In this document: in pieces, positions 1-64,000 of the stretch | How the letters are laid out: each line of letters starts with the position of its first letter | How positions within the stretch are numbered: the first letter of the stretch is position 1 | Program-made: the position numbers and the translations under genes | The notes under the pieces: generated by a model | What the model saw: only the letters and a program-made list of their open reading frames with translations | Databases searched by the model: none | Told to the model about the DNA's origin: nothing | IMG/VR virus record: IMGVR_UViG_3300033407_000009 | Location: 6,269-70,268 of that record | Reading direction: 5' to 3' (one strand) | DNA: 64,000 nucleotides | Source: a virus | Taxonomy: Duplodnaviria > Caudoviricetes

Positions 1-19
1 CTACAAAGAAATCCAGGAC

Positions 20-1981
20 ATGATCGAGGGCTACGCCGGCATGCTGGCGCGCACGAATGGCATTGACGTCATTAGGGGAGTTGAGCTTCGACCAACCGCA
101 CTGCTTCCCCCTGGGACAAGCGAGGAAGTTGTCATACTTAATAGAGACGCCCTTGTGTCAGCTGGAGAGCTCAGGGCACACGAAGCAGCGATGGACGCTA
201 GGGCCGCCCAACACTCCAAAGACCTGCACGCTGACGCGCTGCAAAAGTGGGTGAAGAAGCACGCCAAACGCCCGCTGTTCACACGCAAGACAGTCGACGA
301 CTTCGCACAGTACCAGTCCAGCGCCCAGCGGCTGGCGGCCAGCATGTCGGCCATTCACGAGCACTTCGGCCGCAATCTGTCCGAGGGGGGCGTGCCGATC
401 TACCAGGCGTTCCAGGACGCCGGACTCAATGCGGATACGGCGCTCGAACATTTCGCCCGCCGGCACGGGATGAGCATCGAGCAGGCAGCCAGCGCCACGA
501 TACCGGAGGAGACGGCGAAGGGCGCCAAGGCAATGCTCGCTGCCCAACCGGGAACTGAGTACGGCAACCGCATCGGCCAGGCAATGGATCGCTGGATGCA
601 GCACTGGAAGCAGGCAGTTTATTTGCCGTTTCCGGCCTCTGTGGAAAGGAATCTGCACGCGGGACTTTTCATGAATGTCGCATCGGGCGAGATCCCGATA
701 CAGGAGATTCCGAATTTCACGAAGGCTTTGTACCACGTCCAGCGGATGGCGACCGGTAAAGTGGATGACGTTGAATTGCTGCGCGCCATGTACACCAACA
801 ACATCCTGGATCCACGATTCGGTTTTGAAGGAGTCGAGCGGTCGACATTGCGAAAGGCACCTGGCGATCTGGAAATCGCTATTGTTCCCGAGAGCCCCAC
901 GCGACTTCGACAGACATGGAGGCAGGCCCAAGAATCAATTGCCGACGATGGCGTGCGCAACCCACTTGGGTCCCGTGCTGCATACCGTACGTTGCTGGGT
1001 ACCGGCTCGAAAGCAAACCACTGGGTGGAATGGCTCGTTCGCGGATCCATGTTCAAGCATCTGCGTGACAAGGGGTGGGATGACGCTGCCGCCGCGGCGA
1101 AGGTTCGTGAATTGCACTTCGATTATTCTCGTGCGGGAGCAACACCATTCGAGCGCGGTGTAATGAAGCGAGCTGTCCCCTTTTACACGTTTGCAAGAGG
1201 CATCGCGGAATACACCATGCGCGAGCTCATGCGTCGACCGGGAGGCGCATTCGGCCGAAGTATCACGACGTCAGGCAGGGCTGGCGATCCTGGCGTTCTG
1301 GCACCAGAGCATATTGCCCAGGGAGCCGCTATTCCAATGGGAGAGGGCCCGGAAGGATCGCAGACGTTCATCAGCGGACTTGGTCTGCCCTTCGAGGATT
1401 CGTTGCAGTTCCTCAGTGCCGGCGCCGGGCCCGGGGCGGCGCTGCAACATGGACTCTCAGAGATTGCTTCTCGAACCAACCCACTGATCAAAGCTCCCAT
1501 TGAGCTCGCGACGGGGCGTAGCCTCTTTCAGGGACGCGCTCTGGAAGATTTGGATCCGACCTACGCACGCTTGATCAGCAATGTCCGCGATTTGGCGACA
1601 GGAGAAAGGACGCGATCCGTCCGTCCCCTGGCGGGCAGTCAGACATTGGAAGCGATCCTAGGCAACCTTCCGACTTCCAGGTTCGGTACCACCGCGAGAA
1701 CGCTCACCGATCCCCGTAAATGGGAGGATCCGACTTCCATGCTGACGAACCTGTTCACTGGGGTTCGCCGTACGCATGTCAGTCCTGAGCAGATGGAGCA
1801 CCGGGCGCAGCAGCTCGCCGAACAGCGGATGCAACGGGAACTCGGGGCCCGGGAGTTCACCCGACGCTGGATCCCCGAGGATCTCCAAGAACGATTCACT
1901 CCCGACCAGCGGATCCTGGCCGAACAGATGAACGCCCTGCTGGCAACACTGGCCAGAAGGCAGCGGGAGCGATCAAAATGA
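20..1981 (+). CDS. C-terminal part of a large virion/ejection (large polyvalent, LPD38-like) protein; 5'-partial
   Basis: Frame is open to the window edge (YKEIQD precedes the Met). HFDYS...FERGVMKRAVPFYTF and NPLIKAPIELATGRSLFQGR motifs resemble LPD38-type C-termini of phage internal proteins. Confidence 0.55.
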   Translation: MIEGYAGMLARTNGIDVIRGVELRPTALLPPGTSEEVVILNRDALVSAGELRAHEAAMDARAAQHSKDLHADALQKWVKKHAKRPLFTRKTVDDFAQYQSSAQRLAASMSAIHEHFGRNLSEGGVPIYQAFQDAGLNADTALEHFARRHGMSIEQAASATIPEETAKGAKAMLAAQPGTEYGNRIGQAMDRWMQHWKQAVYLPFPASVERNLHAGLFMNVASGEIPIQEIPNFTKALYHVQRMATGKVDDVELLRAMYTNNILDPRFGFEGVERSTLRKAPGDLEIAIVPESPTRLRQTWRQAQESIADDGVRNPLGSRAAYRTLLGTGSKANHWVEWLVRGSMFKHLRDKGWDDAAAAAKVRELHFDYSRAGATPFERGVMKRAVPFYTFARGIAEYTMRELMRRPGGAFGRSITTSGRAGDPGVLAPEHIAQGAAIPMGEGPEGSQTFISGLGLPFEDSLQFLSAGAGPGAALQHGLSEIASRTNPLIKAPIELATGRSLFQGRALEDLDPTYARLISNVRDLATGERTRSVRPLAGSQTLEAILGNLPTSRFGTTARTLTDPRKWEDPTSMLTNLFTGVRRTHVSPEQMEHRAQQLAEQRMQRELGAREFTRRWIPEDLQERFTPDQRILAEQMNALLATLARRQRERSK

Positions 1982-2202
1982 CTCGGCAAAGCTTCCGTGT
2001 GCACCTCGTCTGCGGCAAGACCGACTGGGATGCCATCGAGAAGCGTATCTCTCGGCTCCAGAGACACCAAGTCAAGGCGATCCTGGACGGGTTCGATACC
2101 TGCGAGCGGACTGGGCAAGAGTGCGCCAACTGTCTCTTTGAGTTTCAATCATTGCTCATCAGGGCAATCATTGAGAAGTCAGGGGTTCCGTCTTCTCCTT
2201 GA
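1978..2202 (+). CDS. hypothetical protein
   Basis: ATGA overlap with the upstream stop; 74 aa with CxxxxxxCxxC. Confidence 0.45.
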   Translation: MTRQSFRVHLVCGKTDWDAIEKRISRLQRHQVKAILDGFDTCERTGQECANCLFEFQSLLIRAIIEKSGVPSSP

Positions 2203-2422
2203 CTTCGCTGAGCCTCGTGTCCTCGTGCGAATGGCGAGACCATATGGCACTTGCGCGGCAGAGCATCCTGCCATGCATGTAATTCCCGGAATTGTTCGGC
2301 CCGGACAGATAATCTCCCGGAAGGCGTCCGCCACAAACAGGGCATACGTCGCCAGCAGCATCACGCAATGTTTTCAGTCTCACTTCCAATAGTGCTTTCT
2401 GAAATAACTCTGGCGTCACGCT

Positions 2423-3121
2423 TCACTCCTTCCCGCAAAGGGACTCCAGCCTCTTAAGGATTCTTCGCACCTTGGTCGCCGTCCACAGTTTCGTAGGATC
2501 GTACGCGCCGTTGGTGGGAATGCGTTCGTAATTAAGGGCATCGGCGATTTGCTGGAATCCGCACCCTCCATCGCGTTGTATCCTGATTGCGTCTATCACC
2601 TGCTGCTGCTCTTCGACAGGCACCAGCCTCTTTGAATCGGTCGGATCCAGCGTCCAGCCGTAAGGCACCTGGCCCACTCGTTCGCCTCGCTCGCGCTTCT
2701 CGTGCAGCGCTGCCTTGGTGCGCTCGCTGATCGTCTCTCTTTCCCATTGAGCCACGGTCATCAGCATGTTCAAGACGAGGCGCCCCGAAGCCGTCTTGGT
2801 CGAAACGCAGTCGTCAACCGCCAGCAGCGTCACCGTCTTGCTGAAGTAGCGGGTGATGAGCACCTGCCAATCGGCGAGACTCCGGGTGAGTCGGTCCAGC
2901 TTGGCGACGATAATTCCCTTGGACTTCCGGGAATCGAGTAACCGCATGGCATGCTGGAACCCCGGCCTCTTGAGCGAGCGGCCGCTCCCGCCGATGTCCT
3001 CGATCCAATGCTCGACTTCATGGCCGTACAGCTCGCAGAAGGACTGGATCTTCTTCCGCTGCACTTCCGGGGAGATTTCCTGGATCTCCTTCGATACGCG
3101 GATGTAGCCGATGAGCTTCAT
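2423..3121 (-). CDS. serine recombinase (resolvase/invertase catalytic domain plus short recombinase DNA-binding segment)
   Basis: N-terminal GYIRVS (catalytic Ser), IEDIGGSG, RPGF, AKLDRLTR, helix E ERETISERTKAAL, C-terminal PYGW...W...VRRIL. Confidence 0.9.
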   Translation of the reverse strand: MKLIGYIRVSKEIQEISPEVQRKKIQSFCELYGHEVEHWIEDIGGSGRSLKRPGFQHAMRLLDSRKSKGIIVAKLDRLTRSLADWQVLITRYFSKTVTLLAVDDCVSTKTASGRLVLNMLMTVAQWERETISERTKAALHEKRERGERVGQVPYGWTLDPTDSKRLVPVEEQQQVIDAIRIQRDGGCGFQQIADALNYERIPTNGAYDPTKLWTATKVRRILKRLESLCGKE

Positions 3122-3621
3122 GACAGTGCGGTTTTGTGGAATTTATTCTGGCAGTGGCGACAAATGATCACGGAATCGAGCGGTGCCTCGGATATTGTCG
3201 AATTTCTCGTGCGTCCGCCGCAGTGTGGACAACGTATCGATGCGCTTTGGTAGATCCAGAATCCCGCCAGCCAGAGGATCGGATTGAGGATCACGGCCAA
3301 GATAAATCCGTCGAAACTGCCGCCACTCCCGGCAGCCGAGCCCCACAGCCCCAGCAATGCAGTTATGATTCCCGCCGGCAACATCCAGCCCGAGCGCCCC
3401 CCCGTTGGGAATTGGCCCCCGTGCCCAGCCCAACCACCGCCTGTCCGGTTCCGGCTGGTTCCGGCTGGTTCCGGCTGGTTCTCTCGGACTACCTGGGGTT
3501 TCTCCTGCTCTACCGGATTGCGTGGCGGTTCTGTTGCTGCGAGCGGTTCGGCTGTCGTGTACGCGACAATACATCCGGTTGCGATCGCAGCGATGATGAA
3601 GCAGTAGGCCAGGATGATCAC
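3118..3621 (-). CDS. membrane protein with C-terminal zinc ribbon
   Basis: N-terminal hydrophobic helix, two further TM segments, CPHC...CRHC; overlaps neighbours by ATGA-type coupling. Confidence 0.6.
   Translation of the reverse strand: MIILAYCFIIAAIATGCIVAYTTAEPLAATEPPRNPVEQEKPQVVRENQPEPAGTSRNRTGGGWAGHGGQFPTGGRSGWMLPAGIITALLGLWGSAAGSGGSFDGFILAVILNPILWLAGFWIYQSASIRCPHCGGRTRNSTISEAPLDSVIICRHCQNKFHKTALS
3451..3480. repeat. tandem 10-bp repeat (CCGGCTGGTT)x3 inside the membrane-protein ORF
   Basis: Three exact units, preceded by a partial unit ccggtt at 3445-3450. Confidence 0.9.
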
Positions 3622-3842
3622 GTCACTCTCCTCACTACCTTTGGTTTCGGTTTCGCATTCTCCTTACGCTTGATCTCCAGTCCAAAGTATTTCACCAGCG
3701 TGTCGACCATCTTCTGCGAGAACGCTCGCTCCCCTTTGGCGCAGCGGTAGAGGGCCGTGTAATGAAGGCCGGTGCGGCGCGCCAATTCCCGGTAGGTGAA
3801 CCCGGATTCAGATATGAGCCGTCTCAATTCGTCGGTGAGCAT
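3618..3842 (-). CDS. XRE/Cro-CI family HTH repressor
   Basis: LRRLISESGFTYRELARRTGLHYTALYRCAKGER...VDTLVKYFGL is a typical HTH_3 pattern. Confidence 0.85.
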   Translation of the reverse strand: MLTDELRRLISESGFTYRELARRTGLHYTALYRCAKGERAFSQKMVDTLVKYFGLEIKRKENAKPKPKVVRRVT

Positions 3843-3848
3843 GCAGCG

Positions 3849-3879
3849 AGTTTAGTCGGGCGTTGCTGGCGTGTCAACA
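3849..3879 (-). promoter_or_regulatory. sigma70-like promoter of the XRE gene (leaderless) with overlapping operator-like sequence
   Basis: Minus strand reads TTGACA-17bp-TAAACT-6nt-ATG(3842). The -35 lies in an imperfect copy of the palindrome at 30051-30069. Confidence 0.6.
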
Positions 3880-4079
3880 CTCAGCGCATTCAGCGCAATC
3901 GTCTTCACCCCAGAGCTGCGGTCCCCGTAGATATCGACGATCTGGCGGAGCGCGGAACGCAGCCACTCGATCTCGTCACGGAAAAGCTGCACTCGCCACT
4001 CGGCTGTCGCTCGTCCTGAGCGCAGCCGCGCGTTCTCCTCTCGCAGCCACTGATTCTCTCTCCGCAGATCCTCGGTCAT
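3852..4079 (-). CDS. hypothetical coiled-coil protein
   Basis: ATG at 4079 preceded by GGGAGTGAG RBS; LRRENQWLREENARLR heptads. Confidence 0.55.
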   Translation of the reverse strand: MTEDLRRENQWLREENARLRSGRATAEWRVQLFRDEIEWLRSALRQIVDIYGDRSSGVKTIALNALSVDTPATPD

Positions 4080-4083
4080 GTGG

Positions 4084-4732
4084 CTCACTCCCACGGAATA
4101 AACTTCGGCGACTCCCGGCGGCATCACGCGATGTCGTCGGTCATTGAATCAGCCCCATTTTCTTGAGGTATTCGTCTCGTTCCTTGTTGCAGCAATTCCA
4201 GCCTCCCTCAACACGTCCTGTAGCCGCGTTCCAAACGGCTCTGGCTTGAACCACTTCGTCAGCAATTCCCGGCATTCCTTGCAGTGCCTTCGTCGGCTGG
4301 ACGACTTGTCTTTGCCGCAGCGTTTGCAGAAATGATGCTTTACCTGTGGCTGCCGCTGCATGTTTCGCAGGTGGTTGCACTTTGCGCAAGCATGGGCCTG
4401 ATTCATTCGGGCGTTTCCCCCGCCCTCTCCAATCGGATGTCTGTGTTCCAGCGTAGCGAAGGGAGACTCGACGACGATGTCTCCGACGCGGTGTAGCACC
4501 GAGAATGCCTTGATCTTCACCGCGTCAACCGCTCGCACGAGCACTGTCTGCACGCCGCAGAATTCGCACTTGCCGTCGCTGTCGGTCCACAGCTCGAGCA
4601 GTCGATTGCCGCGTCTGGACTGGCGGCGCGCTTTGATGCGCCTACGAGATTCGATGTTGGTCGCAGTGCTGAGTGGCCGATATCCCATCGCTCTCACTCC
4701 CGCGTAATAAACTTCGGCGACTCCCGGCGGCA
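4084..4732. repeat. ~40-bp direct repeat pair (4084-4123 and 4693-4732) flanking the HNH gene
   Basis: ctcactccc-N4-aataaacttcggcgactcccggcggca in both copies. Confidence 0.9.
4149..4688 (-). CDS. HNH endonuclease with extra Cys clusters
   Basis: CEFC...ATLEHRHPIGEGGGNARMNQAHACAKCNHLRN (HNH/McrA-like), then CKRC/CKEC; RBS GGGAGTGAG before the ATG at 4688. Confidence 0.85.
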   Translation of the reverse strand: MGYRPLSTATNIESRRRIKARRQSRRGNRLLELWTDSDGKCEFCGVQTVLVRAVDAVKIKAFSVLHRVGDIVVESPFATLEHRHPIGEGGGNARMNQAHACAKCNHLRNMQRQPQVKHHFCKRCGKDKSSSRRRHCKECRELLTKWFKPEPFGTRLQDVLREAGIAATRNETNTSRKWG

Positions 4733-4737
4733 AATTC

Positions 4738-5607
4738 TCACGCCACGTCCGGCGGCATCTGCCGATTCCTCGTCGAGATCGACCGATCGACGTAATACTT
4801 TCGCATGTCCGGCGTGCGATGTCCAAGGTAATCGCTCACTGCCTCTGGGTGCTCGATGTCCAGTTGCGTCGCCCCCGTCCGGCGAAGCTGCTGCATCGCC
4901 CCGTGCCTGACTCCCGCAATCGCAGTGACGTTGTCCCGCCACCAAACGTACCAGTTGGACTCGTTCGCAAACGGACACTTCAGCACCGGATCCCGCTCCA
5001 GACGCAGCACCAGAGCCAGCGTACGCGGCCGTAGCTGCGGATAGTGGCTGTGGCCGGTCTTGTGCTGCCGGAGCACGACGGCCCCCGTAGGCGTGATCTG
5101 GGAGCGTCTGATCCGCCAGATATCCGACCTTCTAAGTCCGCTGTCATAGACCGCGCAGACCAGCGATTCGCAGTACAGGGCCCGCGGCGTTCCGTCCGGG
5201 AAGTAGCCGACCAGCGCCCGGCAGCGTCGGAGCACGGCCCGCAGCTCGGGAATGGTCCAGGCGGTCGGGCAGGGATCCGGCTTGCGGACACGGCGGACGC
5301 GGCGCGGCCCCTCGACCAGCCCAGCACGGAAGCAGTCTCGCCAGACCATGAGCAAATTCGTCCGGTGGCTGAGGACGGTTCGCTGGGCGTACGTCAATTC
5401 GAGGTGCTGCAGCCAGCGGCTGACCTGGTCGTCTTCCAGATCCAAGAGCTTGGCCGGGCGTCCCAGCCATTCGCCAAAGAGCCGGACAGTGCGCCCCAGC
5501 TGGTATTCGGTAGTGGCTGCCAAGCTGCGATACAGGCTGTACCGCGCGATGTGCGGAAGGATTTCTGACACGGATTTTGCCCCGGTTGTGCCCCGCAAAC
5601 GGTGCAC
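4738..5607 (-). CDS. int: tyrosine recombinase/integrase
   Basis: DSGLRRSDI (Arg I), HKTG (Lys), QQLRRTGAT (HxxR variant), YLGH and YY (catalytic Tyr); upstream core-binding helices. Confidence 0.9.
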   Translation of the reverse strand: MHRLRGTTGAKSVSEILPHIARYSLYRSLAATTEYQLGRTVRLFGEWLGRPAKLLDLEDDQVSRWLQHLELTYAQRTVLSHRTNLLMVWRDCFRAGLVEGPRRVRRVRKPDPCPTAWTIPELRAVLRRCRALVGYFPDGTPRALYCESLVCAVYDSGLRRSDIWRIRRSQITPTGAVVLRQHKTGHSHYPQLRPRTLALVLRLERDPVLKCPFANESNWYVWWRDNVTAIAGVRHGAMQQLRRTGATQLDIEHPEAVSDYLGHRTPDMRKYYVDRSISTRNRQMPPDVA

Positions 5608-5770
5608 TTCCGAGGCTACCAGAGTGGCTATGTTCTTCCGTGTTTCCTCGCGCCTCCGCGGTCCAGTTCTCCAAAATCAGCGTGAATTGTAACGGTCAGC
5701 GAGACCCTGCAGGTGCTACGCCTGACAACCCTTCGGGACTGAGGTGTTCGGGAAAAATGAGCGGATTCTG

Positions 5771-5844
5771 CGGGGTGTGGCTCAGCCTGGTAGAGCGCCT
5801 GCTTCGGGAGCAGGAGGTCGCAAGTTCAAATCTTGTCACCCCGA
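5771..5844 (+). tRNA. trnP: tRNA-Pro(CGG), CCA not encoded
   Basis: Acceptor CGGGGTG/CACCCCG, D arm GCTC/GAGC, anticodon stem CCTGC/GCAGG with loop TTCGGGA, T arm GCAAG-TTCAAAT-CTTGT. Confidence 0.95.
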
Positions 5845-5851
5845 CTGTTTA

Positions 5852-5879
5852 TTGCAAGCCGCAAATCAGCATGTACAAT
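5852..5879 (+). promoter_or_regulatory. sigma70-like promoter of the xis-like gene (probably leaderless)
   Basis: TTGCAA-16bp-TACAAT, ATG 8 nt downstream. Confidence 0.55.
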
Positions 5880-5887
5880 AGCGAGGC

Positions 5888-6106
5888 ATGAGCGAGATGG
5901 CAACAGTTCCTGGCTACTACACGATGGACGAGGCCGCCGATGTCCTGAAGGTTTCGGTGAGCCAGATCTCCCGGTACATCTCGGCCGGACGGATGCCGGC
6001 CATCGACCTTGGCAGGCAGAAACTCATTGAGCAGCACGTGGTTCACACGTTTGAGAAGCCGCCAATCGGGAACCCGCAATTCCGCGAGCGGGCAAAAAAA
6101 TCCTGA
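5888..6106 (+). CDS. excisionase-like HTH (HTH_17/MerR-like) DNA-binding protein
   Basis: YYTMDEAADVLKVSVSQISRYISAGRMPAIDLG pattern; next to integrase and tRNA. Confidence 0.8.
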   Translation: MSEMATVPGYYTMDEAADVLKVSVSQISRYISAGRMPAIDLGRQKLIEQHVVHTFEKPPIGNPQFRERAKKS

Positions 6107-6123
6107 TTCTTTCCGAACTCCTC

Positions 6124-6151
6124 TTGCAAGACGCATTCTGAGTTGCATAAT
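6124..6151 (+). promoter_or_regulatory. early rightward promoter
   Basis: TTGCAA-16bp-CATAAT, same architecture as the promoter at 5852. Confidence 0.6.
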
Positions 6152-6181
6152 GTCCTGGTGTTGACGCACTGGGACTCAAAG

Positions 6182-6211
6182 GCCCGGTGCAAATGAGCAC
6201 CGGGCTTTTTT
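6182..6211 (+). terminator. intrinsic terminator/attenuator just downstream of the early promoter
   Basis: GCCCGGTGC-aaatga-GCACCGGGC followed by TTTTTT. Confidence 0.8.
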
Positions 6212-6301
6212 CGTTTGGTAGCCCGGTGCGACGAAATCGGAGTTCGTCACCGGCCCGGCCGGTGCGAAGGAGTTCACCGGCTGATGTTTCTCAAATGCGT
6301 G

Positions 6302-6450
6302 TCATGGAATCGCGTGGTTTCCTAGGGGTGCTCGCAGCCCCCATGGCGAGAAGTCGCACGGCCCAATGTGCCGCGCGAGCCTCTCGCCGAATCCCACAAA
6401 TGCCGGATGAATGGGCCGGCAAGTTCCGAACCCGCCACGCGATTCCATGA
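6302..6450 (+). ncRNA. putative tracrRNA-like scaffold for the Cas12f-like protein
   Basis: Closed by a perfect 16-bp inverted repeat (6302-6317/6435-6450). Contains GCTCGCAG (6330-6337), complementary to the repeat end CTGCGAG+C, and AGTTCCGAACCC (6422-6433), complementary to repeat GGGTTTGGAACT with one G:U. Confidence 0.65.
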
Positions 6451-6471
6451 TGTGCATTTTTGTTTTTCTTT

Positions 6472-6488
6472 GGTTTGGAACTGCGGAG
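6472..6488 (+). repeat. solo fragment of the CRISPR repeat abutting an RBS
   Basis: GGTTTGGAACTGCG (14 nt identical to the repeat) followed by gagAAAGGA and ATG at 6502. Confidence 0.8.
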
Positions 6489-6501
6489 AAAGGACGAACG
6501 C

Positions 6502-7002
6502 ATGACCACGAAAACCACCTCACAAAAGCACGCTCATCTGAAGTCTCTCGCCAAGAAGAATCGTCTCGATGTCTACGAGATGATCCGCCTGGCCAGCGAC
6601 ATTCTTGCCGACCACGAGTACGTCGATTCGCTGGGAGGCGAGGCGGCGGTGCTCGACATGCTGGCCGCTGATGAATTCGCGCACTTTCCCACGCGCCCAG
6701 CCGTCAAGACGATGGTCGACGCGTATCGCGCCAACCCCGATCGCAAGACCTGGAAAGAATACGCATACAGCACGGAGGCGATGGTCGAGCTGGCCAAGCC
6801 GGAGAAGTTGAAGCCCGAAGGAGATCGCACCGACTGGAAGGCATTGGCGAAGGAACGGGAAGCTCGCGTCGCCGAGTTGGAGGCAGTGGTGGCAGACCTT
6901 CGGGCGCGATGCAGCGAGTTGTCTACTCGCGTCGAGGAATTGCTCGGCGTGAATGGCGAACTGCGTGGACGGATCAAGGCGCGACACGAAATGATCGCGT
7001 GA
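6502..7002 (+). CDS. hypothetical protein with C-terminal coiled coil
   Basis: RBS AAAGGA; heptad-rich C-terminus; first gene of the operon. Confidence 0.65.
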   Translation: MTTKTTSQKHAHLKSLAKKNRLDVYEMIRLASDILADHEYVDSLGGEAAVLDMLAADEFAHFPTRPAVKTMVDAYRANPDRKTWKEYAYSTEAMVELAKPEKLKPEGDRTDWKALAKEREARVAELEAVVADLRARCSELSTRVEELLGVNGELRGRIKARHEMIA

Positions 7003-7017
7003 AAAGGAGGTGCCAAG

Positions 7018-8154
7018 GTGAGCGATGGAATTGCAGTGCTCAAACTGAAGGTTACATCGTCGTCAGTCGACCTAGAGCCGGTCGCCGAGATGTGCCGCAA
7101 GGCTCGCAATATGGCTGTCATTGATTGGCTGCTGCGTCAGAAAGGAATGCCACCATCAGAGAGGCAGTCAAAGCGGCATATCAAGCGCAAAGACAAGGCA
7201 GCTGACGCCCCGACGTCTGAATCGAACAAGATTTATCACGCCATCCGGGACGCCGTACCAGCCTTGTCGGCAGACGTGGCATCATCGCTTTCTCAGGCGG
7301 TGAATAGCTATCTCGGCGGCAAGATGGACTGGCGCGAAGGCAAGAGCGAGGACGGCAAGAGGCCGCGCAGGAGAGATGCCATTGCGGAATTCAGGATGAG
7401 GGCTCCGTTCGCGACGGCCTTGGAAATTCCACTTGCCAACAAGAATGTCACGCTGGCATTCACCGACACGATGACCGTCAGGGTGCGGCGAGTGCTGACC
7501 GGCGAGCCGGATATCGAGTTGGTGTTGTCGACCCGGAACATGCCTGCTGGTATCAAGCTGCTAATCCGAGACGTGATCGACGGTCGGAAGAAGCTGGCCG
7601 ATTCGAAGCTGATCCTTCGCCAGGAAAGCTGGTACGTCCATCTGCCTATCTCATGCCCCGCTGTCCCACTTGATCCCGAGCGCGTGGCAACTCTATCGCC
7701 GATCCAGGGAGATGGCCGCTACGACCGACCGTTCCGTCTGAAGCTGCCCAACCAAAATCGCGAGATCGGAGACGGCTGGTACTTGAAGAGCCAGGCGGAG
7801 CGATTCGTGGGATTGCGAAAGCAGATTGGGTGGCGCTACCGGCAGCGCCAGGGAGCCGGACACGGCCGCAAGAAAGCGGACGCGGCAGTGCGTAAGCGCA
7901 TCAAGCAGTTTGCCGACATTGTGTCGGAGGTCAGGCGGCGCATGATCCGGGACATCGTGTCGTGGTGCGAGCGGCGGCAGTGCGGACTGCTGGTCTATCA
8001 CGAGCCGACGTTGCCCCTCAGGACGAAGTGCTGGTTTGCGGCGAATGGCGTGGATTGGGATTGGACTCGGTTTGTCGGCGACTTGGAAAACTCCTGCAAG
8101 CGAAATGGCATTCGGCTCGACAAGCGGCAGCTGAAGCTAAAGGACGTCGCATGA
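7018..8154 (+). CDS. cas12f: Cas12f/TnpB-family protein, predicted nuclease-dead and C-terminally truncated
   Basis: Collinear with Cas12f1 as recalled: KIYHAIR..LSADVASSLSQAV (REC), SWYVHL..LDPERVATLSP (RuvC-I GIDLG, Asp lost), GAGHGRKK (conserved GHGR), GLLVYHEPT (RuvC-II), WDWTRFVGDLENSCKRNGI. Ends before the Zn finger/RuvC-III. GTG start with AAGGAGG; adjacent CRISPR array. Confidence 0.8.
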   Translation: MSDGIAVLKLKVTSSSVDLEPVAEMCRKARNMAVIDWLLRQKGMPPSERQSKRHIKRKDKAADAPTSESNKIYHAIRDAVPALSADVASSLSQAVNSYLGGKMDWREGKSEDGKRPRRRDAIAEFRMRAPFATALEIPLANKNVTLAFTDTMTVRVRRVLTGEPDIELVLSTRNMPAGIKLLIRDVIDGRKKLADSKLILRQESWYVHLPISCPAVPLDPERVATLSPIQGDGRYDRPFRLKLPNQNREIGDGWYLKSQAERFVGLRKQIGWRYRQRQGAGHGRKKADAAVRKRIKQFADIVSEVRRRMIRDIVSWCERRQCGLLVYHEPTLPLRTKCWFAANGVDWDWTRFVGDLENSCKRNGIRLDKRQLKLKDVA

Positions 8155-8441
8155 AAGCGTTGCCGTGCGCGTGTTGCGCAAGGGAAGTGCGTATCCGGGA
8201 TCGGTCACGATTCTTACGGATGGTGCGCGAGCGACGCCAACCGCTGTGCGAGCAGTGCCGTCGCTACGTAAGAGGGGGGGTCGCTCGCATCGCGCAAGTC
8301 CCTGGAGAGCATGATGATCCGAAGTTGTTCCTGGTCAGGGGTCGTGGAAAACACGCACGCAAGAGGAAGGCTCTCGCAAGTCAGCCTCTGGCGCGTGTCT
8401 GCGCAACGGCTTGCGAGGCCGGAGTCGCAGTGGATGAGTGA
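8151..8441 (+). CDS. small zinc-ribbon protein translationally coupled to the Cas12f-like gene
   Basis: ATGA overlap; CACC...CEQC; stop codon lies inside CRISPR repeat 1. Confidence 0.5.
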   Translation: MKALPCACCAREVRIRDRSRFLRMVRERRQPLCEQCRRYVRGGVARIAQVPGEHDDPKLFLVRGRGKHARKRKALASQPLARVCATACEAGVAVDE

Positions 8442-8647
8442 AGGGTTTGGAACTGCGAGCCGGTCCCACCAGCGATACCGCCAGCCGCGGAATCGTCGCA
8501 GTGGATGAGTGAAGGGTTTGGAACTGCGAGCAAAGGTTGACTGCGATGCGAGAAATCATCTAGTCGCAGTGGATGAGTGAAGGGTTTGGAACTGCGAGCG
8601 CCTCGCAGGATGGCGCAGTGGATGAGTGAAGGGTTTGGAACTGCGAG
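8424..8647 (+). CRISPR. mini CRISPR array: 4 x 36-bp repeats GTCGCAGTGGATGAGTGAAGGGTTTGGAACTGCGAG, spacers of 35, 32 and 13 nt
   Basis: Repeats at 8424-8459, 8495-8530, 8563-8598 and 8612-8647 (last has T2G). Terminal inverted TCGCAGT/ACTGCGA. No cas1/cas2 in the window. Confidence 0.95.
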
Positions 8648-8723
8648 TACGAACTGTGCCCCCAGGTGGGAGTACGTATCCCGCCGAAGCTGGTGGCACG
8701 AGCACAAAAGGAGGCGATTTAAA

Positions 8724-9095
8724 ATGTCCCATGATCATCACAAGGCCGCCGTCAAACACATCCTTCGGCGCGTCGTGGAGTCTGGCGATTTCCGCTGGTA
8801 CATGTTGCATACCGAGAGTTTTTCGTTGTGCCTGGCGGCATATGCAGAGGATCTCGGCATCACGAAGGAAGAGGCGGAGAGGCAACTCGACGTAGCCATG
8901 TCGCGGTACGACCCTAGACAACCCCTCGTCGAAGAGCAGCGGCTACAGATTGAGCGTGCCTCCGAGGTGATATACGAGATGCGAGAGGGTGGCAAGCTCG
9001 ACGAGGAGACATGGAGTGATATCTACAACGCACTTCACAGCGAGCCACCGCCGAAGCTGGTGGCACGAGCGATTGCGAACGAGAAAGGACTCTGA
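8724..9095 (+). CDS. hypothetical protein flanked by a 23-bp direct repeat
   Basis: RBS AAGGAGG; CCGCCGAAGCTGGTGGCACGAGC at 8681-8703 and 9048-9070. Confidence 0.7.
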   Translation: MSHDHHKAAVKHILRRVVESGDFRWYMLHTESFSLCLAAYAEDLGITKEEAERQLDVAMSRYDPRQPLVEEQRLQIERASEVIYEMREGGKLDEETWSDIYNALHSEPPPKLVARAIANEKGL

Positions 9096-9098
9096 CCA

Positions 9099-9293
9099 AT
9101 GCCTATCGAGCAACACACCGTCTACGTCGACCTGCGATTTACCAAATCGTCCATCAAGATCCTCGAAGACTTTGCCATCGTCATTCGACTGCTCGTCGAT
9201 TTGCGCGAGGACATGCCGTGGCGAGCCGACGAGATCGACGAGGCGGGGGAAGCGATGAAGCGATTGGTGGAGCAGTTGCGAGCGGATGGGTGA
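9099..9293 (+). CDS. hypothetical protein
   Basis: In-operon ORF. Confidence 0.55.
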   Translation: MPIEQHTVYVDLRFTKSSIKILEDFAIVIRLLVDLREDMPWRADEIDEAGEAMKRLVEQLRADG

Positions 9294-9320
9294 GAAATAG
9301 AAACCACTAAGGAGGTAATC

Positions 9321-9512
9321 ATGCTCGTGCTCAGCAGACGACAGTATGAAGGCGTAACCATAGGCGAAGGCGATAGTGCGGTCCACGTCGAGGTTGTCGA
9401 GATCATGAGATACAAGGTGCGACTTGGATTCACTGGACCGGATGGCGTCCCCATCCATCGCGATGAAGTTGTGGAATATAGGCGACGGAAGGAGGGCGAC
9501 GATGCAACTTGA
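9321..9512 (+). CDS. csrA: CsrA/RsmA carbon storage regulator homolog
   Basis: MLVLSRR..EGVTIG...VEVVEI...KVRLGFTGPDGVPIHRDEV matches the CsrA consensus; RBS AAGGAGG. Confidence 0.92.
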   Translation: MLVLSRRQYEGVTIGEGDSAVHVEVVEIMRYKVRLGFTGPDGVPIHRDEVVEYRRRKEGDDAT

Positions 9513-9843
9513 AGCCGGGAAATACTACCGAACCCGCGACGGCAGGAAGGCGTTTGTGGGGTATGTCCAGACGGACATCGACAATCGCTCGTTCTTTGGT
9601 CACATCGTCATAGATCAGCACAAATACCAACCGCACTGCTGGTTCGAGAATGGTGGCGGAAGATCGCACCCCGACAGGTCCGACCTCGTCGAAGAGTGGC
9701 GCGAGCCGGTGACGCGGGAAGTTTTCTTGCTCAGGAGCCAATACAGCGGCGACACGGTTGTTGCCGGCCACGAGGGACAGCGCGGCTGGGAAGTCATCGC
9801 CAAGTTCACCATCACCGAGGGAGAGGGGATGACGGATGACTGA
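9502..9843 (+). CDS. hypothetical phage protein (GKYYRTRDGRKA motif family)
   Basis: Recurrent phage N-terminal motif; RBS GGAGG. Confidence 0.6.
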   Translation: MQLEAGKYYRTRDGRKAFVGYVQTDIDNRSFFGHIVIDQHKYQPHCWFENGGGRSHPDRSDLVEEWREPVTREVFLLRSQYSGDTVVAGHEGQRGWEVIAKFTITEGEGMTDD

Positions 9844-10497
9844 CACCCAATACACCATCGCCATCAACCGCATGACCCGCCGCGCCGAATCCGCCGAGCG
9901 CCGAGCCGAGCGATTGGAACGCGAGTTGGCAGCGACGCGAGAGGTGGCCGCCGAGCTGTATCGACTCTGCCGCGGAGCGTGGGTGATTACGGAGGCACGA
10001 AACGACAGGTAAATGCAGATGACCGAATCAGAACGCGACATAGTCCTGAATCGACTGGATGAATATCCGGCTGGTGTGCCGCCTGAGTCCTGGGGGTACG
10101 GCCCAATGGAGGACGCAGATCCTGCCGAATGCTCGCGAGAGGAGCTGCTCGAATACGGATGACCAGCAGTGTACCTAGCCCTCGGTCGAGTGGACGTTGG
10201 TGACGATTGGGATACGGCGATCAGTGACATTGCTGAGGCATGTCGCTGGAGCGTACCGGAATATCTGAATTCGCTCTTCCGTGATCCGAAGCGCGTGGCG
10301 GAAAGGTTGCGAGTGAGGTAATGCGAGCCACCAAAGAGAACTGCGAGCGTGCCGTGGGATGGCTGAAGGTGATCCAGAATCGCCTAGCCAATGAGGATGC
10401 GTATGGCCATCAGATAATCGAGGAAGTAGCCGAATTCCTCACCGCCGCGCATCGACAACTGCCATCCGAGGCGACATTCGAGAGCGGAGAGGAGTGA

Positions 10498-10761
10498 ATG
10501 ATGGGACGACTTCAGAAAAAGCTTGTGGCGAAAACAGGCAGCAAACTCAGCCAGCACATTGGCGACCAGCTGTTGAAGGCCAGACGCAAGAGAGATGTAA
10601 CCATGCGGCAGGTTGCTGACGGCGCAGGGCTTTCGCCCACATTTGTTTGCGACTTGGAAAACGGCAGAATGTCGCCTGGTGCAGAGACGCTGTGGCGGCT
10701 GAGCCAGTATTTTGAAGTGCCGATTGGGTATTGGTTCAAGGGGTACACGGGGAGCGAATGA
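10498..10761 (+). CDS. XRE-family HTH protein
   Basis: LLKARRKRDVTMRQVADGAGLSPTFVCDLENGRMSP. Confidence 0.9.
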   Translation: MMGRLQKKLVAKTGSKLSQHIGDQLLKARRKRDVTMRQVADGAGLSPTFVCDLENGRMSPGAETLWRLSQYFEVPIGYWFKGYTGSE

Positions 10762-11195
10762 ATTCGTGCAGCCGAACGAATCGGCGTAGACAGGAGAAAC
10801 AAATGGGTAGCCACTCGGATTTCGACCATTCGTTGGAGTCGCGGCGACGCGACTTCCTGAAGGAATTGGGACTGCGTGCGGAGTTGATGGCCGACTTGGG
10901 GATGAACGCAGAGCAGCGTGGCAAGCCTCTCGCGTCATGGACTCACGACGGGATGCGGTGCCAGCTGCTGCAAGACGACCGGCAAGGGATTCTGCGAATC
11001 AGCATTGGCGGTGGAGACGACCTGCCTGTTCTCGGCGACTACTGCAATTTTCGTGGTGACGTCGGGAAGTGCATTCGGCTACTGGAAAGAACGATTGACG
11101 CACTGCGGCATTGCCCAGAGCAAGCGTGAACCAAGAAGGCCCGCAGCCGATTTGCAAAGATCGAGTGAATCAAACCAGCCCGAAAGACGAGGGAA

Positions 11196-11666
11196 ATGAT
11201 GGCAACAACTGAACAATCTTTTGTAGATCACATTCTGGTTGGCCACGACGGACCGTGCCTTGTCTGCAGTGGACCTCGCAGTTACCGGGCGTGGACTGAC
11301 GTCAACGGCCAGTGCTACTGTCTGGCGTGCGGCTGTACCTACCAGATTCTCGGCTGCCACTTCAGACAGGAATTCCTAGACAAGCACGGAATCATGAAGG
11401 AGCGAGTGGCCAGGGAATACTGCGACTGCTTCGAGGGATTGGAAGTGTTCCGAGCGTACTGGAGCGAAGTGGGCAAAATGATGCCTTTGGGTTCATTCAT
11501 CGGACGCTCGCCGTATTTGGGCGACCAGCGTCAATCGTGGGGGCGGTGGCTGGCTGAGAACCGAGAACGATTTCGAGACAACGAATATTTCAACTGGGAC
11601 AGCATCATCGCGTGGCATGAAAAACAACGCCCCCATGACGGCCCGCAGCCGAACGAATCGGCGTGA
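11196..11666 (+). CDS. hypothetical Cys-rich protein
   Basis: CLVC...CLACGC; RBS GAGG. Confidence 0.6.
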   Translation: MMATTEQSFVDHILVGHDGPCLVCSGPRSYRAWTDVNGQCYCLACGCTYQILGCHFRQEFLDKHGIMKERVAREYCDCFEGLEVFRAYWSEVGKMMPLGSFIGRSPYLGDQRQSWGRWLAENRERFRDNEYFNWDSIIAWHEKQRPHDGPQPNESA

Positions 11667-11768
11667 TCGCGGGGAAGGATAACTGCCCGGCCGGCAGGGA
11701 GGCCGGCGTGGGTGGGGGAGATCGTAGTTCAAAATCGCGTGGCATGAAAAACAACAAGGGAGACACAC

Positions 11769-12056
11769 ATGAATCCGAAAGTAGTGGTGACAACGAAGCA
11801 CCGCGGAGTCTTTTTCGGCGAGCTGATCGAGAGAAACCGCACTGAGCACGGCACCGAAGTCGTGCTGGCAGACGCTCGTGTCTGCATCTACTGGACGCAG
11901 GAGACTTGCGGCTTTGTCGGCCTGGCGGCGACGGGGCCGTTGGATGGGTGCCGCATCAGTCGTGCTGCTCCGCGACTGGAGGTGCTCGACGTGACGTCGA
12001 TTCTGACTTGCAGCGAAGAGGCCATCGCAGTATGGGAGGCCAGCAAATGGAATTGA
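11769..12056 (+). CDS. conserved phage protein (DUF6948-like)
   Basis: VVVTT..RGVFFGEL...LADARVCIYW...GFVGLAATGP...SRI pattern, typically upstream of Gly-rich repeat genes. Confidence 0.6.
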   Translation: MNPKVVVTTKHRGVFFGELIERNRTEHGTEVVLADARVCIYWTQETCGFVGLAATGPLDGCRISRAAPRLEVLDVTSILTCSEEAIAVWEASKWN

Positions 12057-12739
12057 CCCAACGCATGCTGCAGCGTGCCTGGACGGCCGGTGCATGTCGC
12101 GAGGCTATTGCACAGCTGAAAGTCGGGCAGCCGCTCCCAGGCGTGCTGGCTGATTATCTCGGCTGGTGTAAGCACGCGATTCCGCCGACCGAAGTAGACG
12201 CAATAGCTCGCTCGCTGTCAAACGATCGTGTCGTGGAGCTGGATGGGATCCATCCATATGTGCTCGGCTCTCACGGCTACGGCGACGGCTCCGGCTCCGG
12301 CTACGGCTACGGCAACGGCTCCGGCTACGGCTCCGGCTACGGCTACGGCTCCGGCTACGGCTCCGGCTCCGGCTCCGGCTCCGGCTACGGCTACGGCTCC
12401 GGCTACGGCTACGGCTACGGCTACGGCTACGGCTCCGGCTCCGGCTCCGGCGACGGCTACGGCGACGGCTACGGCTCCGGCGACGGCTCCGGCTACGGCG
12501 ACGGCTACGGCTCCGGCTCCGGCTACGGCGACGGCTACGGCTCCGGCTCCGGCTACGGCTACGGCTACGGCTACGGCGACGGCTACGGCTCCGGCGACGG
12601 CTCCGGCTCCGGCTACGGCTACGGCTCCGGCTCCGGCTACGGCTACGGCAACGGCTACGGCTCCGGCTCCGGCTCCGGCTCCGGCTACGGCTACGGCGAT
12701 GGCTACTGCGAATCGGTTTTGGAGAAGGTTCTTGGCTGA
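12047..12739 (+). CDS. Gly/Tyr/Ser/Asp-rich low-complexity repeat protein
   Basis: Short N-terminal domain (AGACREAI) then ~145 aa of G-Y/G-S/G-D dipeptides. Confidence 0.8.
   Translation: MELTQRMLQRAWTAGACREAIAQLKVGQPLPGVLADYLGWCKHAIPPTEVDAIARSLSNDRVVELDGIHPYVLGSHGYGDGSGSGYGYGNGSGYGSGYGYGSGYGSGSGSGSGYGYGSGYGYGYGYGYGSGSGSGDGYGDGYGSGDGSGYGDGYGSGSGYGDGYGSGSGYGYGYGYGDGYGSGDGSGSGYGYGSGSGYGYGNGYGSGSGSGSGYGYGDGYCESVLEKVLG
12275..12708. repeat. hexamer-unit microsatellite (GGCTAC/GGCTCC/GGCGAC/GGCAAC)n
   Basis: Visible directly. Confidence 0.95.
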
Positions 12740-12773
12740 GGGGACACGAGTTTTCATTCGCTGGAGGACAACG

Positions 12774-13082
12774 ATGCGAACGATTTGGAAGTATGAGATT
12801 CCATTTCCTGTCGACCATTTCGAGCGCATCATGCCGATGCCGGGACGAGTCGTTCGGGTTGGCATGCAGAACGGCAGGCCGCATATGTGGTGCGAGGTCG
12901 ACGACAACACCGAATTAGCGGATCGGATTTTCCTCGTTCGCGGCACAGGACATCCGATACCAGACGACGCTTGCTGGTTGGGTACATGGAAAGACGGAGG
13001 GTTTGTGTGGCATCTGTTCGATGCGGCCAGGCCTTTTTGCCCATCGCACGAGGAGCGAATCACGCTATCGCGGAGGCAATGA
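12774..13082 (+). CDS. conserved phage hypothetical protein (MRTIWKY...VGMQNGRPHMWCEVD...GTGH family)
   Basis: RBS GGAGG; recurrent phage motif. Confidence 0.65.
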   Translation: MRTIWKYEIPFPVDHFERIMPMPGRVVRVGMQNGRPHMWCEVDDNTELADRIFLVRGTGHPIPDDACWLGTWKDGGFVWHLFDAARPFCPSHEERITLSRRQ

Positions 13083-13170
13083 CATGATCCGCGGGCGGAG
13101 CCGGCTGCCGATGCCGGCGACTAGGCGGGATAGACGCCCGGGCCGGTGAGAGGCCGGTATTTTAAAGAAC

Positions 13171-13671
13171 ATGAGGACAGCGATGCACATACCTGACGTA
13201 CACGATTACGACGGCGAGCCGCACCAGGAGAAGGTGCAAGAGTTTCTTTCGCAAGGCAGTCGCAAGAAGATCCAGGACGCGATTAAGGAAATCGTGTCTG
13301 AGGAATTCGACCGGCTGGAGGATTATGCCGGCGATCACATCACGCAAGTCGCGGCACATCGAGCCGAGCGATTCTTGGAGCGTGTTTTAAAAGGCGACGA
13401 AAACGCGGCGATGGCATTGCTCGGCGACAAAGATGGTGGGAGTAGGTATCGAGGGACGGGATGGGACGCCGAGAAACCATGGGCGCATCTCATTCACGGA
13501 GAGCTATTCACGACTGAGACAGTGAAACTTCGGAAACAGATCGTCGAAGCACACCCGGAGCTACTGCGATCAGAGCGAATCAAGGACTTGGAGTCGCAAG
13601 TGGAAGGACTGTCGCAGCAGGTGCGGGAGCTTGAGGGAGAGTTGGAGTATACCAAGGAGCGGCTGAGGTGA
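13171..13671 (+). CDS. hypothetical protein with coiled-coil C-terminus
   Basis: In-operon ORF. Confidence 0.6.
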   Translation: MRTAMHIPDVHDYDGEPHQEKVQEFLSQGSRKKIQDAIKEIVSEEFDRLEDYAGDHITQVAAHRAERFLERVLKGDENAAMALLGDKDGGSRYRGTGWDAEKPWAHLIHGELFTTETVKLRKQIVEAHPELLRSERIKDLESQVEGLSQQVRELEGELEYTKERLR

Positions 13672-14058
13672 ATGAATTCGTGCTGCTCAGCGTGCTCGAA
13701 TTCGACGAGGGCACGTGGTCCGCCCAGCCGCTTCACCGGGGCGATGCTCAGTCGTGCGAGGACGTCGCGCAGATGATTGGCGCCCTGTCGTATTCGGGCG
13801 GCAAGGCGGTTTCCCGAGGCTACCTGAAGGCGATAGACGCTGACACTTTCGACGAGATGCGAGAAGAACAGGAGTCTCGACGATGAATGAATTCCCCGGC
13901 GATAGAGAGCCAATCCCATGCACAATCCACGACACCCTGGTCGTCGATCTAGGTGAACCAGGAAGCCCAAAAGTCATCCACGTCGATCTATCCAAAGCCA
14001 TCCCCGCTCTGTTGGGAATGGCATTTTGCGAATCACTCGAGAATGAAGGATTTGAACA

Positions 14059-14811
14059 ATGATCATCTGGGACATCGAAACGGGACCATTGTCAGACGAA
14101 GCACTGAAGCTCATGCACGAGCCGCCGGAGCCGCCGCTGCATCCAGGCGAGTTTGATTCTGGCAGTGTTCGCGTCGGCAACTTGAAGGACCGGGCGAAGA
14201 TCGACGCGAAGATTGCGGAGGCGAAAGCGGCTCACGAACAGTCGGTTGCGTCCTATCAATCTCTCTGCCAGCGGACGGTGGACGAGGCGTGGCAGCTGTT
14301 CAAGGGGAATGCCGCGCTGGACGCATCCACTGGCCGAGTGCTGGCGATTGGGTATCACAATCCAGACTTGCCGGCCACGGCGATCGACGCCGCAGATAAA
14401 ATCAATAAGGAGGGCATGATAGAGCGGTTCTGGCAGAAGGCGGAAGCGCTTCGCCACCAGAGTCGGCCAATGGTCGGTCTGAACATCCACGACTTCGATC
14501 TGCCATTCCTGGTGCGGCGTTCCTGGCTGCTCGGTATTGAGGTTCCCGATTGGGTGATCCGCCAGGAGCGTTACTTCGATTCCGTCTTCGTCGATCTGCG
14601 GAAGCGCTGGCTGTGCGGCCAGTATGCGGCGAACACACGCAGTAGTTTCGCTCACCTGGCGAAGGCGTTTCAGACTGACGGCAAGCCGGACGGAGTCGAT
14701 GGCAGCCAGTTCTATGAGCTGTGGGAGACGGACAGAGAAGCGGCAATTGCATACCTGAAGAACGATGTTGAGCAGCCCGCCAAGTGGGCGCGGGCAATGG
14801 GGATTGTTTAG
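14059..14811 (+). CDS. 3'-5' exonuclease (DEDD, PolB-related)
   Basis: ExoI WDIETGP, ExoII GLNIHDFDLPFL, ExoIII YLKNDV. Confidence 0.85.
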   Translation: MIIWDIETGPLSDEALKLMHEPPEPPLHPGEFDSGSVRVGNLKDRAKIDAKIAEAKAAHEQSVASYQSLCQRTVDEAWQLFKGNAALDASTGRVLAIGYHNPDLPATAIDAADKINKEGMIERFWQKAEALRHQSRPMVGLNIHDFDLPFLVRRSWLLGIEVPDWVIRQERYFDSVFVDLRKRWLCGQYAANTRSSFAHLAKAFQTDGKPDGVDGSQFYELWETDREAAIAYLKNDVEQPAKWARAMGIV

Positions 14812-14826
14812 AGAAAGGCAATCGAA

Positions 14827-15924
14827 ATGAGTAACAATCGAGCACTGTCTGTTTATGAGCATGTCAAAGATCCACTGGACTTTGCAATGCGGTTCGGAAC
14901 GGAGATTGCGAAGTCACGGATGTTCGGCTGCGACAACGAGGCACAAGGTCGAGTCTTCGCTCTCGCCTGCCTGTGTGAGGGCGAGAATCCGATCAGCATC
15001 GCCCGCAAGAACAACATCATCGACGGCAACCTGACAATGAAGGCGGATGCAATGCTAGCCGAGTTCATGCGAATCGGCGGTAAGCATGAGATCGTTTCTC
15101 GAACCGCCGAATTGGCCAAGGTGAAGCTGACCATCGGCGATGAAACACACACTGAGTCACTCAGCTGGAAAGAGGCCCAGGAAGAGCCGTTCGTCTGGAT
15201 GAGCAACGGTAAGGACCTCAAGAAGAACTGGCGGACGCCGCGAGCACGGAAGCAAACGCTGTGGGCGCGTGTCATCTCGGAAGCCGTCAGGACGCTTCGG
15301 CCGGGAATTAACTCTGGCACCTACACGCCCGAAGAGATCGACGATTTCTCTGACGAGAAGCGGCAGGCAAAGGTTGTCGCGAATCACCAGCCAGTCGACG
15401 TCGAGCAGTTCACCAAGCAGGTTCAGCAACAGCAGGAAGCGGCACAGCAACCGGCGGATGTAGTGGATGCCGAGTTTGAGACGGTCAATGAATCCACTGC
15501 CGAACAGCGGGCCCAGATCCGCTCGCTACTCGATAGCTTAAACGCCGATGAGAATGCGATCGCTGCAATTCTCGCCAAGCGAAACGTCCAGGCGATTCAC
15601 CAGCTCAGCCACGAGCAGGCCAGCGAACTCGTCGAGGCATTGACCAACGCCCTGGCCGGCCAGTCGCGAATGCCAAAGGACGCCCACAGCACGGACGTCA
15701 CAGGCCCAGCGGACGAATCGATGATCGACGAAATCAAGTCGCTCCTGCAAGACCCGTCGCTCGTCGCGTTGGTGAAAGAGCACCTTGTTAAACACGGCAA
15801 GCAGAAGATTGCCGACCTATCCCTGGCCGACGCGAGACTCTTGAAGAACTGCCTTGAGATGGGATCGATGGAATCGTTCTTTGACAAGTCGCTCGAAGGA
15901 TCGTATCCGGCGGACCCTACGTAA
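14827..15924 (+). CDS. putative ssDNA-annealing recombinase (RecT-like, divergent)
   Basis: Follows an exonuclease; IAKSRMFG..N..QG...IIDGNLTMKADAM...W...P...LWARVISEAVRTLRPG...YTPEEI pattern. Confidence 0.6.
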   Translation: MSNNRALSVYEHVKDPLDFAMRFGTEIAKSRMFGCDNEAQGRVFALACLCEGENPISIARKNNIIDGNLTMKADAMLAEFMRIGGKHEIVSRTAELAKVKLTIGDETHTESLSWKEAQEEPFVWMSNGKDLKKNWRTPRARKQTLWARVISEAVRTLRPGINSGTYTPEEIDDFSDEKRQAKVVANHQPVDVEQFTKQVQQQQEAAQQPADVVDAEFETVNESTAEQRAQIRSLLDSLNADENAIAAILAKRNVQAIHQLSHEQASELVEALTNALAGQSRMPKDAHSTDVTGPADESMIDEIKSLLQDPSLVALVKEHLVKHGKQKIADLSLADARLLKNCLEMGSMESFFDKSLEGSYPADPT

Positions 15925-16089
15925 CACTGCTGTCGGAATCGCCGATTCTGGCAGCACTCGTCGAACACTACGGAGCAGAAAAGGTGTGGCACACAGGACT
16001 GGACGTGCTCGGATTTCCGCCGGCCTGGCAGCCGAGCGCGTCGGACGCTTTGAAGATCCAGGCCGAATTAGAGAAAGGTTGAGTGAAGC

Positions 16090-16704
16090 ATGGCATTTGA
16101 ATGGGACGCACCAGAAGACGCGGAGACGGGATCCGGCAACTGGCTGAAGGAACCGGGCACGTATCATTTCATCGTGACTGGAGTAGAGGAGGAGCCCAAG
16201 GACAGCAACAAGAATCCGCTTGGTGGATTTCGCGTTAACTGCCAAGCCCTGGCCGGTACGACGAAGGACCAGGAGAGCAGGACGTTCGATATCATGTTCT
16301 TCAATGCGAAGCTGACGGAAAAGAATGAAGGATTGTTCAAGCGAAAGCAGCAGGCTCGATTCTTTATCGCAACGAACATCCTCAAGGATGTCCACGGCCA
16401 GAAAGGATTAAAGATTGACTTACAACAAGCAACAGCACAGCAGGCAATCTGCACGCTTGAGAAAGGCATGAAGGACGGCAAGGAAACCGGATACCTGCAG
16501 CTGGCGTTCGCCAACATCTGGCACGTTGACGACCCTGATGCGGCGAGCTTCCCGAAGTGCGAGAAGTCGCTGAAGCTCATCCCGGCCAGTGGAAGGCGAA
16601 AACCGGAGTCGTTCAAGAAGAAGAATGGCGACGAGGACAGCGGAACGGCTGGTAGTGGAGCGAAGCCAAGTCCGACATCGCCTGTCGATCTGTCGAGCAT
16701 CTAA
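16090..16704 (+). CDS. SSB-like (DUF669-like) protein
   Basis: N-terminal acidic GNWLKEPGTYHFIV followed by OB-like beta pattern; position in the recombination module. Confidence 0.5.
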   Translation: MAFEWDAPEDAETGSGNWLKEPGTYHFIVTGVEEEPKDSNKNPLGGFRVNCQALAGTTKDQESRTFDIMFFNAKLTEKNEGLFKRKQQARFFIATNILKDVHGQKGLKIDLQQATAQQAICTLEKGMKDGKETGYLQLAFANIWHVDDPDAASFPKCEKSLKLIPASGRRKPESFKKKNGDEDSGTAGSGAKPSPTSPVDLSSI

Positions 16705-16737
16705 AGCGGACCCTTTCTCGGCCTGCCCGTCGTCGGC

Positions 16738-19167
16738 ATGTGTTGTTTCAACGCACAGCATATGGCGGAACCGGCGGCGGGCGGGCTTATTCAAATCATG
16801 ACCAACATCGAAGTCACCGCCGTCTACCTTGGCGAGAAGTTCCGATTCAACAACTCGGACGGCGCGACCATCATTTCCGAAGTCGACATCGTCGGCGATC
16901 TGCCGAACGGCACGCCCAAGAGACTGAGCATTAAGGGACCCGGGAACGGATTCCAGATCCATCACACGTACCGCCTCTTCGGCCGCTGGACGAAGTATCG
17001 CAACAAGCGAACCGGCGAGGACGAGCAGCAATTCACCTACACCTCGTCCGTCGAGGCCCAGCCGGCCAGCCGAGCAGGAGTCATCCGCTACATCGCAGAC
17101 GCAGGTAAGGGGAATGGGATCGGCACCGGCCTGGCCGCGAAGATCTGGGAGAAGTTCGGCCAGGATGGAGTGCGACTGCTGCGCGAGGAGCCGGAGGCGA
17201 TCTCCGGGGCCATCAAGGGAATCAGCGTCGACAAAGCGAAGCTGACTGGCCTGGAGCTGACCAAAAAGGCCCACATCGAAGCGTGTTCGATTGAACTGCT
17301 CGAGTTGCTCGACCGCCGCGGGTTCCCGAAGGCCGTCCATCGGAGAGCGATTCAGAAGTGGGGGAATGCTGCGGCGGCGTTTATCCGACGCTCCCCTTAC
17401 GTTTTGATGGAATTCCGGGGCGTCGGCTTCAAAGGCACGGACGCCATGTATCTGGACCTCGACCACAATCCGGCCAGGATCAAGCGGCAGGCCCTCTGTG
17501 CGTGGTACAGCCTAGCGTCTGACACCAATGGAAATACCTGGCTCCCCGCAGAGCACGCCATCCAGGGGATCCGCGACAGCGTGGCCGGCGCCCAACTGAA
17601 ACCCGTCGAAGCTCTCACTTTGGCCAAACGGGCCAGGATCATCGAGACGCTGCGGACGCATCCCACTGGCGGCCAGATCGTCGACCAGGGCGGCAACCTC
17701 TGGGTGGCTGAGGGAAAGAAGGCCCGGGGCGAGCGATTCGTCGCGCGGCAGGTGGTCGACTCACTCGACGAACCAACCCACTGGCCGACGATCGAGAAGA
17801 TCCGCGAGGCCCAGCCGAAGCTGACAGATCACCAATACGAACGGCTGGCGGATTCATTGAAGTCGTCGATCTGTCTGTTCGGTGGGAGTCCCGGAACCGG
17901 CAAGACGTTTGCTGCCGCGGCCCTCATTAAGGCCATCGTCCAGGAGTATGGCGATTTGGTGGTAGCTATCGCAGCCCCCACCGGGAAAGCTGCCGTTAGG
18001 GTTACCGAGGCCCTGCAAGAGTATGGCATCGACCTGCGAGCCAAGACGATCCATTCAACTCTACAGATCGACCAAGTCGGAAACGGTAGCGGAGGATGGA
18101 CCTTCAAATACCGGGAAGGGAATCCCCTGCCGTTCAAATTCATCGTCGTCGATGAATCGAGCATGATTCCGACCGACCTAATGGCTTCACTACTGGCGGC
18201 CAGGGCGAAAGGTACGCACGTATTCTTCGTCGGCGACGTACACCAACTGCCCCCAGTCGGCCACGGCGCTCCGCTACGGGACTTCATCGCCGCCGGCATC
18301 CCATACGGCGAGCTGCGGGAGATCCAACGCAACGCTGGCCGCATCGTCAAAGCATGCGCCCAGATCCGTGACGGCGAGAAGTTTGAAGTGTCGCCAGGAA
18401 TGGATCTGGATGCTGGCGAGAATCTGTATCTGCTCGGCGGAGACAGTAGCGAAGAGATGCTGACGACGCTGGATGGAATCTTCGAGGCGATCAAGATATT
18501 GGGGTTCGATCCAGTCTGGGAAACGCAAGTCGTTGTTCCAGTGAATCGCAAGTCCGACATGAGCCGCGTCGCGCTGAATCGGAAGTTGCAAGAGTTGCTG
18601 AACGATAACCCTGGCCAGAAGGGTGTTGTGTTCCGCAAGGCCGACAAAATCGTGAACACCAAGAACGGCTGGTATACCGCCGTCGACCTGGACGTATCGA
18701 GCCCTGACCTGCAAACGAACGACCAGGGCGAAGTCTACGTGGCGAACGGCGAACTGGCCGAGATCGTCGAAGTCCACGATAAGCTTGTCGTGGCCAAACT
18801 GAATAACCCCAGTCGAGTTATAAAGATCCCACGTGGCAGCCAGGAGAAGGAGAGTACGGAAGATTCAGAAGCTCCTTCGACTGGCTGCTCATGGGATTTG
18901 GGGTACGCAATCAGCGTTCATAAGAGTCAAGGAAGCGAGTGGGGTGTGGTGATTGTCGTGCTGGACGAATACCCCGGCGCCAGGATGGTTGCCGATAGGG
19001 GGTGGGTGTACACAGCGATCAGCCGCGCGAAAAAACTCTGCCTGCTACTCGGCAAGCTGGAGACGGCACACCGATTCTGCCGACAGACGAAGATTCATCA
19101 ACGGAAGACGTTCCTGGCGGAACTGATTAAGTGGGAAGTGGCGAAGAAGATGGTTCATGACATTTGA
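16738..19167 (+). CDS. recD2: RecD2/TraA-like SF1B helicase
   Basis: HhH GIGTGLA, NPY-like SPYVL..FRGVGFK, Walker A GSPGTGKT, IVVDESSMI, VGDVHQLPPVG, GYAISVHKSQGSEW, YTAISRAK. True start may be 16798. Confidence 0.92.
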   Translation: MCCFNAQHMAEPAAGGLIQIMTNIEVTAVYLGEKFRFNNSDGATIISEVDIVGDLPNGTPKRLSIKGPGNGFQIHHTYRLFGRWTKYRNKRTGEDEQQFTYTSSVEAQPASRAGVIRYIADAGKGNGIGTGLAAKIWEKFGQDGVRLLREEPEAISGAIKGISVDKAKLTGLELTKKAHIEACSIELLELLDRRGFPKAVHRRAIQKWGNAAAAFIRRSPYVLMEFRGVGFKGTDAMYLDLDHNPARIKRQALCAWYSLASDTNGNTWLPAEHAIQGIRDSVAGAQLKPVEALTLAKRARIIETLRTHPTGGQIVDQGGNLWVAEGKKARGERFVARQVVDSLDEPTHWPTIEKIREAQPKLTDHQYERLADSLKSSICLFGGSPGTGKTFAAAALIKAIVQEYGDLVVAIAAPTGKAAVRVTEALQEYGIDLRAKTIHSTLQIDQVGNGSGGWTFKYREGNPLPFKFIVVDESSMIPTDLMASLLAARAKGTHVFFVGDVHQLPPVGHGAPLRDFIAAGIPYGELREIQRNAGRIVKACAQIRDGEKFEVSPGMDLDAGENLYLLGGDSSEEMLTTLDGIFEAIKILGFDPVWETQVVVPVNRKSDMSRVALNRKLQELLNDNPGQKGVVFRKADKIVNTKNGWYTAVDLDVSSPDLQTNDQGEVYVANGELAEIVEVHDKLVVAKLNNPSRVIKIPRGSQEKESTEDSEAPSTGCSWDLGYAISVHKSQGSEWGVVIVVLDEYPGARMVADRGWVYTAISRAKKLCLLLGKLETAHRFCRQTKIHQRKTFLAELIKWEVAKKMVHDI

Positions 19168-19179
19168 AAGGAGTTCGTT

Positions 19180-19509
19180 ATGGGGAAGAAGAAGTCATCA
19201 TCCGCGACCGCGACCGTGAAGAAGTCTCGAAAGAAGGTAGACCCCAAACAGCAGTACATCGAAGGAACGGAGCCTGTTCGCGTGGCCGAGATCGACGACC
19301 AGGCCGAACACTACCGCGAGGCCAGAGACTCTCGCATGGAATCGACCGAGGAAGAGGTTGCTCAGAAGGGTATCTTGCTGGAACTGATGCAGAAGCACGG
19401 GCTCGACTACTATCCCATTCCTGACACCGATTACGAAGTCATCGTCGTCAGCGGCGAGACGGACGTGAAGGTAAGAAAGCGAAAGAAGGAGAAGGAGAAC
19501 CAAGAATGA
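19180..19509 (+). CDS. hypothetical basic/acidic protein
   Basis: RBS AAGGAG. Confidence 0.65.
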   Translation: MGKKKSSSATATVKKSRKKVDPKQQYIEGTEPVRVAEIDDQAEHYREARDSRMESTEEEVAQKGILLELMQKHGLDYYPIPDTDYEVIVVSGETDVKVRKRKKEKENQE

Positions 19510-19736
19510 ACGGAAAAGTCCCATGCCCCCGATGCGGTGGGAAAGCGAGCCCCAACGCTCGGGGGTATCAGTGGGTTCACTGTCGTCGGTGCGGCGGACT
19601 GGTTCCGATCAACTACCGCGACGACGACGGGCCGTACAGCGACGACCCAGTACAGTCGGCCATGGCAAACGAACGAGGGATGGCGGACGCTGGCCGCGTG
19701 CTACGCGGAAGCGGCGAACTACGGGGAGGGTTGTAG
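19506..19736 (+). CDS. zinc-ribbon protein
   Basis: CPRC...CRRC. Confidence 0.55.
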   Translation: MNGKVPCPRCGGKASPNARGYQWVHCRRCGGLVPINYRDDDGPYSDDPVQSAMANERGMADAGRVLRGSGELRGGL

Positions 19737-20536
19737 TGGTTCTCGACAGCAAAATCGACATCGTCCGGGACGCTTTCAACATTCATCGTCTGGACGACTG
19801 GACGCGAGTTGAGACGGACGACATTGTCGCGCTGCACGGCGTGGGGGACGTGACGCTCCAGCACATCCGTCTCTATCTGGCAGGCCAAGGCCGAACACTG
19901 CACAACGACCGCACGCCCGGCTACTGGCTGGACCATCTCGGCACGGCCAAGGTGGGGCAACAGATCAGCGATGAGGACAAGTCGATCATCTTCCCGTGCG
20001 CCGTCCTGATCGACACCGCTGAGACGCAGCCGTTCACCTTCCATGGCCTGCGATGCGATGCCGACCAGCAGCATCGGCCGCTCATCGTCAAGACGGAATG
20101 GCGAGCACTTGGCCGGCATCCCGACTCGTTGGGCGACTATTCCCTGGACGGCTACGTCGGCCGCTGCCATGTCGAGCGGAAGTCCGTGAAAGACTTCCAG
20201 GGGACATTGATGGAGTTCGGCCAAGACGGGCGCCGCGAGCGTTTCGAGAGCGAGCTGTCGAACCTGGAGAAGCTCGAAGCAGCGGCCGTCGTCGTCGAGG
20301 GGACACTGCTGCGAGCGATCACCGTCCAGCACGAATACGGCAAGAAGCCTAGCCAGGAAGCGGCCAAACTGCTCATGCGATCAGTGCTCGCCTACCAGCA
20401 GGATTACGACGTACCCTGGCTGTTCTGCGACGATCGACGCATGGCCGAGGTTGCCACGTTCCGGTTTCTGGAGCGATTCTGGAGGAAGGATCAGGAGAAG
20501 AGGAAAGAAGCAGAGAGGATGTTGGCGGGGATTTAG
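19736..20536 (+). CDS. ERCC4/XPF-family nuclease (probable junction resolvase)
   Basis: VLIDTAETQP, GDYS, VERKS, VVVEG motifs; N-terminal HhH-like LHGVGDVTL; GTG start with GGGGAGG. Confidence 0.85.
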   Translation: MVLDSKIDIVRDAFNIHRLDDWTRVETDDIVALHGVGDVTLQHIRLYLAGQGRTLHNDRTPGYWLDHLGTAKVGQQISDEDKSIIFPCAVLIDTAETQPFTFHGLRCDADQQHRPLIVKTEWRALGRHPDSLGDYSLDGYVGRCHVERKSVKDFQGTLMEFGQDGRRERFESELSNLEKLEAAAVVVEGTLLRAITVQHEYGKKPSQEAAKLLMRSVLAYQQDYDVPWLFCDDRRMAEVATFRFLERFWRKDQEKRKEAERMLAGI

Positions 20537-20564
20537 TGCAGCGGATGAGGTTTGGAACTGCGAG
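20536..20564 (+). repeat. solo degenerate CRISPR repeat upstream of the primase
   Basis: GTGCAGCGGATGA-GGTTTGGAACTGCGAG equals the array repeat with an internal ~6-nt deletion; the last 16 nt are identical. Confidence 0.9.
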
Positions 20565-20614
20565 AACTGAGCCACGGATTCGCCACAGGGAGTGGCAAGG
20601 ATTGGCGGGGATAA

Positions 20615-23095
20615 ATGGCACGCAAACGCGACGAAGAGATTGAAAAACTGAAGGCTGTCTGTAGCGGACGATGGCCGGAAATCATATCTGCCTTGTGCAA
20701 CGTCGATGCCGGCTACTTCGATGGCCGGCACAAGGAATGCCCGAGATGCGGCGGGAAGGATCGCTACAGGTGTTTCGACGACGATAGCGGAGGAGCGATC
20801 TGCGGCCAGTGTTTTGACCGTAAGAACGGCGACGGCTTCTCGACGATCGGGTGGCTAACTGGGCGCACGTCGGACAAAGACTTCCCCAAGATCGCCCAGG
20901 AAGTCGCGAAGTTTGTCGGCTACACGCTGAACGGCAAGTACAAGAAGAAGCAAAAGGACCCCGCTGAGAACCTCAAATTCGAGGACTGGCACGAAGGATT
21001 GGTTGCCTACTGGTGCGCGAACCATGAGCCCATTCAACCCGCGGCGGTGGCGGCATTCGGTGGCCGACTCGCCACCTACCGCGGCCAGCATAAGGTGATC
21101 GCCTTCCCGGTACGCGGGCCCGACCTGGACGCCAGCCAGCCAGTGGGATGGGTGATCTCGGCTCTCAATGGGAAGCTCCCCGTTTGGCACAGCGCCGACA
21201 AGACGCCCAGCGATTACGTGAAGGTGAAGACGACCAGTGGCAGCAAGTCTGGTGTCATTTGCGCCGATCCGCCGGAAGGCTTCGACACGCTCTGGAAGTC
21301 TGAGGGGCTGACGGACTCATTGGCGCTTCAGCAGATGACGCCGGGGAAACACTGGGTTGCGACCAACTCGGCCGGGGCCGGCGAGAAGCCGTTCCCTTGG
21401 CTGTGCCAGATGGCCAAAGGCAGGCGGGCCCTCGTCCTGCACGACTGCGACGAGCCCGGGCAGCGCGGCGCCACCTACTCAGACAGCGGCGACGGGAAGA
21501 AGCGGCCAGGGTGGTGCCCGGAATTCGTCCGCGCGGAAGCCGCCGAAGTCCGCAACATCGTCCTGCCATACCCCATCACCCCCACAAAGGGTAAGGATTT
21601 CCGCGACTGGCTGCTGGCTGGCCACGGGATCGAGGATCTGACCGAGATCGTCGAGAAGGCCCCCAAGTTCCAGCGCGACGAGGAATCAGAGACGGAGGTT
21701 GACGAAGCCGTTGACGATCCACACCGTCTAGCCCGCGTCAACCTGCATCGCTATGCCGTCCGCAATAGCGGCGCGACGATCAAATTCTGGCGAGGGGAAT
21801 GGTTCGCTTGGAAAAGGACGCGATACCGGAAGATCAGTGACGGAGAGTTGCGAGCCAAGATGTCAGCCAGCGTCAAGGAACAATTCAACGACGACTGGAA
21901 GTCCACCAAAGACAGTCAGGACGAGCTGAAGCCTGTTCGTAAGGTGACACAGAACTTAATCAACAACGTCATTCGAGCTACTGAATCCCTTTGCATCATC
22001 CCTGAGCATGTCGAGATGGGAACTTGGATCGACGGCCGGCTGCGGGAGAAGCGGAACTATATCTCATTCCAGAATGGCATTCTGGACATCGAGGCGACCT
22101 TGGATCAGAAGAAGGAGATTCTGACCGAGCATTCCCTAAACTGGTTCAGCACGCTCTGCCTGCCATACGACTTTAATCCAGATGCAGAGTGCCCGAAATG
22201 GTTGGCATTCCTACGGCGGAACCTGGAAAACGACATCGAGCGTATCTACCTGCTTCAGGAGTGGGCTGGCTACCTTCTCCTACCGGACACCGGATTTCAG
22301 AAGTTCCTCGTCCTTGAAGGTGAGGGCGCGAACGGCAAGTCCGTCTATTGTGCCGGCATCGAGGCCATGCTGGGACGCGACAATTGCAGTCATGTTTCCC
22401 TGGAAGTCTTCGGGGATCGATTCAGCCGCACCCAAACGTTGGGGAAGTTGGTGAACATCGCGGCCGACGTCGGCGAGATGGACAAGGTAGCTGAGGGATT
22501 CGTCAAATCGTTCACCAGCGGCGAGACGATGTTCTTCGATCGGAAGGGGATCAGCGGCGTCGATACCTATCCCACAGCCAGGCTGATGCTGGCCTGCAAC
22601 AACCGTCCGCGGTTCTCGGATCGGTCTTCGGGAATAACAAGGCGGATGATGATTTGCCCTTGGCGCGTCCAGATCGATCCGGAAGAGCGGATCTCCAACA
22701 TGGACAAGGCTTGGTGGTGGGAACAGGCGGGAGAACTCCCGGGAATGTTTCGATGGGCATTCTATGGGTTAATCAGGTTGCGAAATCAGCAGAGCTTTAC
22801 AGAGCCATCCATTTGCCGTGAGGCACTGGCCGAATACCAGGACGAAATGAACCCGGCTCGCGTATTCCTTCTCGAGGTAACGGCAAGCAGAGGTGGCGCA
22901 AGCGCTTCATCAGCTGAACTGTATGAGCGGTACAAGCAGTGGTGCAAAGACAACGGATACCGACCGCTGGCAAGCAGTTCGCTCGGGAAAGAGATTCGCA
23001 GGATCTACCCACACATCAAACGTGAGAAGATGACTGTCGGCGGGGTGCGTGAATGGAGGTATTCGGGAATGGAGACGAAAGGAGCTGACTGGTGA
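20615..23095 (+). CDS. P4-alpha-like primase-helicase (Zn finger + TOPRIM + D5/SF3 helicase)
   Basis: HKECPRCGGKDRYRC Zn finger, SEGLTD and DCD TOPRIM motifs, GEGANGKS Walker A, SGE...RK...NNRPRFSD...RRM. Confidence 0.93.
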   Translation: MARKRDEEIEKLKAVCSGRWPEIISALCNVDAGYFDGRHKECPRCGGKDRYRCFDDDSGGAICGQCFDRKNGDGFSTIGWLTGRTSDKDFPKIAQEVAKFVGYTLNGKYKKKQKDPAENLKFEDWHEGLVAYWCANHEPIQPAAVAAFGGRLATYRGQHKVIAFPVRGPDLDASQPVGWVISALNGKLPVWHSADKTPSDYVKVKTTSGSKSGVICADPPEGFDTLWKSEGLTDSLALQQMTPGKHWVATNSAGAGEKPFPWLCQMAKGRRALVLHDCDEPGQRGATYSDSGDGKKRPGWCPEFVRAEAAEVRNIVLPYPITPTKGKDFRDWLLAGHGIEDLTEIVEKAPKFQRDEESETEVDEAVDDPHRLARVNLHRYAVRNSGATIKFWRGEWFAWKRTRYRKISDGELRAKMSASVKEQFNDDWKSTKDSQDELKPVRKVTQNLINNVIRATESLCIIPEHVEMGTWIDGRLREKRNYISFQNGILDIEATLDQKKEILTEHSLNWFSTLCLPYDFNPDAECPKWLAFLRRNLENDIERIYLLQEWAGYLLLPDTGFQKFLVLEGEGANGKSVYCAGIEAMLGRDNCSHVSLEVFGDRFSRTQTLGKLVNIAADVGEMDKVAEGFVKSFTSGETMFFDRKGISGVDTYPTARLMLACNNRPRFSDRSSGITRRMMICPWRVQIDPEERISNMDKAWWWEQAGELPGMFRWAFYGLIRLRNQQSFTEPSICREALAEYQDEMNPARVFLLEVTASRGGASASSAELYERYKQWCKDNGYRPLASSSLGKEIRRIYPHIKREKMTVGGVREWRYSGMETKGADW

Positions 23096-23322
23096 AGTGC
23101 CAGGTATGTAAAGCGGAGATTGAAAAACGTGTCGGAACGAAGTTTTGCTCCGGCAAGTGTCGCCAGAAGGCGTACCGCCAAAAAAGCAAAGGAAGCGTTC
23201 TCAAAATGAACATGGAAACCAACCTTTGTCCAGGGTGCGGAATGGAAATTTTCAAGCCAGGATACTGCTCCAATGCCTGCAAGCAGAAATCTTACAGAAG
23301 TTGTGCACGTTACCTTGCGTAA
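23092..23322 (+). CDS. small Cys-rich protein
   Basis: CQVC..FCSGKCRQKAYR, CPGC..YCSNACKQ. Confidence 0.55.
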   Translation: MKCQVCKAEIEKRVGTKFCSGKCRQKAYRQKSKGSVLKMNMETNLCPGCGMEIFKPGYCSNACKQKSYRSCARYLA

Positions 23323-23730
23323 CGATTCGCGTAACGGTTGTTACGCAAAACCGTTACGCTGTTACCCAAAACCGTTACGCGAAGGCTGTTCGCGTAACGA
23401 TTCGCGTAACGGTGTTACGCAAAACCGTTACGCTGTTACTCGAAATCGTTACGCGAAATCCAAGATTGCAAAAGTGCGTCAAAAATGAGTCGGCAGCTTG
23501 AGATTAAAAAGCGTTACGCGAAGTCTCGATTGCCCCAGATTTTACCCAGTTTCGCCCTGACGGCGACCCAGCTTAAGTCGTTTCATATCAACGACTGCCC
23601 TAGGTGCCCCAGTTTTTCTTACTCCTTACTACTCTAAAGAGATAGTTTCACAATCAAATACATAAAACACATTAGAGAAAAGTATGGGGGGGTATATAGA
23701 GAACTGGGCTTCTGGGACTACTGGGACACT
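23308..23730. other. putative replication origin (iterons plus AT-rich core)
   Basis: About 14 GTAAC/GTTAC pentamers at 23309-23517 including a ~49-bp duplication. Then CCCAG repeats (23531-23612) and inverted CTGGG repeats (23704-23725) flank an AT-rich stretch. Directly after the primase. Confidence 0.7.
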
Positions 23731-25360
23731 TTACCTACTTTAACATTGGTGATTTAGATGGGATTGTTCGAAGAGATGGATCTTGGGGTCCAGAGAAGGG
23801 ACGATCCGTCACCATCCCTCCCCCCCGCTGCCCCCTGCCTCGTCTGCGATTCCCCGCTGGCCTGGCTGTCGGTGTACGGCCAGACGTCCTGCTGGCGCTG
23901 TGATCCGCCGCCGGCGACTGGATTGATCAAGATCCGCCTGGCCGCGGCTTACATGGCCGGCCAGTTCGTCTGGCGCGCCCATCCATCCGATCGCTGGGAG
24001 CCGGGCGGCGGCCGCGATGTTGGCCCCGCCCTGGCCGCTTTGGGTGTGGGTGGCGATGTTGGCGGCGTCGGCGGCGAGGCGGACGGCGGCAGGGCAGCTG
24101 GCGTCGAGTTCGTGCCGCCTGGATTCCTGGCCGCTTGGTTCGATCGACTTCGTGAGTGGGCGGTAAATTGACATGGACCCCCGCCTGATCCTCGCTCGCG
24201 AAACGGACACGAAAAACATGCTCGCCGACCAGCGTTCAGAGCACATCCAAGAGACGCTGGTGATTTGCAAGCGGTGTCGAGCGCGTCCGGTGTTTTACGT
24301 GTTCGCCGGCAAGGGTGCCGAGGACGGTATTTGCTTGACGTGCTGGGAGGTGACTAGGCGATGAGCGTGATCGAATGCACGGAGCAGGACACGCTGCGAA
24401 TCACGATTGACAAAACCGTCGTGCTGACGGTCCCGGTGGACGAGGTGGTACGGTTGGTGCTTGAGGATAGCAAGAAGGTGGACGGATGGCGAAGGGACTC
24501 AGCGCAACCCAGCGGACGCTAAGGATCCATGTATAGAGACGGCGTGCTGCAAAAGGACATTGCTGTTGAATTTATGATTGCTGAGTCGACCGTATCAAAC
24601 ATCATATCCGGTCGTCGTTGGCCGCGGATTGAGGAAGTGACCAGGGGGGATTTCTAGATGTCTGGGTGTGTCGACTGCGGGCGGCCATACGGTGACCAAT
24701 ACGGATTCCCGGATTTGATAATCCCAGACGAAGCGTGGCTGGCTATCAGTCCCACGGGACACGGCGGCGGCCTGCTGTGTCCGAGCTGCATTTGCCAGCG
24801 GCTTCATGTTCGCGGCATCACGTGCGAAGGGCGATTTACTTCGGGGCCATTGTGCGAGCGGGAGGGGTGAAGTGGCAAAAGTACCGACTTCAATTGAGTG
24901 TGAGGGTGCCATGAAACCCATCTCCCCGAAACGCCAGCGCCGCAACCGCGAAGCATCCGCGGTCCGCAAGGCATTCGCGGAGGATCTTCCGTTCTGCATG
25001 TTGTGCAGGGTTGGGCCTGGATCGTTGAATCCAATCGACACACTTGGCGGCCGGAGAGGCGTGACCGGGACCCGAAAGGTTACCCATTTTGACATGGGCG
25101 CCAGACGCACCAGATTGGCTTCTGCTGCGAGTTCTCGGATTCGGGGACAATGTGCCGCTCTGGGAGGCGTTCACGCGGGAGGCGGCGGATGACAGCGTGC
25201 AGCGGTGGCGAATTGTCGAGCAGCTAGCGCTGAAGGCTCTCTGCGACGTGAAGCATTACGACCGAGTGAAAGTGAACCAGTTACGCGGCCGTCAACCAGA
25301 CGCCATAACCGAGAGCGAGGTGTGGGCGGCGTTACCTGAGGTGCTGAGGAGGATTGGACG

Positions 25361-25762
25361 GTGAGCGAAAACGTCGCAGGAAAATGGTCAGTATCGACCA
25401 ACGAAGAAAATTACCATGGCACCTTCGACACGGTGGAGGAGGCCATCGAGGAAGGGAGGCAGATGACCGAAGTCGGTCAAGTCTACTGGGTCGCACAATG
25501 CCTCGCGCCGACGCCACCGGAAGACATCTGGGACGCCGAGGATTGGCTGGAGAACGTGTGGTGCCACGAGGATTACAGCGGCGATTGGGCGGAAGGCCAG
25601 GTGTCGCCGAACAAAGAGCAGTGCCGAGAGTTGGAGGAGGAAGTCCGCAAGGTGATGGCCGCATGGCTGGACAGGCACGGATTGCGGCCGACGCATTGGA
25701 ACATTGACCCGGCATCGGTTCGCAAGATTGAGGACGCGATGCGATTTGAAAACGGAGGCTGA
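25361..25762 (+). CDS. hypothetical acidic phage protein
   Basis: GKWS...EENYHGTFDTVEEAIEEG motif. Confidence 0.65.
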   Translation: MSENVAGKWSVSTNEENYHGTFDTVEEAIEEGRQMTEVGQVYWVAQCLAPTPPEDIWDAEDWLENVWCHEDYSGDWAEGQVSPNKEQCRELEEEVRKVMAAWLDRHGLRPTHWNIDPASVRKIEDAMRFENGG

Positions 25763-26409
25763 CGTGAGCGACATCGGCGTGGCTGGAGACGGGGAGCCTG
25801 GAGGTGGAAGGGTGAAGTCGTTCAAACTCGAGTGGGACCGAGAATACGGACCGAGCAAGCGGAGTGGCTGGAGTGTTTGCATTGACGGGAGCTACGTCGT
25901 GGAATTGGAGCGTTCGTTGCTTGTGGCGTTGTTGAAGTGGTGGAGGCGTGAATGTCAGAGCTGAAAGACGAAGTCTGTCGCGAATGCGACAAGCGAATCA
26001 AAGTCGCTCCCTATTCGCCTTGGGACGGCGACGAACCAACCGGGTGTTCCGCGTCGCGATGGGAATCCGAAGCGTGCAGTGAGTACCACGTCGGATGGAT
26101 TTGTCTGGACTGTGCCTTCGTGGCGGCGATGCGAACAAAAGACGAGCCGGGAGTTCGCGGGATGCTCGGCGGTCCTGGTCCTGATTGGGACTTTTCGTAC
26201 GTGTGAACCTGGGGGTGCCCGAGTGAGTGAGACACCGCGAGTACCGGCCGTCGAATTCCAGTGCGATCGCTCTCGTATGACAGAGGAAGAGCAGGAAGAC
26301 CTTGTAGACGTGATCGACATGGTGTTGGCGTGGGGGGGCCAGGTGGTTCGCCTGGACGAGCCAAAGGAATTGATGCCCTGGGAGTTGGGTATAGAGTGAG
26401 ACGATTGAA

Positions 26410-26688
26410 ATGAAGTGGCCAACTGAAGTGCCGGTACTGACGGCGAGGGATATCTGCCGTGGGAAATTCGCCAACACTAAGGGCCGGCGATGCCTGTCTG
26501 GTTGGTGCAGAGAAGTGTTCTCCGGGTCCACACTCTACCATGCTGCAGAGACATCTTTGCGCGCGGAAACTAATAAACCCATCACTTGGTACAACGACGA
26601 CGCGCGAAATTCCAAGGCAGCAATTGCTCGCGCCTGGAACCGAGCGATGGCGCGGCTCGGGTACGTGATCGACAACCCGGAGGCTTGA
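26410..26688 (+). CDS. hypothetical protein (RCLxGW...ITWYND family)
   Basis: Last gene of the rightward early operon. Confidence 0.6.
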   Translation: MKWPTEVPVLTARDICRGKFANTKGRRCLSGWCREVFSGSTLYHAAETSLRAETNKPITWYNDDARNSKAAIARAWNRAMARLGYVIDNPEA

Positions 26689-26976
26689 TTCAATGGTGTG
26701 GGGGCAGGCGTCCCAGTCGCACGTGTCCGGGTCGCGATGGGCGTCGGCCAAGCAGGCGGGGTCGGACCGGAGCAGCTCGAGCGCCTGCCGCGTCAATGGG
26801 TCGATGGTCATGTGTACCTTCCCGCGGGTCACCCGCCCGCGGAGAAAATGCCGGCGGGTATCCGCGGCCGGCTCGCGGGGGTGATCGTCATCTCGGGTGT
26901 ATCGGTCGTGGCGGATCCGGTGGTCCGGGCACTGGCGTCTCATGCTGGACCCGTTCATGTTTCCTCCTTCTCAATA

Positions 26977-27180
26977 TCAGTCGTCGCGGCCGGAGTGTGG
27001 GCGGCTCATCCACGACCATTCGTAGTCGTCGTCGTCGCCCCAGTCTGCTAGGCGTTTTGCCTCGGCCTCAGCCTCAGCCGCCGTCATGTTTCCGCCGCCG
27101 GCTGGCTGGCGGTGGAATCCCTGCTCATCCTCACTCGCCACGTACCAGCCGTTGGCACCCTGGAATGCTCGATAGGTCAT
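26977..27180 (-). CDS. hypothetical protein
   Basis: RBS GAGGAG directly after hairpin motif A. Confidence 0.65.
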   Translation of the reverse strand: MTYRAFQGANGWYVASEDEQGFHRQPAGGGNMTAAEAEAEAKRLADWGDDDDYEWSWMSRPHSGRDD

Positions 27181-27235
27181 CGTCTCATCTCCTCATTCAA
27201 GTTAGCCCCGCGGGTCACCCGCCCGCGGTGGCGTG

Positions 27236-27799
27236 TCATTCGACCTCTGCCTCTGCCACAGCCATCCGGCCGCGGACGTAATCGGCAACTGCCTCACAAC
27301 CGCCGATCAGCCTCACCTTGGCGTCCTCGCACTCGGAGATGAGTGCCGACACCAACGCGTCAACGTCACCAGCGTGCGATTCGAGCTCCGCAGGGATATC
27401 CAGGTCCTGCAACCAGTCGTCGGCCTCGCAGTACTCGGAATCTGGCAGCCGCCCGAGCCTCTGCTCCAGTGCGTCGAGCGCCTCTGCCGCCTCGTCCGTC
27501 AGTCGGCCGACGTGGTTGTTGCCGTCCCAGTCGACGGTATGACCGTCGCAGATCGCCTCCAGCAATCGCTGAGCGTCACCCTCCAGGTAGTCCGTCAGTT
27601 GCCCCTCGTCCACGTAGGGGCTCAGGCAGCACGTCAGCTCCCGTCCGTGCCAGATTGCCATGCTGACACCGTTGCCGCTCTCGGGGTTGTATTCGGCGTA
27701 GGCCGTTTGCTCTTGCGGGTCGATCACCAGCCTGGCTGGCTGCGGCTCAGTCTGTCCTGGATAACGGTGACAGAGTTCGGTGATTGTGATTTTGGTCAT
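27236..27799 (-). CDS. hypothetical acidic protein
   Basis: RBS AAGGAG; acidic early-gene composition. Confidence 0.7.
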   Translation of the reverse strand: MTKITITELCHRYPGQTEPQPARLVIDPQEQTAYAEYNPESGNGVSMAIWHGRELTCCLSPYVDEGQLTDYLEGDAQRLLEAICDGHTVDWDGNNHVGRLTDEAAEALDALEQRLGRLPDSEYCEADDWLQDLDIPAELESHAGDVDALVSALISECEDAKVRLIGGCEAVADYVRGRMAVAEAEVE

Positions 27800-27924
27800 C
27801 GTCTAGATCTCCTTGTCCCGTCAGTCACTCGGATCACCCGTCCGAGCGTCCAGCCGCACCAGCGTGGAGGTGGGACGTGCGGCCATGCCGGCGGGTATCC
27901 GCGGCCGGCCCGCGGGGGTGAACG

Positions 27925-28272
27925 TCAGATCTCCACGGCCCGCGATACGATGTCGCTCACCTCGTCCTCGTCGTCCTCCTCGCCACTCATCACGAGAGCC
28001 TCGCTGATCTCCCGTGCGAGAGCAGCGCAGGCATGATGGCGATAGTCAGCCACCTGTTGGCCCGTCGGGATCCAGCCGTCCTCGCCGTACGACCAGACCT
28101 GCCCGGCAGCCTGCGACCAGTCTGCGGCGACGGCGTAGATTTCCCCCTTCAACCACGGCTCGACAGCCAGGCCGGAGGTGCCGTCTGGTGCCTGCAGCGA
28201 TTTCAGCGATGCCGGCCGGCGGAAGCTGGCGAGCATCTTCTCCGTGTAATTTTCGTCGTCGTAGTTTGTCAT
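27925..28272 (-). CDS. hypothetical acidic protein
   Basis: RBS GGGAG after hairpin motif A. Confidence 0.6.
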   Translation of the reverse strand: MTNYDDENYTEKMLASFRRPASLKSLQAPDGTSGLAVEPWLKGEIYAVAADWSQAAGQVWSYGEDGWIPTGQQVADYRHHACAALAREISEALVMSGEEDDEDEVSDIVSRAVEI

Positions 28273-28662
28273 CGTCGTATCTCCCATTCGTGTTAGCCCC
28301 GCGGGTCACCCGCCCGCGGTGGCCTCATGCAATCGAATCGCTTCCTTGCACATCTCCTGCCACTCTGTCCAGTAGCGGCCGATCAGTTCATCATTTCCGG
28401 CGGTGTCCACCTGCCCCTGGTCGTAGAGGTCGATGGCTCCATTGATGGCCAGGTGGTACTTGTGGCCGGCGTAGGCCGCCTTGATGGCGGCGTCGTAGGC
28501 GGCCTGGTTCATCAATGTCAATTCCTCCTCAACAGGGTTGACCGCGCTCCCGGTCGCGACAACGACGCGGGAGCCTTTTTCGTGGGGATCGAACGTCAGA
28601 CTAGCCGCTCGTTGCGGCCTCGTCAACAAAACAAATGTCACTCCGCCGCAAAATTGGGCAAG

Positions 28663-29391
28663 TCAGCAGAGGTCGCATTTGCGCCTCATCGGCATGAGCA
28701 GGTAGTGGCTGCCGTTGTCGGCATTTCCGCGAACAGGCCGTCCGTCGTCGTAGAACTCGATGGTCAGCTTGCTCTTGGCAGGCAGCGACTCGAGCCAGTT
28801 CCGCAGCGCTTCGACGTCCAGCCTCATGGACGCCTCGCCGGCAATGGTTATGCAGCCACTGTTCTTGGGAGGTTTGATGTCCTGCACGATACTGGCGGTC
28901 TTGTTCCGCAGGTCGAACAGGTAGCCGTTGTTACCAGGCGTGGGAAGCGAGCCCAGCACGTCTTCGCGGACGCCGTGAATCACGCCTTCCGGCTGGCCGG
29001 TTACTGTGTCGTGGTGGTAGCATTCCTTCCAGTTCGGGAATCTGCCTTCCACCAGCGGCACCTCACAAGTCACCACGCGCGGTTTCGCCTTCCTGGTGAC
29101 TTGGAACGTGATGGCCTTGTCCCCCTTGGGGGACCACGCAACCTGGCCGAACGCTGTCTTGGTGATCCGCCGGCAGAGATCCCTGACGCCACGAACATCC
29201 AAGAGATACTGGCCGTCAGGCAGGAAGGATTCCGGCATCTCGCGGTAGGCCATGTGGCGGCCGTCGGTCGCACACGCGGTGATCTTGCCGTTGCATTCCA
29301 GCTGAATCGATTGGGTTGTGAACCGAAATGAGCCGGTATCCGCCGCAAAGGACACTGAATCCAACAATGATCGCAACTGTTGAGCGAGCAT
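28663..29391 (-). CDS. DNA polymerase III beta-clamp-like protein (shortened, about two domains)
   Basis: LLDSVSFAA...ACATDGRHMA...EGRFPNWKEC resembles DnaN domain 2 (ATDGHRL, GxFPdY). Confidence 0.65.
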   Translation of the reverse strand: MLAQQLRSLLDSVSFAADTGSFRFTTQSIQLECNGKITACATDGRHMAYREMPESFLPDGQYLLDVRGVRDLCRRITKTAFGQVAWSPKGDKAITFQVTRKAKPRVVTCEVPLVEGRFPNWKECYHHDTVTGQPEGVIHGVREDVLGSLPTPGNNGYLFDLRNKTASIVQDIKPPKNSGCITIAGEASMRLDVEALRNWLESLPAKSKLTIEFYDDGRPVRGNADNGSHYLLMPMRRKCDLC

Positions 29392-29704
29392 GGCAAACCC
29401 CTCGAGTGTGAGAACAAAAGGGCGAAAACGATTTCCGCCGCCGCATGAAGTACCCGTTGTCGCCGCGAAAATTTTCATCCGCTGGCGGCAATCAAGAGAT
29501 CCGCTGGCGGCAATCGCTGGCGGCAATCCCTAACCAGGTGTGGGCTAGGTGGCATCCCTGGTGAGATTTGGGTGAAAAATCCCGCAAGTCTAGTACCCGT
29601 TTGGGTTTGCGAGATTTTCTGAAAATCAGAGGATCGGCAACGGGTACTGACTGCAAGAGCGGACCACGTCGGGACCGCTCAAAGACTCACATGGGGAGAT
29701 TCAG

Positions 29705-30004
29705 ATGAACGCATCCGCATTGTTTTCCAAGGTGCTGGCCGGGGACATGACGCAAGCTCAATTCGAGGCCGCGCTGGCCAGTGCAGCGCCCGCTCGCAAG
29801 CGCGGGCCGCAAATCAAGGTGACGGAAAAGGGAGGCATATACGCGTACCATCCAGACGCGCCAAAGCAGTTGTCTTCTGAGGGAAAGGAATACACCCCCG
29901 CGCTGAATATCCCTGCCTACGCTGTTGGGACACTGGCCTTGATCCTTGCAGACAAGGAGCTTGCCAAACAATTCTTCAGCGCGGTAGCTGCTGCTGCGAA
30001 GTAG
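29705..30004 (+). CDS. hypothetical protein
   Basis: RBS GGGGAG; followed by a terminator. Confidence 0.65.
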   Translation: MNASALFSKVLAGDMTQAQFEAALASAAPARKRGPQIKVTEKGGIYAYHPDAPKQLSSEGKEYTPALNIPAYAVGTLALILADKELAKQFFSAVAAAAK

Positions 30005-30025
30005 GTTACGACGATTCCAAGGATA

Positions 30026-30051
30026 GCCCGGGAGAAATCTCGGGCTTTTTT
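30026..30051 (+). terminator. intrinsic terminator
   Basis: GCCCGGGA-gaaa-TCTCGGGC then TTTTTT. Confidence 0.8.
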
Positions 30052-30080
30052 GTTGACAGCATGTCAACAGAGTCTATGAT
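30051..30080 (+). promoter_or_regulatory. promoter with perfect palindromic operator over the -35
   Basis: TGTTGACA-GCA-TGTCAACA (30051-30069); TTGACA-16bp-TATGAT. Confidence 0.75.
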
Positions 30081-30196
30081 ACCAACGTGAACACGACCGA
30101 ACCACAACGAACCACGCGCGGCCCTAGTACGCTCTGCGCTACTCGCGCTGGTCGTGTTCACCCTAGGGCCGCGCATTTTTCCATTGGAGGTGAACC

Positions 30197-30715
30197 ATGG
30201 AAACCACGACGCGAGAAGAGTTTGCAAGTCTCTACCCCCTCATCCGCCACATTGCCCGCCGGCGGATCACGCGCAGTCTGGCACTGGCCGGAATCTCCAA
30301 TCCAACCGAGCTCCAGGATCGACTGGACAACGCGATAGCTCACTCGTGGGTGCTCTACTGCCGCCATCGGCCGACAATGGAGTCGGCCCGGGAATGTGCG
30401 GTCAAGGCCGCCAGTCTGGCTGCGCGCAAGACTCACCTAGTCGGTGGCACCCGCCGGCCCGGCTACGTCGACGCGATGGATCGGAGGGATTTCCGCAAGG
30501 TGGATCTGTCCACCGTCCCAGTCGACACCGAGCTCCGCCAGCGGGACGATTCAGACGCCCAGTCTCGGCTACTCGACTCACTCCCGGCTGTCCTTCGGCC
30601 GATCGCTGTACTGCTGATGGCAGGCCTATCACGTGTCGAGATTGCCAGACGGCGGCACTGCTCGCCAGCCACGATTACCCGCCGCTGCGATTCGATCGCC
30701 GAGTTGATCGGGTAG
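30197..30715 (+). CDS. ECF/sigma70-like factor (region 4 HTH)
   Basis: LLDSLPAVLRPIAVLLMAGLSRVEIARRRHCSPATITRR (sigma r4) with a region-2-like N-terminus; RBS GGAGG. Confidence 0.7.
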   Translation: METTTREEFASLYPLIRHIARRRITRSLALAGISNPTELQDRLDNAIAHSWVLYCRHRPTMESARECAVKAASLAARKTHLVGGTRRPGYVDAMDRRDFRKVDLSTVPVDTELRQRDDSDAQSRLLDSLPAVLRPIAVLLMAGLSRVEIARRRHCSPATITRRCDSIAELIG

Positions 30716-30739
30716 ACTGGGGACGTCGGCTGTTCCTCT

Positions 30740-30775
30740 AACCCCGTACTGGCTAACGTTGGTGCGGGGTTTTTC
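30740..30775 (+). terminator. intrinsic terminator
   Basis: AACCCCGTAC...GTGCGGGGTT then TTTT. Confidence 0.7.
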
Positions 30776-30868
30776 TATGCGCGGACGCATGGTAGGCTCG
30801 GGGACATGATCGATTCCGAGCACGGGACACTGTACACCCCTCATAGGGCAGGAGGCAGAAAGGCCACC

Positions 30869-31072
30869 ATGCCCGACAACGCCCGTCGGACGGTCAGACT
30901 TCCGGTCGAGCTAAACGGATGGCTGTCTGATTGGTCCCGAAGGGCAGGGCTCACGGCTTCAGATTGCCTCCGCCTCTGCCTCGAGTATGCCCGTCGGACA
31001 GATCCACCCCTCCCGGGCATATCGGCCCACATAGGCCAATCTGACGCGTCTAGCAAGGGAAAAGAAGCCTAG
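30869..31072 (+). CDS. ribbon-helix-helix-like DNA-binding protein
   Basis: RRTVRLPVELNGWLSDWSRRAGLTASDCLRLCL pattern. Confidence 0.5.
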   Translation: MPDNARRTVRLPVELNGWLSDWSRRAGLTASDCLRLCLEYARRTDPPLPGISAHIGQSDASSKGKEA

Positions 31073-32630
31073 CCTGCACTGGGAAATGGGCAGTTGGCAG
31101 GATGCATGCAACCCGCGCCAGGTCTGTAGTCGAGCGTCCACCCCTGTAGTCAACAGCTGCTCTCACTCATGCCGGCATGCATGTCGCACCGAACGGTGAG
31201 TACGTCGTAAGTCCAGGCCCCCACTAGACTAGCAGCACACACGCACACACGCACACGCGTGATTGTGGGGTGTGGCTGGGGTGGCTGGGGGTGTCGCTCG
31301 CAGGCGCGCGAGGGGGGGGCTGGACCAACGCGGCGGCCAAAACCCTGTAGGTACGCTCCCGAGACTCTTTTCCCGAAACCCTTACTGCCAGTCGGTTTAT
31401 ACGGTATTGGTGGCTGTCGAGAAAGCGCGTAGAGACGGCCATTCGACCGTAGGGGTGTCGCTCGTCCCGCAGTGCGTCTTAGGCCGTTTCATCACCACCG
31501 GGGGAAGGCCTGAGATTGGAGTCATCAGGCGACGAGTCTATCGGCGGGTTAGTTTGCCGGTTTGAGGGCTGTAAGCTGTTCCGCCGCGTCCAGCGAGTTT
31601 GAGTGTACCTTGGGTGCTGGGATGTTGGAAAGAGTTCTTCTCGGGGAGGCCGCACTAGAGTGGCCCTTGCTGTGCTCGGCAGCGGATCTGGTGGATGGTG
31701 TTGTCGTATGGTGCTCCGCGGAAGGAGCCGTCTGTCTGGATACCGTCTTGGATTCGCTGGTTTGCGGATTTGGGATCGGCGGCGTAGTGTTCGATGGCCT
31801 GGTTGAGGTGCCACCAGTCGATGGATTCCATGATGGGGTGGTCGCGTCTCCAGAGGATTTCTTTCGCGAGATCTCTGGTTACCGAGCCGATGGTCTCATT
31901 TTTGAGTAGCTCCTCGAGCATTTTGATTGGGAAGATTCCGCCCATGTCATAACGCCTTCCTTTCCATTTCGATTTCCTTGATGGACTTGCCGCAGACTCT
32001 GCACCGTTGGTTGTCGTGGTCCATAGCGTGGCCTACGCAGAAAGACTCGGCCTGTTTTCTTTGAGCTTCGATCTGGTGGACAGAGGCGGGTGTGGCTCGC
32101 TGTGGGCCGGATTCGGGTGGATTTTCCTGCCATTCACCGCACCAGAAGTCTCTGGGTACTTCGGGGAGTTGTGGCTCTGGATTCCCGTAGGAGCCGACGG
32201 CGACGATGGTGGGTGGGAATCGGACACAGGTGAGTCGCGAGGTGTCGCCGATGGGTTTGGCGAAGCGGCAGTTTTGGCAGGATTGGTTCACTTGTCCCAC
32301 CTTTCCCACTGGCCGCACCAGTCAAATTTGTGCGTTATTGGCCAGCATGTCGTGAAGTCGTCAAGGGGAACCAAAGTCGTTTGGCAGCGGTGATTGGGCG
32401 TGAATATGGTGGACGGAGGGTTCAGACGGCAGTACCCTTTCTCTTCAAATTCCTGCGAGTAGAACCTGCAGGTGCAGCAGATCTGGGGGGTGGCCTCGCG
32501 CTGCGACTCGGGATGGTTTCGGATGGCGTGGTAGGGGTCGATGTTGAAGTCGCTCATCCGGCCTCCTTCGACAGGTTCCTCTTCCCGAGAGTGTAGTGGA
32601 TTGTTGTAATGTGGGGAAAGGAGAAAGCTG

Positions 32631-32930
32631 ATGCAACGCAGATCATTCTTGAGTAGCGTGTTTGAGTTGTTGGGTGGGCTGTGCTGGTGGAGGAAGGCGG
32701 AGGCTGATACGACGAGCGTTCACTGGGTTGCCAAGAGGCGAATCGAGCCAATTGCCGATGTCGAGAAGCGTTTTGGCGTAAAGTTGAACGAGCTCGGCTA
32801 TTGGGCAGACATTCCGTGTTGTGATTGCCAGGATGGGCACGACATGACGATGAAGGTGTGGATCTGGAATCCAGGCCAGCAGGTCGGTGTGTCTCCACTA
32901 CAGTCCATGCTTGGCAAGGAGCCTCATTGA
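32631..32930 (+). CDS. protein with twin-arginine-like leader
   Basis: MQRRSFLS...AEA; RBS AAGGAG. Confidence 0.55.
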   Translation: MQRRSFLSSVFELLGGLCWWRKAEADTTSVHWVAKRRIEPIADVEKRFGVKLNELGYWADIPCCDCQDGHDMTMKVWIWNPGQQVGVSPLQSMLGKEPH

Positions 32931-33102
32931 TCCGCCACCTAGACACCGAAAACGCGCGCAAGATCACCTCGGCCCTGGCCGCGTTGGAAGACTTGTTGCG
33001 CAAGGCGGTGAGCGAGGGGGATATCAACGCGGTGAGTGTGCGGGTGCCGGTGAATCACCGGAAACTCGGGAAGGTTCGAGTGGTTGTGGAGCGGGAATTG
33101 AC

Positions 33103-33248
33103 TTGACTAAAGTCCAGAAACTTCCCACCATTTCCAGTAGGTGATTTGGAACTGCGAGCAGTAGCGGGTGGTAAGGCCACCCGAACTCACCAGCGTTAGC
33201 GGACACGAAAACCCGCGGCTGCCTTTCATGGCGGCTGGCGGGTTTTTT
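33103..33248 (+). ncRNA. putative stand-alone crRNA-like small RNA (promoter + solo repeat fragment + hairpin + terminator)
   Basis: TTGACT-17bp-CACCAT; TTTGGAACTGCGAGC at 33145-33159; hairpin CGGGTGG/CCACCCG; terminator AACCCGCGGCTGCC...GGCGGCTGGCGGGTTTTTT ending at 33248. Confidence 0.6.
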
Positions 33249-33632
33249 CGTTCTTGGAGGGCACCCGTGGCTCTCATGCTGTCATGGCTGTTGGGGTTTG
33301 TTGCACGGGACGTCTATGTGCGAGTGGACTTCATTGAGCGAAACCATGCCCGCAATATCGATCAGTATGTGTTCTGGGACATCCACCGAGACGGGATGTA
33401 CCACGTCGTGGCCTGGCGGCTGGCCGAGAAGTGCGGATCGATCACGAGGACAGGAACCGGCTGGGATCTCCGCTGGCGCGAAGGCGGGATGAGGTACTCG
33501 GCAAGGGGGACGTGCTACCGGGAAACCTGGACGCGCCAGGATGTGGAGTTGGCCGATAGGGAGTTCTTTCCGGAGCACGAGCGCCGGGGATTGCGATAGT
33601 TGGGGCCATGACTTTACAAGGAGATCAATTGC

Positions 33633-33995
33633 ATGTCGGAAGTAACTTCCCACAAGGTGAATGGATTGAACGAATTGCTTCGCATTGAAGTGCTGGACGA
33701 TCCTGGTCCCGGAAACGCCTGCCACCAATATTCTATCACCCCCACCATTGGCAACGCCTCTGGTGTCAGGATTGATTTTCAGAAAGGACCTCTCAAGGAA
33801 AGCCCTCCCAACGGATTGAGCAACGAGTCGCTCCTTGCCATCGTCGAGCATCGCTTGCAGGGATTCCAGTCCGGCATTTATGCCTGCCGTGAGAACGCGC
33901 TGGCGTTGACGAAGATTCAAGAGGCGATGCACTGGCTTCACCACCGAACTCGCGAGCGAGTCGCCCGTGGAGTCGAGGGCACATCACAGAAGTAA
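33633..33995 (+). CDS. tad1: Tad1-family anti-defence sponge protein
   Basis: GPGNACHQY...FQKGP.KE...NG...LLAIVEHRLQGFQSG.YACRENALALTKIQEAMHWL..RT.ER..RGVEGT is collinear with Tad1 as recalled. Confidence 0.85.
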   Translation: MSEVTSHKVNGLNELLRIEVLDDPGPGNACHQYSITPTIGNASGVRIDFQKGPLKESPPNGLSNESLLAIVEHRLQGFQSGIYACRENALALTKIQEAMHWLHHRTRERVARGVEGTSQK

Positions 33996-34215
33996 CCTGG
34001 CCACCCGGACGGCTACACAATGGATCTCGACGAATTGGTTCGCAAGTCGATCGACGAGTTGACGGAGATGCAACCGGGCATAGATCCGGCGTCTTCGCAT
34101 GGGCGGGCGGACGCGATCCTGCTGTCCGTCCTGGAGGCCGATCACCTGGAGGGCGTGGCGGCTGCCTGGCGCAGCGCCCAGTCGAGGGTGGGATTTCTTT
34201 ACGAGTGAGGCTGTC

Positions 34216-35067
34216 ATGCTGCAAGAGAAGCTCTGGTATCTGTCGAAGCTGAACTGGGTGGGGATGCTCACGTTTGTCTCGGGGCTGCTGGCCTGGCTGA
34301 TCGGGCAGGACCTGATTGCCGATCACCCGCAATTGGTGTCCGCGCTGACGATGCTGCTGGGGTTCATCGTATTCGTCTTGAGGACGATCACGAAACAGCC
34401 TGTCACGTTCCAGGCGGCCAAGGGCAAGTGGTGCCTGATTCCGCTGGCTGCGTTGTTGATGATTCCCGGCACTTCGTACGCGCAGGATCGTCAGTACCTG
34501 AACATCACAGGCCTTCCGGCGGGGGACTATCATCTGCGGATCAATTCTGATGGGAGTACGGCGACGGTCCCTTTCCGGCTGATCGAGATCGGGAGTACCC
34601 CGCCGCCCATCGATCCGGGCGATCCGACTCCGACTCTGTCACGCGTCGGCCAGACCGTCTTCGCCTTGTGCCGCCAGTACAACCTCGACAAGGCTACCGT
34701 CGCGGAATTATCCGCTATCTACGAAGCCGCCTCTTCGCGCACCGATGCGTCCCTGACCGCGGTGTTCGAGACCGTGCGCGGTATGACGGACGCCTTGCTG
34801 GCCATCCGCGGTAAGTCGCAGGAGTTCGCCGCGTTCCGGGAAGACTTGACCAACCAGGTGAATACTCCGGAGATCACCTCTGGCCGGTACACGCACGCCA
34901 CCTTCGCCGAAGTAGCCGAGGGAATGAGCGCGCACGCCGACGAGCAGGCGATCAGCGCGGACAAGATCATTCGGGTATTCATGATGGTGCTGGACACGCT
35001 CATCAGTGGAGAGCGTCTGACGATTCAGAAGATCATCGAGATTATGGTGGCATTACTGGGGCCGTGA
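34216..35067 (+). CDS. holin-like/membrane protein with soluble C-terminal domain
   Basis: KLWYLSKLNW followed by 2-3 TM helices. Confidence 0.5.
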   Translation: MLQEKLWYLSKLNWVGMLTFVSGLLAWLIGQDLIADHPQLVSALTMLLGFIVFVLRTITKQPVTFQAAKGKWCLIPLAALLMIPGTSYAQDRQYLNITGLPAGDYHLRINSDGSTATVPFRLIEIGSTPPPIDPGDPTPTLSRVGQTVFALCRQYNLDKATVAELSAIYEAASSRTDASLTAVFETVRGMTDALLAIRGKSQEFAAFREDLTNQVNTPEITSGRYTHATFAEVAEGMSAHADEQAISADKIIRVFMMVLDTLISGERLTIQKIIEIMVALLGP

Positions 35068-35068
35068 T

Positions 35069-35311
35069 ATGCAGGGCAAGCGAGTCTATCCGTCCGACAA
35101 AGGTCTGCCGCTCGATCCGGGCGAGTTCGACCAGAAGAACGGGACGTGGTATGCACGGACGCCGAACGGGCACTGGGGCAACCTCAGCAACCACGACGTG
35201 ACCGAGCACGACGACGGAACCATCACCGTGTCTCCGTCGATTCTGGTGTCAGACGATAGTGGCGAATTGTGGCACGGCTACCTCCGGGCTGGTGTGTGGG
35301 AGGAATGCTAA
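35069..35311 (+). CDS. DUF6527-like small protein
   Basis: EHDDGTITVSPSILV...WHGYLRAGVW. Confidence 0.6.
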   Translation: MQGKRVYPSDKGLPLDPGEFDQKNGTWYARTPNGHWGNLSNHDVTEHDDGTITVSPSILVSDDSGELWHGYLRAGVWEEC

Positions 35312-36331
35312 GTGACCATCGACCAACGCAAGCTGATTCCGTTCCTGCACCGCACGGGCCACTTCTGGCGCCCCGGCCACCCGAACGGGTACAACGTCAC
35401 TGCGGACGATCTGAAGAACCTGGACATCCGCCACCGCATGGTGAAGGACGCCATCGCTTCCTGGCAGAGTCAGGACGCCAACTTCGAGTTCGCATCACTC
35501 GACAAACACCACCGCTCCATTCTGCCTGACGGGGACATCGGTCCTGTTACCGAGCTGATGCTGGATCTTCCTCGTTGTCCCCTTCCAGACTGGGCGCCAC
35601 CGGACAATGCCGCGTTGCCGATCTTCAGCGAAGATCCGCACGTCCAGCGGCAGATGGAAGGCGTGGTCGAGTCGATGCGGCAGTTTGCCACCGGATCTGG
35701 ATCATGGCCGGTGCCTGGCTGTGACACCTCGCGCCCGAATCGGGACAGAGAACATTCGACGCGGGTGAACATCGACACCAGCAACGCTTCCAGTCACCAG
35801 AAGGCAATCCTGAGGGAAGCCACTCGACTGGTGGAGCAGTGTGAAGCGGAGATGGGACAGGCGGTGCGGCACATCTTCGACGGGGATCCCAACGAGGCGG
35901 AGCATGCCATTGCCTTCGAGGGCATGCGGGGCGGAATCCTTGGCTACAACTACTTCCCCGAGGCCGGGAAGTGCAACCAGGTCGTCGCTGGCAGGATCAA
36001 CAATTCCTACAACGTGCCAGCCGAGGACTTTGCCGTCCTGCTGCTGCACGAATACAAGGGGCACGGCGACGGCGCCCAGCACACGCGCGGCGGGATCATG
36101 AACCCGTCGATTCTGCGTATTCGTCCCTTGTCGTGGAAGGGTGATCCGCACGAACCCACTAAGAGAAGGTGGTTCGGAGGAGATCCTGTTGTCGACGTGC
36201 CAACCGATCCAATTCCTCCGGATCAGCCTGGAGAAATCCCCTACGGCACCGTGCAACTCCAAGTCGGAACGACGACGTGGAAGCTGCACATGATCGAAGA
36301 CAGTGTGTTCAAGAAACTCGTTGGAAGCTGA
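35312..36331 (+). CDS. matrixin (M10/MMP)-like zinc metallopeptidase, candidate lysis enzyme
   Basis: Cysteine-switch-like PRCPLPD, HEYKGHGDGAQH zinc motif, Met-turn GIMNP. Confidence 0.75.
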   Translation: MTIDQRKLIPFLHRTGHFWRPGHPNGYNVTADDLKNLDIRHRMVKDAIASWQSQDANFEFASLDKHHRSILPDGDIGPVTELMLDLPRCPLPDWAPPDNAALPIFSEDPHVQRQMEGVVESMRQFATGSGSWPVPGCDTSRPNRDREHSTRVNIDTSNASSHQKAILREATRLVEQCEAEMGQAVRHIFDGDPNEAEHAIAFEGMRGGILGYNYFPEAGKCNQVVAGRINNSYNVPAEDFAVLLLHEYKGHGDGAQHTRGGIMNPSILRIRPLSWKGDPHEPTKRRWFGGDPVVDVPTDPIPPDQPGEIPYGTVQLQVGTTTWKLHMIEDSVFKKLVGS

Positions 36332-36425
36332 TTCACGCGGGGCTCGGTGGGCTGATGACCTGATACGTCAGACGCCGCCACGTTCGACTCGTGGCCCCCG
36401 TTCTTTTACCTGAAAGGAATTTCCC

Positions 36426-36632
36426 ATGCGTCCATTGATTTTCGCCGTCTGCCTGATTGCTCTTGTGCTCTGCATCCCCGCCGACGCCGAGGCCGCCTGC
36501 CGCGGACCGGTGCGAGGTGCCGTATCCGTCGCCGCTCGCGTCGTACGTGGCGTTGCCAGCGTGCGGCCCGTGCGTCGTGCGTTGCGCGGCGCCGCAAGGC
36601 TCGTGGCGCCGGCGAGGGCAAGGGGCTGCTGA
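36426..36632 (+). CDS. small secreted/membrane protein
   Basis: Signal peptide MRPLIFAVCLIALVLCIPADAEA, basic tail. Confidence 0.55.
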   Translation: MRPLIFAVCLIALVLCIPADAEAACRGPVRGAVSVAARVVRGVASVRPVRRALRGAARLVAPARARGC

Positions 36633-36843
36633 GATGATCAGTCGTAGACCTGCCGAATACGACTTGTCACAGGTGGACGGGCTATCGAGCGAGATGGCCA
36701 AGCGCGCATCCCGCCCTCACCTGTACACCAAGGAAGAGTGTTCCGAATCGCATGCCGAGCTATTGGCTGTGCGAGATCGGCTGAGGGAGTGGAAGCTGAT
36801 GCTCAAGAGGCAGGGGAAGTTGAGGGTGCAGTTCTAGTCATGC

Positions 36844-37101
36844 TCATTGCCCATTCGGTTGTGCATTGAGGTGCTCAAGGAACCTGCGATACGCCTCGAC
36901 ACTCGTGGCCATCCTGCCGCCTTCATAGCGGCACCACATCAGATAGACGGTTCTTCCGTCAACGCCTTGGCCATACGTTATGAGCTGCTTCAACCGAGAG
37001 TAGCTCTTGCCGACTCTTGCCGGTCCATCTGAAAGAAGAAACACCTGCTCGCTCAAAATCGCTGGATCTGGCGGGTTACGACGGACAACATTCATTCTCA
37101 T
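36844..37101 (-). CDS. DUF1580-like HTH DNA-binding protein
   Basis: GRTVYL...GGRMATSVEAYRRFLEHLN matches the DUF1580 pattern common in planctomycetes. Confidence 0.6.
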   Translation of the reverse strand: MRMNVVRRNPPDPAILSEQVFLLSDGPARVGKSYSRLKQLITYGQGVDGRTVYLMWCRYEGGRMATSVEAYRRFLEHLNAQPNGQ

Positions 37102-37222
37102 TAGGCAACTTTAGGCAAGATGTGACAGGCTGTGAGCAAAGCATATTTCCAGTTCCGCAATTCTCTGAGATTACTCGGAAGATCCCAAAGCTGGGAACCC
37201 CGAACCGTTTCAGAGGATTGTC

Positions 37223-38398
37223 ATGCCAGATACCAATGGCACCCCGCAGGCTGCTTCTCAGCCGCCCCCGTCGACTACGGAATCTCCTCCCGCGAACCTG
37301 AGTACCGCGTTCAGCGACGCGCTTCAGCAGCAACCTCAGCAGCAACCAGCTCCTTCCGCTCCCGCACAGCAACCTGCAACGCCATCGGCAGGTCCGCCGG
37401 CGTCCACCCCGCAGAACCCGGTCATCGACTACGCTCGTTCCGCGGGTCTGGACGTCGGCGACCACACATCGGACACCGACTTCGCCAAGCATCTTGTCGG
37501 CCAGTACCAGCAGCAGTCGCAGTTGGCTACCTGGGCGAAGCAACTTCTGCCGCACGCCAGCGAAATCACCGAGGCTCTGCGCAGCCGGCAGCAGCCGCAA
37601 CAGCAGCCGCCCGCCGAGCCTGAGGAATGGAATGTCGAATCGCATTTCTCCAAGGCGTGGGATCTTCCCAAGTACAACCCGTCGTGGGATTCGATGCTCC
37701 AGTCGGGAGTGATCCAGAAGGACGCCACTGGCCGCTATGTCCCCGCTGAAGGCCACGAATGGATGGGGATGAGCCCCGAGCTTCGTGAGTTGAACGAGTT
37801 CGAGGCGCACCGATCCAAGAGCGTGCAGGATCTGTTCTACGGCGGGAATTTCTACAAGAACGTCTGGGACAAGTTCCAGGAACCCATCGAGCGGATGATC
37901 CAGGAGAAGGCCCAGGCCCTTCTCGAGGAACGCTTCAGCCAAAACACGGCCCACGACGCGATTGGTAAGTTCGAGAGCCAGAACGAGAGTTGGCTGTACG
38001 ACGGCCAAAACATGGAGCTCGTCGACGGCCAGCCGATGCGGAAGCTCACCGATGGCGGGAAGAAGTTCTTTGACGCGGTGAGCACGCTGCGCCAGCACGG
38101 GGTAACGGACGCTGGGGCGCTGTTGCAACTCGCTTCGCAGTTAGCGCCGCCGCCGGCACAAGCGGGCGCAGTCACGCCTCAGCCGGGCGCCGGTGCTCCG
38201 CCGGCGAGCGGCGTCACCCCCGAACAGATCAGCGCCCAGCAGACGCAGTCTTTCCTCGAAAACGCGATGGCGCGTGCACAGCACAGCCCGTCTTCTGGCG
38301 GGGCGTCTGCTCCAGGCGGCAACGAGCCGGTGAACGCCACCGAAGTTGAAATCCACAACATGTTTCGAAACGCCCTGCGGGCGCACCAAGCGGCATAG
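37223..38398 (+). CDS. capsid scaffolding protein (putative)
   Basis: P/Q-rich termini, helical middle, directly upstream of the MCP. Confidence 0.65.
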   Translation: MPDTNGTPQAASQPPPSTTESPPANLSTAFSDALQQQPQQQPAPSAPAQQPATPSAGPPASTPQNPVIDYARSAGLDVGDHTSDTDFAKHLVGQYQQQSQLATWAKQLLPHASEITEALRSRQQPQQQPPAEPEEWNVESHFSKAWDLPKYNPSWDSMLQSGVIQKDATGRYVPAEGHEWMGMSPELRELNEFEAHRSKSVQDLFYGGNFYKNVWDKFQEPIERMIQEKAQALLEERFSQNTAHDAIGKFESQNESWLYDGQNMELVDGQPMRKLTDGGKKFFDAVSTLRQHGVTDAGALLQLASQLAPPPAQAGAVTPQPGAGAPPASGVTPEQISAQQTQSFLENAMARAQHSPSSGGASAPGGNEPVNATEVEIHNMFRNALRAHQAA

Positions 38399-38415
38399 CA
38401 TAAGGGTCTAGGTCA

Positions 38416-39564
38416 ATGTCCGACGTCTTCGCAGCTGTCGTCAGTGCGGTGCGCCCGAAGTACATGAAGGGCTTTGAGGACATGACGATCCGCCGTCGTC
38501 TTCTCCTGGCCATGTTGCGGCGCCGGGGCCGGATCGAGAAGAACGCCTCCGGCGATCAATGCGTCTACCAGCTGAAGTTTTCCAAGCCAAATTCGTCCCA
38601 GTATGCGGACGGATCGGCCGTGGATTACTCCAACCACAACCCGTTCCGGAGATTGAAGCTGGACTGGCGGGCGCACATCAACACCGACACGATCACGATG
38701 ATGCAGAAGGCGATCAACACTGGCGACAACCAGTTGATCAATCTGTACCAGGACAAGATCAACAACATCATGTCCGGCCTCACCGAGGACTTCTCCGGCG
38801 AGTTGTACAAGGACGGGCATGCCGCCGGGCGCGAGAACGCCGTCCACGGTTTGGAGACGTACCTGGGCGACGACGGGAATACCGTTGTGGGCGACATCAT
38901 CGCCAAGCCATCCGACACGGTTGGTATCGACGCGCTGTCCACGGTTCCCGGAAACGAGGGCGGAAGCTGGACGTCGGCTCTGGGAACTTCACCCAACGCG
39001 ACTCTCGCCAACGACTGGCCGAACGGTTCCGGGGACAGGGAGTACGACTACAACTCCCCCAAGCTCTTGAACTGGTCAAGCAATGCGTGGGGAACCAGCG
39101 CGGTCACCTGGGAAGCCAACTGCTGGCGCGTGATCAGCCAAGCCCTAACCTGGTTGCACATCACCTCTGGCGTGAACGCGGGGCTCTGCATCCTGCCGAG
39201 TCACCTATACCAGGGCTACAAGAACCACCACGAGACCCTGCGCCGGATCAACATCCCCCACCAGGAAGCACAGGATCTGGGATTCGGCAACACGCTGAAC
39301 CAGGACGGCTGCGCGATTCAGATGGACTTCGACGTACCGGTCAACACCGGCTACGTGCTGAACGTCGAGGATCTGACTCTCACAAGCCTGATGAACAACC
39401 TGTTCTGGTCTCTGGACAGCATGACGGACGGCTCCAGCGCGATGGGCATCGTTAAGGGCATCGACATGCGGACTCTCAGCAACCTGATGGCCGCGGGCTT
39501 TTTCGGGAACCTAAAAGCGAAAGCCCGGAATTTGGGGAAAATGCTCAACTACGCTGCTGCGTAG
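38416..39564 (+). CDS. major capsid protein (HK97 fold)
   Basis: 382 aa after the scaffold; LLAMLRRRGRI..SG...LYKDG...GLE pattern of HK97-fold MCPs. Confidence 0.85.
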   Translation: MSDVFAAVVSAVRPKYMKGFEDMTIRRRLLLAMLRRRGRIEKNASGDQCVYQLKFSKPNSSQYADGSAVDYSNHNPFRRLKLDWRAHINTDTITMMQKAINTGDNQLINLYQDKINNIMSGLTEDFSGELYKDGHAAGRENAVHGLETYLGDDGNTVVGDIIAKPSDTVGIDALSTVPGNEGGSWTSALGTSPNATLANDWPNGSGDREYDYNSPKLLNWSSNAWGTSAVTWEANCWRVISQALTWLHITSGVNAGLCILPSHLYQGYKNHHETLRRINIPHQEAQDLGFGNTLNQDGCAIQMDFDVPVNTGYVLNVEDLTLTSLMNNLFWSLDSMTDGSSAMGIVKGIDMRTLSNLMAAGFFGNLKAKARNLGKMLNYAAA

Positions 39565-39656
39565 AACTTACGTCAATGGACAGCAAGTCCGACGCAGCGT
39601 CCGGCCGAGTGGTGCCGGAAGCGAAATCGGAAGTGTCATAGCCAAGGAATGAAGCA

Positions 39657-40304
39657 ATGGACAGCGTTGGTGGGCTCCCCCGCAGGGGAACGACGTTTTT
39701 CGCTGGCTCCACGCCTCCGACGACATTCGGCGGCACGGTCGGTATCGAAGGCCATCTTCAGCGCTTCCGTGATCTGGATCCCACCACGGGTGTGGATTCC
39801 AGCTACCAGGCGCGCACTGGCCGGTTCAACATCTGCCGATTTGTGCGGAACGTGTCTGGGATGTCGGATCCACTGCTCCCCAAGCGGGTCGTGAAGTACG
39901 CCTCCGCTCACCGCTACAAGCGAGTGGATGGGTACTGCAACGTCGACTACGAGGAAGTGGCCGGCGTCGTGGACGACTTCCTAGCCTCGGGGATTCCGAA
40001 CAACGATCTGGGCTGGATCGTGGTGGCGGGGCCAGCTCTGGTGACGATGCCTGCCTCCCAGATAGGCGACATCGCCATTGGCCAGCGACTGGTTGCCTTG
40101 ACTGCCGCGGCCTCGACGCATTCGACGACCGCTGGCCGTCCGCGGGTGTTCAACGCTGCCGGGACGTTCACGGCGGCTCAGACGACCGACGGCACGGCCT
40201 TCAAGGTTCTCCAGTACAGCTTTGGCTCGGCGCTTTCCGCGGTGAGCAGCTCGTCCACCAACAGCGACATGCTGGTGAACGTGGACCTCGTGAAGGCGGC
40301 GTAA
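39657..40304 (+). CDS. capsid decoration/cement protein (putative)
   Basis: Follows the MCP; VAGVVD...GWIVVAGPA beta-rich motif. Confidence 0.6.
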   Translation: MDSVGGLPRRGTTFFAGSTPPTTFGGTVGIEGHLQRFRDLDPTTGVDSSYQARTGRFNICRFVRNVSGMSDPLLPKRVVKYASAHRYKRVDGYCNVDYEEVAGVVDDFLASGIPNNDLGWIVVAGPALVTMPASQIGDIAIGQRLVALTAAASTHSTTAGRPRVFNAAGTFTAAQTTDGTAFKVLQYSFGSALSAVSSSSTNSDMLVNVDLVKAA

Positions 40305-40356
40305 CGAATCAAGAGCGACGACAGGTTCGGGAGCTGCACTTGCAGCTACGCGGCGG

Positions 40357-40388
40357 CCAGGTTGGGCAATCCAGCCTGGCCGTTTTTA
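40357..40388 (+). terminator. intrinsic terminator after the capsid genes
   Basis: GGCCAGGTTGG-gcaat-CCAGCCTGGCC then GTTTTT. Confidence 0.75.
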
Positions 40389-40548
40389 TTGGCGGGTGAG
40401 CTTTCCAGTTTCGCCGGATGCGTGGTAAGAAGTCTGGGGTTAGGAATCCTGTGCCTGGATGGGGGCCCGGGTTCTTCTCCCCGGCCCCCACTCTTTTGCG
40501 CGTTGGCCTGTGGGCCGTGTTTCAAACGATGATTCTGTGGAGAGCGAC

Positions 40549-42117
40549 GTGAAGAAAGCAAAACTGGACATCTACGTGGCGATGTTTGCATATTCTGGGA
40601 ATGGAGGAATAGCCTCTACCCTCCCAGAGATTGCCACTTGGTGGGCCGAGACGCGTGTGAAGATGGAGGCGGATGATCGCATCGGGCGGGTGGCAGTCGA
40701 AATTCTGTGCGACACACCAATATTCCTCTCGAGAAATGCAGCCGTCCAGCATGCCGGTCAGTCGGGGTTCGACGTTCTCATGATGATCGACTCGGACAAC
40801 GAGCCGGACATCGAACTGAAGCGCGGCATGTCCTGGGCCAAACCATTCTGGGATACGAGCTTCGACTTCCTGTATGAGAGGTCGATCCGCGGCATCCCCA
40901 CGGTTGTTGGCGCGCCGTACTGCGGACCTCCGCCGCATCCAGTCCATGGGGGCGAGGAGAATCCTTACATCTTCCGTTGGCACAGCCTAGAGTCGTCAGT
41001 CGAACCGTACTTCTCGCTCGTGCAGTACACGCGAGAAGAGGCGGCGCTAATGAGGGGGACTGGAATCCGAGAGGCGGCGGCTCTACCTACTGGGCTGATC
41101 CTCTACAGCATGGACGCGTTTGGGCTGATCAACCATCCCTACTTTGACTACGAGTACCGGGACGACACAAAGTCGGAGAAGGTGTCCACCGAGGACGTGG
41201 TAAACACGCGGGACATCTCCCTGGCTGGATGGACGAAGTTGAAGCAGGCCGTCGTCCACTGTAACCATGATTCATGGGCGGCTCATCACAAGGCCAAGGC
41301 CGTCGGTGCGCCCATTCTCATCACAGCCGACGCCGTTTCCGAGCGATACCGCAAGGCCATCGAGCGGGGGATCGGAGAGAACGATCGGATGATCGACGTG
41401 AACTTTGAACGTGCCGTACCACTTTCCTTCGCTCCCACCGAAGAAATGCCACGGGAGCCGGAACTGGTCTACGCCGAAGAGAACGGCTGGAAGGCACTCT
41501 CGGATGCAAAGATCCCGATCATCAAACGTCGCATTGCAGGACGAGTCGCCGTTTCCATTGGCGACGGCGTACCTGACGTCGATTTGCAGGCGCTCACGGC
41601 ACTGGCAGAGATGCAGTCTGGCAAGCGAGGTTCTGTCCGGATCATAGAGGTTGGAGGTTGGGTGGGAGAGTGTGCGATCGCTCTGGCGTCCGGCATGAAG
41701 GACGGGATGGTGTACTGCATCGACGACTTTTCCGGCGCGACGCATGGCAAGGAGGACATCGTCTCGCTGATTGGCGGGCCAGGGAAACTTCAGCAGCAGT
41801 TTGCCGAGAACGTGGCGGATCTGCTGAACAGCAAGATCAAGATCATCTCCGAGGATCCGGCGGAGGCTGTCATCACCATGCAGTCGCAGGACGCGGACGT
41901 GATTCTGGTTCACCGCCAGGAGGATCTTGCATCATGGGCGGCGCACCTTCACCCCGAAGGATTCATCTGTGGATTGAATGCCGACGACTGGGATTTGACG
42001 CTGTTCAACGAGGTCGAATGCCGGATCATGCGGTTCGAGAATACGAGCCTCTGGACGGTAGCGGCCAAGGAGTACAGGCAGTGCCTGAAACGGAAGCAGC
42101 CAGCGAACTCCGCGTGA
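40549..42117 (+). CDS. GT-A glycosyltransferase fused to class I SAM methyltransferase
   Basis: SRNAAV...LMMIDSD (DxD), TGLIL, EDV...H; C-terminal IIEVGGWVGECAI..CIDDF. Confidence 0.7.
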   Translation: MKKAKLDIYVAMFAYSGNGGIASTLPEIATWWAETRVKMEADDRIGRVAVEILCDTPIFLSRNAAVQHAGQSGFDVLMMIDSDNEPDIELKRGMSWAKPFWDTSFDFLYERSIRGIPTVVGAPYCGPPPHPVHGGEENPYIFRWHSLESSVEPYFSLVQYTREEAALMRGTGIREAAALPTGLILYSMDAFGLINHPYFDYEYRDDTKSEKVSTEDVVNTRDISLAGWTKLKQAVVHCNHDSWAAHHKAKAVGAPILITADAVSERYRKAIERGIGENDRMIDVNFERAVPLSFAPTEEMPREPELVYAEENGWKALSDAKIPIIKRRIAGRVAVSIGDGVPDVDLQALTALAEMQSGKRGSVRIIEVGGWVGECAIALASGMKDGMVYCIDDFSGATHGKEDIVSLIGGPGKLQQQFAENVADLLNSKIKIISEDPAEAVITMQSQDADVILVHRQEDLASWAAHLHPEGFICGLNADDWDLTLFNEVECRIMRFENTSLWTVAAKEYRQCLKRKQPANSA

Positions 42118-42788
42118 TGGTGGGGAACGAGGAGCGCTTGCTCTACTATCACAATGATCGGTGCTCACAGGGTGTCATTGACGACATCTTCCACTGGAAC
42201 GAGTACCCGATCATCGGAAATCGGCAGCCGAAGACGATCGTGGACATCGGGGCCAACGTCGGGGTGGCCGCGCTCTGGTTCGCTATGCACTACTTGGAAG
42301 CGGAGATCCACGCCTACGAACCATCCGTCGAGTCCTACGAACTGCTGCTGCGAAACACTGAGGGACTGAATGTTGTCTGTCATCAATCCGCCGTGTCGGA
42401 CTTCTGCGGCGCGGCAAACCTGCGGCGCGGCATGGTGAGCGTATGCAGTTCTCTTTTCAAGACGGGCCACGACGAGCGTGGAAAAGAAACCGTGAACGTC
42501 GAGCATGCGGGTGACGTTGTTCTCTCATTGGGCCCGGACATTCTCAAGATCGACGCCGAGGGCGCGGAGATTTCGATCCTCGAATCGATCGGAAAGCAGT
42601 TGGCCGGTATCGGCATCGTCTACGTGGAATACCACCGGGGGCGATACCGCCACCAGATTGAAGAGATGTTCCGCGCGACGCACCATCTGGCGCGGGGAAA
42701 GATCCGCCATCAGAACCAGGGAGTCTTTACGTACGTCAGGGAGGACTGGCTGGGGGAAGACTCGGACGCGTGGAGTGTGGGGCCATGA
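42117..42788 (+). CDS. FkbM-family methyltransferase
   Basis: IVDIGANVG, YEPS, ILKIDAEGAE, VEYH. Confidence 0.9.
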   Translation: MVGNEERLLYYHNDRCSQGVIDDIFHWNEYPIIGNRQPKTIVDIGANVGVAALWFAMHYLEAEIHAYEPSVESYELLLRNTEGLNVVCHQSAVSDFCGAANLRRGMVSVCSSLFKTGHDERGKETVNVEHAGDVVLSLGPDILKIDAEGAEISILESIGKQLAGIGIVYVEYHRGRYRHQIEEMFRATHHLARGKIRHQNQGVFTYVREDWLGEDSDAWSVGP

Positions 42789-43780
42789 TTGATCAGGAAA
42801 GGTGGGACTATCTGGCGGAGAAGTTCGGGGTTTACCCGGGCAGGCCGATCCGGCACTCGCCGAATCCGGGGGAGCATGCCACCGAGAAGATGCTGGTCTA
42901 CGAGTTCTTCTGGAAGTGCTACCAACTGGACGAGATCGAGAAGACGGTCCTGGACATGATGGGTGGCGGCGCGACTCACGAGGATATCCTGGCCTGGCTG
43001 AAGTCGATGGAGGGCGTCAAGAAAATCTACGGCAGTACGAAGTACGAAGACGTGATGCGTACGCTGTTCGCCAAGGCGCCGTTCAACGAGGATGAGCCGC
43101 AGTACCTGGCCGCATTGGCAGAGTGGCTCCATACGGGAAAGCGGCCTGACACCGGCCAGAGAAGCGAAATTTGGAAGTGTCCTGAACCTCCACAGGGCTG
43201 CGGGCGGCCAATGGGCGGGGAGTTTTTCCCCCTGTTGGTGCTCAATGATCCCAGGTGCTCGGACTGCATCTACCGCGACGGCCACAGGGTAAAGACTCGT
43301 CTTCATGCCGATGGGGTACGCAAGGCGCTCAAGGAAATCTACGACGTCATCCACTACCAGACGATCGACGTCCCGAAAGTGAATGAACTATTGGAATCGG
43401 TTGTCCGCAGGTGGGGTGGCGCGGACGCGGTAGGGGAGTTCTGGTACCAGCAGATTGACTTGATGGCCCAGCAGAAGCCGGGATCGAAGGAACTCTTGGG
43501 ACATATGCGGGACTTCTCTCGGTTCTGGCTGGCTGTCCAGGAGAACCAGCGCGGGCACACCCCATTGGACGAAATGTCCGATGAGGAGATGGCCGATCGC
43601 ATCACCGGGCTGGCCGTGGAGCGACTGGGGAAGTATGGCAAGGAGCATCTCTTGAAAGTGCTGGTTCCTGACGAGAACGAACCGGTAATTGATCGGGAGA
43701 ATGTCGAGGCGCTGAACCCGCTGAAGATTACGCACAAGAAGACGCCTCGGAAGAGGCCACCAAGGAAGAAGAAGGCATGA
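42785..43780 (+). CDS. hypothetical protein upstream of terL (terminase small subunit candidate)
   Basis: Position, CxxC motifs, C-terminal LDEMSDEEM and basic tail. Confidence 0.4.
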   Translation: MIDQERWDYLAEKFGVYPGRPIRHSPNPGEHATEKMLVYEFFWKCYQLDEIEKTVLDMMGGGATHEDILAWLKSMEGVKKIYGSTKYEDVMRTLFAKAPFNEDEPQYLAALAEWLHTGKRPDTGQRSEIWKCPEPPQGCGRPMGGEFFPLLVLNDPRCSDCIYRDGHRVKTRLHADGVRKALKEIYDVIHYQTIDVPKVNELLESVVRRWGGADAVGEFWYQQIDLMAQQKPGSKELLGHMRDFSRFWLAVQENQRGHTPLDEMSDEEMADRITGLAVERLGKYGKEHLLKVLVPDENEPVIDRENVEALNPLKITHKKTPRKRPPRKKKA

Positions 43781-44012
43781 GCGATCTGTCGCAACAACTA
43801 CGAAATGCCAGCGGACAAAACGGCCAGGGTGAGCTTTTGCTGAAGGCTGCGGACGAAATGGACCGACTGGAGAAACTCCTCGAAATATACCAAGAGGAGC
43901 TCACTAACATTTCAGATCGCGTTGACGATGCCATGCACATTCTGAGTGAGGCCGAAGAAGGACTCGTCGATTAACCAAAAGGCGTGATTCCCCGAACCTG
44001 TCCAGGGGAAGC

Positions 44013-45800
44013 ATGGCACGCCACAACGCACGTCCAGCGGCCGAGAACCAGGGTGAACTGGAGCGGGCCTTCTCCGCACTCGAGGCGCGCGAACGGGAAG
44101 TGTTAAAGATTTACCGACCGTTCACCAAAACTCAGCAGCGAATACACGAAAGTCCGTGCCTGGAGCTAATTTGTAAAGGTGGAAAGAGAGCCGGCAAAAC
44201 AATTCCCGGCCTTGTCGAGTTCGCCAGACGCATCCTCGGCCAGCCAATCACAGGCATCAATGGCGAGGAGCTTCCATCCCTCTGGCCATGCTCGACACCG
44301 GAAGATCCGAAGCGCTACTGGGTGATCGGCTGGGACTGGAAGCATATCGGCCAAACCCTGTACCCCAAGATGTTCGAGCCGGGACTGCTTCGCTGCATCC
44401 GCGACAAGAAGACGAAGAAGTGGCGTCTGTTCAATGAGGCGGATCCCGAGGACATGGCTCGGTACAAGGAGTCGGTTCCGAGTGAGCCGTTGTTTCCTCC
44501 GCGGCTGATCATTGAAGATTCGTGGGACTGGTACACGACTGGTTCTCGTGAAGTGAAGTCGCTCAGACTCAAGAACGGCGCCATGATCTGTTTCTATCCA
44601 TCGTCCTCACAGAGCCCCAAGCAGGGGGACGACGTTCATGGGGTGTGGATCGACGAAGACATCCAGCACGCTCACCACCTGGACGAGTTCCAGGATCGCG
44701 GAACGAAGGTGAACGGCTGGTTCCTCTGGACGGTGTGGCCGCACGTTCACAACTACGCACTCATGGGGCTCTTGGATCGGGCCGCGGAGCAGGAGGAGGA
44801 GGATTCGGACAAGAGGGACATCGAGGCGATTACGCTACTGATGTCTGAGAACCCAACTATCACCAAACAGGCCAAGGACCGCGCCTTTCGGAAGATGGGC
44901 AGCGAGGAGGCGATCGCACGCCGAGACAGGGGGGACTTGCTGCTCGATGACATTGCCATGTACGACTATGCGCGAGAAATCCACCGTATTCAGACGCTTC
45001 CCGCCAGAGAATTGGCCGAACTTCCAAAAACCAGACTGGCGATTCTCAGCAAGATATTCACCGAGTTGAAGCGGTTTCCCTACGAGTGGACGCGATACCT
45101 GTCGATCGATCCGTCCCACTACCAAACGGCGGTTATCTTTGGTGTGGTCCCTCCACCGGAGATCGACGGGGTGAGTTTTGAGGGGGTGATCATCGTCGAG
45201 GACGAGCTGATCGCCAGGAAGGCTACTTCGGAAGTTCTGGCCAAGGCGGTGAAGCAGAAGATCGGTTCGAGGATGTACGAAGCGTTCATCATGGACAAGC
45301 GGATGGGCCGCGCAACCCGCGTAGGGGCCGGGGATACCGTGTTCCACGCCTACACGAAGGCTTTCCAGGCAGAGCGAATCGTCAGTAGAATTACCAAGAG
45401 CGGTTTCATTCCTGGACTGGACAAGCCGGCCAGGCGGTACTTGATGGTTCGGCAGCTGATGGGGGTCGACGACAGTGGCGATACGCGGTTCTTCATTTGC
45501 GAGCACTGCACAGCCACGATCAAGGAATTCACAACGTACCGGAAGAAGCAGCAGCGATTGCTCAATGGAGAGATGGTTGTCTTGGATGAGCCGGCAAATC
45601 CGAGAATTCATGACGCAATGGCAGGGGTGGAGTACCTCGTCGCGTACGTCACCCCCCTTCACGAGATGGGGATAGCCTACATTCAAGCGGAAGAGTACAG
45701 GAGCCAGGGCAGTCCGGCGTACCACGCCGCGCAGCGTTTGCTCAAGTTCCAGAATTCGTCATCGCCGTACGTCCATTTAGGGCCGGGAGCAGTAGCGTAA
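44013..45800 (+). CDS. terL: terminase large subunit
   Basis: Walker A GGKRAGKT, QG..VHGVWIDED (Walker B), nuclease SIDPSH, HDAMAGVEY. Confidence 0.92.
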   Translation: MARHNARPAAENQGELERAFSALEAREREVLKIYRPFTKTQQRIHESPCLELICKGGKRAGKTIPGLVEFARRILGQPITGINGEELPSLWPCSTPEDPKRYWVIGWDWKHIGQTLYPKMFEPGLLRCIRDKKTKKWRLFNEADPEDMARYKESVPSEPLFPPRLIIEDSWDWYTTGSREVKSLRLKNGAMICFYPSSSQSPKQGDDVHGVWIDEDIQHAHHLDEFQDRGTKVNGWFLWTVWPHVHNYALMGLLDRAAEQEEEDSDKRDIEAITLLMSENPTITKQAKDRAFRKMGSEEAIARRDRGDLLLDDIAMYDYAREIHRIQTLPARELAELPKTRLAILSKIFTELKRFPYEWTRYLSIDPSHYQTAVIFGVVPPPEIDGVSFEGVIIVEDELIARKATSEVLAKAVKQKIGSRMYEAFIMDKRMGRATRVGAGDTVFHAYTKAFQAERIVSRITKSGFIPGLDKPARRYLMVRQLMGVDDSGDTRFFICEHCTATIKEFTTYRKKQQRLLNGEMVVLDEPANPRIHDAMAGVEYLVAYVTPLHEMGIAYIQAEEYRSQGSPAYHAAQRLLKFQNSSSPYVHLGPGAVA

Positions 45801-45810
45801 AGGAGAGATC

Positions 45811-46260
45811 ATGGCCAAAACACCAGGAAAGACCTACACTACCCACGAAGGCATCGAGGAAGTTCTTCTTCCGACGCCACCCGTTGGCGCAAGCGTCCAA
45901 TGGTTTGCACGCAACGACGACAATGCAGTTCACGCGGCGATCGTCACGGCCGTTGAATCCCCTGGCCGCGTGAAGCTCGACGTATTCCCTCCCGGCCGAG
46001 AGATGATCCGTCATCAGGGGGTGTGGCACCGTTCGTCCCCGACGCACGACAGGCCGAACAACCCCGTTACGGAACGCTCGGGCGCGTGGGATTACCTGCC
46101 GTTCCAGAACATCCCGCAGCATCATTACGAGATGCACCGCATTGAGCGGGAGAAGGCGGACGAGGCGCGGATGTTCGCTCAAGAGCGCAAGTTGCAGATG
46201 GAACGCGACTACCAGGAGAACATGAAGAAGATCCAGGAGCAGGAACCACAAGAAGTCTAA
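45811..46260 (+). CDS. hypothetical protein
   Basis: RBS AAGGAG; between terL and portal. Confidence 0.65.
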   Translation: MAKTPGKTYTTHEGIEEVLLPTPPVGASVQWFARNDDNAVHAAIVTAVESPGRVKLDVFPPGREMIRHQGVWHRSSPTHDRPNNPVTERSGAWDYLPFQNIPQHHYEMHRIEREKADEARMFAQERKLQMERDYQENMKKIQEQEPQEV

Positions 46261-46304
46261 TCCTCTGACCACCAGCAGCTCCCGAACCTGCATGGAGCAA
46301 GCTG

Positions 46305-48560
46305 GTGATCGACCTCCCTCCGGGAATCCCGACTGAGTTCTTCCGTCCACTCGTTTCCGGGTGGGTGGGAAAGCTTGAGTCCGCGGACAAGTCTCGCGCT
46401 CGTTGGCGTGAAGTCGCGGACGAGTGCGGGATGTTCGTGAATCGCTCTGCTGCGGCCATGTGGGATCCGCAGTACCAGAAGAAGTTCTGGCGTGGCGTCG
46501 AGGCACCCAAGTTCCGGATCACGCTGAACCTGGCCTACGAATACGTGGCCGTGTTCGGACCGAATCTCTTCTGGGAATGCCCCCACCGGCAGGTCACCCC
46601 CAAGCGCCCCATCCCGATCACCCCGGACATTTTCCAGGGACTGGCTCAGGCCGAATGGATCGGGATGATTCAGCAACAGTTTGAACAGCAGCAGGCTCAG
46701 TCCTACGCGCAGGATCGAGTCGTCGCCTTTCTCATGGAAGACTGGCTGAACTATTCTGCCGGGGAGACGAACCTCGAAGACGGCAGTGAGCTGGCCGTAG
46801 TCGACGCGCTGATCAAGGGCAGGGGCTGTCTTGTCTCGCGCCCCTACACCTTCCCTGGCTCGGGAAGGGTGATGACCAAGAGTGCGCACCTCCCTCCAGA
46901 AGAACTGCTGATTGATCCGGATTTTCGTTCTCTGGAGAACGCCCAGTGGATCGCTATCAAGCACATCGAGCCCCACTGGAAGGCTGAGAGACGCTTTCAA
47001 CTGCCTGAAGGCTCGCTGAAGGACAAGGCATCCCTGGAGTCCACCTGGGCGTACGGAGAGAGCCAGGGGGCCTTCATGGCAGGGGAACGAGCCGCCGGCC
47101 AGACGAACGATCTGGTGGTCTGGTGGGAGATTTGGTCCAAGACAGGAGTGGGTGGCCGACTGACGGGGATGGACGAGTCGATCAAGCGCCACCTCCAGGG
47201 CGTTGTAGGGGACTATGCATACCTGGCGATCAGCCCGAACGTTCCGTATCCGCTGAACTGTCCGGCGTCGGTGCTGAGGCAGGGAGCGTCCGAGGACGAA
47301 GTTCGCCAGCGGTTCAGTTGGCCGATTCCGGTGTGGACGGATAACGCGTGGCCCATCCAGGTACTTGACTTCTACCCCAACACGGACATCAGCGATCCCA
47401 GCGCCGCGTGGCCGATACCACCCCTGTCGCCGGCGCTGGGTGAAATCAAGTTTCTGAACTTCATTATCCCCTGGCTCACCAACCGTATCTGGAGTTCCTC
47501 TCGCGACTTCTGGGCGGTGGCCGGGGCCCACTACGACGAGCTCCTCAAGAACCTCCAGGAGGGCGGGGACCAGACGGTGATTCCCGTTCCCCATGGCGCT
47601 GAGGACGTGCGCAAGGTGGTGCAGATGATCCAGCAGCCCGAGACTCGCGCGGACGTGTGGCGGATCGTGGAACTGGTCACCGATCTTTTCCGGCGCAGAA
47701 CGGGACTTGTCGACTTCGCCTACGGGAAGAACGAGGGGGGGACGCAGAACCGAACGGCAGAGGAGACGATCGCCAAGGCTCGCGCGGTAGGGACGCGCCC
47801 CGAGCACATGCAGAAGAAAGTCGTCCAGTGGCAGAGCAAGTTGGCCGCCACGGAAGCCTTTGTCACTCGGTTGTTCGTCAAAGGCACGGACGTTGAAGAT
47901 CGCTATGGGCCGGTAGGGAGATGGCTCTGGGAGACGTTCATCATGAGCACGAACGTCGAACTGGTAGTTCGTCAGATGCAGTATTCGATCGCCGCCAGTT
48001 CCATCCGCCGCCCGAATCGTGATCGGGACATCGCCAACCTGATGCAGGTATTCCAGCACTGGATGAGTCTTGTTCAGCAGTACGGCACGCAGACCGGCGA
48101 TTACACTCCGGCCAATGGAATGATGGAGCTGTGGGGCGATTTGCACGACATGGACGTGGATAAGATCTACATCCCGCCGCCTCAGGAGGACGACGAAGCC
48201 AAGCAGATGCAGCAGGCTCAGATGCAACTGGAGATGCAGAAGCTCCAGGCGGACATCGAGAAGTCCAAGATGGACCTGCAAGGGAAGATGATCGACGCCG
48301 AGGCCAAGAAGATCGACGCACAAGTGAAACAGGCCACGGGCGGGATCGACATCATGGGCAAGCAGCTCGACTTGGAATTCGATCAGGCTCGATCGACCCA
48401 GGATCTCCAACGGGACAGAGTCCAGCACATTCTCGACTTACTTCAAAATCAGCAGCAGTTTGAACAGAAACTCGGCCAGCAGGAGCGTCTTGGCCAATTG
48501 AAGATCCAGCAGGCCAGGGTTGCAGCTAAGGCTAAACCACAAACTAACGGGAGCAAGTGA
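46305..48560 (+). CDS. portal protein (P22-like, Q-rich barrel tail)
   Basis: 751 aa after terL; DALIKGRG, RTAEE motif, C-terminal QQAQMQ coiled coil. Confidence 0.85.
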   Translation: MIDLPPGIPTEFFRPLVSGWVGKLESADKSRARWREVADECGMFVNRSAAAMWDPQYQKKFWRGVEAPKFRITLNLAYEYVAVFGPNLFWECPHRQVTPKRPIPITPDIFQGLAQAEWIGMIQQQFEQQQAQSYAQDRVVAFLMEDWLNYSAGETNLEDGSELAVVDALIKGRGCLVSRPYTFPGSGRVMTKSAHLPPEELLIDPDFRSLENAQWIAIKHIEPHWKAERRFQLPEGSLKDKASLESTWAYGESQGAFMAGERAAGQTNDLVVWWEIWSKTGVGGRLTGMDESIKRHLQGVVGDYAYLAISPNVPYPLNCPASVLRQGASEDEVRQRFSWPIPVWTDNAWPIQVLDFYPNTDISDPSAAWPIPPLSPALGEIKFLNFIIPWLTNRIWSSSRDFWAVAGAHYDELLKNLQEGGDQTVIPVPHGAEDVRKVVQMIQQPETRADVWRIVELVTDLFRRRTGLVDFAYGKNEGGTQNRTAEETIAKARAVGTRPEHMQKKVVQWQSKLAATEAFVTRLFVKGTDVEDRYGPVGRWLWETFIMSTNVELVVRQMQYSIAASSIRRPNRDRDIANLMQVFQHWMSLVQQYGTQTGDYTPANGMMELWGDLHDMDVDKIYIPPPQEDDEAKQMQQAQMQLEMQKLQADIEKSKMDLQGKMIDAEAKKIDAQVKQATGGIDIMGKQLDLEFDQARSTQDLQRDRVQHILDLLQNQQQFEQKLGQQERLGQLKIQQARVAAKAKPQTNGSK

Positions 48561-49267
48561 TGGCCAATTTGAGTGACGCCGCCCAACGCGCGATTGCCGC
48601 GGCCATGGGCGACATGACCTTGGCGTGGGAGATCATCACGACGCTCAACGCCGTGGACCTGCTGTCCGGCGCCGAGGCCGAATACATCAATGGCGTAACG
48701 GCCGGAACGTCCGCCGCCGGAAAGGCGGTTGTGCTGGACAGTAGCTCCCAGATCGACGCGCTGGACGTCATTGCACCCTCTGTTAATGGAACGGCGGTGA
48801 CATCCACCGGAGCCGAGCTGAATCTTCTGGATCTGTCGGTCGTCGGCGCCTTGGCCAAGGTGAAAAAGATTTCTATCACGAGCACCCCAACCGGGGCCGA
48901 GCAGGATACGACGTGGGATCTTCCGGCCAAATGCGCGGTGCTGGGAGTGTTTGTGGACGTCACCACCGCGGAGGCGACGGGCACCACGAAGACGCTTGAC
49001 GTGGGGACGTTGTCCAGTGACAGCGGAACGGCCGACGGATTCCTTAACGGGATCAGCGTTGCGACCACGGGATTGAAGAAAGGCACCCTCGCTTCGGCGG
49101 GGCAGACTCTTGGTTCGCTTCTTTACGTGGACGAGGGCGGAACCGGCGAATTGGTTCCTGAAATGTCCATTGCACCTGGAAGCGTGAGCGTCACGTACAC
49201 CGCCGGCGACAGTGACTGGGCTGAATTCCGGGGCGATATCTACATCATCTACATCGAGATTGGATAA
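48557..49267 (+). CDS. virion structural protein
   Basis: GVTAGTSAAGKAVVLD...STGAELNLLD motif common in phage structural proteins. Confidence 0.6.
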   Translation: MMANLSDAAQRAIAAAMGDMTLAWEIITTLNAVDLLSGAEAEYINGVTAGTSAAGKAVVLDSSSQIDALDVIAPSVNGTAVTSTGAELNLLDLSVVGALAKVKKISITSTPTGAEQDTTWDLPAKCAVLGVFVDVTTAEATGTTKTLDVGTLSSDSGTADGFLNGISVATTGLKKGTLASAGQTLGSLLYVDEGGTGELVPEMSIAPGSVSVTYTAGDSDWAEFRGDIYIIYIEIG

Positions 49268-49930
49268 ATGAACATGGATGCGTTTTTCGAGTCCCATTCG
49301 GATCTACGAAGGTATGCGGATCTGGTTGTGGCCCCTCCCACCAGGAGCGAGCTCGTGAGCAGTTTCCCCGAGGTGGAGGGTGATGGCGAGTTCGACAAGG
49401 ATGCCTACACCACCAGTCCGCCTCTGACGAAATTTGCTCTCTATGCCATTTCACGCAAGAATGGGAACAGCCACCCATTCGCGGCGATGGTGGCATGTCA
49501 GCGTGCGGCGCGAGTGGTCACCGATGACGTGTTCTGGGCTGGCCGGCCGCATTTCGCTCAACTGTACGGAGAGAATTACTACCAGGACGTGAAGACGGCC
49601 CTGGCCAGCCAGGGGGTCAGTCTCGGGGCCCACGACGAATATTGCCCTGAATTGGCACGGTACAAGGGCGATCCGGAGGCGGTGATCAGTCGGGCTCGTG
49701 GTCGCAGCTACATCAAAAGCCTCTGCGAGAAACGGGGCTGGGCGTGTGAAGGGATGGTGAGCGTCAATGGCCGGCAACCGGACAGGGATCCCATGGAAAA
49801 TAGCGTCCCGCTGGCCGAGGATCTCATTGCCGAAAACACGCAACGCATGATACAAAAGAACCCGGAGTTGACTCGCAAGTCGCGTCGTGAACTTCGGGAA
49901 ATGGTGATCGGCAAACACGGGAGTTCCTAG
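49268..49930 (+). CDS. hypothetical protein
   Basis: In-operon ORF. Confidence 0.6.
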   Translation: MNMDAFFESHSDLRRYADLVVAPPTRSELVSSFPEVEGDGEFDKDAYTTSPPLTKFALYAISRKNGNSHPFAAMVACQRAARVVTDDVFWAGRPHFAQLYGENYYQDVKTALASQGVSLGAHDEYCPELARYKGDPEAVISRARGRSYIKSLCEKRGWACEGMVSVNGRQPDRDPMENSVPLAEDLIAENTQRMIQKNPELTRKSRRELREMVIGKHGSS

Positions 49931-50272
49931 CCATGGCAGTTACTGGACTCACAAGGCGGGTGGTCGCGTCGGCGCTCAAATCCCACACGTACGCGGATCA
50001 ACTCTGTGATGCGATCGACTCTGCCGCGGCATTGAACGTCGGAGTCGAGTACGCTGTGCAGGTGGCCTTCGGCAGTCCGTGGTCTGAGGCCGCCGGCGGT
50101 TTCATCGACGCTGTGGAAAATGACACCGCATTGACGGCGTACGAACTGGACGGTCTTGCCAAGGCCCTCGGGGACAGGGTGGCCGCCCTGGACATCAACG
50201 AAGAACTCGGATAAACGGGCCTAGCCCGACATCTCGCGCTCCCGGACCTGTCGCAACACAGGGAGTAACGAG

Positions 50273-50632
50273 ATGGGACACCTTTCTCAGCCTACGTACC
50301 CGTGCGATCAGCGCGTGGGGACACTCCGTGCCGCCATCGCCGAATCCGGTACGGTGAGCACGCCAATCGACATCAGCCCCTTTCGTTCGGGCGGGATGTA
50401 CCTCACCACCGAGTTCGACACGGACGTGATCACGTTCCAGGGCTCGAATGCCAGTGACGGTACGTTCGCGGTGATCCACGGCGCCGCGGGGGCGGTCGTG
50501 ACGTTCACGGCGACCACGGGCGCCCGCTGGTACAGCTTGCCTCCAGAATTGTTCGACTTCGCTTTCCTCAAGGTGGTTACAGGCACCGGCGCTGCGGCAG
50601 CCGCCACGATTGTCTTCTCGCTGAAGACGTAA
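50273..50632 (+). CDS. small beta-rich structural protein
   Basis: ITFQGSNASDGTF motif. Confidence 0.55.
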   Translation: MGHLSQPTYPCDQRVGTLRAAIAESGTVSTPIDISPFRSGGMYLTTEFDTDVITFQGSNASDGTFAVIHGAAGAVVTFTATTGARWYSLPPELFDFAFLKVVTGTGAAAAATIVFSLKT

Positions 50633-50642
50633 AAGGATTCTG

Positions 50643-50912
50643 ATGCGACGCTCTCGCCTACTGATGTGCGGCTTCGGCCTACTGCTGGTGTTGATCAGCT
50701 ACTCACCGGTGTTTCTGTTGGCCATGCGAATTGACAAAGACGAATGGAAAAAATTCGGGGCTGGATTCGGAATTGCAGTCGTTGTATCTAGTGGTGTGCT
50801 GGCGAGGGAAGTCTGGAGATACGCCGCTGGCAGCCAAAGTAATTACGGCACCCGCAGCGTCACGAAGACCTGCGGCCTGCCAGTTGTGGATGACACGCAT
50901 GGGTACGACTGA
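50643..50912 (+). CDS. small membrane protein (holin-like)
   Basis: Two hydrophobic segments. Confidence 0.4.
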   Translation: MRRSRLLMCGFGLLLVLISYSPVFLLAMRIDKDEWKKFGAGFGIAVVVSSGVLAREVWRYAAGSQSNYGTRSVTKTCGLPVVDDTHGYD

Positions 50913-51283
50913 TGACGGAGTGGATTTCAGGAGCACTGCTGGTTGCGGCTGGTGCCGCGATTGCCACTGTGATCCAGGCTATCGCCAAGTGGCAGCTGTC
51001 GATTCGGGAGCATGAAAACAACGTCGATCAGCGAGTCCAGAAAGATGCAATCAGCGCCTACGCCGAAATCAACAACCGAGTACTGGAGGCCAACCAGCAG
51101 CTGCACGATCAGCTGACGCGGCTGCTTGCAACGAACGATCAACTGCAAGAGAAAATTGACAAGTTGCAGGTCACGAACCAGCAACTGTCGAAGGAAATTG
51201 CCGAACTCAAGGAGGAGCTGCGGCAGCTGCGGGTTTACTTGGCGTCGGTGGAGGAAAAGACAAAAAATCCAAAAGGAACGTGA
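50912..51283 (+). CDS. membrane-anchored coiled-coil protein (lysis accessory candidate)
   Basis: N-terminal TM plus long heptad repeat. Confidence 0.55.
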   Translation: MTEWISGALLVAAGAAIATVIQAIAKWQLSIREHENNVDQRVQKDAISAYAEINNRVLEANQQLHDQLTRLLATNDQLQEKIDKLQVTNQQLSKEIAELKEELRQLRVYLASVEEKTKNPKGT

Positions 51284-51324
51284 GCACGGGTGGCGCTCAA
51301 ATGCCGGTGTTGTAAAGGTGGCCG

Positions 51325-54219
51325 ATGACAGTCGAAAACACACTCATGCGATGGATGGCACGCGCCTACCTCTGGATAGTGCTCACCGTCGCCTCGTGCG
51401 AGCCGGCCGCGGGGCAGGTCGACTACCCAATCGTGCTGTTGCAGGGTCCGCACGGTCGTACGCGCAATGCAACGATCGCGGAACTCGGCCAGTACGACAT
51501 GCCGATCTGTGCTCTCATCGAACGACTGCCTGACGGTTCAACTCGCGTGCTGGATGCGGCCGGTGCAATGGATCCTGTCGTGTCGTTCGACGGGATCCGG
51601 ATCGCCTACGGACGCATGGCAGGCCAGGGAGTCGATCTCCGCGAGGTCAACGCTGACACGCTGCAGTTCAAGACGCTGGTCAACTGGCAGCAGATTTGGA
51701 ATCCGCCACGCAGCACGTTCAAATATTCGCCTACGCCGCTGCCGCCTGATTCCGCCACCGCTGAATTCTGGAATGAGCAAGGCATGCTCTGGTTTGACCG
51801 CGGCGTGTGGATCACGGCACCAGCCTACACGCCGACCGGCATCGTGTTCGCGACGAATGCGAGTTACTACACGACTCCCGAAGCAAGTGGGTCCGCTCCC
51901 ATCTTCGAGTTGTGGCGCTGCGATCATGATGGCCGCAACATTGAGCGAGTCGGATTCCACACGATCAATTCGTCTGATCACCCGCACATTTTGACCAGCG
52001 GCAAGGTGATGTGGTGGCAGCAGGAGGATGTCGGAATCAGGGCCGGCATGTCCGGCATCTGGCAAATGAATCCAGACGGCACCAACAGCTCCGATCCGAT
52101 TGTCTCGGCTCTTGGCAGCGAGCAGACCGGCGGATTCTTCGCACTGCCACCGCACTTTGAAACCCAACTCTCGGACGGGTCGATTGCGTTCATCCATTAC
52201 TACCAGACGAGGAATGAGGGACGACTGCTGCAAATCCCCGTCTGGTCGCCAGGCATGGGTGGGGGAACGCGATATTCCAAGCCGAATCCGCTCGACAACC
52301 CGGGCGTCCGCAACGGATACACGCCGGGCGCTGTGATCGCCAATGGTCAGATCACGCAAGGCGACGCGATCTATTCCAAGTGGGGATTTCAGCCACGTGG
52401 ACTGAAATCGCTGACGCCCGCAATGACTGCCGAGGATGCTCCGCCGGCAACGATCGATGGCCAGCCGGCCGGTACTGTCACACATCCAGCCGGCGCTCCC
52501 GGAAACAAAGTGCTCGTTACCTGGAACAAGGCTGGCGAAGCCGGATCGAGCACGCACGGGATTTACCTGATCGACCCAGCGCAAGTGCAGGACCACACCG
52601 TCGCCTATCTTCAGCAGGTGATCGACACGCCGCAGGCCGAGTACATGGCGAAGCCGCGCGTGCCGTACTCTCAAATCTACGGGATCGACACGCCGCCGAA
52701 TATCGAGCAGCAAGAGCCGGCGGAACATCTGCGGCCGGGCGAACCGTACGGGATCGTAGGATCCGGCTCCATGCTGCTGCGTGAAGCGGAGGTATTCCAG
52801 GGGCTCCAGTACCAGGGTGGTGATATCGATCCCGGCGTCACGACGAATCCCAACAGCATCGAGTACATCGCAATCTATCACGCGAATCCCACGCCGCTGA
52901 ATCCTCGTCAGGATTTTCTTGAGCAGGCATGGAGCAAGCTCGGCAGCGGCAAGCGACATTTGTCTGGCTGGCACAATGGCATCGGCATGCTGACTCCGCT
53001 CTATGTCGACGGTGTCATTCCACTACGAAAATGGCGACTGGCGGACGGCTCGATTCAGGAAGGTGGAACGCAACCGGCAGGTGCAACAGCAATCCTTGAT
53101 CCAGCCGGCATGCCGGATACGTCGTTCCTCGTCAAACTGCCTGCCGACCAACCGTTCTGGATCGCGCTCTTGGATGCAGCGAAGCGAATCGTATCGGTGT
53201 CTCAGACGCTTCACCAGGTCCGGCCGGGCGAGCATCTGACGCAGTGCAACCAGTGTCACACGCACTGGAATCCACAGCCGTGGAACGTGTACGACGCCTT
53301 CGCTGGGACCGAGGAATACACGATCCGCAAGCTACGGACAGTGAAGCCGGTGACGGAGTTCTACGCTGACGTGCGCCCGATCCTGTTGGCTCTCGGCATG
53401 TCGACCGAATTCAACGAAATCGCACTTAGCGAAGGCGATTGGCAGCGAGGATTTGAGAGCGACCAGGTGAAGCCGCTCCGCTCCCGTCATTCGCAGCTGT
53501 ATTACTCGGCACGTGACCAATTCGGCGCAACGCCAGGGCAACTGGAGGTGTTGGCCAACTGGATCGACACCGGAGCGACCAGAGATACCTACTGGCAGGG
53601 ACAGCCGACAGGACTCCCCCAGGCCGACACGCTCCCGCCAACCGTCCATGTCTACTCACCGCGACGGCGCGAGAACCTTGGGCCGATCGACAAGTTCGTC
53701 ATCGGTATGGCAGATCCGGATTCAGGGCTCGGCGAGTGGTCAGTCACGCTCGACGCCGAGGTGGTCGTTGCTGGCAACGCACATCCACCGGGCAGCGACC
53801 TCTCGGCGTTGTTCATCGAAGACGACGAGGTGTGGACGCTCACACTAGACGAACCGATCACGCAGGAGGACGGCTGGCACACGCTCAGCGTGCGAGCGAG
53901 GGACACGTATCTTGGTCGATTCGGCGAGGTGACCGGAAACCTTACCAAGATCGATCGGTACTTTGCGGCGGGCTCTGGCGAGCCGCCCCCACCGATTGAA
54001 CCACCGACATGCGAAGAGCTGCTGGCTCAGTGCGAAGCGGAGCAGCAAGTCCTACAGCAGCAGATAGCGGACCTGCAAGCACAAAGCACCGCGGACGCAG
54101 CGACGATCGCCATGCTGCAGGCTCAGGTGGCGCAACTCGAAACCGAGAAGGCAGCGCTCAAGGCTCAGATTGCAGCCGCATTGGTCGAGGCACAGCAAAC
54201 CGTGGAGGCTCTGCAATGA
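51325..54219 (+). CDS. hydrazine-synthase-alpha-like (TolB propeller + HzsA middle domain + CxxCH) protein with coiled-coil tail
   Basis: DPVVSFDG.RIAY, FELWRCDHDG..IER, P.ILTSGKV, W.MNPDGT, DTSFLVKLPADQPFWIALLD..HQVRPGEHLTQCNQCH, LANWIDTGA. Confidence 0.7.
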   Translation: MTVENTLMRWMARAYLWIVLTVASCEPAAGQVDYPIVLLQGPHGRTRNATIAELGQYDMPICALIERLPDGSTRVLDAAGAMDPVVSFDGIRIAYGRMAGQGVDLREVNADTLQFKTLVNWQQIWNPPRSTFKYSPTPLPPDSATAEFWNEQGMLWFDRGVWITAPAYTPTGIVFATNASYYTTPEASGSAPIFELWRCDHDGRNIERVGFHTINSSDHPHILTSGKVMWWQQEDVGIRAGMSGIWQMNPDGTNSSDPIVSALGSEQTGGFFALPPHFETQLSDGSIAFIHYYQTRNEGRLLQIPVWSPGMGGGTRYSKPNPLDNPGVRNGYTPGAVIANGQITQGDAIYSKWGFQPRGLKSLTPAMTAEDAPPATIDGQPAGTVTHPAGAPGNKVLVTWNKAGEAGSSTHGIYLIDPAQVQDHTVAYLQQVIDTPQAEYMAKPRVPYSQIYGIDTPPNIEQQEPAEHLRPGEPYGIVGSGSMLLREAEVFQGLQYQGGDIDPGVTTNPNSIEYIAIYHANPTPLNPRQDFLEQAWSKLGSGKRHLSGWHNGIGMLTPLYVDGVIPLRKWRLADGSIQEGGTQPAGATAILDPAGMPDTSFLVKLPADQPFWIALLDAAKRIVSVSQTLHQVRPGEHLTQCNQCHTHWNPQPWNVYDAFAGTEEYTIRKLRTVKPVTEFYADVRPILLALGMSTEFNEIALSEGDWQRGFESDQVKPLRSRHSQLYYSARDQFGATPGQLEVLANWIDTGATRDTYWQGQPTGLPQADTLPPTVHVYSPRRRENLGPIDKFVIGMADPDSGLGEWSVTLDAEVVVAGNAHPPGSDLSALFIEDDEVWTLTLDEPITQEDGWHTLSVRARDTYLGRFGEVTGNLTKIDRYFAAGSGEPPPPIEPPTCEELLAQCEAEQQVLQQQIADLQAQSTADAATIAMLQAQVAQLETEKAALKAQIAAALVEAQQTVEALQ

Positions 54220-54631
54220 GCAAGCGAAGCGACGGCAAGGCGTGTGACCGTTCACACGACACTCCGGCTCGGCGACGCGGTAAATGCCCGCGATGCGGAT
54301 CGCGCGACCCGCTGTTGACTGCGGCGAACACAATGCACAACACCGCTTTCTGCCAGCAGTGTCGGTGGCAAGGCTGCCAATGCGAGACGCTCGGTCGATA
54401 CGTTCCCGATGTGCCAAACGAGACTGGATGGATCTTGCGGGAGGTATACGGCTACAAGGGGCACGTCGACTACGTCTGCATCAGAGACGCAAACGACGCC
54501 GGCAAGTCGAACATGGAATGGTATCACGAGGATGAACCGCCATCACTTGACTTGATTCTGGAGATCGCTGCGGGAAAACCGATTCCCAGTGGGCGGTTCA
54601 GGGGCAGGCGATATGCGGAGGTGCATGGCTA

Positions 54632-55561
54632 ATGGCCGACCAGCAGCTAGAAGCCCTCACCGAAATCACTTCTCTGGCCGCCGGCGACGAATTCCTCGTC
54701 AACGACGTCAGCGATACCACCGATGACGCCAACGGCTCGCCGAAGAAAGTTCTGGCATCCAGCCTCGGCGTGCTCATCAACGGTGGCGCGCAAGCGGCCG
54801 CCTTCACGGCAGACCCCAACCACCACTACCTGCTCGACAACGAGAGCGGCGTCACCGACCGCAATCGCCTGATGACGCTGCCGACGACGGGCCTGGTTGT
54901 CGGCGACGAAATCAGCTGGGAAATGTCGGTGCAGAACGCGACGAACGACGGCACCGCTCATTTCCCTGTTGCACCGCATTGGTGTTGGGAGATCGAGGAC
55001 GCCGGGAATCTCATCAACGGCGCAGCCTACACGCCGATTACCGGCACCGCTGGTTTCGGCGGCAACAAGTGGTCGTACTGGATCAACGGTGAATGCGGTC
55101 GTGTGCGCTGGAACGGCACGACGTGGATCATGGTGAATCCTGGGGGCAGAGCTGCACAGAGAATCGGTCACAGCGGAGCTGCTCCCACGACCGACAATAC
55201 GACGGTGGCAATGGATTTGTCGGCGCTGACACAACGGATCGACAACGCTGGGCGCAGAGACACCACCAACGATCGGTATTACACGAAGCGTGCTGGCGAC
55301 TACCGCATGATAGCCACGGTGAGGAAGGTTGATTTGGACGGCACCGCTACACCGCGTATGCTCGTGGCTTGGCGGATTAACGAGTCTACTCAATCGCCTG
55401 TTGCGTCCGCGTCCATCGAAATTGCCGGCGAAGAGGTGACACCGTCGCTACCAATGTTTCGGGCGTTAGTCGCGGGAGAGTACAGTTACGCGGTGAATAA
55501 TTCTGGCCCAGGCACCGTGGACACGGCCGACTGCGAAATAATCAGTGAGGAAACGTTGTAG
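54632..55561 (+). CDS. tail fibre/spike-like structural protein
   Basis: LEALTEITSLAAGDEFLVNDVSD...KKV N-terminal motif; beta-rich C-terminus. Confidence 0.55.
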   Translation: MADQQLEALTEITSLAAGDEFLVNDVSDTTDDANGSPKKVLASSLGVLINGGAQAAAFTADPNHHYLLDNESGVTDRNRLMTLPTTGLVVGDEISWEMSVQNATNDGTAHFPVAPHWCWEIEDAGNLINGAAYTPITGTAGFGGNKWSYWINGECGRVRWNGTTWIMVNPGGRAAQRIGHSGAAPTTDNTTVAMDLSALTQRIDNAGRRDTTNDRYYTKRAGDYRMIATVRKVDLDGTATPRMLVAWRINESTQSPVASASIEIAGEEVTPSLPMFRALVAGEYSYAVNNSGPGTVDTADCEIISEETL

Positions 55562-56059
55562 ATGGCACTCCCACTCACGACAGCAACTGTTTTGCGTGCC
55601 GCATTCCCAGAGGCCTTGCTCTCTGATTTTGAGTGTATGCGCAGATCTGATGGGCAAGTGGAAATCGAATCGTGGAATCCGTCCTTGGGCGCGGAACCGA
55701 CCGAGCAGCAGATCACCGACTGGGCAACCGACGTCATTCCGCTCCCGTCGGGACAACTATTCAGCGCATGGCTGGCGGAACACGGCGGCGATTCAGCCGC
55801 AACTGCACGTCGACGAGCGAGAGACGTGCTGTCCAAGGCCAACGATCATTCCAACATGGTCGACAAGGCAATCGTGCTGGAACTGGTGGATCTGCTCAAC
55901 ACGCAAGCGAGCCAGATGGAAGCACTGCTGACGTGGCTGGGCGGAACGAACCTGCCGAATCGCAATCAGCTGCCGGGATTCGCGTTTCCCACGCCGACAT
56001 ACCAGCAGGCACGTACAGCGATTGTTGACCGGATTACCAACGGCGAGACGGATGCGTAG
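55562..56059 (+). CDS. XkdW-like/tail fibre accessory protein
   Basis: DFECMRRSDGQVEIESWNPSLGAEPTEQQI resembles XkdW-like assembly proteins. Confidence 0.45.
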   Translation: MALPLTTATVLRAAFPEALLSDFECMRRSDGQVEIESWNPSLGAEPTEQQITDWATDVIPLPSGQLFSAWLAEHGGDSAATARRRARDVLSKANDHSNMVDKAIVLELVDLLNTQASQMEALLTWLGGTNLPNRNQLPGFAFPTPTYQQARTAIVDRITNGETDA

Positions 56060-56348
56060 ATGACAGATTTCCTCGAACTCCGCAGCGGAGACTACCTGAT
56101 TCTTCGCGGCACGGATCGATTGATCCTGCGAGAGGCCGCGCCGGCGGCGGGGACACCGCTCAGAATGTCGCTACTCGGCGCGGGAATATCATGGTTCGGC
56201 CTGATGGTCGGGGCAGCTAAATTACTCGCGAGTACGACGGTCTAAAGAAAGGGCGGGTAGCAACATTAGTGACAATACCACGCTCGACGCAGGCGCCGGC
56301 GGAAATGTTCTCCGTACCCTGGAAGACGGCTCCAGCATTCATTATCCG

Positions 56349-57899
56349 GTGGGGTGTGTGGCCCTCGTAACGACATTGGGCACGCCGGACGTAATCAGCA
56401 TCCAGGTCGCGGTTGCACTTGCCGATAGCCTTAGTAATCCGACCGTCAACTTACAGGGTGCCTGCGTGCTCTGCTGGAACGGATCGACTTGGGATCGTGT
56501 GTCTGGCGACACGACTGGTCTATACGTGCACGGTCCCGCCGCTGAGAACGCAGCCGTCGGCGGGAATCCGCTTCTGGCTGGCGGCCGCTATGACGCAACG
56601 CCTCGTACGCTAGACGATGGAGACGTGGGAGCTGTCGCCCTGGACGCCGACGCAGCTGTCCATGTCTCGGACGGCGGAAACTCACTCACCGTTGATGGAA
56701 CGGTCACGGCTAATCTGTCTGCAACCGACAATGCTGTGCTGGATGCGATTCAAGCCGCCGTCGAAGGCACGCTCACCGTCGGCAGCCATGCCGTCCAGGA
56801 AGACGGTGCCGCATTGACCGCTCTGCAACTGATCGATGATGCGGTCTACACGGATGGCACAGGGACGCCCAGCAAGGGGCTGGCCGTCATGGGTACCGAC
56901 GGCACGAATCCGCAGCTGGTGTCGGTTACGACAGGCGGACACGTCCACATCCACGACGGCGGAAATGCGATTACCGTGGACGGCACGGTGGCAGTAAGCG
57001 GTACAGTAACCGTCGGCTCTCACGCTGTAACGAACGCTGGCACTTTTGCTGTCCAAGAAGACGGTGCCGCGCTCACTGCACTGCAGCTGATCGATGATGC
57101 TGTCTACACCGACGGGACCGGCACGCCGTCCAAGGGCATCCTCATCATGGGTTCGGACGGCACGAATCCGCAGTCGATTCTGACGAATACCCAAGGATGT
57201 ATTCGCGTCATCAACGCCAGCGGTGGTGCGCTGCTGGTCGGCACCCATACCGACGACACGGCGTTCAGCGGCTCGACAAACATCGTGGCCGTCGGAGGTG
57301 TGTATAACGCCATCCTGGATCCTGTAGACGACGGCGATGGCGGTGCGTGCCACATCACCGAGTACCGGGGACTGCACGTCAATTTGCGGCAGGCCGACGG
57401 TACAGAGATCACCAGCGGCGGAGGTGTCGAGGCGGAAGCGCTACGCGTCACAATCGCCAGCGACTCGACTGGCGTTCTGAGCGTCGATGACAACGGCGGC
57501 GCTCTTACCGTTGATGGCACCGTCAACCTGGCACCGACGACAAGCGGTGGATTGACACCGTTCTATTCGGTCGATCTGGATGAGAGTGAAGAGCAGATCA
57601 AGGCCACTGCAGGACAAGTGTACGGCTGGCAGATCACCAACGTGGCCACGACACCTCGCTACGTGAAGTTCTACAACGCGACTGCGGCGACGGTTGTAGT
57701 GGGGACGACTGCGCCGGCGTTCACTTTGGAAATTCCATCGCAGGGCGACGCAAACGCGGCTGGTGTAGTGATGCCGATAGCTGCGATGGGTATCGAGTTC
57801 ACGACGGCAATCACCGTCGCTGCAACAACCGGAGCCGCTGACAATGACACAGGTGCACCGGGAGCCGGCGAAGTAAAAATTGCCGTGTTTTACAAATGA
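56349..57899 (+). CDS. virion structural (fibre-like) protein with internal duplication; start probably further upstream (~56265)
   Basis: G/T/D-rich; duplicated ~45-aa unit QEDGAALTALQLIDDAVYTDGTGTPSKG...DGTNPQ. Confidence 0.7.
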   Translation: MGCVALVTTLGTPDVISIQVAVALADSLSNPTVNLQGACVLCWNGSTWDRVSGDTTGLYVHGPAAENAAVGGNPLLAGGRYDATPRTLDDGDVGAVALDADAAVHVSDGGNSLTVDGTVTANLSATDNAVLDAIQAAVEGTLTVGSHAVQEDGAALTALQLIDDAVYTDGTGTPSKGLAVMGTDGTNPQLVSVTTGGHVHIHDGGNAITVDGTVAVSGTVTVGSHAVTNAGTFAVQEDGAALTALQLIDDAVYTDGTGTPSKGILIMGSDGTNPQSILTNTQGCIRVINASGGALLVGTHTDDTAFSGSTNIVAVGGVYNAILDPVDDGDGGACHITEYRGLHVNLRQADGTEITSGGGVEAEALRVTIASDSTGVLSVDDNGGALTVDGTVNLAPTTSGGLTPFYSVDLDESEEQIKATAGQVYGWQITNVATTPRYVKFYNATAATVVVGTTAPAFTLEIPSQGDANAAGVVMPIAAMGIEFTTAITVAATTGAADNDTGAPGAGEVKIAVFYK

Positions 57900-58059
57900 G
57901 CGTCGGATTCTGGGTGGCATACATGGGGATCTACGGCGGCGGGCCGGTGGCCGACTTTCCTACGACAACGATGGGTGACGCCGAGAGGCATCCATACGCA
58001 CAAATCGAGGAAGTCAGGCACTTGCAGTCTCAGATCGAGGGAGTCAGGCATACTCAGTA

Positions 58060-59256
58060 ATGGCCATTGAACTCACAATCTGGACGTACGAAGACGCCGT
58101 CGAGCGGCTCTTGGACTCGTTCGAATACACCAAGAGCGGCAAGCAGCATCGCCTTGCGCGGGAAGCGGTGTTGAACTGCTACCGGGACCTCCCAACCAAG
58201 CACCAGTGGAAGTATTACAAGCGGCGCCACGTCCTCCAGACGAGCGCCCAGTACACGACAGGAACCGTAGCTTTCGACTATACGGGCGGCACGAACGAGC
58301 GAGAACTGACGCTGTCAGGCGGCACTTGGCCAACGGACGCTGCCTACGGTGTCATCCAGATCGGCAACGACAATTGGCCGGTCGCCTCGCGCGTCAGCAG
58401 CACCGTTCTCATCCTGGACATTGACAGAAACCCTGGAGCGGACATTGCCTCGGGAACTGCGTATACGTGGTATCGGGAATCGTACCCCCTGCCTGTGCTT
58501 ACCAGAAGGATCGGGGAGATTGTCGATCCGGACGACTACAACGCATTGAAGTACGTCCACGAGGAACTGGCGCTCACGCTTCAAAGGGGGTATTACGGAG
58601 CAACCACGGATCGTCCGGAATGGTACACGATCAGAAACGACGATCGCTTCATCAACTCGCTGTCTGTCGTCTTTGGCCCGCCACCAAACACGCAGCGAAC
58701 GTACGAACTGGTGGAAGCATCCAGTGGCCGCCCGCTAGTCACCGAAGTGTATTCCACGGGGACGGCTGGCGTATCGGCGGACTCGGCGGTGGTTACCCTC
58801 ACCGGCGCCAGTCTCGTCGGTGCCAAGCACCTAGGAGGAATTCTGCGACTGACGGACAGCACGACGGTGCTTCCAACCTCCCTCAGGGGTGGATTGTCAG
58901 CTGACAACCCGTACCTTTATCAGCGCGTCATCATGAGCGTGGATAGTTCCACTCAGGTGACGGTGGATCAGGTGGTTCCGGAAACGCTCTCCGGCGTCAA
59001 ATTCACCATTTCGTCACCCATTGACATCGAAACCGGCGCCATGACAACTCTGTTCTGGCGGATGTGCGAGAGAGAGTTTGCCGAGCTGCTCAACGCTGAC
59101 AACAAAGAGCTTGCGAAGCGGCTCGCTGCCGAAGAGAGAGCTCTGGGCTGGGGGAAGGACGCCGATCGCAGGAGCACTCAGATCCAGACGGCCGTCTCGC
59201 CACCATGGGGTGCCGGCGCCGCCTTCCTGGTAGGAGACGTATCACCTCTTGGTTGA
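58060..59256 (+). CDS. head-tail adaptor/tail tubular-like protein
   Basis: REAVLNCYRDL...WKYY...YTTGTV...Y.LP pattern. Confidence 0.55.
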   Translation: MAIELTIWTYEDAVERLLDSFEYTKSGKQHRLAREAVLNCYRDLPTKHQWKYYKRRHVLQTSAQYTTGTVAFDYTGGTNERELTLSGGTWPTDAAYGVIQIGNDNWPVASRVSSTVLILDIDRNPGADIASGTAYTWYRESYPLPVLTRRIGEIVDPDDYNALKYVHEELALTLQRGYYGATTDRPEWYTIRNDDRFINSLSVVFGPPPNTQRTYELVEASSGRPLVTEVYSTGTAGVSADSAVVTLTGASLVGAKHLGGILRLTDSTTVLPTSLRGGLSADNPYLYQRVIMSVDSSTQVTVDQVVPETLSGVKFTISSPIDIETGAMTTLFWRMCEREFAELLNADNKELAKRLAAEERALGWGKDADRRSTQIQTAVSPPWGAGAAFLVGDVSPLG

Positions 59257-59713
59257 TTTCCTGTACAAGCAGTCCTTGGACACCATTGCGGCCGACATCC
59301 TGGCCAACGTGTCCGCTCTGAGCGACCTGCCAACTGGCAGCACACTTCCCGTGCGCTACCTGGACTGGGAGGATGTGGTGAAACACGGCGGGGTTACGAT
59401 GCGATGGGTGGAGGAATACCCGGTTGCAAGAGGCGGAACGAACGAGCGAGATCTAAACGTGTACCCGTGCATCCTCTGTGTTGTCATTCAGGAGCGTCTT
59501 CAACTGACAAACGAGGCCACTGGCGTGGGTGACTTCCTGCAGGCCGTAAGGCGCCGCTACAGCCACCAGAGAAGACTCTCGGCAGTAAGCGATTCCGGTA
59601 CGAACGAGATCGTCTGCACGGTGGAACGAGGCCCCCGGGCACCGAGAGACTATCGGGACAAGAACATTCAGACCATGGCTATAATGGCCTGGTTCATCGA
59701 GTCACGAGGATAA
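59249..59713 (+). CDS. tail terminator/completion-like protein
   Basis: Size, position before the tube gene, GGTNERDLNVYP motif. Confidence 0.45.
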   Translation: MVDFLYKQSLDTIAADILANVSALSDLPTGSTLPVRYLDWEDVVKHGGVTMRWVEEYPVARGGTNERDLNVYPCILCVVIQERLQLTNEATGVGDFLQAVRRRYSHQRRLSAVSDSGTNEIVCTVERGPRAPRDYRDKNIQTMAIMAWFIESRG

Positions 59714-59747
59714 CCACAGCTCCCGAACCTGTCCGGGGAGTAAGTGG

Positions 59748-60710
59748 ATGTCCGGTGGCACTCATAGCCAGGGGGTGTTTTCCAAGCTCTTGATCGAGCC
59801 GGGAACCAGCCCCCACACGTTCGACGCGAACTCGGAACGCTACGAGTTCCTGCGCGAAAACCTGCGCATGCACGAACGCATCGTAGGCGGCGGGGAGATG
59901 ACCGGCTCCCGCTCCCGGCGCCATGAGCGCACCCGCCTCGGCGTCCCCTACATCTACGGATCCATCCTTAAGTGGATCTCACCCGCGGAACTGGACACGC
60001 TGTTGATCCACATGCTGGGGAACAATCAATCCCCCACGGATCAATTCAATCTCACCGAATCCCTCCCGTACTGCGGGATTCTCTTGGATCGTGACGAGGG
60101 CGTCTTCCAGTACAACGACAACAAGGTAACTCGGTGGATTCTCAGGGGGACGGCGCCGGAACTGAACGATCAGTCTGCTCCCGAACTTGTCACTCTGGAG
60201 CTCTTTGTCATCGGCAGCCAGGAGGTAGGGCCCAACGATTCTGGCGCCCCCTCCTGGCCGGGCTCCGAGCCTTCGTTAGGAACCAGCGCCGCATACGCTC
60301 CCTACGTTCTTTCAGACACGGACAGCGCTGTCACGATCAAGGGATCAGCACGCGCCATCACCGAGTTCGTTCTCGTCTGCGATCACCGCTGCTACGCACG
60401 GTACGTGAACAGTCTCGTTCCACATTCGATCATCGAGCGGGACCGGATCATCCGGGCGCGGTTCCGACTGCCCTGGAATTCGACGTACTCGAGCCTCTAC
60501 GCCACCGATCTGGCCGGCGCGGCAGCGTCTGTTGTGCTGACCAACGGAGCATTCAGCACCACCTGGACGTTCGACCGACTGCAGATCGCCAGGAACACGC
60601 CAGCAGCGGACAGGGGGAGAGAAGAGATTGGATTGATCCTGGACGGCCAGGTGACAGACAGAAGCCTGGACTCAAACGAACTGTTGGTACTTAACGATGC
60701 AACAGCCTGA
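59748..60710 (+). CDS. tail tube protein (putative)
   Basis: EFLRENL...GEMTGSRSR...RTRLG..G.I...ELDTLL pattern of phage tube proteins. Confidence 0.6.
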   Translation: MSGGTHSQGVFSKLLIEPGTSPHTFDANSERYEFLRENLRMHERIVGGGEMTGSRSRRHERTRLGVPYIYGSILKWISPAELDTLLIHMLGNNQSPTDQFNLTESLPYCGILLDRDEGVFQYNDNKVTRWILRGTAPELNDQSAPELVTLELFVIGSQEVGPNDSGAPSWPGSEPSLGTSAAYAPYVLSDTDSAVTIKGSARAITEFVLVCDHRCYARYVNSLVPHSIIERDRIIRARFRLPWNSTYSSLYATDLAGAAASVVLTNGAFSTTWTFDRLQIARNTPAADRGREEIGLILDGQVTDRSLDSNELLVLNDATA

Positions 60711-61116
60711 TGACTTCAACGAACTGGCCCAGCAGCTCGGCCGTGCCATGCTCAATGCATTCAAGCAGATGCAGCAGGTGCCGCCCAGCGAAAGCGTGCC
60801 ACCCTTGGATCTTCCGGATACAGCACGCCCGGAAAGGGACATGCTCCGCCGCTTCAGCGAAGACGATCCTTCCGGCCTCCACGCCTACCAGGTGGAGCAT
60901 GAGGCGAGGAACCGCGTTCCGCACGAGTCGTCCACTCGGCTCCTGGATCAGCTGGGCGAGAAGGGGGAAGTCGAGAGCCGCTTTCGCAATCGGGAAATGG
61001 ATTTGATCGAGGACATGATGCGGGACATTGGGAACGACCACATGCGGCTGGAGTCCATAACCAACGCATACGAGATCGGGCGTGAATCACTCTGTGGTGG
61101 AAATGAAATGTACTGA
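60697..61116 (+). CDS. hypothetical tail-region protein
   Basis: Helical 139-aa ORF after the tube gene. Confidence 0.5.
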   Translation: MQQPDDFNELAQQLGRAMLNAFKQMQQVPPSESVPPLDLPDTARPERDMLRRFSEDDPSGLHAYQVEHEARNRVPHESSTRLLDQLGEKGEVESRFRNREMDLIEDMMRDIGNDHMRLESITNAYEIGRESLCGGNEMY

Positions 61117-61886
61117 TGACGTACTTCAAGATCGGAAACTACCAACACCCGAACGGCGAAGTCTTTCTCACCCGTCACGAGGCGTACAACAACTACTCGG
61201 CCCGTGACGAGCGAGTGAGCCGCACCCATCGTCTGCACATTTCCGGCCAGATCATCGCCGATACCGCTGCGGAGTTTCTGTCCCGCGCGAACGAACTGAA
61301 TATCGCCTATGCCAACGATTACGAAACAGTCGGACTCTACAACGATGATGGAACGCCGACCACGCATGTTCTGGATACCACGGCAACAGACAATCTGTCA
61401 GGCAACAAGATCGAGTATCTGTCCTGGAACACGGAGGATCCCGCGGAACTGGCGACACACCGCTCCTTCTCGGCAGTCATTCGGGCCACGTTCGATTTCG
61501 CGTCCAGCGAGATTATGCACTTCGCGGAGACGATCACGCGGATCGGTGCCACGACTGGCCGGTATGTGTGGGTGATCACTCCTGTGCCTACTCACCTGGT
61601 TGGAGTCCCGCCGTTTCAAACCGTGGTGTCTCCAATCCGGCAGCTCGTGAGTCAGTTCACCCCCCAAACGATCATCCAGTATGGGCACATTGTCGGCTGG
61701 AGCACCTATCCATTTGGGAACGTTCCACCCCCGGTGTTCCCACAGTACGAGCAGCCGCTGAGGCGACAGATCGTAACCCACCGCCCGAAGTGGCACGGCA
61801 ATCAGCACCGTGAGTACGGCGTGTCCTGGCGCTACGTGATGCAGCTGTACCCACCCGCATTCCCTCTACCGACAGTCCTTTCGTAG
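61116..61886 (+). CDS. tail/baseplate-region protein
   Basis: In-operon ORF. Confidence 0.55.
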   Translation: MTYFKIGNYQHPNGEVFLTRHEAYNNYSARDERVSRTHRLHISGQIIADTAAEFLSRANELNIAYANDYETVGLYNDDGTPTTHVLDTTATDNLSGNKIEYLSWNTEDPAELATHRSFSAVIRATFDFASSEIMHFAETITRIGATTGRYVWVITPVPTHLVGVPPFQTVVSPIRQLVSQFTPQTIIQYGHIVGWSTYPFGNVPPPVFPQYEQPLRRQIVTHRPKWHGNQHREYGVSWRYVMQLYPPAFPLPTVLS

Positions 61887-61896
61887 GAGCAGACAG

Positions 61897-62490
61897 ATGA
61901 CTATTACCGCTGGCGCAACAGTCACCATCCAGCAGATCCGGCGCGCGGATCTCAGCCAGGATGAAGTGAAGCTGTACCCGATTCCTTTCACCAGCCTGAG
62001 GGTGTTCGACGCGATCACGACGCTCCTTCCCAATGCGGGCGGCACAGATGATTTGGGGCTGATTGGTGGGACACACGGCAGCGCCACCCCCAGCCTTCAG
62101 TCCAGCGATTTCGGCGGAAGCACGATCGGACAAAAGGCGCGTTTCCTCTGGCAGCTCCCCCCGGAGTACGACGCTGGACAAACGATCCAGATCATGGCAC
62201 ATGGCGGGATGCTGACGACGGTCGCCGATACCACGGCTACGATCGATTTTTCTGTTTTCAAATCGGACAACGAAGCTGGGGTAGATGGATCGGATCTCGT
62301 GGAAACCGTAGCCCAGTCGATCAACAGCCTCACTCTGGCGGACAAAATCTTCACGCTCACCGGATCCGGACTGCAGCCTGGCGACTGGCTGGACGTGCTG
62401 ATGACGTTCGACGGCGTCGACAGTGGGGATGCCGGGGTAATGAAGGGGATCATTTCCATGCTGGCCTTCCGTCTGGATATTCGAGGCTGA
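61897..62490 (+). CDS. virion structural protein
   Basis: RBS GGAG; beta-rich. Confidence 0.55.
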   Translation: MTITAGATVTIQQIRRADLSQDEVKLYPIPFTSLRVFDAITTLLPNAGGTDDLGLIGGTHGSATPSLQSSDFGGSTIGQKARFLWQLPPEYDAGQTIQIMAHGGMLTTVADTTATIDFSVFKSDNEAGVDGSDLVETVAQSINSLTLADKIFTLTGSGLQPGDWLDVLMTFDGVDSGDAGVMKGIISMLAFRLDIRG

Positions 62491-62491
62491 T

Positions 62492-64000
62492 GTGGGACTG
62501 GGCGCCGTTACATTTTCGGACCTCACTGCGCTCGCAGGGGGAGAGATGACGCTCAGCCGCGGCGTGCGGCCGAGCACGTGTCTGTTGCGCAGCATCCCCT
62601 CCGAAGAGAACCTGGATCGCAAGATCGGCACACTCACGTTCCATTGGGACGAGCCGCTGACGGAGATCTCGTTCCCGGATTCAGCCGTCGCGGAAGTCAT
62701 CCAGCGCAATCTCATTGGCCGCGAAGGGTGGATGTTCGACATCAAGGTTGTCGATCGGAGGTGGAAGTGGCGTTATCACCGGATCGACGGCACGTACAAC
62801 ATGCGTGCGCCGGACGGAACGGTTCACGACACTTATAAAAAGAACTCAGCGCAATTAGCTGGATTGCTGCTGGACGCAATGGGCGAGACTGGATACAGCG
62901 TGGGCCTTATGCCGACCACGGTATTCCCGCCTGTGATGTGGAACCGCGCCCGTGCAGCGCTGGAACTTGAGTGGCTGTGCGATCTCCTGGGGTTTGTTGT
63001 CGTCCTGCAGCTGGACAACACGGTGGCCATTAAGCGGCTCAATGACGATGCCGGCGCAAACCTTCCGGACGGAGCGATCGTCACACCAGCACACTTCCCC
63101 TGGAAGCCGGCGGCCATGCCGGCCACCTTGAGAGTTCAGGCCGACCCCACCGTCATTCAGGACGAAATGACACTCGAACCCGTGGGATTGGATTCCGATG
63201 GCAGCATCCAGCCAATAGACGACTTGAGCTACAAGCCGGCCGGAGGATGGGGCGATCAGTGGCCAGGAGCCTTCCCCTCTGTGGCCATTGAGGATCGGCA
63301 CCTGGCGTTTCAAACGGTGTGGCGATGGTGGCGGCCGGTGACGACTTCATTCCCTGACGGGGATACGGAAACGATCACATCCCTGGAGCAGGTGGAGCTT
63401 CTGGATCACTTGGTTGAAGTGGGTGCGGATCCAGATGGAGTACTGAAGCCGCTTCCACCAGTCGTGCGCGGCACTTTCTGGCCGCTGCAGGATCTGGAAG
63501 ACGACACAGGAACGGACGTCGTCTATTCGGGAAACTTCCGCATCCTGGCCGACAAGCAGGTTGTCGAGTTCGAGTATCCCGTGTACTCAGTTTCTTCCGG
63601 ACAGATATCCGAGCCGACGCTGAAATTGATCACAGCCTACCGTGTTCGCAAATCCGACGGATCCGGATACGGCGTGTTCACGTCGGACCAGAACCTTTCC
63701 GCCACGGGTGGTAGCGGGATCCGTGTGCTGCAACACCCCGAACTGACCAAGAAGATTGTCACGACGCCAGTCTACGGGTCCGTGAGTTCCAACGCATTTT
63801 CGATCGGCGCGGAAGCCACAACGTACCTGCTAAATGTCAACCGCACGTACAACTTCGCGCAGGCTCAGGACGTGACCTACAACGGGATCGTGAAGCAGGA
63901 CCTGGATGGCGCCATTGCCCAGATCAGTTGGCGCGTCGGAAAGGGCGTGCCGGCCTTCACGAGAATCGGGCGGTACACGAACCTTCCATTTACACCTTAC
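62492..64000 (+). CDS. tail hub/baseplate-like protein, 3'-partial (absent from the ORF track)
   Basis: GTG at 62492 opens a frame (VGLGAVTF...DRRWKWRY...LLLDAMGETG...ELEWLCDLLG) with no stop found by eye before the window end. Confidence 0.55.
   Translation, partial: MGLGAVTFSDLTALAGGEMTLSRGVRPSTCLLRSIPSEENLDRKIGTLTFHWDEPLTEISFPDSAVAEVIQRNLIGREGWMFDIKVVDRRWKWRYHRIDGTYNMRAPDGTVHDTYKKNSAQLAGLLLDAMGETGYSVGLMPTTVFPPVMWNRARAALELEWLCDLLGFVVVLQLDNTVAIKRLNDDAGANLPDGAIVTPAHFPWKPAAMPATLRVQADPTVIQDEMTLEPVGLDSDGSIQPIDDLSYKPAGGWGDQWPGAFPSVAIEDRHLAFQTVWRWWRPVTTSFPDGDTETITSLEQVELLDHLVEVGADPDGVLKPLPPVVRGTFWPLQDLEDDTGTDVVYSGNFRILADKQVVEFEYPVYSVSSGQISEPTLKLITAYRVRKSDGSGYGVFTSDQNLSATGGSGIRVLQHPELTKKIVTTPVYGSVSSNAFSIGAEATTYLLNVNRTYNFAQAQDVTYNGIVKQDLDGAIAQISWRVGKGVPAFTRIGRYTNLPFTPY

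Follow-up and report, generated by a model that had tools for sequence, protein, structure and literature searches.

A probable tracrRNA for a predicted nuclease-dead Cas12f-like system carried by a phage

Characterised Cas12f1 nucleases are about 400-530 aa long. Their guide consists of a long repeat:anti-repeat (R/AR) stem and a short R/AR pseudoknot of 5-7 bp (PMC11246509). A related protein of Bacteroidota, dCas12f-sigmaE (Hoffmann et al., Nature 2026), is truncated at the C-terminus with loss of part of the RuvC site, carries out RNA-guided DNA binding without cutting, and is encoded in rpoE operons of bacterial chromosomes (PMC13472631). Its guides are chimeric single RNAs, with no tracrRNA found, and Fta dCas12f accepts G as the target-adjacent motif; a separate bacterial dCas12f cluster adjoins CRISPR arrays (PMC13472631). 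TldR proteins are TnpB-like nuclease-dead repressors with omega-RNA-type guides (bioRxiv 10.1101/2023.11.30.569447; PMC13622181). The Cas12k guide has a triple helix and no short-duplex pseudoknot (PMC11246509), and CasMu-V is without RuvC-III and is linked to Mu transposases (PMC10910872). The searchable literature yielded dCas12f-sigmaE, TldR and CasMu-V, and in it we found no published description of a phage family with the gene set reported here. We analysed a 64-kb stretch of phage DNA (64,000 nucleotides, referred to as the window) from a 70-kb IMG/VR virus record. The sequence, its predicted folding and its homologues make it very probable that window 6293-6459 (+ strand) is the ~167-nt tracrRNA of a phage-borne, nuclease-dead Cas12f-like system.

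The record resembles a temperate phage beside a tRNA-Pro gene (5771-5845). An excisionase-type HTH gene (5888-6106) comes next, then a sigma-70-like promoter (6124-6151), which is the nearest one upstream of the RNA, and after this promoter a terminator-like hairpin (6178-6209). Downstream of the RNA, on its strand, lie a conserved accessory gene of 166 aa (6502-7002), which has a C-terminal coiled coil, a Shine-Dalgarno sequence AAAGGA and an ATG at 6502, the gene for the 378-aa Cas12f-like effector (7018-8154), and a 90-aa zinc-ribbon ORF (8151-8420) with a CxxC...CxxC pattern, which overlaps the effector stop (ATGA). A mini CRISPR array (8424-8647, + strand) contains four 36-nt repeats (8424-8459, 8495-8530, 8563-8598 and 8612-8647) and spacers of 35, 32 and 13 nt. 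The effector start at 7018 is 568 nt past the 3' end of the core of the RNA's closing stem, matching the ~570 bp given in a first-pass annotation of this DNA. Searches of Pfam, NCBIfam, PHROGs and the ESM Atlas with the accessory 166-aa protein returned coiled-coil noise only. No Cas1 or Cas2 was found in the 70-kb record, and no transposase or IS ends were seen, with a search for rve giving a chance-level match only.

The RNA is a multi-hairpin structure closed by a 26-bp stem, P1, in which the 5' arm (6293-6318) pairs with the 3' arm (6434-6459). The first-pass annotation had described a perfect 16-bp inverted repeat enclosing a multi-hairpin domain of ~117 nt. This core is present (TCATGGAATCGCGTGG, 6302-6317, with CCACGCGATTCCATGA, 6435-6450), the inverted-repeat arms measure 25 nt (6293-6317/6435-6459) with 88% complementarity and 117 nt between them, and the stem extends further to the full 26 bp. 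Within P1, hairpin H1 (6325-6341, GGGG-TGCTCGCAG-CCCC) has a 4-bp stem and a 9-nt loop bearing a short anti-repeat, and the two-part helix H2 (6344-6389) is made of an outer stem, TGGCGAG/CTCGCCG, plus an inner stem. A junction, J(H2/H3) (GAATCCCACAAA, 6390-6401), leads to hairpin H3 (6401-6421), which appears in the MFE fold with a 6-bp stem and the loop AUGAAUGGG. Directly after P1 there is a T-rich tract (TTTTTGTTTTTCTTT, 6457-6471), a possible intrinsic termination signal. The folding z-score of the window RNA was -7.3 against 200 shuffles on the + strand and -8.6 on the opposite strand, so the folding energy of a single sequence is no guide to strand. A scan of 5500-9200 against Rfam 15 gave the tRNA plus chance-level matches only, and no family for the flagged RNA.

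Two segments of the RNA are complementary to the CRISPR repeat. The short anti-repeat, AR1 (GCTCGCAG, 6330-6337, + strand), lies in the H1 loop and forms the SR/AR duplex with the final 7-8 repeat nucleotides; the earlier description of a hairpin-tip segment complementary to the repeat 3' end thus holds, with CTGCGAG(+C) located at 8453-8460 and a duplex energy of -14.3 kcal/mol. The long anti-repeat, AR2 (6421-6433, + strand), is positioned directly 5' of the 3' arm of P1. Its core, GTTCCGAACCC (6423-6433), is complementary to GGGTTTGGAAC (8443-8453) of the repeat with one G:U, and the LR/AR duplex comprises 11-12 bp with an energy of -18.7 to -20.4 kcal/mol (10-15 bp in other loci). A split second anti-repeat had originally been proposed as GC(A)AGTTCCGAACCC (6419-6433), a segment that contains this core. 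Its complementarity with one G:U stood, and its extent was adjusted: GCA(A)G at the 5' end of AR2 and GCAG of the H1 loop both match the repeat bases CTGC and compete for them. A realistic division assigns 11 bp to the long duplex (6423-6433) and 7 bp to the short duplex (6331-6337). Both anti-repeats match the repeat tail GGGTTTGGAACTGCGAG (8443-8459), and their summed duplex energy with it was -34.7 kcal/mol, compared with -15.0 +/- 3.2 kcal/mol for shuffled tails, none of which (0 of 2000) attained -34.7. Across the whole window, no stretch other than the antisense of repeat copies paired better with the repeat tail than 6412-6441 (+ strand). Pairing of AR1 (CUCGCAG in the H1 loop) with the repeat end is predicted to form a pseudoknot beside the guide.

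Homologous loci were taken from IMG/VR, JGI metagenomes and public assemblies, and 17 distinct loci had enough flanking sequence. Searches by nhmmer with the window element and then with a seed profile (E 1e-9 to 1e-22) detected a single copy of the RNA per locus in all 17, without exception on the strand of the effector gene, and a covariance model scored all of them at 87-163 bits. The homologous RNAs are 159-215 nt long, and each is closed by a stem of unrelated sequence, which measures 24-33 bp in 16 of the 17 loci and 16 bp in the remaining one (L029). Compensatory changes were observed at all 15 counted pairs of P1. RNAalifold on a plain MAFFT alignment recovered the closing stem, H1 and the two-part H2, with compensatory changes at 26 of 34 pairs. 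In a model-fitted alignment 96.2% of the cells paired, compared with 68% in shuffled and 33-45% in slid alignments, a value that is inflated by the fitting of the alignment to the model and agrees in direction with the unfitted MAFFT result; here, too, 26 of 34 pairs had compensatory changes, and none of 500 shuffles attained any of the measures.

The internal hairpins vary in the same manner. The H1 stem covaries (CG in 12 RNAs and GC in five at one pair; GC in 15, AU in one and UA in one at another), and H2 covaries between GGCGAG/CTCGCC and GGTGAG/CTCACC (CG:11, UA:6). At the H3 position, a 5-7 bp stem of differing sequence was found in most of the 17 loci. The alignment contained 47 G:U cells and four A.C cells, and this excess, together with the direction of the anti-repeats, indicates that the + strand is the RNA strand. 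Pairing between CCC of the junction (6394-6396) and GGG of the H3 loop (6413-6415) is suggestive only of an internal pseudoknot: by eye and by script, CCC:GGG was seen in most loci, UCC:GGA in L001, L005 and L028, GGCC:GGCC in L021 and CCU:AGG in L026, and the automatic CCC:GGG check is noisy in loci where H3 folds differently. A protein-coding reading of 6293-6459 was rejected: stop codons interrupt all six frames in six of the 17 homologous RNAs, and the sequence differences are of the compensatory kind.

Both anti-repeats follow the repeat of their own locus. In 11 loci the repeat had been found independently of the RNA, and duplex energies were calculated for every repeat tail with every locus's anti-repeat regions. 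Every one of the 11 repeats had the AR2 of its own locus as its best partner (rank 1 of 11), and the mean summed energy of own pairs was -29.1 kcal/mol, compared with -17.5 kcal/mol for cross pairs. The repeat tails differ among loci, ending in GGGTTTGGAACTGCGAG in the window, TTGGTTTGGGATTGTGAG in L001, GGGAGGGAATTGCGAG in L005 and GGTTTGTGTTTGAGAG in L029. AR1 is more conserved than AR2, and its central pair covaries with the repeat as G:C, A:U and U:A. The AR1/repeat pairing is CTCGCA/TGCGAG in most loci, CTCACA/TGTGAG in L001, GTCAC/GTGAC in L014, CTCAC/GTGAG in L025 and CTCTCA/TGAGAG in L029. The covariation in homologous loci that the first-pass annotation had suggested as a check was therefore positive for both duplexes. 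With the anti-repeats alone, guide units were also located in L003, L021 and L028, where no array had been detected.

An equivalent RNA was found in a second-tier relative, L033, whose protein shares ~30% identity. It is located 5' of that locus's own 172-aa gene and contains an H1 hairpin, GGGGG-ACUCACA-CCCCC, and a segment, GUUUCAUCGCCA, both of which match the locus's own, different repeat, ending in TGGCGATGAAATGTGAG. The covariance model (R1) gave no score to L033, and the RNA was found by a complementarity search with the repeat of L033. This RNA has no closing stem and ends in a canonical terminator hairpin and U run, which supports a discrete RNA ending just past the long anti-repeat.

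The 378-aa partner protein matched no Pfam, NCBIfam or PHROG family. By phmmer it gave a weak match to OsCas12f (9nzq, E 0.0055), and in the alignment the RuvC-I motif GVDMG stands opposite TLSPI, with the RuvC-I Asp replaced by Ser227. An AlphaFold2 model of the effector made from 26 homologues had a pLDDT of 89.7, and the top Foldseek matches of this model were AsCas12f, SpCas12f1, dCas12f and OsCas12f (E 1e-17 to 1e-15), with TnpB at ~1e-9; the dCas12f structures 9n9c and 9n9m matched at E 1e-16 to 1e-14. The model thus predicts a Cas12f fold (WED, REC and RuvC core) for the effector. No member of the effector family has an acidic residue at the RuvC-I position. The RuvC-II Glu (E329) is retained, and the proteins end ~50 residues past E329, without RuvC-III or the zinc finger. 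Since the RuvC-I Asp is replaced and the RuvC-III/zinc-finger end is missing, this Cas12f-fold protein should not cut DNA. The two-duplex tracrRNA scaffold proposed initially is supported by the conservation of the RNA, its compensatory changes, the covariation of anti-repeats with repeats and the predicted Cas12f1 fold of the neighbouring protein.

The 70 relatives of the effector, at 37-51% identity, come without exception from metagenomes or viral contigs. An exhaustive profile search yielded 421 representatives at E <= 0.001 in a wider dead-and-truncated group, in which the core clade forms ~30 clusters at 50% identity and a second tier consists of 380-550-aa proteins that are also without the RuvC-I Asp and the C-terminal part and match no Pfam family. 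The family is known solely from viral or metagenomic contigs, save the second-tier L033, which is in an NCBI genome assembly. A pattern scan of limited sensitivity over one genome each of 185,579 prokaryotic species found no effector relative, and tblastn gave no effector match in 50,697 GenBank phages or 72,556 PLSDB plasmids.

The RNA lies 5' of the accessory gene in all 17 loci. The order of the effector gene, the zinc-ribbon gene and the array takes five forms among the loci, with the RNA downstream of the effector in L016; the zinc-ribbon ORF is kept in 15 of the 16 other loci, L018 ending before that place. That the RNA stays linked to the system despite the changing gene order counts for the tracrRNA reading. 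No sigma-70-like promoter was found directly upstream of P1 in the window, which counts against that reading, and good sigma-70-like promoters are present 5-40 nt 5' of P1 in L003, L014, L021, L022 and L026. In 13 of the 17 loci 21-74 nt separate the RNA from the accessory gene, too little for a promoter to fit in between. From this we infer that the operon transcript has the RNA as its 5' portion, with termination or release at P1.

The same closeness to the 166-aa gene, with no room for a separate promoter, would favour a different role for the RNA, as a leader that acts mainly in cis on the accessory-gene/effector operon by attenuation, by termination or through an autoregulatory protein-binding site, and not as a scaffold acting in trans. 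The T-rich tract after P1, which the window shares with about half of the 17 loci, points the same way. We consider this leader reading very unlikely: two segments that track the CRISPR repeat of their own locus have no reason in a pure leader, the L033 RNA has its own terminator before the accessory gene, and the T run is absent in the other loci. A consensus terminator scan did not list the window P1 with TTTTTGTTTTTCTTT, because the stem encloses 115 nt. A leader role and a tracrRNA role are compatible, and an additional or alternative cis role is possible.

Besides the array, three solo repeat tails were found on the + strand of the window. One is a degenerate tail, GGTTTGGAACTGCGGAG (6472-6488), located 12 nt past P1 and just 5' of the Shine-Dalgarno sequence AAAGGA; it can pair with the tracrRNA at -16.5 kcal/mol (LR/AR) and -7.9 kcal/mol (SR/AR) and has an extra G within the AR1-pairing part. 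Another belongs to a repeat copy with an internal deletion (20541-20564, tail AGGTTTGGAACTGCGAG), which lies before the replication genes and can pair at -18.4 and -12.2 kcal/mol, respectively. The third, TGATTTGGAACTGCGAG (33135-33158), is at the start of the late region, is followed by a hairpin and a terminator-like stem, and can pair at -14.2 and -14.3 kcal/mol. The three solo tails and the four array repeats make seven repeat-tail matches in the window, compared with 0.24 expected by chance. In L028 a tail abuts P1 directly, and in L021 and L018 a tail sits just 5' of the effector start. Within the 70-kb record none of the seven guides had a convincing target, matches there being chance-level 10-12-mers only, and a search of IMG/VR with the initial 20 nt of spacers 1 and 2 gave zero exact matches.

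The tail 12 nt past P1, with its pairing to both anti-repeats, and the tails abutting operon genes in L018, L021 and L028 make it possible to read the RNA as a natural single guide like omega-RNA. The scaffold would be read through into the 6472-6488 tail, the bases that follow would be the guide and the array would be secondary; this guide would be the ribosome-binding site and start of the accessory gene, and the complex would act on its own operon. Long-form Cas9 tracrRNA is a published precedent for such an RNA. Another is provided by cr-like solo repeats, which autoregulate cas genes (bioRxiv 10.1101/2023.03.03.530964). Most loci (L001, L003, L010, L014 and others), however, have no tail after the RNA, the window tail is degenerate where it should pair with AR1, AR2 and the tail, with the 26-bp P1 standing between them, could pair in cis only in an awkward geometry, and the anti-repeats covary with the array repeats even where there is no adjacent tail, all of which render this reading highly improbable. 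That the RNA is instead an RNA anti-CRISPR, a decoy for host crRNAs or for a Cas12f-type effector of the host, is barely credible: phages do carry repeat-like RNA anti-CRISPRs and a tracrRNA-using dead Cas9 (PMC11656645; bioRxiv 10.64898/2026.06.03.729762), but this RNA is in every case accompanied by the phage's own effector and repeats and matches those repeats specifically, and the pattern scan of one genome each of 185,579 prokaryotic species gave no relative of the effector.

As a tracrRNA serving the phage's own protein, the RNA would most likely be made at the 5' end of the transcript that carries the accessory and effector genes, and would be ended or released at P1 through termination or RNase III-type cleavage. 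It would fold as the long closing stem P1 around hairpins H1-H3. Two single-stranded segments would dock onto each repeat's 3' tail: the long anti-repeat (6423-6433) would form ~11 bp with the repeat segment GGGUUUGGAAC, and the short anti-repeat (6331-6337) would form ~7 bp with the last bases, CUGCGAG, to give a pseudoknot right beside the guide. The scaffold and the downstream spacer would then be bound by the 378-aa Cas12f-like protein, and guide-complementary DNA would be bound and not cut, because the protein has no working RuvC site, with silencing or DNA binding as the outcome. Since no guide target was found, we infer only from the dead nuclease and the published relatives that the outcome may be the silencing of host or rival-phage genes or the control of the phage's own genes.

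It is conceivable, though doubtful, that the tracrRNA, made from the operon leader, lies at the centre of an RNA-guided circuit by which the phage regulates itself, serving both the array units and the solo tails. The guide of a solo unit necessarily has the same sequence as the DNA that directly follows the unit. If the terminal G of the repeat is accepted as the target-adjacent motif, as it is by Fta dCas12f (PMC13472631), the complex would sit on the solo-unit sites, where it could exert feedback on its own operon or set the timing of phage gene expression. Such a circuit would fit the recurrent tails just 5' of operon genes in L018, L021 and L028.

To test this family, which is large and without a name, one needs to know where the tracrRNA begins and ends and how it pairs. 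Together with the repeat tail, the tracrRNA defines a single-guide design for a 378-aa effector that is smaller than the characterised Cas12f1 nucleases. The repeat tails found right after the scaffold in some loci represent the step proposed toward chimeric single guides (PMC13472631).

Like type V-F1 Cas12f1 systems (AsCas12f, SpCas12f1, OsCas12f and Un1Cas12f1), the window system has a separate RNA beside the effector and the array, a guide 3' of the repeat, and a partner protein predicted to have the Cas12f1 fold. It is likened to them by published description also in the arrangement of its pairing, with a long duplex on the 3' part of the repeat and a short one beside the guide (PMC11246509). 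Unlike Cas12f1, the window family has the 24-33 bp closing stem in all but one of the 17 loci, the window RNA is placed directly 5' of a conserved accessory gene, guide units are dispersed as solo copies, the effector is truncated and predicted to be nuclease-dead, and the system is phage-borne and without cas1 or cas2. To our knowledge, characterised Cas12f tracrRNAs do not have a closing stem like the 26-bp P1, which counts against the tracrRNA reading. The window effector shares with dCas12f-sigmaE the form of a C-terminally truncated Cas12f-type protein, whereas the window system keeps a probable tracrRNA and CRISPR-type repeats, has no sigma gene in the operon and is carried by a phage.

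The window effector also resembles TldR, which is sometimes prophage-encoded, in being a small, RuvC-dead and, by prediction, RNA-guided DNA binder with silencing as a likely outcome. TldR, however, descends directly from TnpB, whereas the window effector is nearer to Cas12f1 (E 1e-17) than to TnpB (E 1e-9), and TldR has scaffold and guide in one RNA, whereas in the window system the tracrRNA is split from the repeat-spacer units. Unlike the omega-RNA/reRNA of TnpB, the window RNA is 5' of an accessory gene and does not overlap the 3' end of the nuclease gene. Like Cas12k of type V-K CRISPR-associated transposons and CasMu-V (PMC10910872), the window effector would be a naturally nuclease-inactive type V effector, and like Cas12k it would use a tracrRNA; unlike both, no transposase was found in the window system. 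The design of the RNA is known, and the long closing stem, the place by the accessory gene, the solo repeat tails, the dead partner and the phage carrier are new; since the design principle is already known, the surprise is in the context and not in the RNA. From its sequences, the family appears to have lost cutting yet kept its tracrRNA, and in evolutionary terms it sits between CRISPR-Cas12f1, which cuts with dual RNAs, and the dCas12f/TldR regulators, which are dead and use a single guide.

Examination of the homologous loci (L001-L029) showed that the tracrRNA, predicted at positions 6293-6459 of the window, lies directly 5' of the gene for the 166-aa accessory protein, at a gap of 21-74 nt in 13 of the 17 distinct loci that carry the RNA. 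Around this pair, the effector gene, the zinc-ribbon gene and the array occur in five different orders. This arrangement suggests that the tracrRNA is co-transcribed with the accessory gene and functionally tied to its protein. Within the scaffold, the CCC at 6394-6396, in the junction after hairpin H2, and the GGG at 6413-6415, towards the 3' end of the H3 loop, change together in relatives (UCC:GGA, GGCC:GGCC and CCU:AGG), which hints at an internal pseudoknot.

Lone copies of the 3' part of the repeat were found outside the array, at three sites on the plus strand of the window. The first, GGTTTGGAACTGCGGAG (6472-6488), is degenerate; it begins 12 nt 3' of the tracrRNA and lies directly 5' of the accessory gene's Shine-Dalgarno sequence and start codon (ATG, 6502). 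This tail contains one extra G within the portion facing the short anti-repeat, despite which it is still predicted to pair with both anti-repeats. The other two, at 20541-20564 (one mismatch to the array tail, 12 kb from the array) and 33135-33158 (two mismatches, 24 kb from the array), are each also predicted to pair with the tracrRNA, and the latter is followed by a hairpin and then a terminator-like stem. The guides of these two tails, taken as the DNA just downstream, had no match elsewhere in the virus record.

In some of the homologous loci, conservation between repeat units is limited to their 3'-terminal 17-20 nt, and units are dispersed among the operon genes; short-conserved or scattered units were seen in L024 (5475-5864), L018 (2039-2307), L028 (613-2545) and L021 (3970-3993). 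In L021 and L018 a repeat tail sits immediately 5' of the effector start codon, so its guide would be the 5' end of the effector gene itself.

Each array repeat in the window begins with GTCGCAG (e.g., 8424-8459), which resembles the short anti-repeat and is complementary to the repeat's own 3' end, CTGCGA; the repeat could thus pair internally, in competition with docking of the tracrRNA. The short length of spacer 3 (13 nt) and the deviating 5' end of repeat 4 suggest that this array is decaying.

The second-tier locus L033 (NCBI assembly GCA_041631155.1; ~30% protein identity) contains the same gene set, with the effector flanked by two arrays. Its equivalent RNA (2990-3215) carries anti-repeats that match the locus's own repeat and ends in a canonical intrinsic terminator, without the closing stem. 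An 83-aa gene called across this RNA (2961-3212) is probably spurious. A wider set of about 400 representative Cas12f-like proteins of 380-550 aa (handles P0084-P0204) had no Pfam family, and in all eight second-tier members that were aligned both the Asp of RuvC-I and the C-terminal region with the zinc finger and RuvC-III were missing. This wider set is a large unnamed group of effectors that are apparently dead.

Upstream of the tracrRNA, a weak tyrosine-integrase match (4786-5190, minus strand; 19.7 bits, below the cut-off), a tRNA-Pro (5771-5845), an excisionase-type HTH gene (5888-6106), a promoter-like site (6124-6151) and, right after it, a terminator-like hairpin (6178-6209) together give 4738-6209 the appearance of a temperate phage's integration end.

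In the relative L023, a Sigma70_r2 gene (9056-9254) is located 3.8 kb downstream of the effector, and the first-pass annotation placed a sigma-factor gene ~22 kb away in the window. Since a partnership between dCas12f and sigmaE has been published (PMC13472631), these genes may be of interest.

Follow-up and report, generated by a model that had tools for sequence, protein, structure and literature searches.

A candidate crRNA handle in the leader of a phage operon for a predicted nuclease-dead Cas12f-like protein is a variant of known regulatory repeats

In the phage genome analyzed here, a short piece of a CRISPR-like repeat lies directly ahead of the ribosome-binding site (RBS) of an operon that encodes a Cas12f-like protein. 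What is this piece, with which RNA could it pair, and what might it do at the start of the effector's own operon? The window (the whole stretch of DNA that was analyzed, 64,000 nt) is part of a 70-kb IMG/VR virus record, and the same sequence recurs in several soil metagenome runs; no RNA run was among those listed with it. Contigs from four soil runs carry the same phage and are identical over positions 6317–7294, with no within-species compensatory variation. An earlier note, made from the sequence of the window, had read the operon leader as a complete tracr:repeat scaffold folded in cis. The features discussed below are listed in Table 1.

Table 1 Features of the effector locus and of the handle copies in the window
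Feature	Coordinates	Strand	Description
tRNA-Pro	5771–5845		Only Rfam match in the search at gathering thresholds
Small HTH_17 gene	5888–6106		Upstream of the 395-nt gap that precedes the orfA operon
Putative tracrRNA-like structured RNA	6293–6459	+	Closing stem 6293–6317 / 6434–6458, 25 bp
Anti-repeat 2	6330–6337		GCTCGCAG; loop of a hairpin; complementary to the repeat 3' end CTGCGAGC
Anti-repeat 1 (AR-1)	6419–6433		Matches the repeat stretch preceding its end
U-rich tract	6459–6471	+	TTGTTTTTCTTT; borders the closing stem on its 3' side; pairs in addition with the SD region within a local leader hairpin
Solo handle 1 (candidate crRNA handle)	6472–6488	+	14/14 match to the 3' part of the repeat, then inserted G and AG
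Shine-Dalgarno (SD) AAAGGA and orfA ATG	6489–6494; 6502–6504	+	+1 to +16 past the handle, where a guide would sit
Operon orfA-orfB-orfC	6502–8441	+	After the 395-nt gap; followed by the array
orfA	6502–7002	+	166 aa; coiled-coil, unknown family; first gene of the operon; kept upstream of orfB in relatives
orfB	7018–8154	+	378 aa; predicted nuclease-dead Cas12f-like protein
orfC	8151–8441	+	96 aa; CxxC...CxxC zinc-ribbon protein; ATGA overlap with orfB; conserved partner gene
Mini CRISPR-like array	8423–8648	+	Four 38-nt repeats; spacers of 33, 30 and 11 nt
Solo handle 2	20536–20564 (14-mer at 20549)	+	Almost complete repeat, internally deleted; in the gap from the ERCC4 stop to the primase-helicase ATG (20615)
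Solo handle 3	33143–33159	+	GATTTGGAACTGCGAGC; intergenic; then a hairpin and a strong terminator-like hairpin (33208–33250)
RecD2-like, ERCC4, D5-type primase-helicase and portal genes			Farther downstream

Handle copies and their RNA partner

Read directly, positions 6472–6485 are GGTTTGGAACTGCG, followed by G at 6486 and by AG up to 6488. The exact 14-mer occurs six times in the window (four times in the array, and at 6472 and 20549), and a seventh copy with one mismatch lies at 33143. All seven have the + orientation. The 14-mer count was not matched in any of 100 shuffles, and a reversed-pattern control gave zero. By our own arithmetic, ~5e-4 exact copies are expected by chance; therefore, the recurrence of the 14-mer is not due to chance. 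The solo copies at 6472 and 33143 keep only the tracr-pairing part of the repeat, as is expected if pairing matters, and the last array repeat runs on into the 5' UTR of gene 8724–9095. Searching viral_contigs for the exact 16-mer returned six single, unrelated-looking matches.

Upstream of the leader handle, the region 6293–6459 is strongly structured (fold z = −4.06), and Rfam at gathering thresholds placed no known RNA family over it. Its block 6325–6433 aligns with loci whose orfB proteins are only 39–49% identical, and homologues of the RNA were found in 10 related loci. In a consensus fold of nine homologues, compensatory changes were present in 12 of the 20 consensus pairs, and every homologue is closed by a long stem of differing sequence. 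AR-1 is mostly unpaired in the tracr ensemble, which would leave it free to pair in trans. Both anti-repeats track their own repeat in the window and in L016, L015, L021, L017, L018, L024, L043, and L026 (L numbers denote related loci), and the repeat variants TTTGGAAC, TTGGGTTAG, GTGTGAGGA, CTTGGTGA, and TAAGGTGC are each matched by the anti-repeat of their own lineage. For example, in L024, TGTGAC/GTCAC replaces TGCGAG/CTCGCA. Because the anti-repeats covary with the repeat in about eight related lineages, 6293–6459 is predicted to be a tracrRNA-like partner of the repeat. With two repeat:anti-repeat duplexes, the putative RNA has the layout of a Cas12f tracrRNA, as in Cas12f sgRNA structures. 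Given that two RNA segments are complementary to the repeat and covary with it, the fragment at 6472–6488 is, as judged from sequence, a solo copy of the crRNA handle, i.e., of the tracr-pairing 3' part of the repeat.

The closing stem and the U-rich tract may be the terminator of the tracr, which has its textbook form in L017, where a 22-bp stem and T8 stand in the place of the closing stem and U-tract of the window. This succession of stem and U-tract, here and in L017, suggests that most of the tracr is released as a separate RNA.

The handle and AR-1 can form a duplex of 11 bp between 6422–6432 and 6482–6472 (including G6428:U6476), which continues past a bulge at A6421 with C6420:G6483 and G6419:C6484, giving 13 bp in total with one G:U pair and one bulge (6419–6432). 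The duplex energy is −20.0 kcal/mol, and −17 kcal/mol or lower was reached in 0.56% of random 21-mers of the window. The pairing that the earlier note had drawn between 6472–6488 and 6422–6433 thus stands for 6422–6432 and is lost for 6433, since position 6471 is T; 6433 finds a partner solely in the additional G that the array repeats have. The second duplex, in which the repeat end CTGCGAGC meets the tracr loop GCTCGCAG, is weakened by the G insertion at 6486 and by A instead of C at 6489.

The tracr closing stem and the orfA ATG are separated by 43 nt, which leaves no room for a promoter, so the operon mRNA is predicted to read through the tracr, carrying both parts. Tracr and handle would then share one transcript, as indicated by the missing promoter space. 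The distant handles of this phage (14–27 kb off), as well as those of the relatives G001 and L024, are predicted to pair only in trans. Handle:tracr pairing as such is well grounded in the sequence comparisons, and the cis geometry would be at most a local convenience.

The Cas12f-like protein and handles in related loci

The earlier note had placed the SD and the start codon directly past the handle, and both can be read there in the sequence. ATG 6502 is the probable true start of orfA, backed by the conserved N-terminus of its homologues (K-T-T-S-Q-K-H-A-E-L-K). The gene order orfA, orfB, and overlapping zinc-ribbon orfC is conserved in relatives, and an overlapping gene of 92–108 aa follows orfB in L014, L015, L016, and L042. 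Among the ~40 ORFs of the 70-kb record scanned with Pfam, no Cas1, Cas2 or Cas4 domain was found.

When orfA, orfB, and orfC were searched singly against Pfam, NCBIfam, and PHROGs, none gave a match, and the Cas12f identity of orfB surfaced only through a family profile and a fold search. In total, 214 orfB relatives were collected. A profile built from 44 of them matches Cas12f chains in the PDB (E = 3e-16), including a deposited nuclease-deactivated Cas12f. The AlphaFold (AF2) model of orfB has a pLDDT of 91, and its best Foldseek match is AsCas12f1 (E = 4e-18, TMq 0.63); the model also matches the dCas12f structure PDB 9n9c (E = 1e-16). In the alignment of 23 close orfB relatives, the RuvC-I aspartate is absent (the position reads T/L-S-P) and the RuvC-II position varies between E, D, Q, K, and R. 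The RuvC-III/Zn-ribbon part is missing from orfB. Because the RuvC-I aspartate is lacking, the RuvC-II glutamate is not conserved and the fold is that of Cas12f, with its WED-REC-RuvC architecture, orfB is predicted to be a nuclease-dead Cas12f-like protein that groups with the dead forms and not with the nucleases. The effector that the earlier note had assigned to this operon is thus upheld by profile, fold, and alignment. A second Cas12f-like protein, encoded in L018 (453 aa), shows no orfC-like part. Searching viral_contigs with the single protein gave no match, and neither the protein pattern nor the tracr pattern brought up relatives in genome_contigs.

Comparison with the relatives showed that in-operon handles just before the RBS of the effector gene occur in three further loci, representing at least two lineages. 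In L015/L014 and in L017, 29 nt separate the end of the handle from the orfB ATG, and an SD lies at +20 to +25; L043 has two handles between orfA and orfB. These in-operon handles of L015, L017, and L043 lie ~0.5 kb downstream of the tracr. The orfA leader of L043 also carries a degenerate handle-like element, AGAACTGCGA, right after the tracr U-tract, which is the same place as in the window. No in-operon handle was found in L016, L021, L022, and L024, in which the orfA-orfB junctions are tight; given these four relatives, the handle is not essential to the system. At least three lineages thus appear to have gained or retained a start-region handle on a gene of the effector operon, and this handle is not universal.

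Handles away from the effector operon were also present in relatives. Two solo handles of G001 lie 44–52 kb from its own arrays: one is followed 37 nt later by an RBS-bearing ATG and has a T-rich tract ahead of it, as in the window, and the other begins one base past an ATG. L024 contains 17 copies within 12 kb, which share one strand and are all intergenic; two of them abut start codons. Some handle copies in G001 and L024 overlap start codons or the coding sequence of other phage genes. Arrays with a period of ~72 nt and unrelated spacers follow orfB or orfC in L016, L020, L021, L023, L026, and L029, and also in L018.

Readings of the leader handle

Among the readings considered, we rank first, tentatively, the translational occlusion of the orfA start by tracr and effector at the leader handle. 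A tracrRNA-like RNA from 6293–6459, either as a free molecule or as the 5' copy on the read-through operon transcript, would pair with the leader handle, and orfB, probably with orfC, would bind this duplex as it would bind crRNA:tracrRNA. The SD and AUG at +1 to +16 would occupy the place of the guide; because they stand in this position, the bound complex would hinder ribosome loading, and hindered loading would result in negative feedback on the operon. Binding of the mRNA, the sign of the effect, and an action on translation and not on transcription are what we infer from this arrangement. The sign could also be the reverse: the SD of the leader can already be sequestered by base pairing with the U-tract in a hairpin (−9 to −13 kcal/mol, which is not better than shuffles, z = −0.82), so tracr pairing could open the SD and activate instead of repressing. 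Feedback of tracrRNA and effector on the operon through the leader is plausible. Feedback autoregulation, which the earlier note had offered as one of its options, is favored because RBS-placed handles recur in the effector operons of L015/L014, L017, and L043.

The proposed occlusion has parallels in autogenous repression. Ribosomal proteins L1, S8, and L20 and the T4 proteins gp32 and RegA achieve negative feedback through mimicry of their RNA site at the RBS of their own mRNA. The likeness is that a copy of the protein's RNA site lies over its own RBS; the difference is that the mimic in this phage would require a second RNA (the tracr) and that the protein is CRISPR-derived.

The handle at 6472 may be one of a wider set of handle-tagged transcripts, together with 20549, 33143, and the last array repeat. 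A broader alternative, which we consider unlikely, is that such transcripts, each tagged with 16–17 nt, serve as guides: they would pair with tracrRNA and load the dead Cas12f-like protein, which would then act on the tagged transcript itself or on its gene. In this phage, such a network would take in four tagged units, namely the effector operon, the primase-helicase, the gene that follows the array, and a small RNA at 33143, with the leader handle as the autoregulatory node. In relatives, up to 17 handle-tagged sites are found within 12 kb. If true, a network of this kind would switch gene sets off or on in a timed and self-addressed manner and would need no dedicated guide genes. The facts cited for occlusion at the leader also fit a DNA-level action of an mRNA-derived guide.

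Self-guiding at the DNA level is rather unlikely. Here the leader would be loaded in the manner of a crRNA, with the RBS and start of orfA as its spacer, and the R-loop of the dead effector would block transcription or, with a sigma factor, start it. Such a block would be akin to the autorepression by CreR or tracr-L, and such a start to the activation by dCas12f-sigmaE. A Cas12f-type guide does sit 3' of the handle, exactly where the RBS lies, and dead Cas12f relatives are DNA-binding regulators, some of which target their own locus (PMC12259090). However, within the 70-kb record this guide matches nothing but its own locus, where the 5' flank, which would have to serve as the TAM, is the repeat end GCGGAG; by analogy with the array, a repeat end should not be a TAM, or else every spacer would self-target. 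Consistent with the single match, 6489–6530 has no match of at least 11 nt elsewhere in the 70-kb record and none near 6100–6300. An ECF-sigma-like gene is present at 30197–30715, but it lies 22 kb from the effector, falls just below the cut-off (PF07638, E = 3e-4, 21.0 bits versus a cut-off of 21.1 bits), and lacks homologues in both G001 and G002. Furthermore, the transcription start site of the Fta system lies 46 bp after the TAM (PMC12259090), and a start of this kind would fall within orfA. Spacers S1–S4 and the three solo 'guides' gave no match above chance in G000, G001, G002 or the retrieved loci, and S1 and S2 had no exact 22-mers in viral_contigs. Compared with this alternative, translational occlusion by tracr and effector remains our preferred reading of the leader handle.

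The strict cis model comes closest to the earlier note, which had the 5' UTR fold in cis into a full scaffold, possibly a built-in omegaRNA-like guide. In this model, tracr and handle on one read-through 5' UTR form a single-guide or omegaRNA-like RNA, and the effector acts solely on the cis fold. We judge it distinctly unlikely, even though tracr, linker (38 nt), and handle follow one another on the same strand and leave no room for an additional promoter, and even though the handle-like element of L043 has the same placement. The minimum free energy (MFE) structure of 6285–6515 (−96.5 kcal/mol) keeps the 25-bp closing stem and the local leader hairpin, whereas the nested cis fold reaches −85.5 kcal/mol, i.e., 11 kcal/mol above the MFE. 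Only a pseudoknot would compete: its energy is estimated at about −101 kcal/mol before penalty (closing stem −80.8 plus AR-1:leader duplex −20.0), but this form requires a 12-nt linker to span the 25-bp closing stem. A local fold of 6415–6495 does yield the claimed duplex and is not better than shuffles (z = −0.86). The model is also opposed by the terminator-like stem and U-tract, which would free most of the tracr as a separate RNA, by the handles at 20549 and 33143 and in G001 and L024, which are kilobases from the tracr and could pair only in trans, and by the ~0.5-kb distance between tracr and in-operon handle in L015, L017, and L043. Of the scaffold in the 5' UTR, the genuine tracr-like partner (conserved, structured, and covarying) is retained, and the complete cis fold is not supported as the required form.

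A neutral relic, i.e., a functionless leftover of recombination or array decay, is improbable, and we place it below the strict cis model. The leader copy has lost the 5' half of the repeat and gained a G, four relatives do without an in-operon handle, and the array is polymorphic between soil samples, so repeats do recombine. Against decay stand the retention of precisely the tracr-pairing half with 14/14 identity, the position of solo copies on one strand in 5' UTRs or start regions, and the placement of handles before effector-operon genes in independent lineages.

ECF sigma factors recognize a −35 element that resembles GGAAC. A DNA motif read by a protein, either an ECF-like sigma promoter element (GGAAC) or an operator in place of an RNA handle, is very improbable: the copies do lie upstream of + strand genes in one orientation, the GGAAC within the motif resembles the −35 element, and a sigma-like gene is present, but no conserved −10 follows the seven copies at a fixed distance, as a sigma promoter would have it, and the motif is not independent of RNA, as its variable core covaries with the anti-repeat in about eight lineages and in two separate segments, arrays have a CRISPR-like 72-nt period with unrelated spacers, and some copies overlap start codons or coding sequence. 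Two candidates were rejected. An ECF promoter with GGAAC as −35 was discarded because there is no common −10. The anti-repeat as a DNA guide against the motif was discarded because it is not at the 3' end of the RNA and because the loop segment also covaries, as in Cas12f R:AR duplexes.

Likeness to known systems

The leader handle is a variant of known regulatory repeats, which are represented by CreR, tracr-L, noncanonical crRNAs, and dCas12f. CreR and CreA are crRNA-resembling RNAs from degenerate mini-CRISPRs that regulate Cas in types I-B, I-E, and V-A (10.1101/2023.03.10.532045). As in CreR, a lone repeat, degenerate in part, sits next to the effector operon and has kept its handle part, and self-regulation of the effector is proposed. 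However, the spacer-like part of CreR matches a separate, PAM-flanked site in the cas promoter and acts on DNA, whereas no second site and no PAM-flanked promoter match were found here. In addition, the 'spacer' in this phage is the RBS and start codon, the effector is predicted to be naturally nuclease-dead, a tracrRNA would be needed, and the system is phage-borne.

The long form of the S. pyogenes Cas9 tracrRNA, tracr-L, acts as a natural single guide (10.1101/2020.05.21.102756). Shared with the phage locus are an RNA that is linked to a tracrRNA and opens the cas operon, a proposed autoregulation of the effector, and scaffold and guide-like parts in one molecule. The two differ in type (II and not V-F), and in tracr-L an internal fold replaces the crRNA and an 11-nt match to the promoter is accompanied by a PAM, whereas in the phage the cis fold is not the MFE structure and its own mRNA would probably be targeted at the RBS. 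In agreement with type V-F, an array stands beside the effector gene and the putative tracrRNA carries anti-repeats.

Noncanonical crRNAs are stretches of cellular mRNA that pair with the tracrRNA anti-repeat (PMC8224270). They are mRNA stretches complementary to the anti-repeat that are taken up by the effector, and the solo handles in 5' UTRs share this sequence property. However, the noncanonical crRNAs are fortuitous, weak sites in Cas9 hosts, whereas those of this phage are near-perfect repeat copies at start regions that recur across phages.

For dCas12f, sigmaE-associated RNA-guided transcription has been described, and a CRISPR-array-associated cluster is predicted to repress (PMC12259090; PDB 9n9c). 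The Cas12f fold, the C-terminally shortened and inactivated RuvC, and the small size are shared with orfB; a rudimentary array is adjacent in the phage, and some of the known systems target their own locus. In contrast, the known sigmaE systems are without tracrRNA, use a single chimeric gRNA, and are operonic with rpoE in Bacteroidota chromosomes, whereas here the genes lie on phage contigs with a tracrRNA, a conserved orfA, a separate Zn-ribbon orfC, no linked sigma factor, and dispersed solo handles. The dCas12f-sigmaE class, as defined by an operonic ECF sigma factor, a chimeric gRNA, and the lack of a tracrRNA, therefore does not include this locus, in which a tracr-like RNA is present.

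Among the papers searched, we found no description of this phage clade or of handle-tagged mRNAs for a Cas12f-type protein. The autoregulation of Cas by degenerate repeats and the exaptation of dead Cas12f/TnpB are both recent findings, mostly from bacterial chromosomes, and here they are joined in one phage, with handle copies planted on phage RBSs, including that of its own operon, alongside a dead Cas12f-like protein and a tracrRNA. If the predicted binding to handle-tagged mRNAs holds, a viral gene program would be regulated by a type V effector that acts either on translation, programmed by RNA, or on transcription through self-guiding. The system is compact, with an RNA of 165 nt, a handle of 17 nt, and two proteins (378 and 96 aa), and the natural covariation points to compensatory mutations.

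Array variation in the window and in related phages

The mini-array downstream of the dCas12f-like operon, which comprises four 38-nt repeats in the window, was compared with contigs from X3, a soil metagenome run that carries the same phage. In this one run, a variant of the array was found with 5 nt inserted after position 8565, as well as a contig in which repeat 3 is fused with the start of spacer 2; therefore, the mini-array is polymorphic between samples.

Two related phages carry arrays of different composition. The L018 locus, located in a 73.6-kb viral contig (G001), contains two systems arranged in tandem. The first consists of a tracrRNA-like RNA, an array of 8 repeats in which one spacer is present in duplicate, and a gene resembling orfC. 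The second comprises a dCas12f-like gene (453 aa), whose RBS lies ~35 nt after the last repeat, together with a separate mini-array of 3 repeats, the repeat of which differs from that of the first system. In L024, the sole repeat unit of a compact 'array' is the 14–16-nt handle (i.e., the tracr-pairing 3' part of the repeat), without the 5' half of the repeat. The spacers are 17–29 nt long (period: 31–43 nt), two of them are identical to each other, and handles also occur in pairs in several intergenic regions.

Coordinates of array variants, repeats, and phage genes
Feature	Record	Position	Strand	Context
Array variant (X3)	window	8565-8599
Tandem systems	L018	3700-7460
Handle-only 'array'; paired handles	L024	7216-7446; also 1343-3184, 7902-8121
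Promoter match and terminator hairpin	window	6124-6209 (hairpin 6178-6209)
ACGGCT tract	window	12195-12795		within overlapping long ORFs (11906-13082)
GTTACGC repeats	window	23317-23457		directly after D5-type primase-helicase gene
22-nt palindromic units	window	26821, 27207, 28298
Serine recombinase	window	2423-3621	-	adjoins Zn-ribbon ORF
ECF-sigma-like ORF	window	30197-30715
Acb2/Tad1-like ORF	window	33633-33995

Other repeats and signals in the window

Upstream of the tracrRNA-like RNA, TTGCAA-16-CATAAT matches a sigma70-type promoter, and a strong terminator hairpin begins less than 30 nt beyond it. Either the hairpin terminates the HTH gene and the promoter match is due to chance, or the two delimit a very short transcript or an attenuator. 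The GTTACGC-containing repeats, both tandem and inverted with periods of 21 nt and 74 nt, look like replication-origin iterons. The hexamer ACGGCT (~72 copies) either encodes a repeat protein of low complexity or is non-coding. Three identical copies of a GC-rich palindromic unit (CCCGCGGGTCACCCGCCCGCGG) with conserved flanks are probably terminator or REP-like hairpins.

Additional phage genes

The earlier note had suggested a Tad1 protein, and a match of the ORF at 33633-33995 to the Acb2/Tad1 hairpin domain agrees (E = 4e-5), but at 24 bits it is below the cut-off of 27 and does not constitute proof. An ECF-sigma-like ORF shows a weak PF07638 match (E = 3e-4; 21.0 bits, just under the 21.1 cut-off), and its homologue is absent from both related viral records. 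The serine recombinase (Resolvase and Recombinase domains) is encoded 2–3 kb away from tRNA-Pro, in a region that may be a temperate-phage integration module.

Follow-up and report, generated by a model that had tools for sequence, protein, structure and literature searches.

A Phage-Borne, V-F-Derived CRISPR Module with a Nuclease-Dead Cas12f-Like Protein That Probably Binds DNA without Cutting

Organization of the Module in the Phage Genome

The window analyzed here was a stretch of 64,000 nt corresponding to positions 6,269–70,268 of the IMG/VR record IMGVR_UViG_3300033407_000009 (Caudoviricetes), and all coordinates below refer to it. The 70-kb record of the phage itself (G000) and two related viral records (G001 and G002), all of them 63–70% complete, were compared, and the same module was found in about 20 related metagenomic loci. 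Five parts constituted the module: a tracrRNA-like RNA, a conserved protein designated orfU, a dead Cas12f-like protein, a Zn-ribbon protein designated ORF2 and a CRISPR array. In the window phage all five were co-directional and located downstream of a promoter-like site, beside an integrase-like gene. Between lineages the gene order was permuted and the module parts still stayed together. The first-pass annotation had presented the effector and the array as the full system; both were indeed present, and the tracrRNA, orfU and the Zn-ribbon protein had been missed. The tracrRNA and orfU lie upstream of the region 7018–8647 described at that time, outside its limits.

On the 5′ side of the module, a consensus scan returned a sigma-70-like promoter candidate (6124..6151, + strand; a pattern match only), followed on its 3′ side by a terminator-like hairpin (6178–6209). 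The tyrosine-integrase-like ORF (4738..5607, − strand) gave a PF00589 match at 4786–5190 with a score of 19.7 bits, which was below the cut-off, and clear integrase genes were present in both G001 and G002. This ORF represents the lysogeny end of the phage, which adjoins the CRISPR module. The space separating this ORF from the module contains a tRNA-Pro (CGG) gene (5771..5845, + strand), detected by ARAGORN with a partial Rfam tRNA match.

Integrase-like, primase, terminase, portal and capsid genes were found elsewhere in the same phage, in support of the earlier view that the effector ORF is phage-encoded. The ORF at 30154–30741 had no Pfam match. A Mu-like transposable phage, by analogy with a V-F CAST on Mu, was excluded by the primase/helicase and integrase-type genes, and was also opposed by a large ORF at the window start that showed no transposase match.

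The Cas12f-Like Effector and Its Family

The effector gene was confirmed as an ORF of 378 aa starting with a GTG codon (7018..8154, + strand). The AF2 model of the protein had a pLDDT of 91.5 and displayed the TnpB/Cas12f fold with the WED, REC and RuvC core. A Foldseek comparison with AsCas12f (7wju_A) yielded an E value of 9e-19. By VIA, a Z of 22.6 was obtained against AsCas12f (8dzj_A) over 327 residues with an rmsd of 6.8, and Z values of 20.9, 13.9 and 10.5 were recorded for dCas12f (9n9c), TnpB and Cas12m2, respectively. When the family profile was compared with PDB sequences, the E values for AsCas12f, OsCas12f and Fta dCas12f were 2.1e-9, 5.1e-9 and 1e-6, respectively. Hence, the Cas12f homology claimed for this ORF in the first-pass annotation was borne out by both fold and profile, and the structural comparison with Cas12f and TnpB that it had suggested revealed similarity to both. 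The effector matched no entry in Pfam, NCBIfam or PHROGs, and no relative was detected among 185,579 species-representative genomes.

In HMMER alignments to OsCas12f and AsCas12f, the RuvC-I motif GxDxG was replaced by TLSPI, with Ser at the Asp position, and the RuvC-II region read VYHEP, which agreed with the earlier motif readings. The D-E-D triad of RuvC was not intact: the RuvC-I Asp was replaced and the RuvC-III segment was absent. The protein was classified as a nuclease-dead, C-terminally truncated Cas12f-like effector on the basis of its fold, its profile and the family-wide loss of catalytic residues.

The effector family comprised at least 214 clusters at 50% identity, all metagenomic and all unnamed, and a family of that size is therefore kept by selection. 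Residues were counted in 134 aligned representatives. No Asp was found among the eight commonest residues of the RuvC-I Asp column; the Zn finger and RuvC-III segment was absent in 134/134 representatives, and none of the 134 C-terminal tails contained a CxxC motif. A fused form of the effector and a Zn finger was not observed among these representatives either. Since the catalytic loss and the truncation were common to the whole family, they are family traits rather than signs of decay. The missing RuvC-I Asp, Zn finger and RuvC-III, previously read from the window, thus proved correct and their absence conserved. As for the Zn finger, the effector polypeptide does lack one, and what had been overlooked was a coupled Zn-ribbon gene next door. 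The RuvC-II Glu was retained in 107 of the 134 representatives (80%) and was not invariant; given this retention, some residual or rearranged activity may be possible.

The Zn-Ribbon Protein and OrfU

The approximately 270 bp between the effector ORF and the array, previously regarded as a gap, were found to be filled by ORF2 (8151..8441, + strand), which encodes a conserved 96-aa Zn-ribbon protein with a CxxC-x23-CxxC motif and a basic tail. The ORF2 start codon overlaps the effector stop codon (ATGA), and its own stop codon lies inside repeat 1. A homologue was present in 20/20 related loci, and the four Cys residues were invariant across 16 sequences. In the AF2 model, the Zn ribbon had a pLDDT of 80–89 and the tail was disordered. 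The fold search returned generic Zn-ribbon matches only, and no sequence match to Cas12f chains was found that would fit the idea of a split-off Zn finger.

The location of ORF2, in the −1 frame relative to the effector and exactly at the expected place of the Cas12f Zn finger, could be expected from a decaying remnant, that is, a functionless locus in which a Cas12f pseudogene arose by frameshift and the array was left behind. We regard this explanation as hardly credible. The same split was maintained in 20/20 related loci at protein identities of 39–51%, the effector model was confidently folded, and no fused family member was found. In some lineages (L006/L015/L016 and L022) ORF2 was separate from the effector ORF. 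The substitutions in ORF2 were biased towards the third codon position, the pattern of a protein-coding gene. Within the reach of sequence comparison, these conservation data refute the remnant reading.

OrfU (6502..7002, + strand) is a conserved 166-aa protein for which tblastn matches were obtained in 13 related loci, with E values from 1e-24 to 1e-41 (family alignment A8). Its N-terminal part is globular and is followed by a coiled-coil tail. In every locus with enough upstream DNA, orfU was located directly downstream of the tracrRNA-like RNA. No Pfam family passed the threshold for orfU, and its protein atlas matches were viral hypothetical proteins only.

The strict conservation of two extra proteins with the effector, which a simple roadblock would not need, raised the idea of an RNA-guided recruiter, in which orfU, the Zn-ribbon protein or both would be delivered to the target by the dead effector and provide the real output there. 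The outputs considered were activation as in dCas12f-sigmaE, lysogeny control and the guiding of the neighboring tyrosine integrase to a site. That dead Cas12f can recruit partners is shown by dCas12f-sigmaE (PMC13472631), and inactivated TnpB has been linked at least three independent times to phage-type tyrosine recombinases (PMC10691335). In G000 and G002 the integrase gene was located 0.5–1.5 kb from the tracrRNA, whereas in G001 it was 24 kb off the module. However, neither orfU nor ORF2 matched a known effector, sigma or recombinase family, and the arrays of relatives, with up to 13 different spacers, are more in keeping with interference than with one regulatory or homing target. A recruiter was consequently considered unlikely.

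The tracrRNA-Like RNA

A conserved structured RNA resembling a tracrRNA was located at 6324..6445 (+ strand), where the covariance model R1 scored 130 bits. All 15 loci matched by the model were on the + strand (E values, 1e-26 to 8e-4). Compensatory changes were found in 13 of 19 pairs, and 92% of the cells were paired versus 31–53% in slid controls. No Rfam family was matched.

Two segments of this RNA are complementary to the array repeat. The loop of the 5′ hairpin (~6330–6337) is complementary to the last 7–8 nt of the repeat, and a 3′ anti-repeat (~6419–6434) to repeat positions ~20–33, with one bulged A and one G:U pair. By duplex energy alone, the anti-repeat ranked third genome-wide; it was settled by the comparison between loci rather than by duplex energy. 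In six loci the anti-repeat covaried with the local repeat, and the duplexes had energies of −20 to −30 kcal/mol. Judged from its structure, covariation and complementarity, the predicted RNA at 6324–6445 probably acts as a tracrRNA.

The CRISPR Array and Solitary Repeats

The array (8424..8647, + strand) was confirmed to consist of four direct repeats with inverted ends, as described earlier, each 36 nt long (8424–8459, 8495–8530, 8563–8598 and 8612–8647, all + strand). A 33-nt repeat core was identical in 4/4 repeats, and a 7-bp terminal inverted repeat was visible at the repeat ends. The spacers were 35, 32 and 13 nt in length (8460–8494, 8531–8562 and 8599–8611, respectively). The sequence at 8648–8680, earlier listed as the third spacer, trails the last repeat and was listed wrongly; the third spacer is the 13-nt one. 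Because type V crRNAs are built as repeat-then-spacer, the sequence at 8648..8680 (+ strand) might serve as a fourth guide if the same order holds here, a suggestion made by its position only.

In relatives, arrays of 3–14 units adjoined the homologues, and the related repeats all ended in TTG(C/T)GAG. Such arrays were present next to homologues in at least 12 loci, with spacers of 30–41 nt that differed between arrays.

The 17-nt 3′ half of the repeat occurred in seven copies on the + strand of the window phage versus 0.24 expected, and the repeats are far beyond chance. Three of the copies were solitary. A half-repeat in the orfU leader (6471..6487, + strand) contained 14 contiguous identical bases in a 17-nt match to the repeat 3′ half and lay directly 5′ of the orfU ribosome-binding site. 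It was tried as a conserved in-cis single guide and rejected: a significant result (p < 0.001) was obtained here only, and five other loci were negative. A degenerate repeat with an internal deletion of ~6 nt and one mismatch in its 3′ 17 nt was found at 20536..20564 (+ strand), between an ERCC4-type nuclease gene and the primase gene. A half-repeat with two mismatches was located at 33142..33158 (+ strand), and an intrinsic-terminator-like hairpin (33216–33237) followed ~58 nt 3′ of it. Together, the two might possibly form a stand-alone crRNA-like transcript; no consensus promoter for this half-repeat was returned by the scan. When IMG/VR was scanned for the 16-nt repeat end, six single matches were obtained, none with flanking similarity, which were taken as chance matches.

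A phage-encoded, nuclease-dead module with its own tracrRNA could also act as an anti-CRISPR decoy, the dead effector and phage tracrRNA sequestering crRNAs or tracrRNA from a V-F system of the host, and the same has been proposed for phage-encoded Cas9 with an inactivated RuvC (PMC11656645, PMC12669027). However, the module has retained arrays of its own, in which the spacers are numerous and varied. The repeat and the anti-repeat have also changed in concert within each phage lineage, while a decoy would be expected to track host repeats. Moreover, with no related effector in the 185,579 species-representative genomes, no candidate host system is known. This role was judged to be quite improbable.

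Adaptation Genes and Spacer Targets

Cas1 and Cas2 (PF01867 and PF09827) had no match in G000, G001 or G002 at their 63–70% completeness. The lack of cas1/cas2, stated earlier for the window, was thus extended to the whole 70-kb record and two related viral records. The cas1/cas2 genes are present in only part of V-F loci.

Targets of the spacers were searched for within the 64-kb window, in all fetched loci and in the full records G000, G001 and G002, and none were found. Seed-length matches of all seven candidate guides were likewise absent from G000, and the possible guide at 8648–8680 had no target in the window or in G000. No target was returned from IMG/VR for 22-mers of spacers 1 and 2, from GTDB genomes for spacer 1, or from INPHARED for the arrays of the window, L011 and L039. 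The spacer comparison put forward in the first-pass annotation therefore gave no protospacer in any of these collections, and no PAM, target class or strand bias is derivable. Control of the phage's own promoters, which had been offered as one role, is without support here, since none of the guides had a match in the 70-kb record of this phage.

Proposed Mechanism

It was proposed that the phage module is a V-F-derived, tracrRNA-dependent CRISPR system without adaptation genes, the effector of which binds DNA and does not cut it, and this is the explanation that we consider likely. With such a module, the phage would probably be able to bind selected DNA sequences and leave them uncut. We infer that the effector would be loaded with RNA, bind DNA and silence it, and that orfU and the Zn-ribbon protein would have roles in this process.

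The array would be transcribed by read-through from the protein genes, because ORF2 ends inside repeat 1. The tracrRNA would pair with each repeat via both of its anti-repeat segments, in the manner of Cas12f guide RNAs, and the repeat:tracrRNA pairs would be trimmed by a host RNase. The Cas12f-like protein with tracrRNA and crRNA would then open an R-loop on complementary DNA. The target would be left uncut, because the RuvC-I Asp and the entire Zn-finger/RuvC-III segment are absent. The bound complex would block transcription or replication of the target, like Cas12m, Cas12c and type IV systems, or, alternatively, hand the target site to the two partner proteins. The diversity of the relatives' arrays (up to 13 spacers), along with the finding of no matches within the phages' own sequences, points to outside targets such as rival phages, plasmids or host genes. 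The plain interference model leaves the 13-nt third spacer and the three solitary half-repeats unaccounted for.

A more tentative and rather doubtful reading is a three-protein, two-RNA phage system, in which the dead Cas12f would only find DNA and the co-inherited Zn-ribbon and coiled-coil proteins would give a new output. Guide-directed superinfection or lysogeny control and guidance of the tyrosine integrase were considered as outputs. Under the same reading, solitary half-repeats in phage transcripts would feed extra guides or RNA-level self-regulation.

Recent work has revealed programmable transcription factors among naturally dead relatives of Cas12f and TnpB, and the known cases are located on bacterial chromosomes or use one fixed guide. 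The family described here is widespread and so far unannotated, and in its temperate phages the dead 378-aa effector is accompanied by a complete guide apparatus, namely a tracrRNA and arrays with as many as 13 spacers, and by two obligatory partner proteins. If the binding-only interpretation is true, it would be an example of phages turning a binding-only CRISPR system on foreign DNA. The module would also represent the array-plus-tracrRNA stage in the proposed path from Cas12f to single-guide dCas12f and provide a natural CRISPRi scaffold of very small size whose RNA parts are defined.

Comparison with Known Systems

The best structural and profile match was Cas12f1 (V-F1; AsCas12f, OsCas12f and Un1Cas12f1), with a Z of 22.6 and an E value of 2e-9. 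The phage effector is similar to it in size up to the RuvC-II region and shares the GHGR motif. The array repeats of ~36 nt and a tracrRNA with two repeat:anti-repeat contacts, here predicted, are also common to both. In sequence homology, the adjacent CRISPR array and the predicted tracrRNA with an anti-repeat, the module corresponds to Cas12f/V-F systems, but the C4 Zn finger (TNB domain) is missing from the effector polypeptide. Unlike Cas12f1, the effector has no RuvC-I Asp and stops before the Zn finger and RuvC-III, and its module is phage-borne and includes two extra conserved proteins; no protein related to the effector was found in species-representative genomes.

The dCas12f-sigmaE system of Bacteroidota binds DNA under RNA guidance and does not cleave it (Hoffmann et al., Nature 2026, PMC13472631), and the same paper mentions a CRISPR-linked dCas12f cluster and dCas12f proteins adjoining arrays. 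Both effectors are derived from Cas12f and lost RuvC-III by C-terminal truncation (Z 20.9 to 9n9c). However, the phage effector has no rpoE or HTH neighbor. In dCas12f-sigmaE a single chimeric guide is used, no tracrRNA was found and the array was lost, whereas a separate tracrRNA and true arrays are present here; its hosts are bacterial chromosomes, and the module described here resides in a phage. The family profile was nearer to active Cas12f1 (2e-9) than to Fta dCas12f (1e-6), which hints at an origin separate from dCas12f-sigmaE.

TldR, some of which are prophage-encoded, are also nuclease-dead TnpB-superfamily proteins and RNA-guided DNA binders in temperate phages. They descend directly from TnpB and use an omega-RNA-type single guide overlapping the gene 3′ end, with one fixed target and no array. 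In contrast, the phage effector resembles Cas12f (Z 22.6) much more closely than TnpB (Z 13.9), and it is accompanied by arrays and a trans-encoded RNA.

Binding-only type V effectors have precedents in Cas12m, Cas12c and dCas12f (PMC12669027, PMC13472631). Cas12m (V-M), Cas12c (V-C) and type IV are mobile-element CRISPR systems without adaptation genes, as is the present module, and silence by binding rather than cutting, as proposed for it. Their effectors are unrelated or distant (Z 10.5 for Cas12m), and they have other partner proteins and use no tracrRNA. Cas12m is a ~600-aa effector with crRNA only, while the phage effector is 378 aa long and has a predicted tracrRNA. Virus-borne mini-arrays and solitary repeat units resemble this phage in their short arrays and scattered single repeats; however, they need or inhibit the host Cas machinery, whereas this phage carries its own effector and tracrRNA. 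Among nuclease-dead type V systems, the module is best read as a so far unannotated, binding-only system derived from V-F.

The dead Cas12f-like effector

The first-pass annotation had claimed a 378-aa Cas12f-like ORF, and such an ORF was present at 7018-8154 (+). Its likeness to Cas12f was checked by Foldseek with an AlphaFold2 model, and AsCas12f ranked first (E 9e-19). The model was built on the close-homologue alignment and reached a mean pLDDT of 91.5. Its VIA-align Z scores were 22.6 for AsCas12f, 20.9 for dCas12f and 17-19 for other Cas12f proteins, while TnpB and Cas12m scored 13.9 and 10.5, respectively. No matches were found in Pfam, NCBIfam or PHROGs. With the single sequence as query, phmmer matched OsCas12f weakly (E 0.0055), and a profile of the effector and 26 close homologues matched AsCas12f (2e-9), OsCas12f (5e-9) and the solved nuclease-dead Cas12f (1e-6). 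The effector is clearly a Cas12f homologue.

Relatives were sought in 1.84 billion cluster representatives, where 214 were found, 143 of them below E 1e-10. The 26 closest were 34-48% identical to the effector (alignment A1) and 374-463 aa long, and their polypeptides stopped at the same point as the effector. The claim of a dead, truncated protein held for the whole family: among 134 representatives, the column aligned with the RuvC-I Asp was occupied by Thr, Glu, Val, Arg, Trp and others, Asp falling outside the eight commonest residues, and none of the 134 C-terminal tails contained a CxxC motif. Low-complexity basic tails replaced the CxxC region in the more distant relatives. The RuvC-II Glu was retained in 107 of the 134. 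Judging by these sequences, the effector would be dead and truncated by design rather than by decay. All family members looked up were metagenomic and either unnamed or labelled hypothetical, and no relative was found among 185,579 species represented by one genome each.

A tracrRNA-like RNA in the module

Cas12f guide RNAs make two repeat:anti-repeat contacts. By duplex energy alone, the anti-repeat of the structured RNA at 6324-6445 (+) ranked only third genome-wide; the candidate was singled out by comparison between loci. In the window and in the related metagenomic loci L014, L022 and L019, the best non-array partner of the local repeat lay on the coding strand near the module and had a common bulged-A geometry. 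The four regions were alignable with a common structure, and a covariance model built from them matched 15 loci, all on the + strand (E 1e-26 to 8e-4). Compensatory changes occurred in 13 of 19 pairs, and 92% of cells were paired, when slid controls gave 31-53% and none of 500 shuffles reached the observed values.

The 3' segment of the RNA paired with the 3' half of the repeat in six loci (-20.6 to -30.5 kcal/mol) and varied in step with the local repeat. In the 5' hairpin, the loop was complementary to the final bases of the repeat, and the two covaried, as in L011, where the loop CTCACA faced the repeat end TGTGAG. No such family was present in Rfam.

Among the duplexes attributed to chance, the strongest with the 3' half of the repeat (-27.9 kcal/mol) was recorded at 2081-2113 (- strand). 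It was taken as a chance match, being inside a coding sequence and having no counterpart in other loci.

CRISPR arrays and spacer targets

Four 36-nt direct repeats were present as claimed, at 8424-8459, 8495-8530, 8563-8598 and 8612-8647. The spacers of 35 and 32 nt were also correct; however, the third spacer is 13 nt long, and the proposed spacer at 8648-8680 only trails the last repeat. Arrays of related repeats, each of which ended in TTG(C/T)GAG, adjoined the effector homologues. The array of L011 had 14 repeats, that of L019 had 10, and L006 and L015 had 9 plus 3; L012, L013, L014, L018, L022, L023 and L024 had 3-8, several of these arrays being truncated by contig ends. The spacers of the relatives were 30-41 nt long and differed from array to array, and short ones of 13-22 nt were found in the window, the second array of L006 and L015, L012 and L023. 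Distant relatives of about 30% identity (L025 and L039) likewise had adjacent arrays whose repeats ended in the same way, that of L039 having 12 or more repeats (2968-3806); both loci lacked ORF2, the Zn-ribbon protein gene, and gave no match to the tracrRNA covariance model.

Three half-repeats, about 54 nt apart, were located directly upstream of the effector gene of L039 (4684-4812). L020 carried an odd array 3' of ORF2 (7216-7456) in which repeat pieces of some 14-16 nt, in place of 36-nt repeats, alternated with spacers of some 20 nt, the period being about 35 nt. The first spacer-repeat unit was duplicated in L015 (7432-7539) and single in the near-identical phage L016 (3567-3602), which shows that arrays have changed recently with no adaptation genes in evidence. 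In line with the claimed absence of cas1 and cas2, neither Cas1 nor Cas2 was matched in the three viral records (the window's own and two related ones).

Seven copies of the 17-nt 3' end of the repeat occurred on the + strand against 0.24 expected, three of them outside the array. These were at 6471-6487 (+) in the leader of orfU, the gene following the tracrRNA; at 20536-20564 (+), a near-complete repeat flanked by the genes for the ERCC4-type nuclease and the primase; and at 33142-33158 (+), where a terminator-like hairpin follows. The piece in the orfU leader was not conserved in the other loci compared. The extra pieces could be additional guides or binding sites for the tracrRNA-protein complex on phage transcripts.

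In the phage record, nothing matched the window spacers, 8648-8680 or the sequences following the solitary pieces, even when seed-length matches were sought and mismatches tolerated. Hence, the suggested silencing of the phage's own promoters was left without support. The spacers of all arrays likewise had no match in the related loci retrieved or the three full viral records, and scans of limited scope in IMG/VR, GTDB genomes and INPHARED gave no targets.

The phage genome

The IMG/VR record of the window has 70,268 bases and a CheckV completeness of about 70%. The phage encodes a terminase, a portal protein, a major head protein, an exonuclease V/Dda-type helicase, a primase and an ERCC4-type nuclease. 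A tyrosine-integrase-like ORF (4738-5607, minus strand, weak match) and a tRNA-Pro (5771-5845) were located. Integrase genes were found in all three viral records and adjoined the module in two; the carriers of the module are temperate phages. For the ORF at 30154-30741, a Pfam search with an E cut-off of 0.1 gave no match.

Upstream of the tracrRNA, at 6124-6209, a strong terminator-like hairpin lies no more than 30 nt beyond a promoter-like site, which suggests that entry to the module is attenuated or regulated. The stretches 8681-8703 and 9048-9070 are exact copies of a 23-nt direct repeat able to form a small hairpin. Each copy has a ribosome-binding site and an ATG (8725 and 9100) about 20-30 nt downstream, and the repeat may be a leader or processing element that recurs in the early operon.

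Partner proteins and the proposed mode of action

The distance of ~270 bp claimed between the effector ORF and the array was right, but it is filled by ORF2 (8151-8441, +). The start ATG of ORF2 overlaps the effector TGA, and its stop codon falls within repeat 1. The terminal Ala or Val in 18 of the 27 proteins of the close-homologue alignment (effector included) fits an ATGA or GTGA overlap of the two genes. The product contains CxxC-x23-CxxC followed by a basic tail. Homologues were detected by tblastn in 20 of 20 related loci; the four Cys were invariant across 16 sequences, and substitutions fell mostly at third codon positions (e.g. 26/21/49 by position), which shows it to be a coding gene. 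As regards a possible descent from the Cas12f Zn-finger domain, ORF2 had no sequence match to Cas12f chains, and a fold search gave generic Zn-ribbon matches only. In L006, L015 and L016 ORF2 precedes the effector, an array standing between them, and in L022 other parts separate the two. ORF2 is therefore an independent gene, and this separate placement ruled out a frameshifted effector tail.

The conserved orfU (6502-7002, 166 aa) started about 40-55 nt after the tracrRNA in every locus with enough upstream sequence. These were 13 related loci (E 1e-24 to 1e-41). The protein matched no Pfam family above threshold and recovered only viral hypothetical proteins in a protein atlas.

The order tracrRNA, orfU, effector, ORF2, array was found in the window and most loci. 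It was tracrRNA, orfU, array, effector, ORF2 in L019 and effector, tracrRNA, orfU, ORF2, array in L022. Since the parts were kept together despite the rearranged order, they likely work together.

The data fit a type V-F-derived, tracrRNA-dependent module without adaptation genes, whose effector would bind and not cut. We proposed silencing by binding as the most economical mechanism, for which Cas12m, Cas12c, type IV systems, TldR and dCas12f are precedents (PMC12669027, PMC11656645, PMC13472631). The two obligatory partners, orfU and ORF2, leave room for the main alternative, an output recruited through these proteins.

Comparison with known systems

None of the publications consulted reports a dead Cas12f that is carried by a phage together with a tracrRNA, arrays, a Zn-ribbon protein and orfU. 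Hoffmann et al. described dCas12f-sigmaE in Bacteroidota with single chimeric guides, a tracrRNA not being found, and mentioned in passing a bacterial dCas12f cluster next to CRISPR arrays (PMC13472631). Altae-Tran et al. inferred that Cas12f activity and RuvC-III were lost before the array was minimised, and linked inactivated TnpBs to phage-type tyrosine recombinases (PMC10691335). According to the 2025 classification, several type V variants were inactivated independently (PMC12669027).

Follow-up and report, generated by a model that had tools for sequence, protein, structure and literature searches.

The role known to date for solitary CRISPR repeats in phages is that of a decoy that counters host CRISPR. 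Racrs mimic host repeats, are made as small RNAs from promoters of their own, and suppress host immunity by binding Cas proteins in aberrant, inactive complexes (Camara-Wilpert et al., 2023; PMC10651486). CrlRNAs of the CreR type combine a degenerate repeat outside an array with a spacer-like part that is partly complementary to a distant promoter (bioRxiv 10.1101/2024.12.27.630466). Nuclease-dead Cas12f proteins (dCas12f) are newly recognised RNA-guided gene regulators in bacteria; they are experimentally established RNA-guided DNA binders, with guides that in addition regulate the operon they come from (Hoffmann et al., Nature 2026; PMC13472631). The characterised dCas12f clade has a sigma-E partner and single chimeric guides, operon-auto-regulating ones among them, and no tracrRNA (PMC13472631). 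TldRs resemble the effector discussed below in being miniature nuclease-dead RNA-guided proteins, sometimes borne by prophages, that repress specific genes; they differ in being derived from TnpB and in having omega-RNA-like guides beside the gene, no CRISPR array and no dispersed repeats.

The window, i.e., the whole 64,000-nt stretch analysed here, comprises bases 6269–70268 of a 70-kb IMG/VR virus record. It holds a solitary repeat unit that belongs with a dCas12f carried by the phage and that runs into the native leader of a gene. Like a Racr, the unit is a single repeat outside an array that could be Cas-bound through its repeat-derived part; unlike Racrs, it corresponds to the array and effector of the phage itself, shows no promoter-like site, sits inside an operon and is fused to a native leader. 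With crlRNAs it shares a degenerate repeat outside an array and a possible loading into an effector for regulation; unlike crlRNAs, it has no distant target found in the phage, its own locus being the only matching DNA. The dCas12f systems of PMC13472631, including their CRISPR-linked cluster, have the same truncated fold and the same linkage to CRISPR repeats, and by analogy with them the phage effector would be expected to bind DNA by RNA guidance without cutting. The partners of the phage family are different: a coiled-coil protein, a small zinc-ribbon ORF and a tracrRNA-like RNA. Handles dispersed within operons are not described for the dCas12f systems of PMC13472631. If the phage does scatter handles of its own dead Cas12f before its own genes, solitary repeats and dCas12f regulation would become linked; a virus would regulate itself with a CRISPR remnant, and the guide would be supplied in cis by the regulated transcript.

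SOLITARY REPEAT AT THE ERCC4-PRIMASE JUNCTION

The first base of the solitary repeat is the last base of the ERCC4 stop codon (TAG, 20534–20536), and 50 nt separate its end from the primase ATG (Table 1). Positions 20536–20564 align with positions 4–36 of the repeat in the phage's own array, 12 kb away, and represent a shortened form of this 36-nt repeat. The 16 nt at the 3' end (20549–20564), the handle, are identical to the array repeat, and the 5' part (20536–20549) has one T>C change, one missing C and a 6-nt internal deletion (TGAAGG). Gapped alignment of the whole repeat with the junction gave a score of 39, against maxima of 21–27 in five shuffled windows, which rules out chance resemblance. 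For the last 16 nt of the array repeat, 0.57 matches were expected at up to three mismatches, and the observed count was reached by no shuffle. What lies at the junction is a true single copy of the array repeat of this phage: repeat-like, outside the array and significantly similar to a bona fide repeat. The preliminary description had reported a near-complete repeat with an internal deletion of about 6 nt starting at the ERCC4 stop codon, followed by a GCCAC-AGGGA-GTGGC hairpin and the primase start, and the alignment and coordinates agree with it on all these points.

Within the element, the handle has no change in 16 nt and the upstream 20 nt have three (p about 0.07 by our own estimate). 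This contrast between the handle and the 5' half is weakly non-random and is the sole internal hint of selection.

Table 1. Coordinates of the features at the junction, in the source CRISPR locus and at the other solo units; positions refer to the window unless a relative is named.
Feature	Position	Strand	Remarks
Candidate tracrRNA-like structured RNA	6304–6450	+	Anti-repeat 6419–6433; upstream of module
Counterparts of the tracrRNA-like RNA	L007:9170–9320; L009:9290–9440; L011:8760–8900		Conserved structured RNA
Second partial repeat	6472–6487	+	14 exact nt; 14 nt before ATG of the module's first gene
166-aa coiled-coil-like gene	6502–7002	+	First of conserved three-gene module
Predicted Cas12f-fold effector, 378 aa	7018–8154	+	Profile, AF2 model, Foldseek
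Small CxxC...CxxC ORF	8151–8441	+	Overlaps effector end; kept after effector in relatives
Mini-CRISPR array	8424–8647	+	Four 36-nt repeats; spacers of 35, 32 and 13 nt
ERCC4-domain nuclease gene	19736–20536	+	Pfam ERCC4, E 1.9e-6; 266 aa by homologues
Direct-repeat copy 1, 11 nt	20522–20532	+	Encodes ERCC4 C-terminus; spacing 80
Solitary degenerate CRISPR repeat	20536–20564	+	Shuffle-tested alignment to own array repeat
Native primase 5' leader	20565–20614	+	Motifs common to primase leaders of L057, L013 and L049
Small hairpin, 5 bp and 5-nt loop	20582–20596	+	GCCAC/AGGGA/GTGGC; MFE and centroid folds
Direct-repeat copy 2	20602–20612	+	Contains likely primase Shine-Dalgarno GGGGA, 4 nt before ATG
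Primase-helicase gene	20615–23095	+	Zn_Ribbon_Prim, D5_N, DUF5906, Pox_D5/RFX C-terminus
Third partial repeat	33143–33158	+	15/16; upstream 13 nt match repeat 5' part 9/13

The sequence that follows the solo repeat has counterparts in relatives. Local alignment recovered three motifs: 20573–20583 recurs in the primase leader of L057 (11/11, p 0.002–0.004), 20583–20592 in that of L013 (10/10, p 0.014–0.027) and 20593–20605 in that of L049 (12/13, p 0.01). All three lie directly upstream of the primase start, at the equivalent place, in relatives that have no CRISPR. These shared motifs rule out a spacer origin of 20565–20600. Judged by them, the approximately 50 nt past the solo repeat are the native primase leader and not a spacer, a point that is new here. 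Because the downstream sequence is native leader, the unit is best described as a handle with an ordinary leader, and not as a repeat with a foreign spacer. This weakens the earlier suggestion that a guide is excised from the replication mRNA: the downstream 50 nt are native leader, and their first 20 nt have no match elsewhere.

The hairpin overlaps the conserved AGGGAG leader motif. No special RNA structure was seen at the junction, the 116-nt region folding like its shuffles (z = 0.02), and consensus scans of 19000–24000 gave neither a sigma-70-like promoter site nor a terminator-like site on the + strand. The solo element is flanked by an exact 11-nt direct repeat; for an 11-mer common to the two 100-nt flanks, shuffles gave p = 0.004. 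The pattern TGGCRRGGAT occurs three times in the window, always inside the approximately 90-nt stretch 20523–20612. The bracketing direct repeat and this triplication point to local illegitimate recombination. Upstream, a longer ERCC4 ORF of 337 aa begins at 19523, and the homologues, of 262–290 aa, cover the last 79% of it.

THE SOURCE CRISPR LOCUS

The array adjoins a conserved three-gene module made up of a coiled-coil protein of approximately 170 aa, the effector and the small CxxC ORF. Modules of this family are adjoined by arrays of 1–14 related repeats. Cas1 was not found in the 70-kb record and was detected in the control genomes. In the array of the window, repeat 4 starts with GG, not GT, and the 13-nt spacer 3 carries the exact complement of the last 7 nt of the preceding repeat, with which it can form a perfect 7-bp hairpin with a 3-nt loop (8592–8611).

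The effector ORF has no Pfam match. A profile of 36 effector homologues matched Cas12f chains in PDB with E 7e-13, and 'nuclease-deactivated Cas12f' with E 1e-10. The AlphaFold (AF2) model has a pLDDT of 93, and Foldseek matched it to AsCas12f (E 9e-18) and to the dCas12f 9n9c (E 1e-16). In the profile alignment, the position of the GVDMG (RuvC-I) of OsCas12f falls on an Asp-free stretch, and the effector ends before the zinc-finger/RuvC-III part; the complete RuvC catalytic triad of an active nuclease is not present. From sequence profile and model, the effector is predicted to be a Cas12f-fold protein, C-terminally truncated, of the nuclease-dead type (dCas12f); the truncation matches that described for natural dCas12f (PMC13472631). 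The preliminary description had spoken of a Cas12f-like effector, and the profile and Foldseek matches bear this out. The family has 214 representatives at 50% identity, which are metagenomic, and nearly all its close members have 375–450 aa.

Upstream of the module, the anti-repeat (14 bp) is the best duplex partner of the repeat 3' end in the locus. The structured RNA that contains it is conserved upstream of the module in four phages (the window phage, L007, L009 and L011), and the anti-repeat changes in step with the repeat of each phage (window, L007 and L009). A tracrRNA with an anti-repeat complementary to the repeat is characteristic of type V-F/dCas12f, and this feature is present here. 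The conserved RNA is a likely tracrRNA, a role supported by the covariation of anti-repeat and repeat. In the window, it is closed by an inverted repeat of 15–16 bp followed by a T-rich tract.

The segment GGTTTGGAACTGC, which is kept in the solo repeat, is the part complementary to the anti-repeat. The predicted duplex has −20.2 kcal/mol with the solo handle vs. −23.9 with the full array repeat, an energy that is unexceptional in this GC-rich genome, where 4.7% of random 20-mers pair equally well. Since the solo copy keeps the anti-repeat-pairing segment, it is physically plausible that RNA lands at this site on the ERCC4-primase transcript. Such a site, where RNA would land or be processed so that the effector complex gates primase expression, had been proposed before; the landing part gains from the kept pairing segment and from analogous handles upstream of other start codons, and the processing and gating parts are what we infer.

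OTHER SOLO UNITS

Two further solo units had been claimed for this phage, and partial copies are indeed present at 6472 and 33143, both in non-coding DNA and with the same orientation. The preliminary description had placed the three units at early, replication and late checkpoints and seen in them a CRISPR-derived developmental control circuit. The data give this circuit no support: the architecture varies among the three units, and the junction position recurs in none of the relatives compared. In our reading of 33130–33158, the 9/13 count for the upstream part of the third unit requires an internal deletion of approximately 8 nt, and on this alignment the late-region unit may comprise the whole repeat in a 'short form' like that seen at 20536. 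A possible fourth copy at 29601 was not counted (11/14 only, with weak tracr pairing).

Solo units are also found in two relatives with the dCas12f module. The 73.6-kb record G001 (L018/L063), whose effector is 45% identical, has a full-length degenerate repeat (score 35) across the stop/start junction before a 61-aa winged-helix-like ORF. In the same record, 38 nt separate a copy of the 3' half from the ATG of a gene for a secreted trypsin-like peptidase. The two units share the strand of the arrays and are remote from them. The G001 effector is flanked by two arrays with diverged repeat variants (L018:9396–9941 and 11258–11443), and spacers 1 and 2 of the upstream array have the same sequence. 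In L007, which has no real spacers, 7 nt separate the end of a handle copy from the ATG of the effector gene. The same locus has, after the zinc-ribbon ORF, a full repeat, 10 nt and a half repeat, in addition to the handle copy (L007:9958–9993 and 11472–11540). The layout of L007 suggests a purely regulatory, non-immune use of the system.

All six solo units (three in the window, two in G001 and one in L007) have the orientation of the array and genes; each is in non-coding sequence or at the boundary of a gene, and for five of the six a downstream start codon could be identified, 0–50 nt away. In two lineages, genes of the module itself have a handle over their ribosome-binding region, an arrangement that looks like autoregulation. 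No solo unit was found in the whole 48-kb record of G002, or within 10 kb of the effector in L087, L088 and L011. Solo units are sporadic in the dCas12f family, three phages having them and four giving none in the stretches searched.

LOCATION OF THE JUNCTION AND OF THE CASSETTE IN RELATIVES

In the relatives that share the replication module, the ERCC4 and primase genes are adjacent, or are separated by a 72-aa ORF or by unrelated ORFs of 1.1–2.2 kb; the junction inserts are unrelated and range over 0.2–2.2 kb overall. No repeat-like motif was present at the ERCC4-primase junction of the replication-module relatives compared, and the dCas12f effector is absent from five whole records of such relatives. 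Synteny of the solo repeats, which the preliminary description had put forward as a check, is not borne out at this junction, its position being shared by no relative compared. Single-protein scans of IMG/VR with ERCC4 and with the effector gave no match. In contig P0207 (ENA ERZ25072999), a gene-free stretch of 1.1 kb directly follows the ERCC4 homologue, before the primase region, and could be an array at the junction studied here.

The dCas12f cassette is mobile, with different locations in L007, L009, L011 and L087. In L009:8332–13714, and also in L010, L015, L016 and L059, the module and a 14-repeat array lie between two ORFs that carry the two halves of a RecD2-type helicase. One flanking ORF of L009 has the N-terminal RecD2 domains OB_YrrC and HHH_RecD2, and the other has the C-terminal helicase domains; by this domain split, the cassette looks as if it had been inserted into, or had split, a helicase gene.

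TARGETS AND ORIGIN OF THE GUIDE-LIKE SEQUENCES

The first 20 nt after the junction handle have a best other match of 14/20 in the 70-kb phage, which is at noise level, and no match in 22 related sequences (three whole phage records and 19 loci). Exact 20-mers of the solo 'guide' and of spacer 1 gave zero matches in IMG/VR. The spacer-like part thus differs from that of crlRNA/CreR/CreA, where it is complementary to a target promoter elsewhere: the best match is 14/20 and the sequence is a native leader. More generally, no self- or cross-targets of solo 'guides' or spacers were found in the 70-kb genome or the 22 related sequences, except for one self-match in G002, and the sequences that follow the three solo units show no significant homology, after multiple testing, to one another or to the array trailer. 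The exception is the position-5 spacer of G002 (L084–L086), which matches G002:44595–44624 in 26/30 over its distal 30 nt only (E 0.03). It is probably chance; alternatively, it may be a regulatory self-target.

The 16-nt handle has six single matches in IMG/VR, which lack extended similarity and were judged to be chance. A search of 185,579 species genomes recovered neither the exact 27-nt degenerate core pattern of the repeat nor a cellular homologue of the effector family, and hence pointed to no host or prophage copy. A fixed distance of 46 bp from repeat end to start, as in dCas12f-sigmaE, fits roughly at 20536 (+46 = 20610, ATG at 20615); this rule was dropped because the other solo units all misfit and the conserved module has no sigma gene.

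FUNCTION OR RELIC

The best explanation, held tentatively and at somewhat less than even confidence, is that the solo unit acts as a cis docking handle in the replication mRNA. The unit derives from the dCas12f array and is fused in sense to the native primase leader within the presumed ERCC4-primase transcription unit, the 3' handle having been kept unchanged and the dispensable 5' half having decayed. Transcription of the replication operon would open the handle in the mRNA to pairing with the tracrRNA-like RNA, the nuclease-dead Cas12f would bind the handle/tracr duplex, and the primase leader would take the place of the guide. The bound complex could then modulate primase expression in three ways: it might impede the ribosome, induce processing between the ERCC4 and primase cistrons or, if the adjacent-motif rule tolerates the repeat end, form a DNA roadblock on its own locus. 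Transcription across the junction, binding and regulatory effect are all inferred steps of this scheme. The first 20 nt past the handle cover neither the likely Shine-Dalgarno nor the ATG (+43 to +53 after the handle). Because of this distance, a direct ribosome block is less obvious here than at 6472 or in L007, and the complex might instead act at this junction through processing or through a DNA roadblock directed at its own locus. The junction is a compact testable case, with a 29-nt handle, a 50-nt leader and one reporter gene.

A neutral recombination relic without function is also possible, and stands nearly equal to the docking handle. A repeat-bearing segment, for example an array end or the cassette itself, would once have lain at this accessory-gene hot-spot or have recombined there by microhomology, and later deletion would have left a single decaying repeat beside the native leader. 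Such a history agrees with the unrelated inserts (0.2–2.2 kb) that relatives have at the same junction, with the movement of the cassette between phages and with the illegitimate recombination to which the significant 11-nt direct repeat and the TGGCRRGGAT triplication point. It also agrees with the internal deletion and mutations of the solo repeat, with a junction that has no promoter, terminator or exceptional fold, and with the sporadic distribution of solo units in the family; intergenic, same-strand survival is expected of neutral insertions in a one-strand phage genome. A relic accounts less well for a 16-nt handle that is perfectly kept while the remainder changed, for the recurrence in three phages of sense-strand solo units near start codons and for the two independent cases on the module's own ribosome-binding regions, which look designed rather than accidental. 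If the unit is a mere scar, it documents cassette movement through accessory-gene hot-spots of planctomycete-type phage genomes.

A wider form of the docking-handle reading is unlikely. Here the dCas12f would, besides array spacers, take crRNA handles from the phage's own mRNAs, with the leaders as guides, and the resulting autogenous control would be a device of CRISPR origin that times phage development and arose repeatedly in dCas12f phages. The controlled genes would be its own operon, the primase and the late-region RNA, through a self-targeted roadblock or a translational block.

A Racr-type decoy, i.e., a transcribed solo repeat that titrates the Cas12f of a host or a rival phage with the same repeat family, is improbable. 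Solitary repeat units in phages are known to act as decoys (PMC10651486), and the phage carries a Tad1-like anti-defence gene (33633–33995; weak Pfam match). The solo repeat, however, corresponds to the array in the same genome, which also supplies a fitting effector and tracr-like RNA; this, with the finding of no cellular array in the species genomes searched, disfavours a decoy. The repeat core pattern and a cellular effector homologue are missing from those 185,579 genomes, and the consensus scan gave the solo unit no promoter of its own, which Racrs have. About as improbable is an orphan crRNA gene, in which the handle and the following 20 nt or so would be cut from the mRNA to guide the effector to a foreign or host target: the layout, with unique sequence after a handle, is like that of a repeat and its spacer, but the 'guide' is native primase leader common to CRISPR-less relatives and is matched nowhere else in the phage (best 14/20), nor in the 22 related sequences or, as a 20-mer, in IMG/VR.

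MINOR FEATURES OF THE WINDOW

The block of + strand genes opens with an integrase, a tRNA-Pro and an excisionase-like gene. In 4738–6105, the integrase (− strand), tRNA-Pro(CGG) at 5771–5845 and the excisionase-like HTH ORF form an attP-type arrangement. L013, the closest replication-module relative, has an integrase and HTH_17 in the same order, and no dCas12f cassette in the 20.8 kb examined. The Tad1-like ORF encodes 120 aa with a sub-threshold match to the Acb2/Tad1 hairpin domain (24 bits, cut-off 27), and L013 has a counterpart of the same family.
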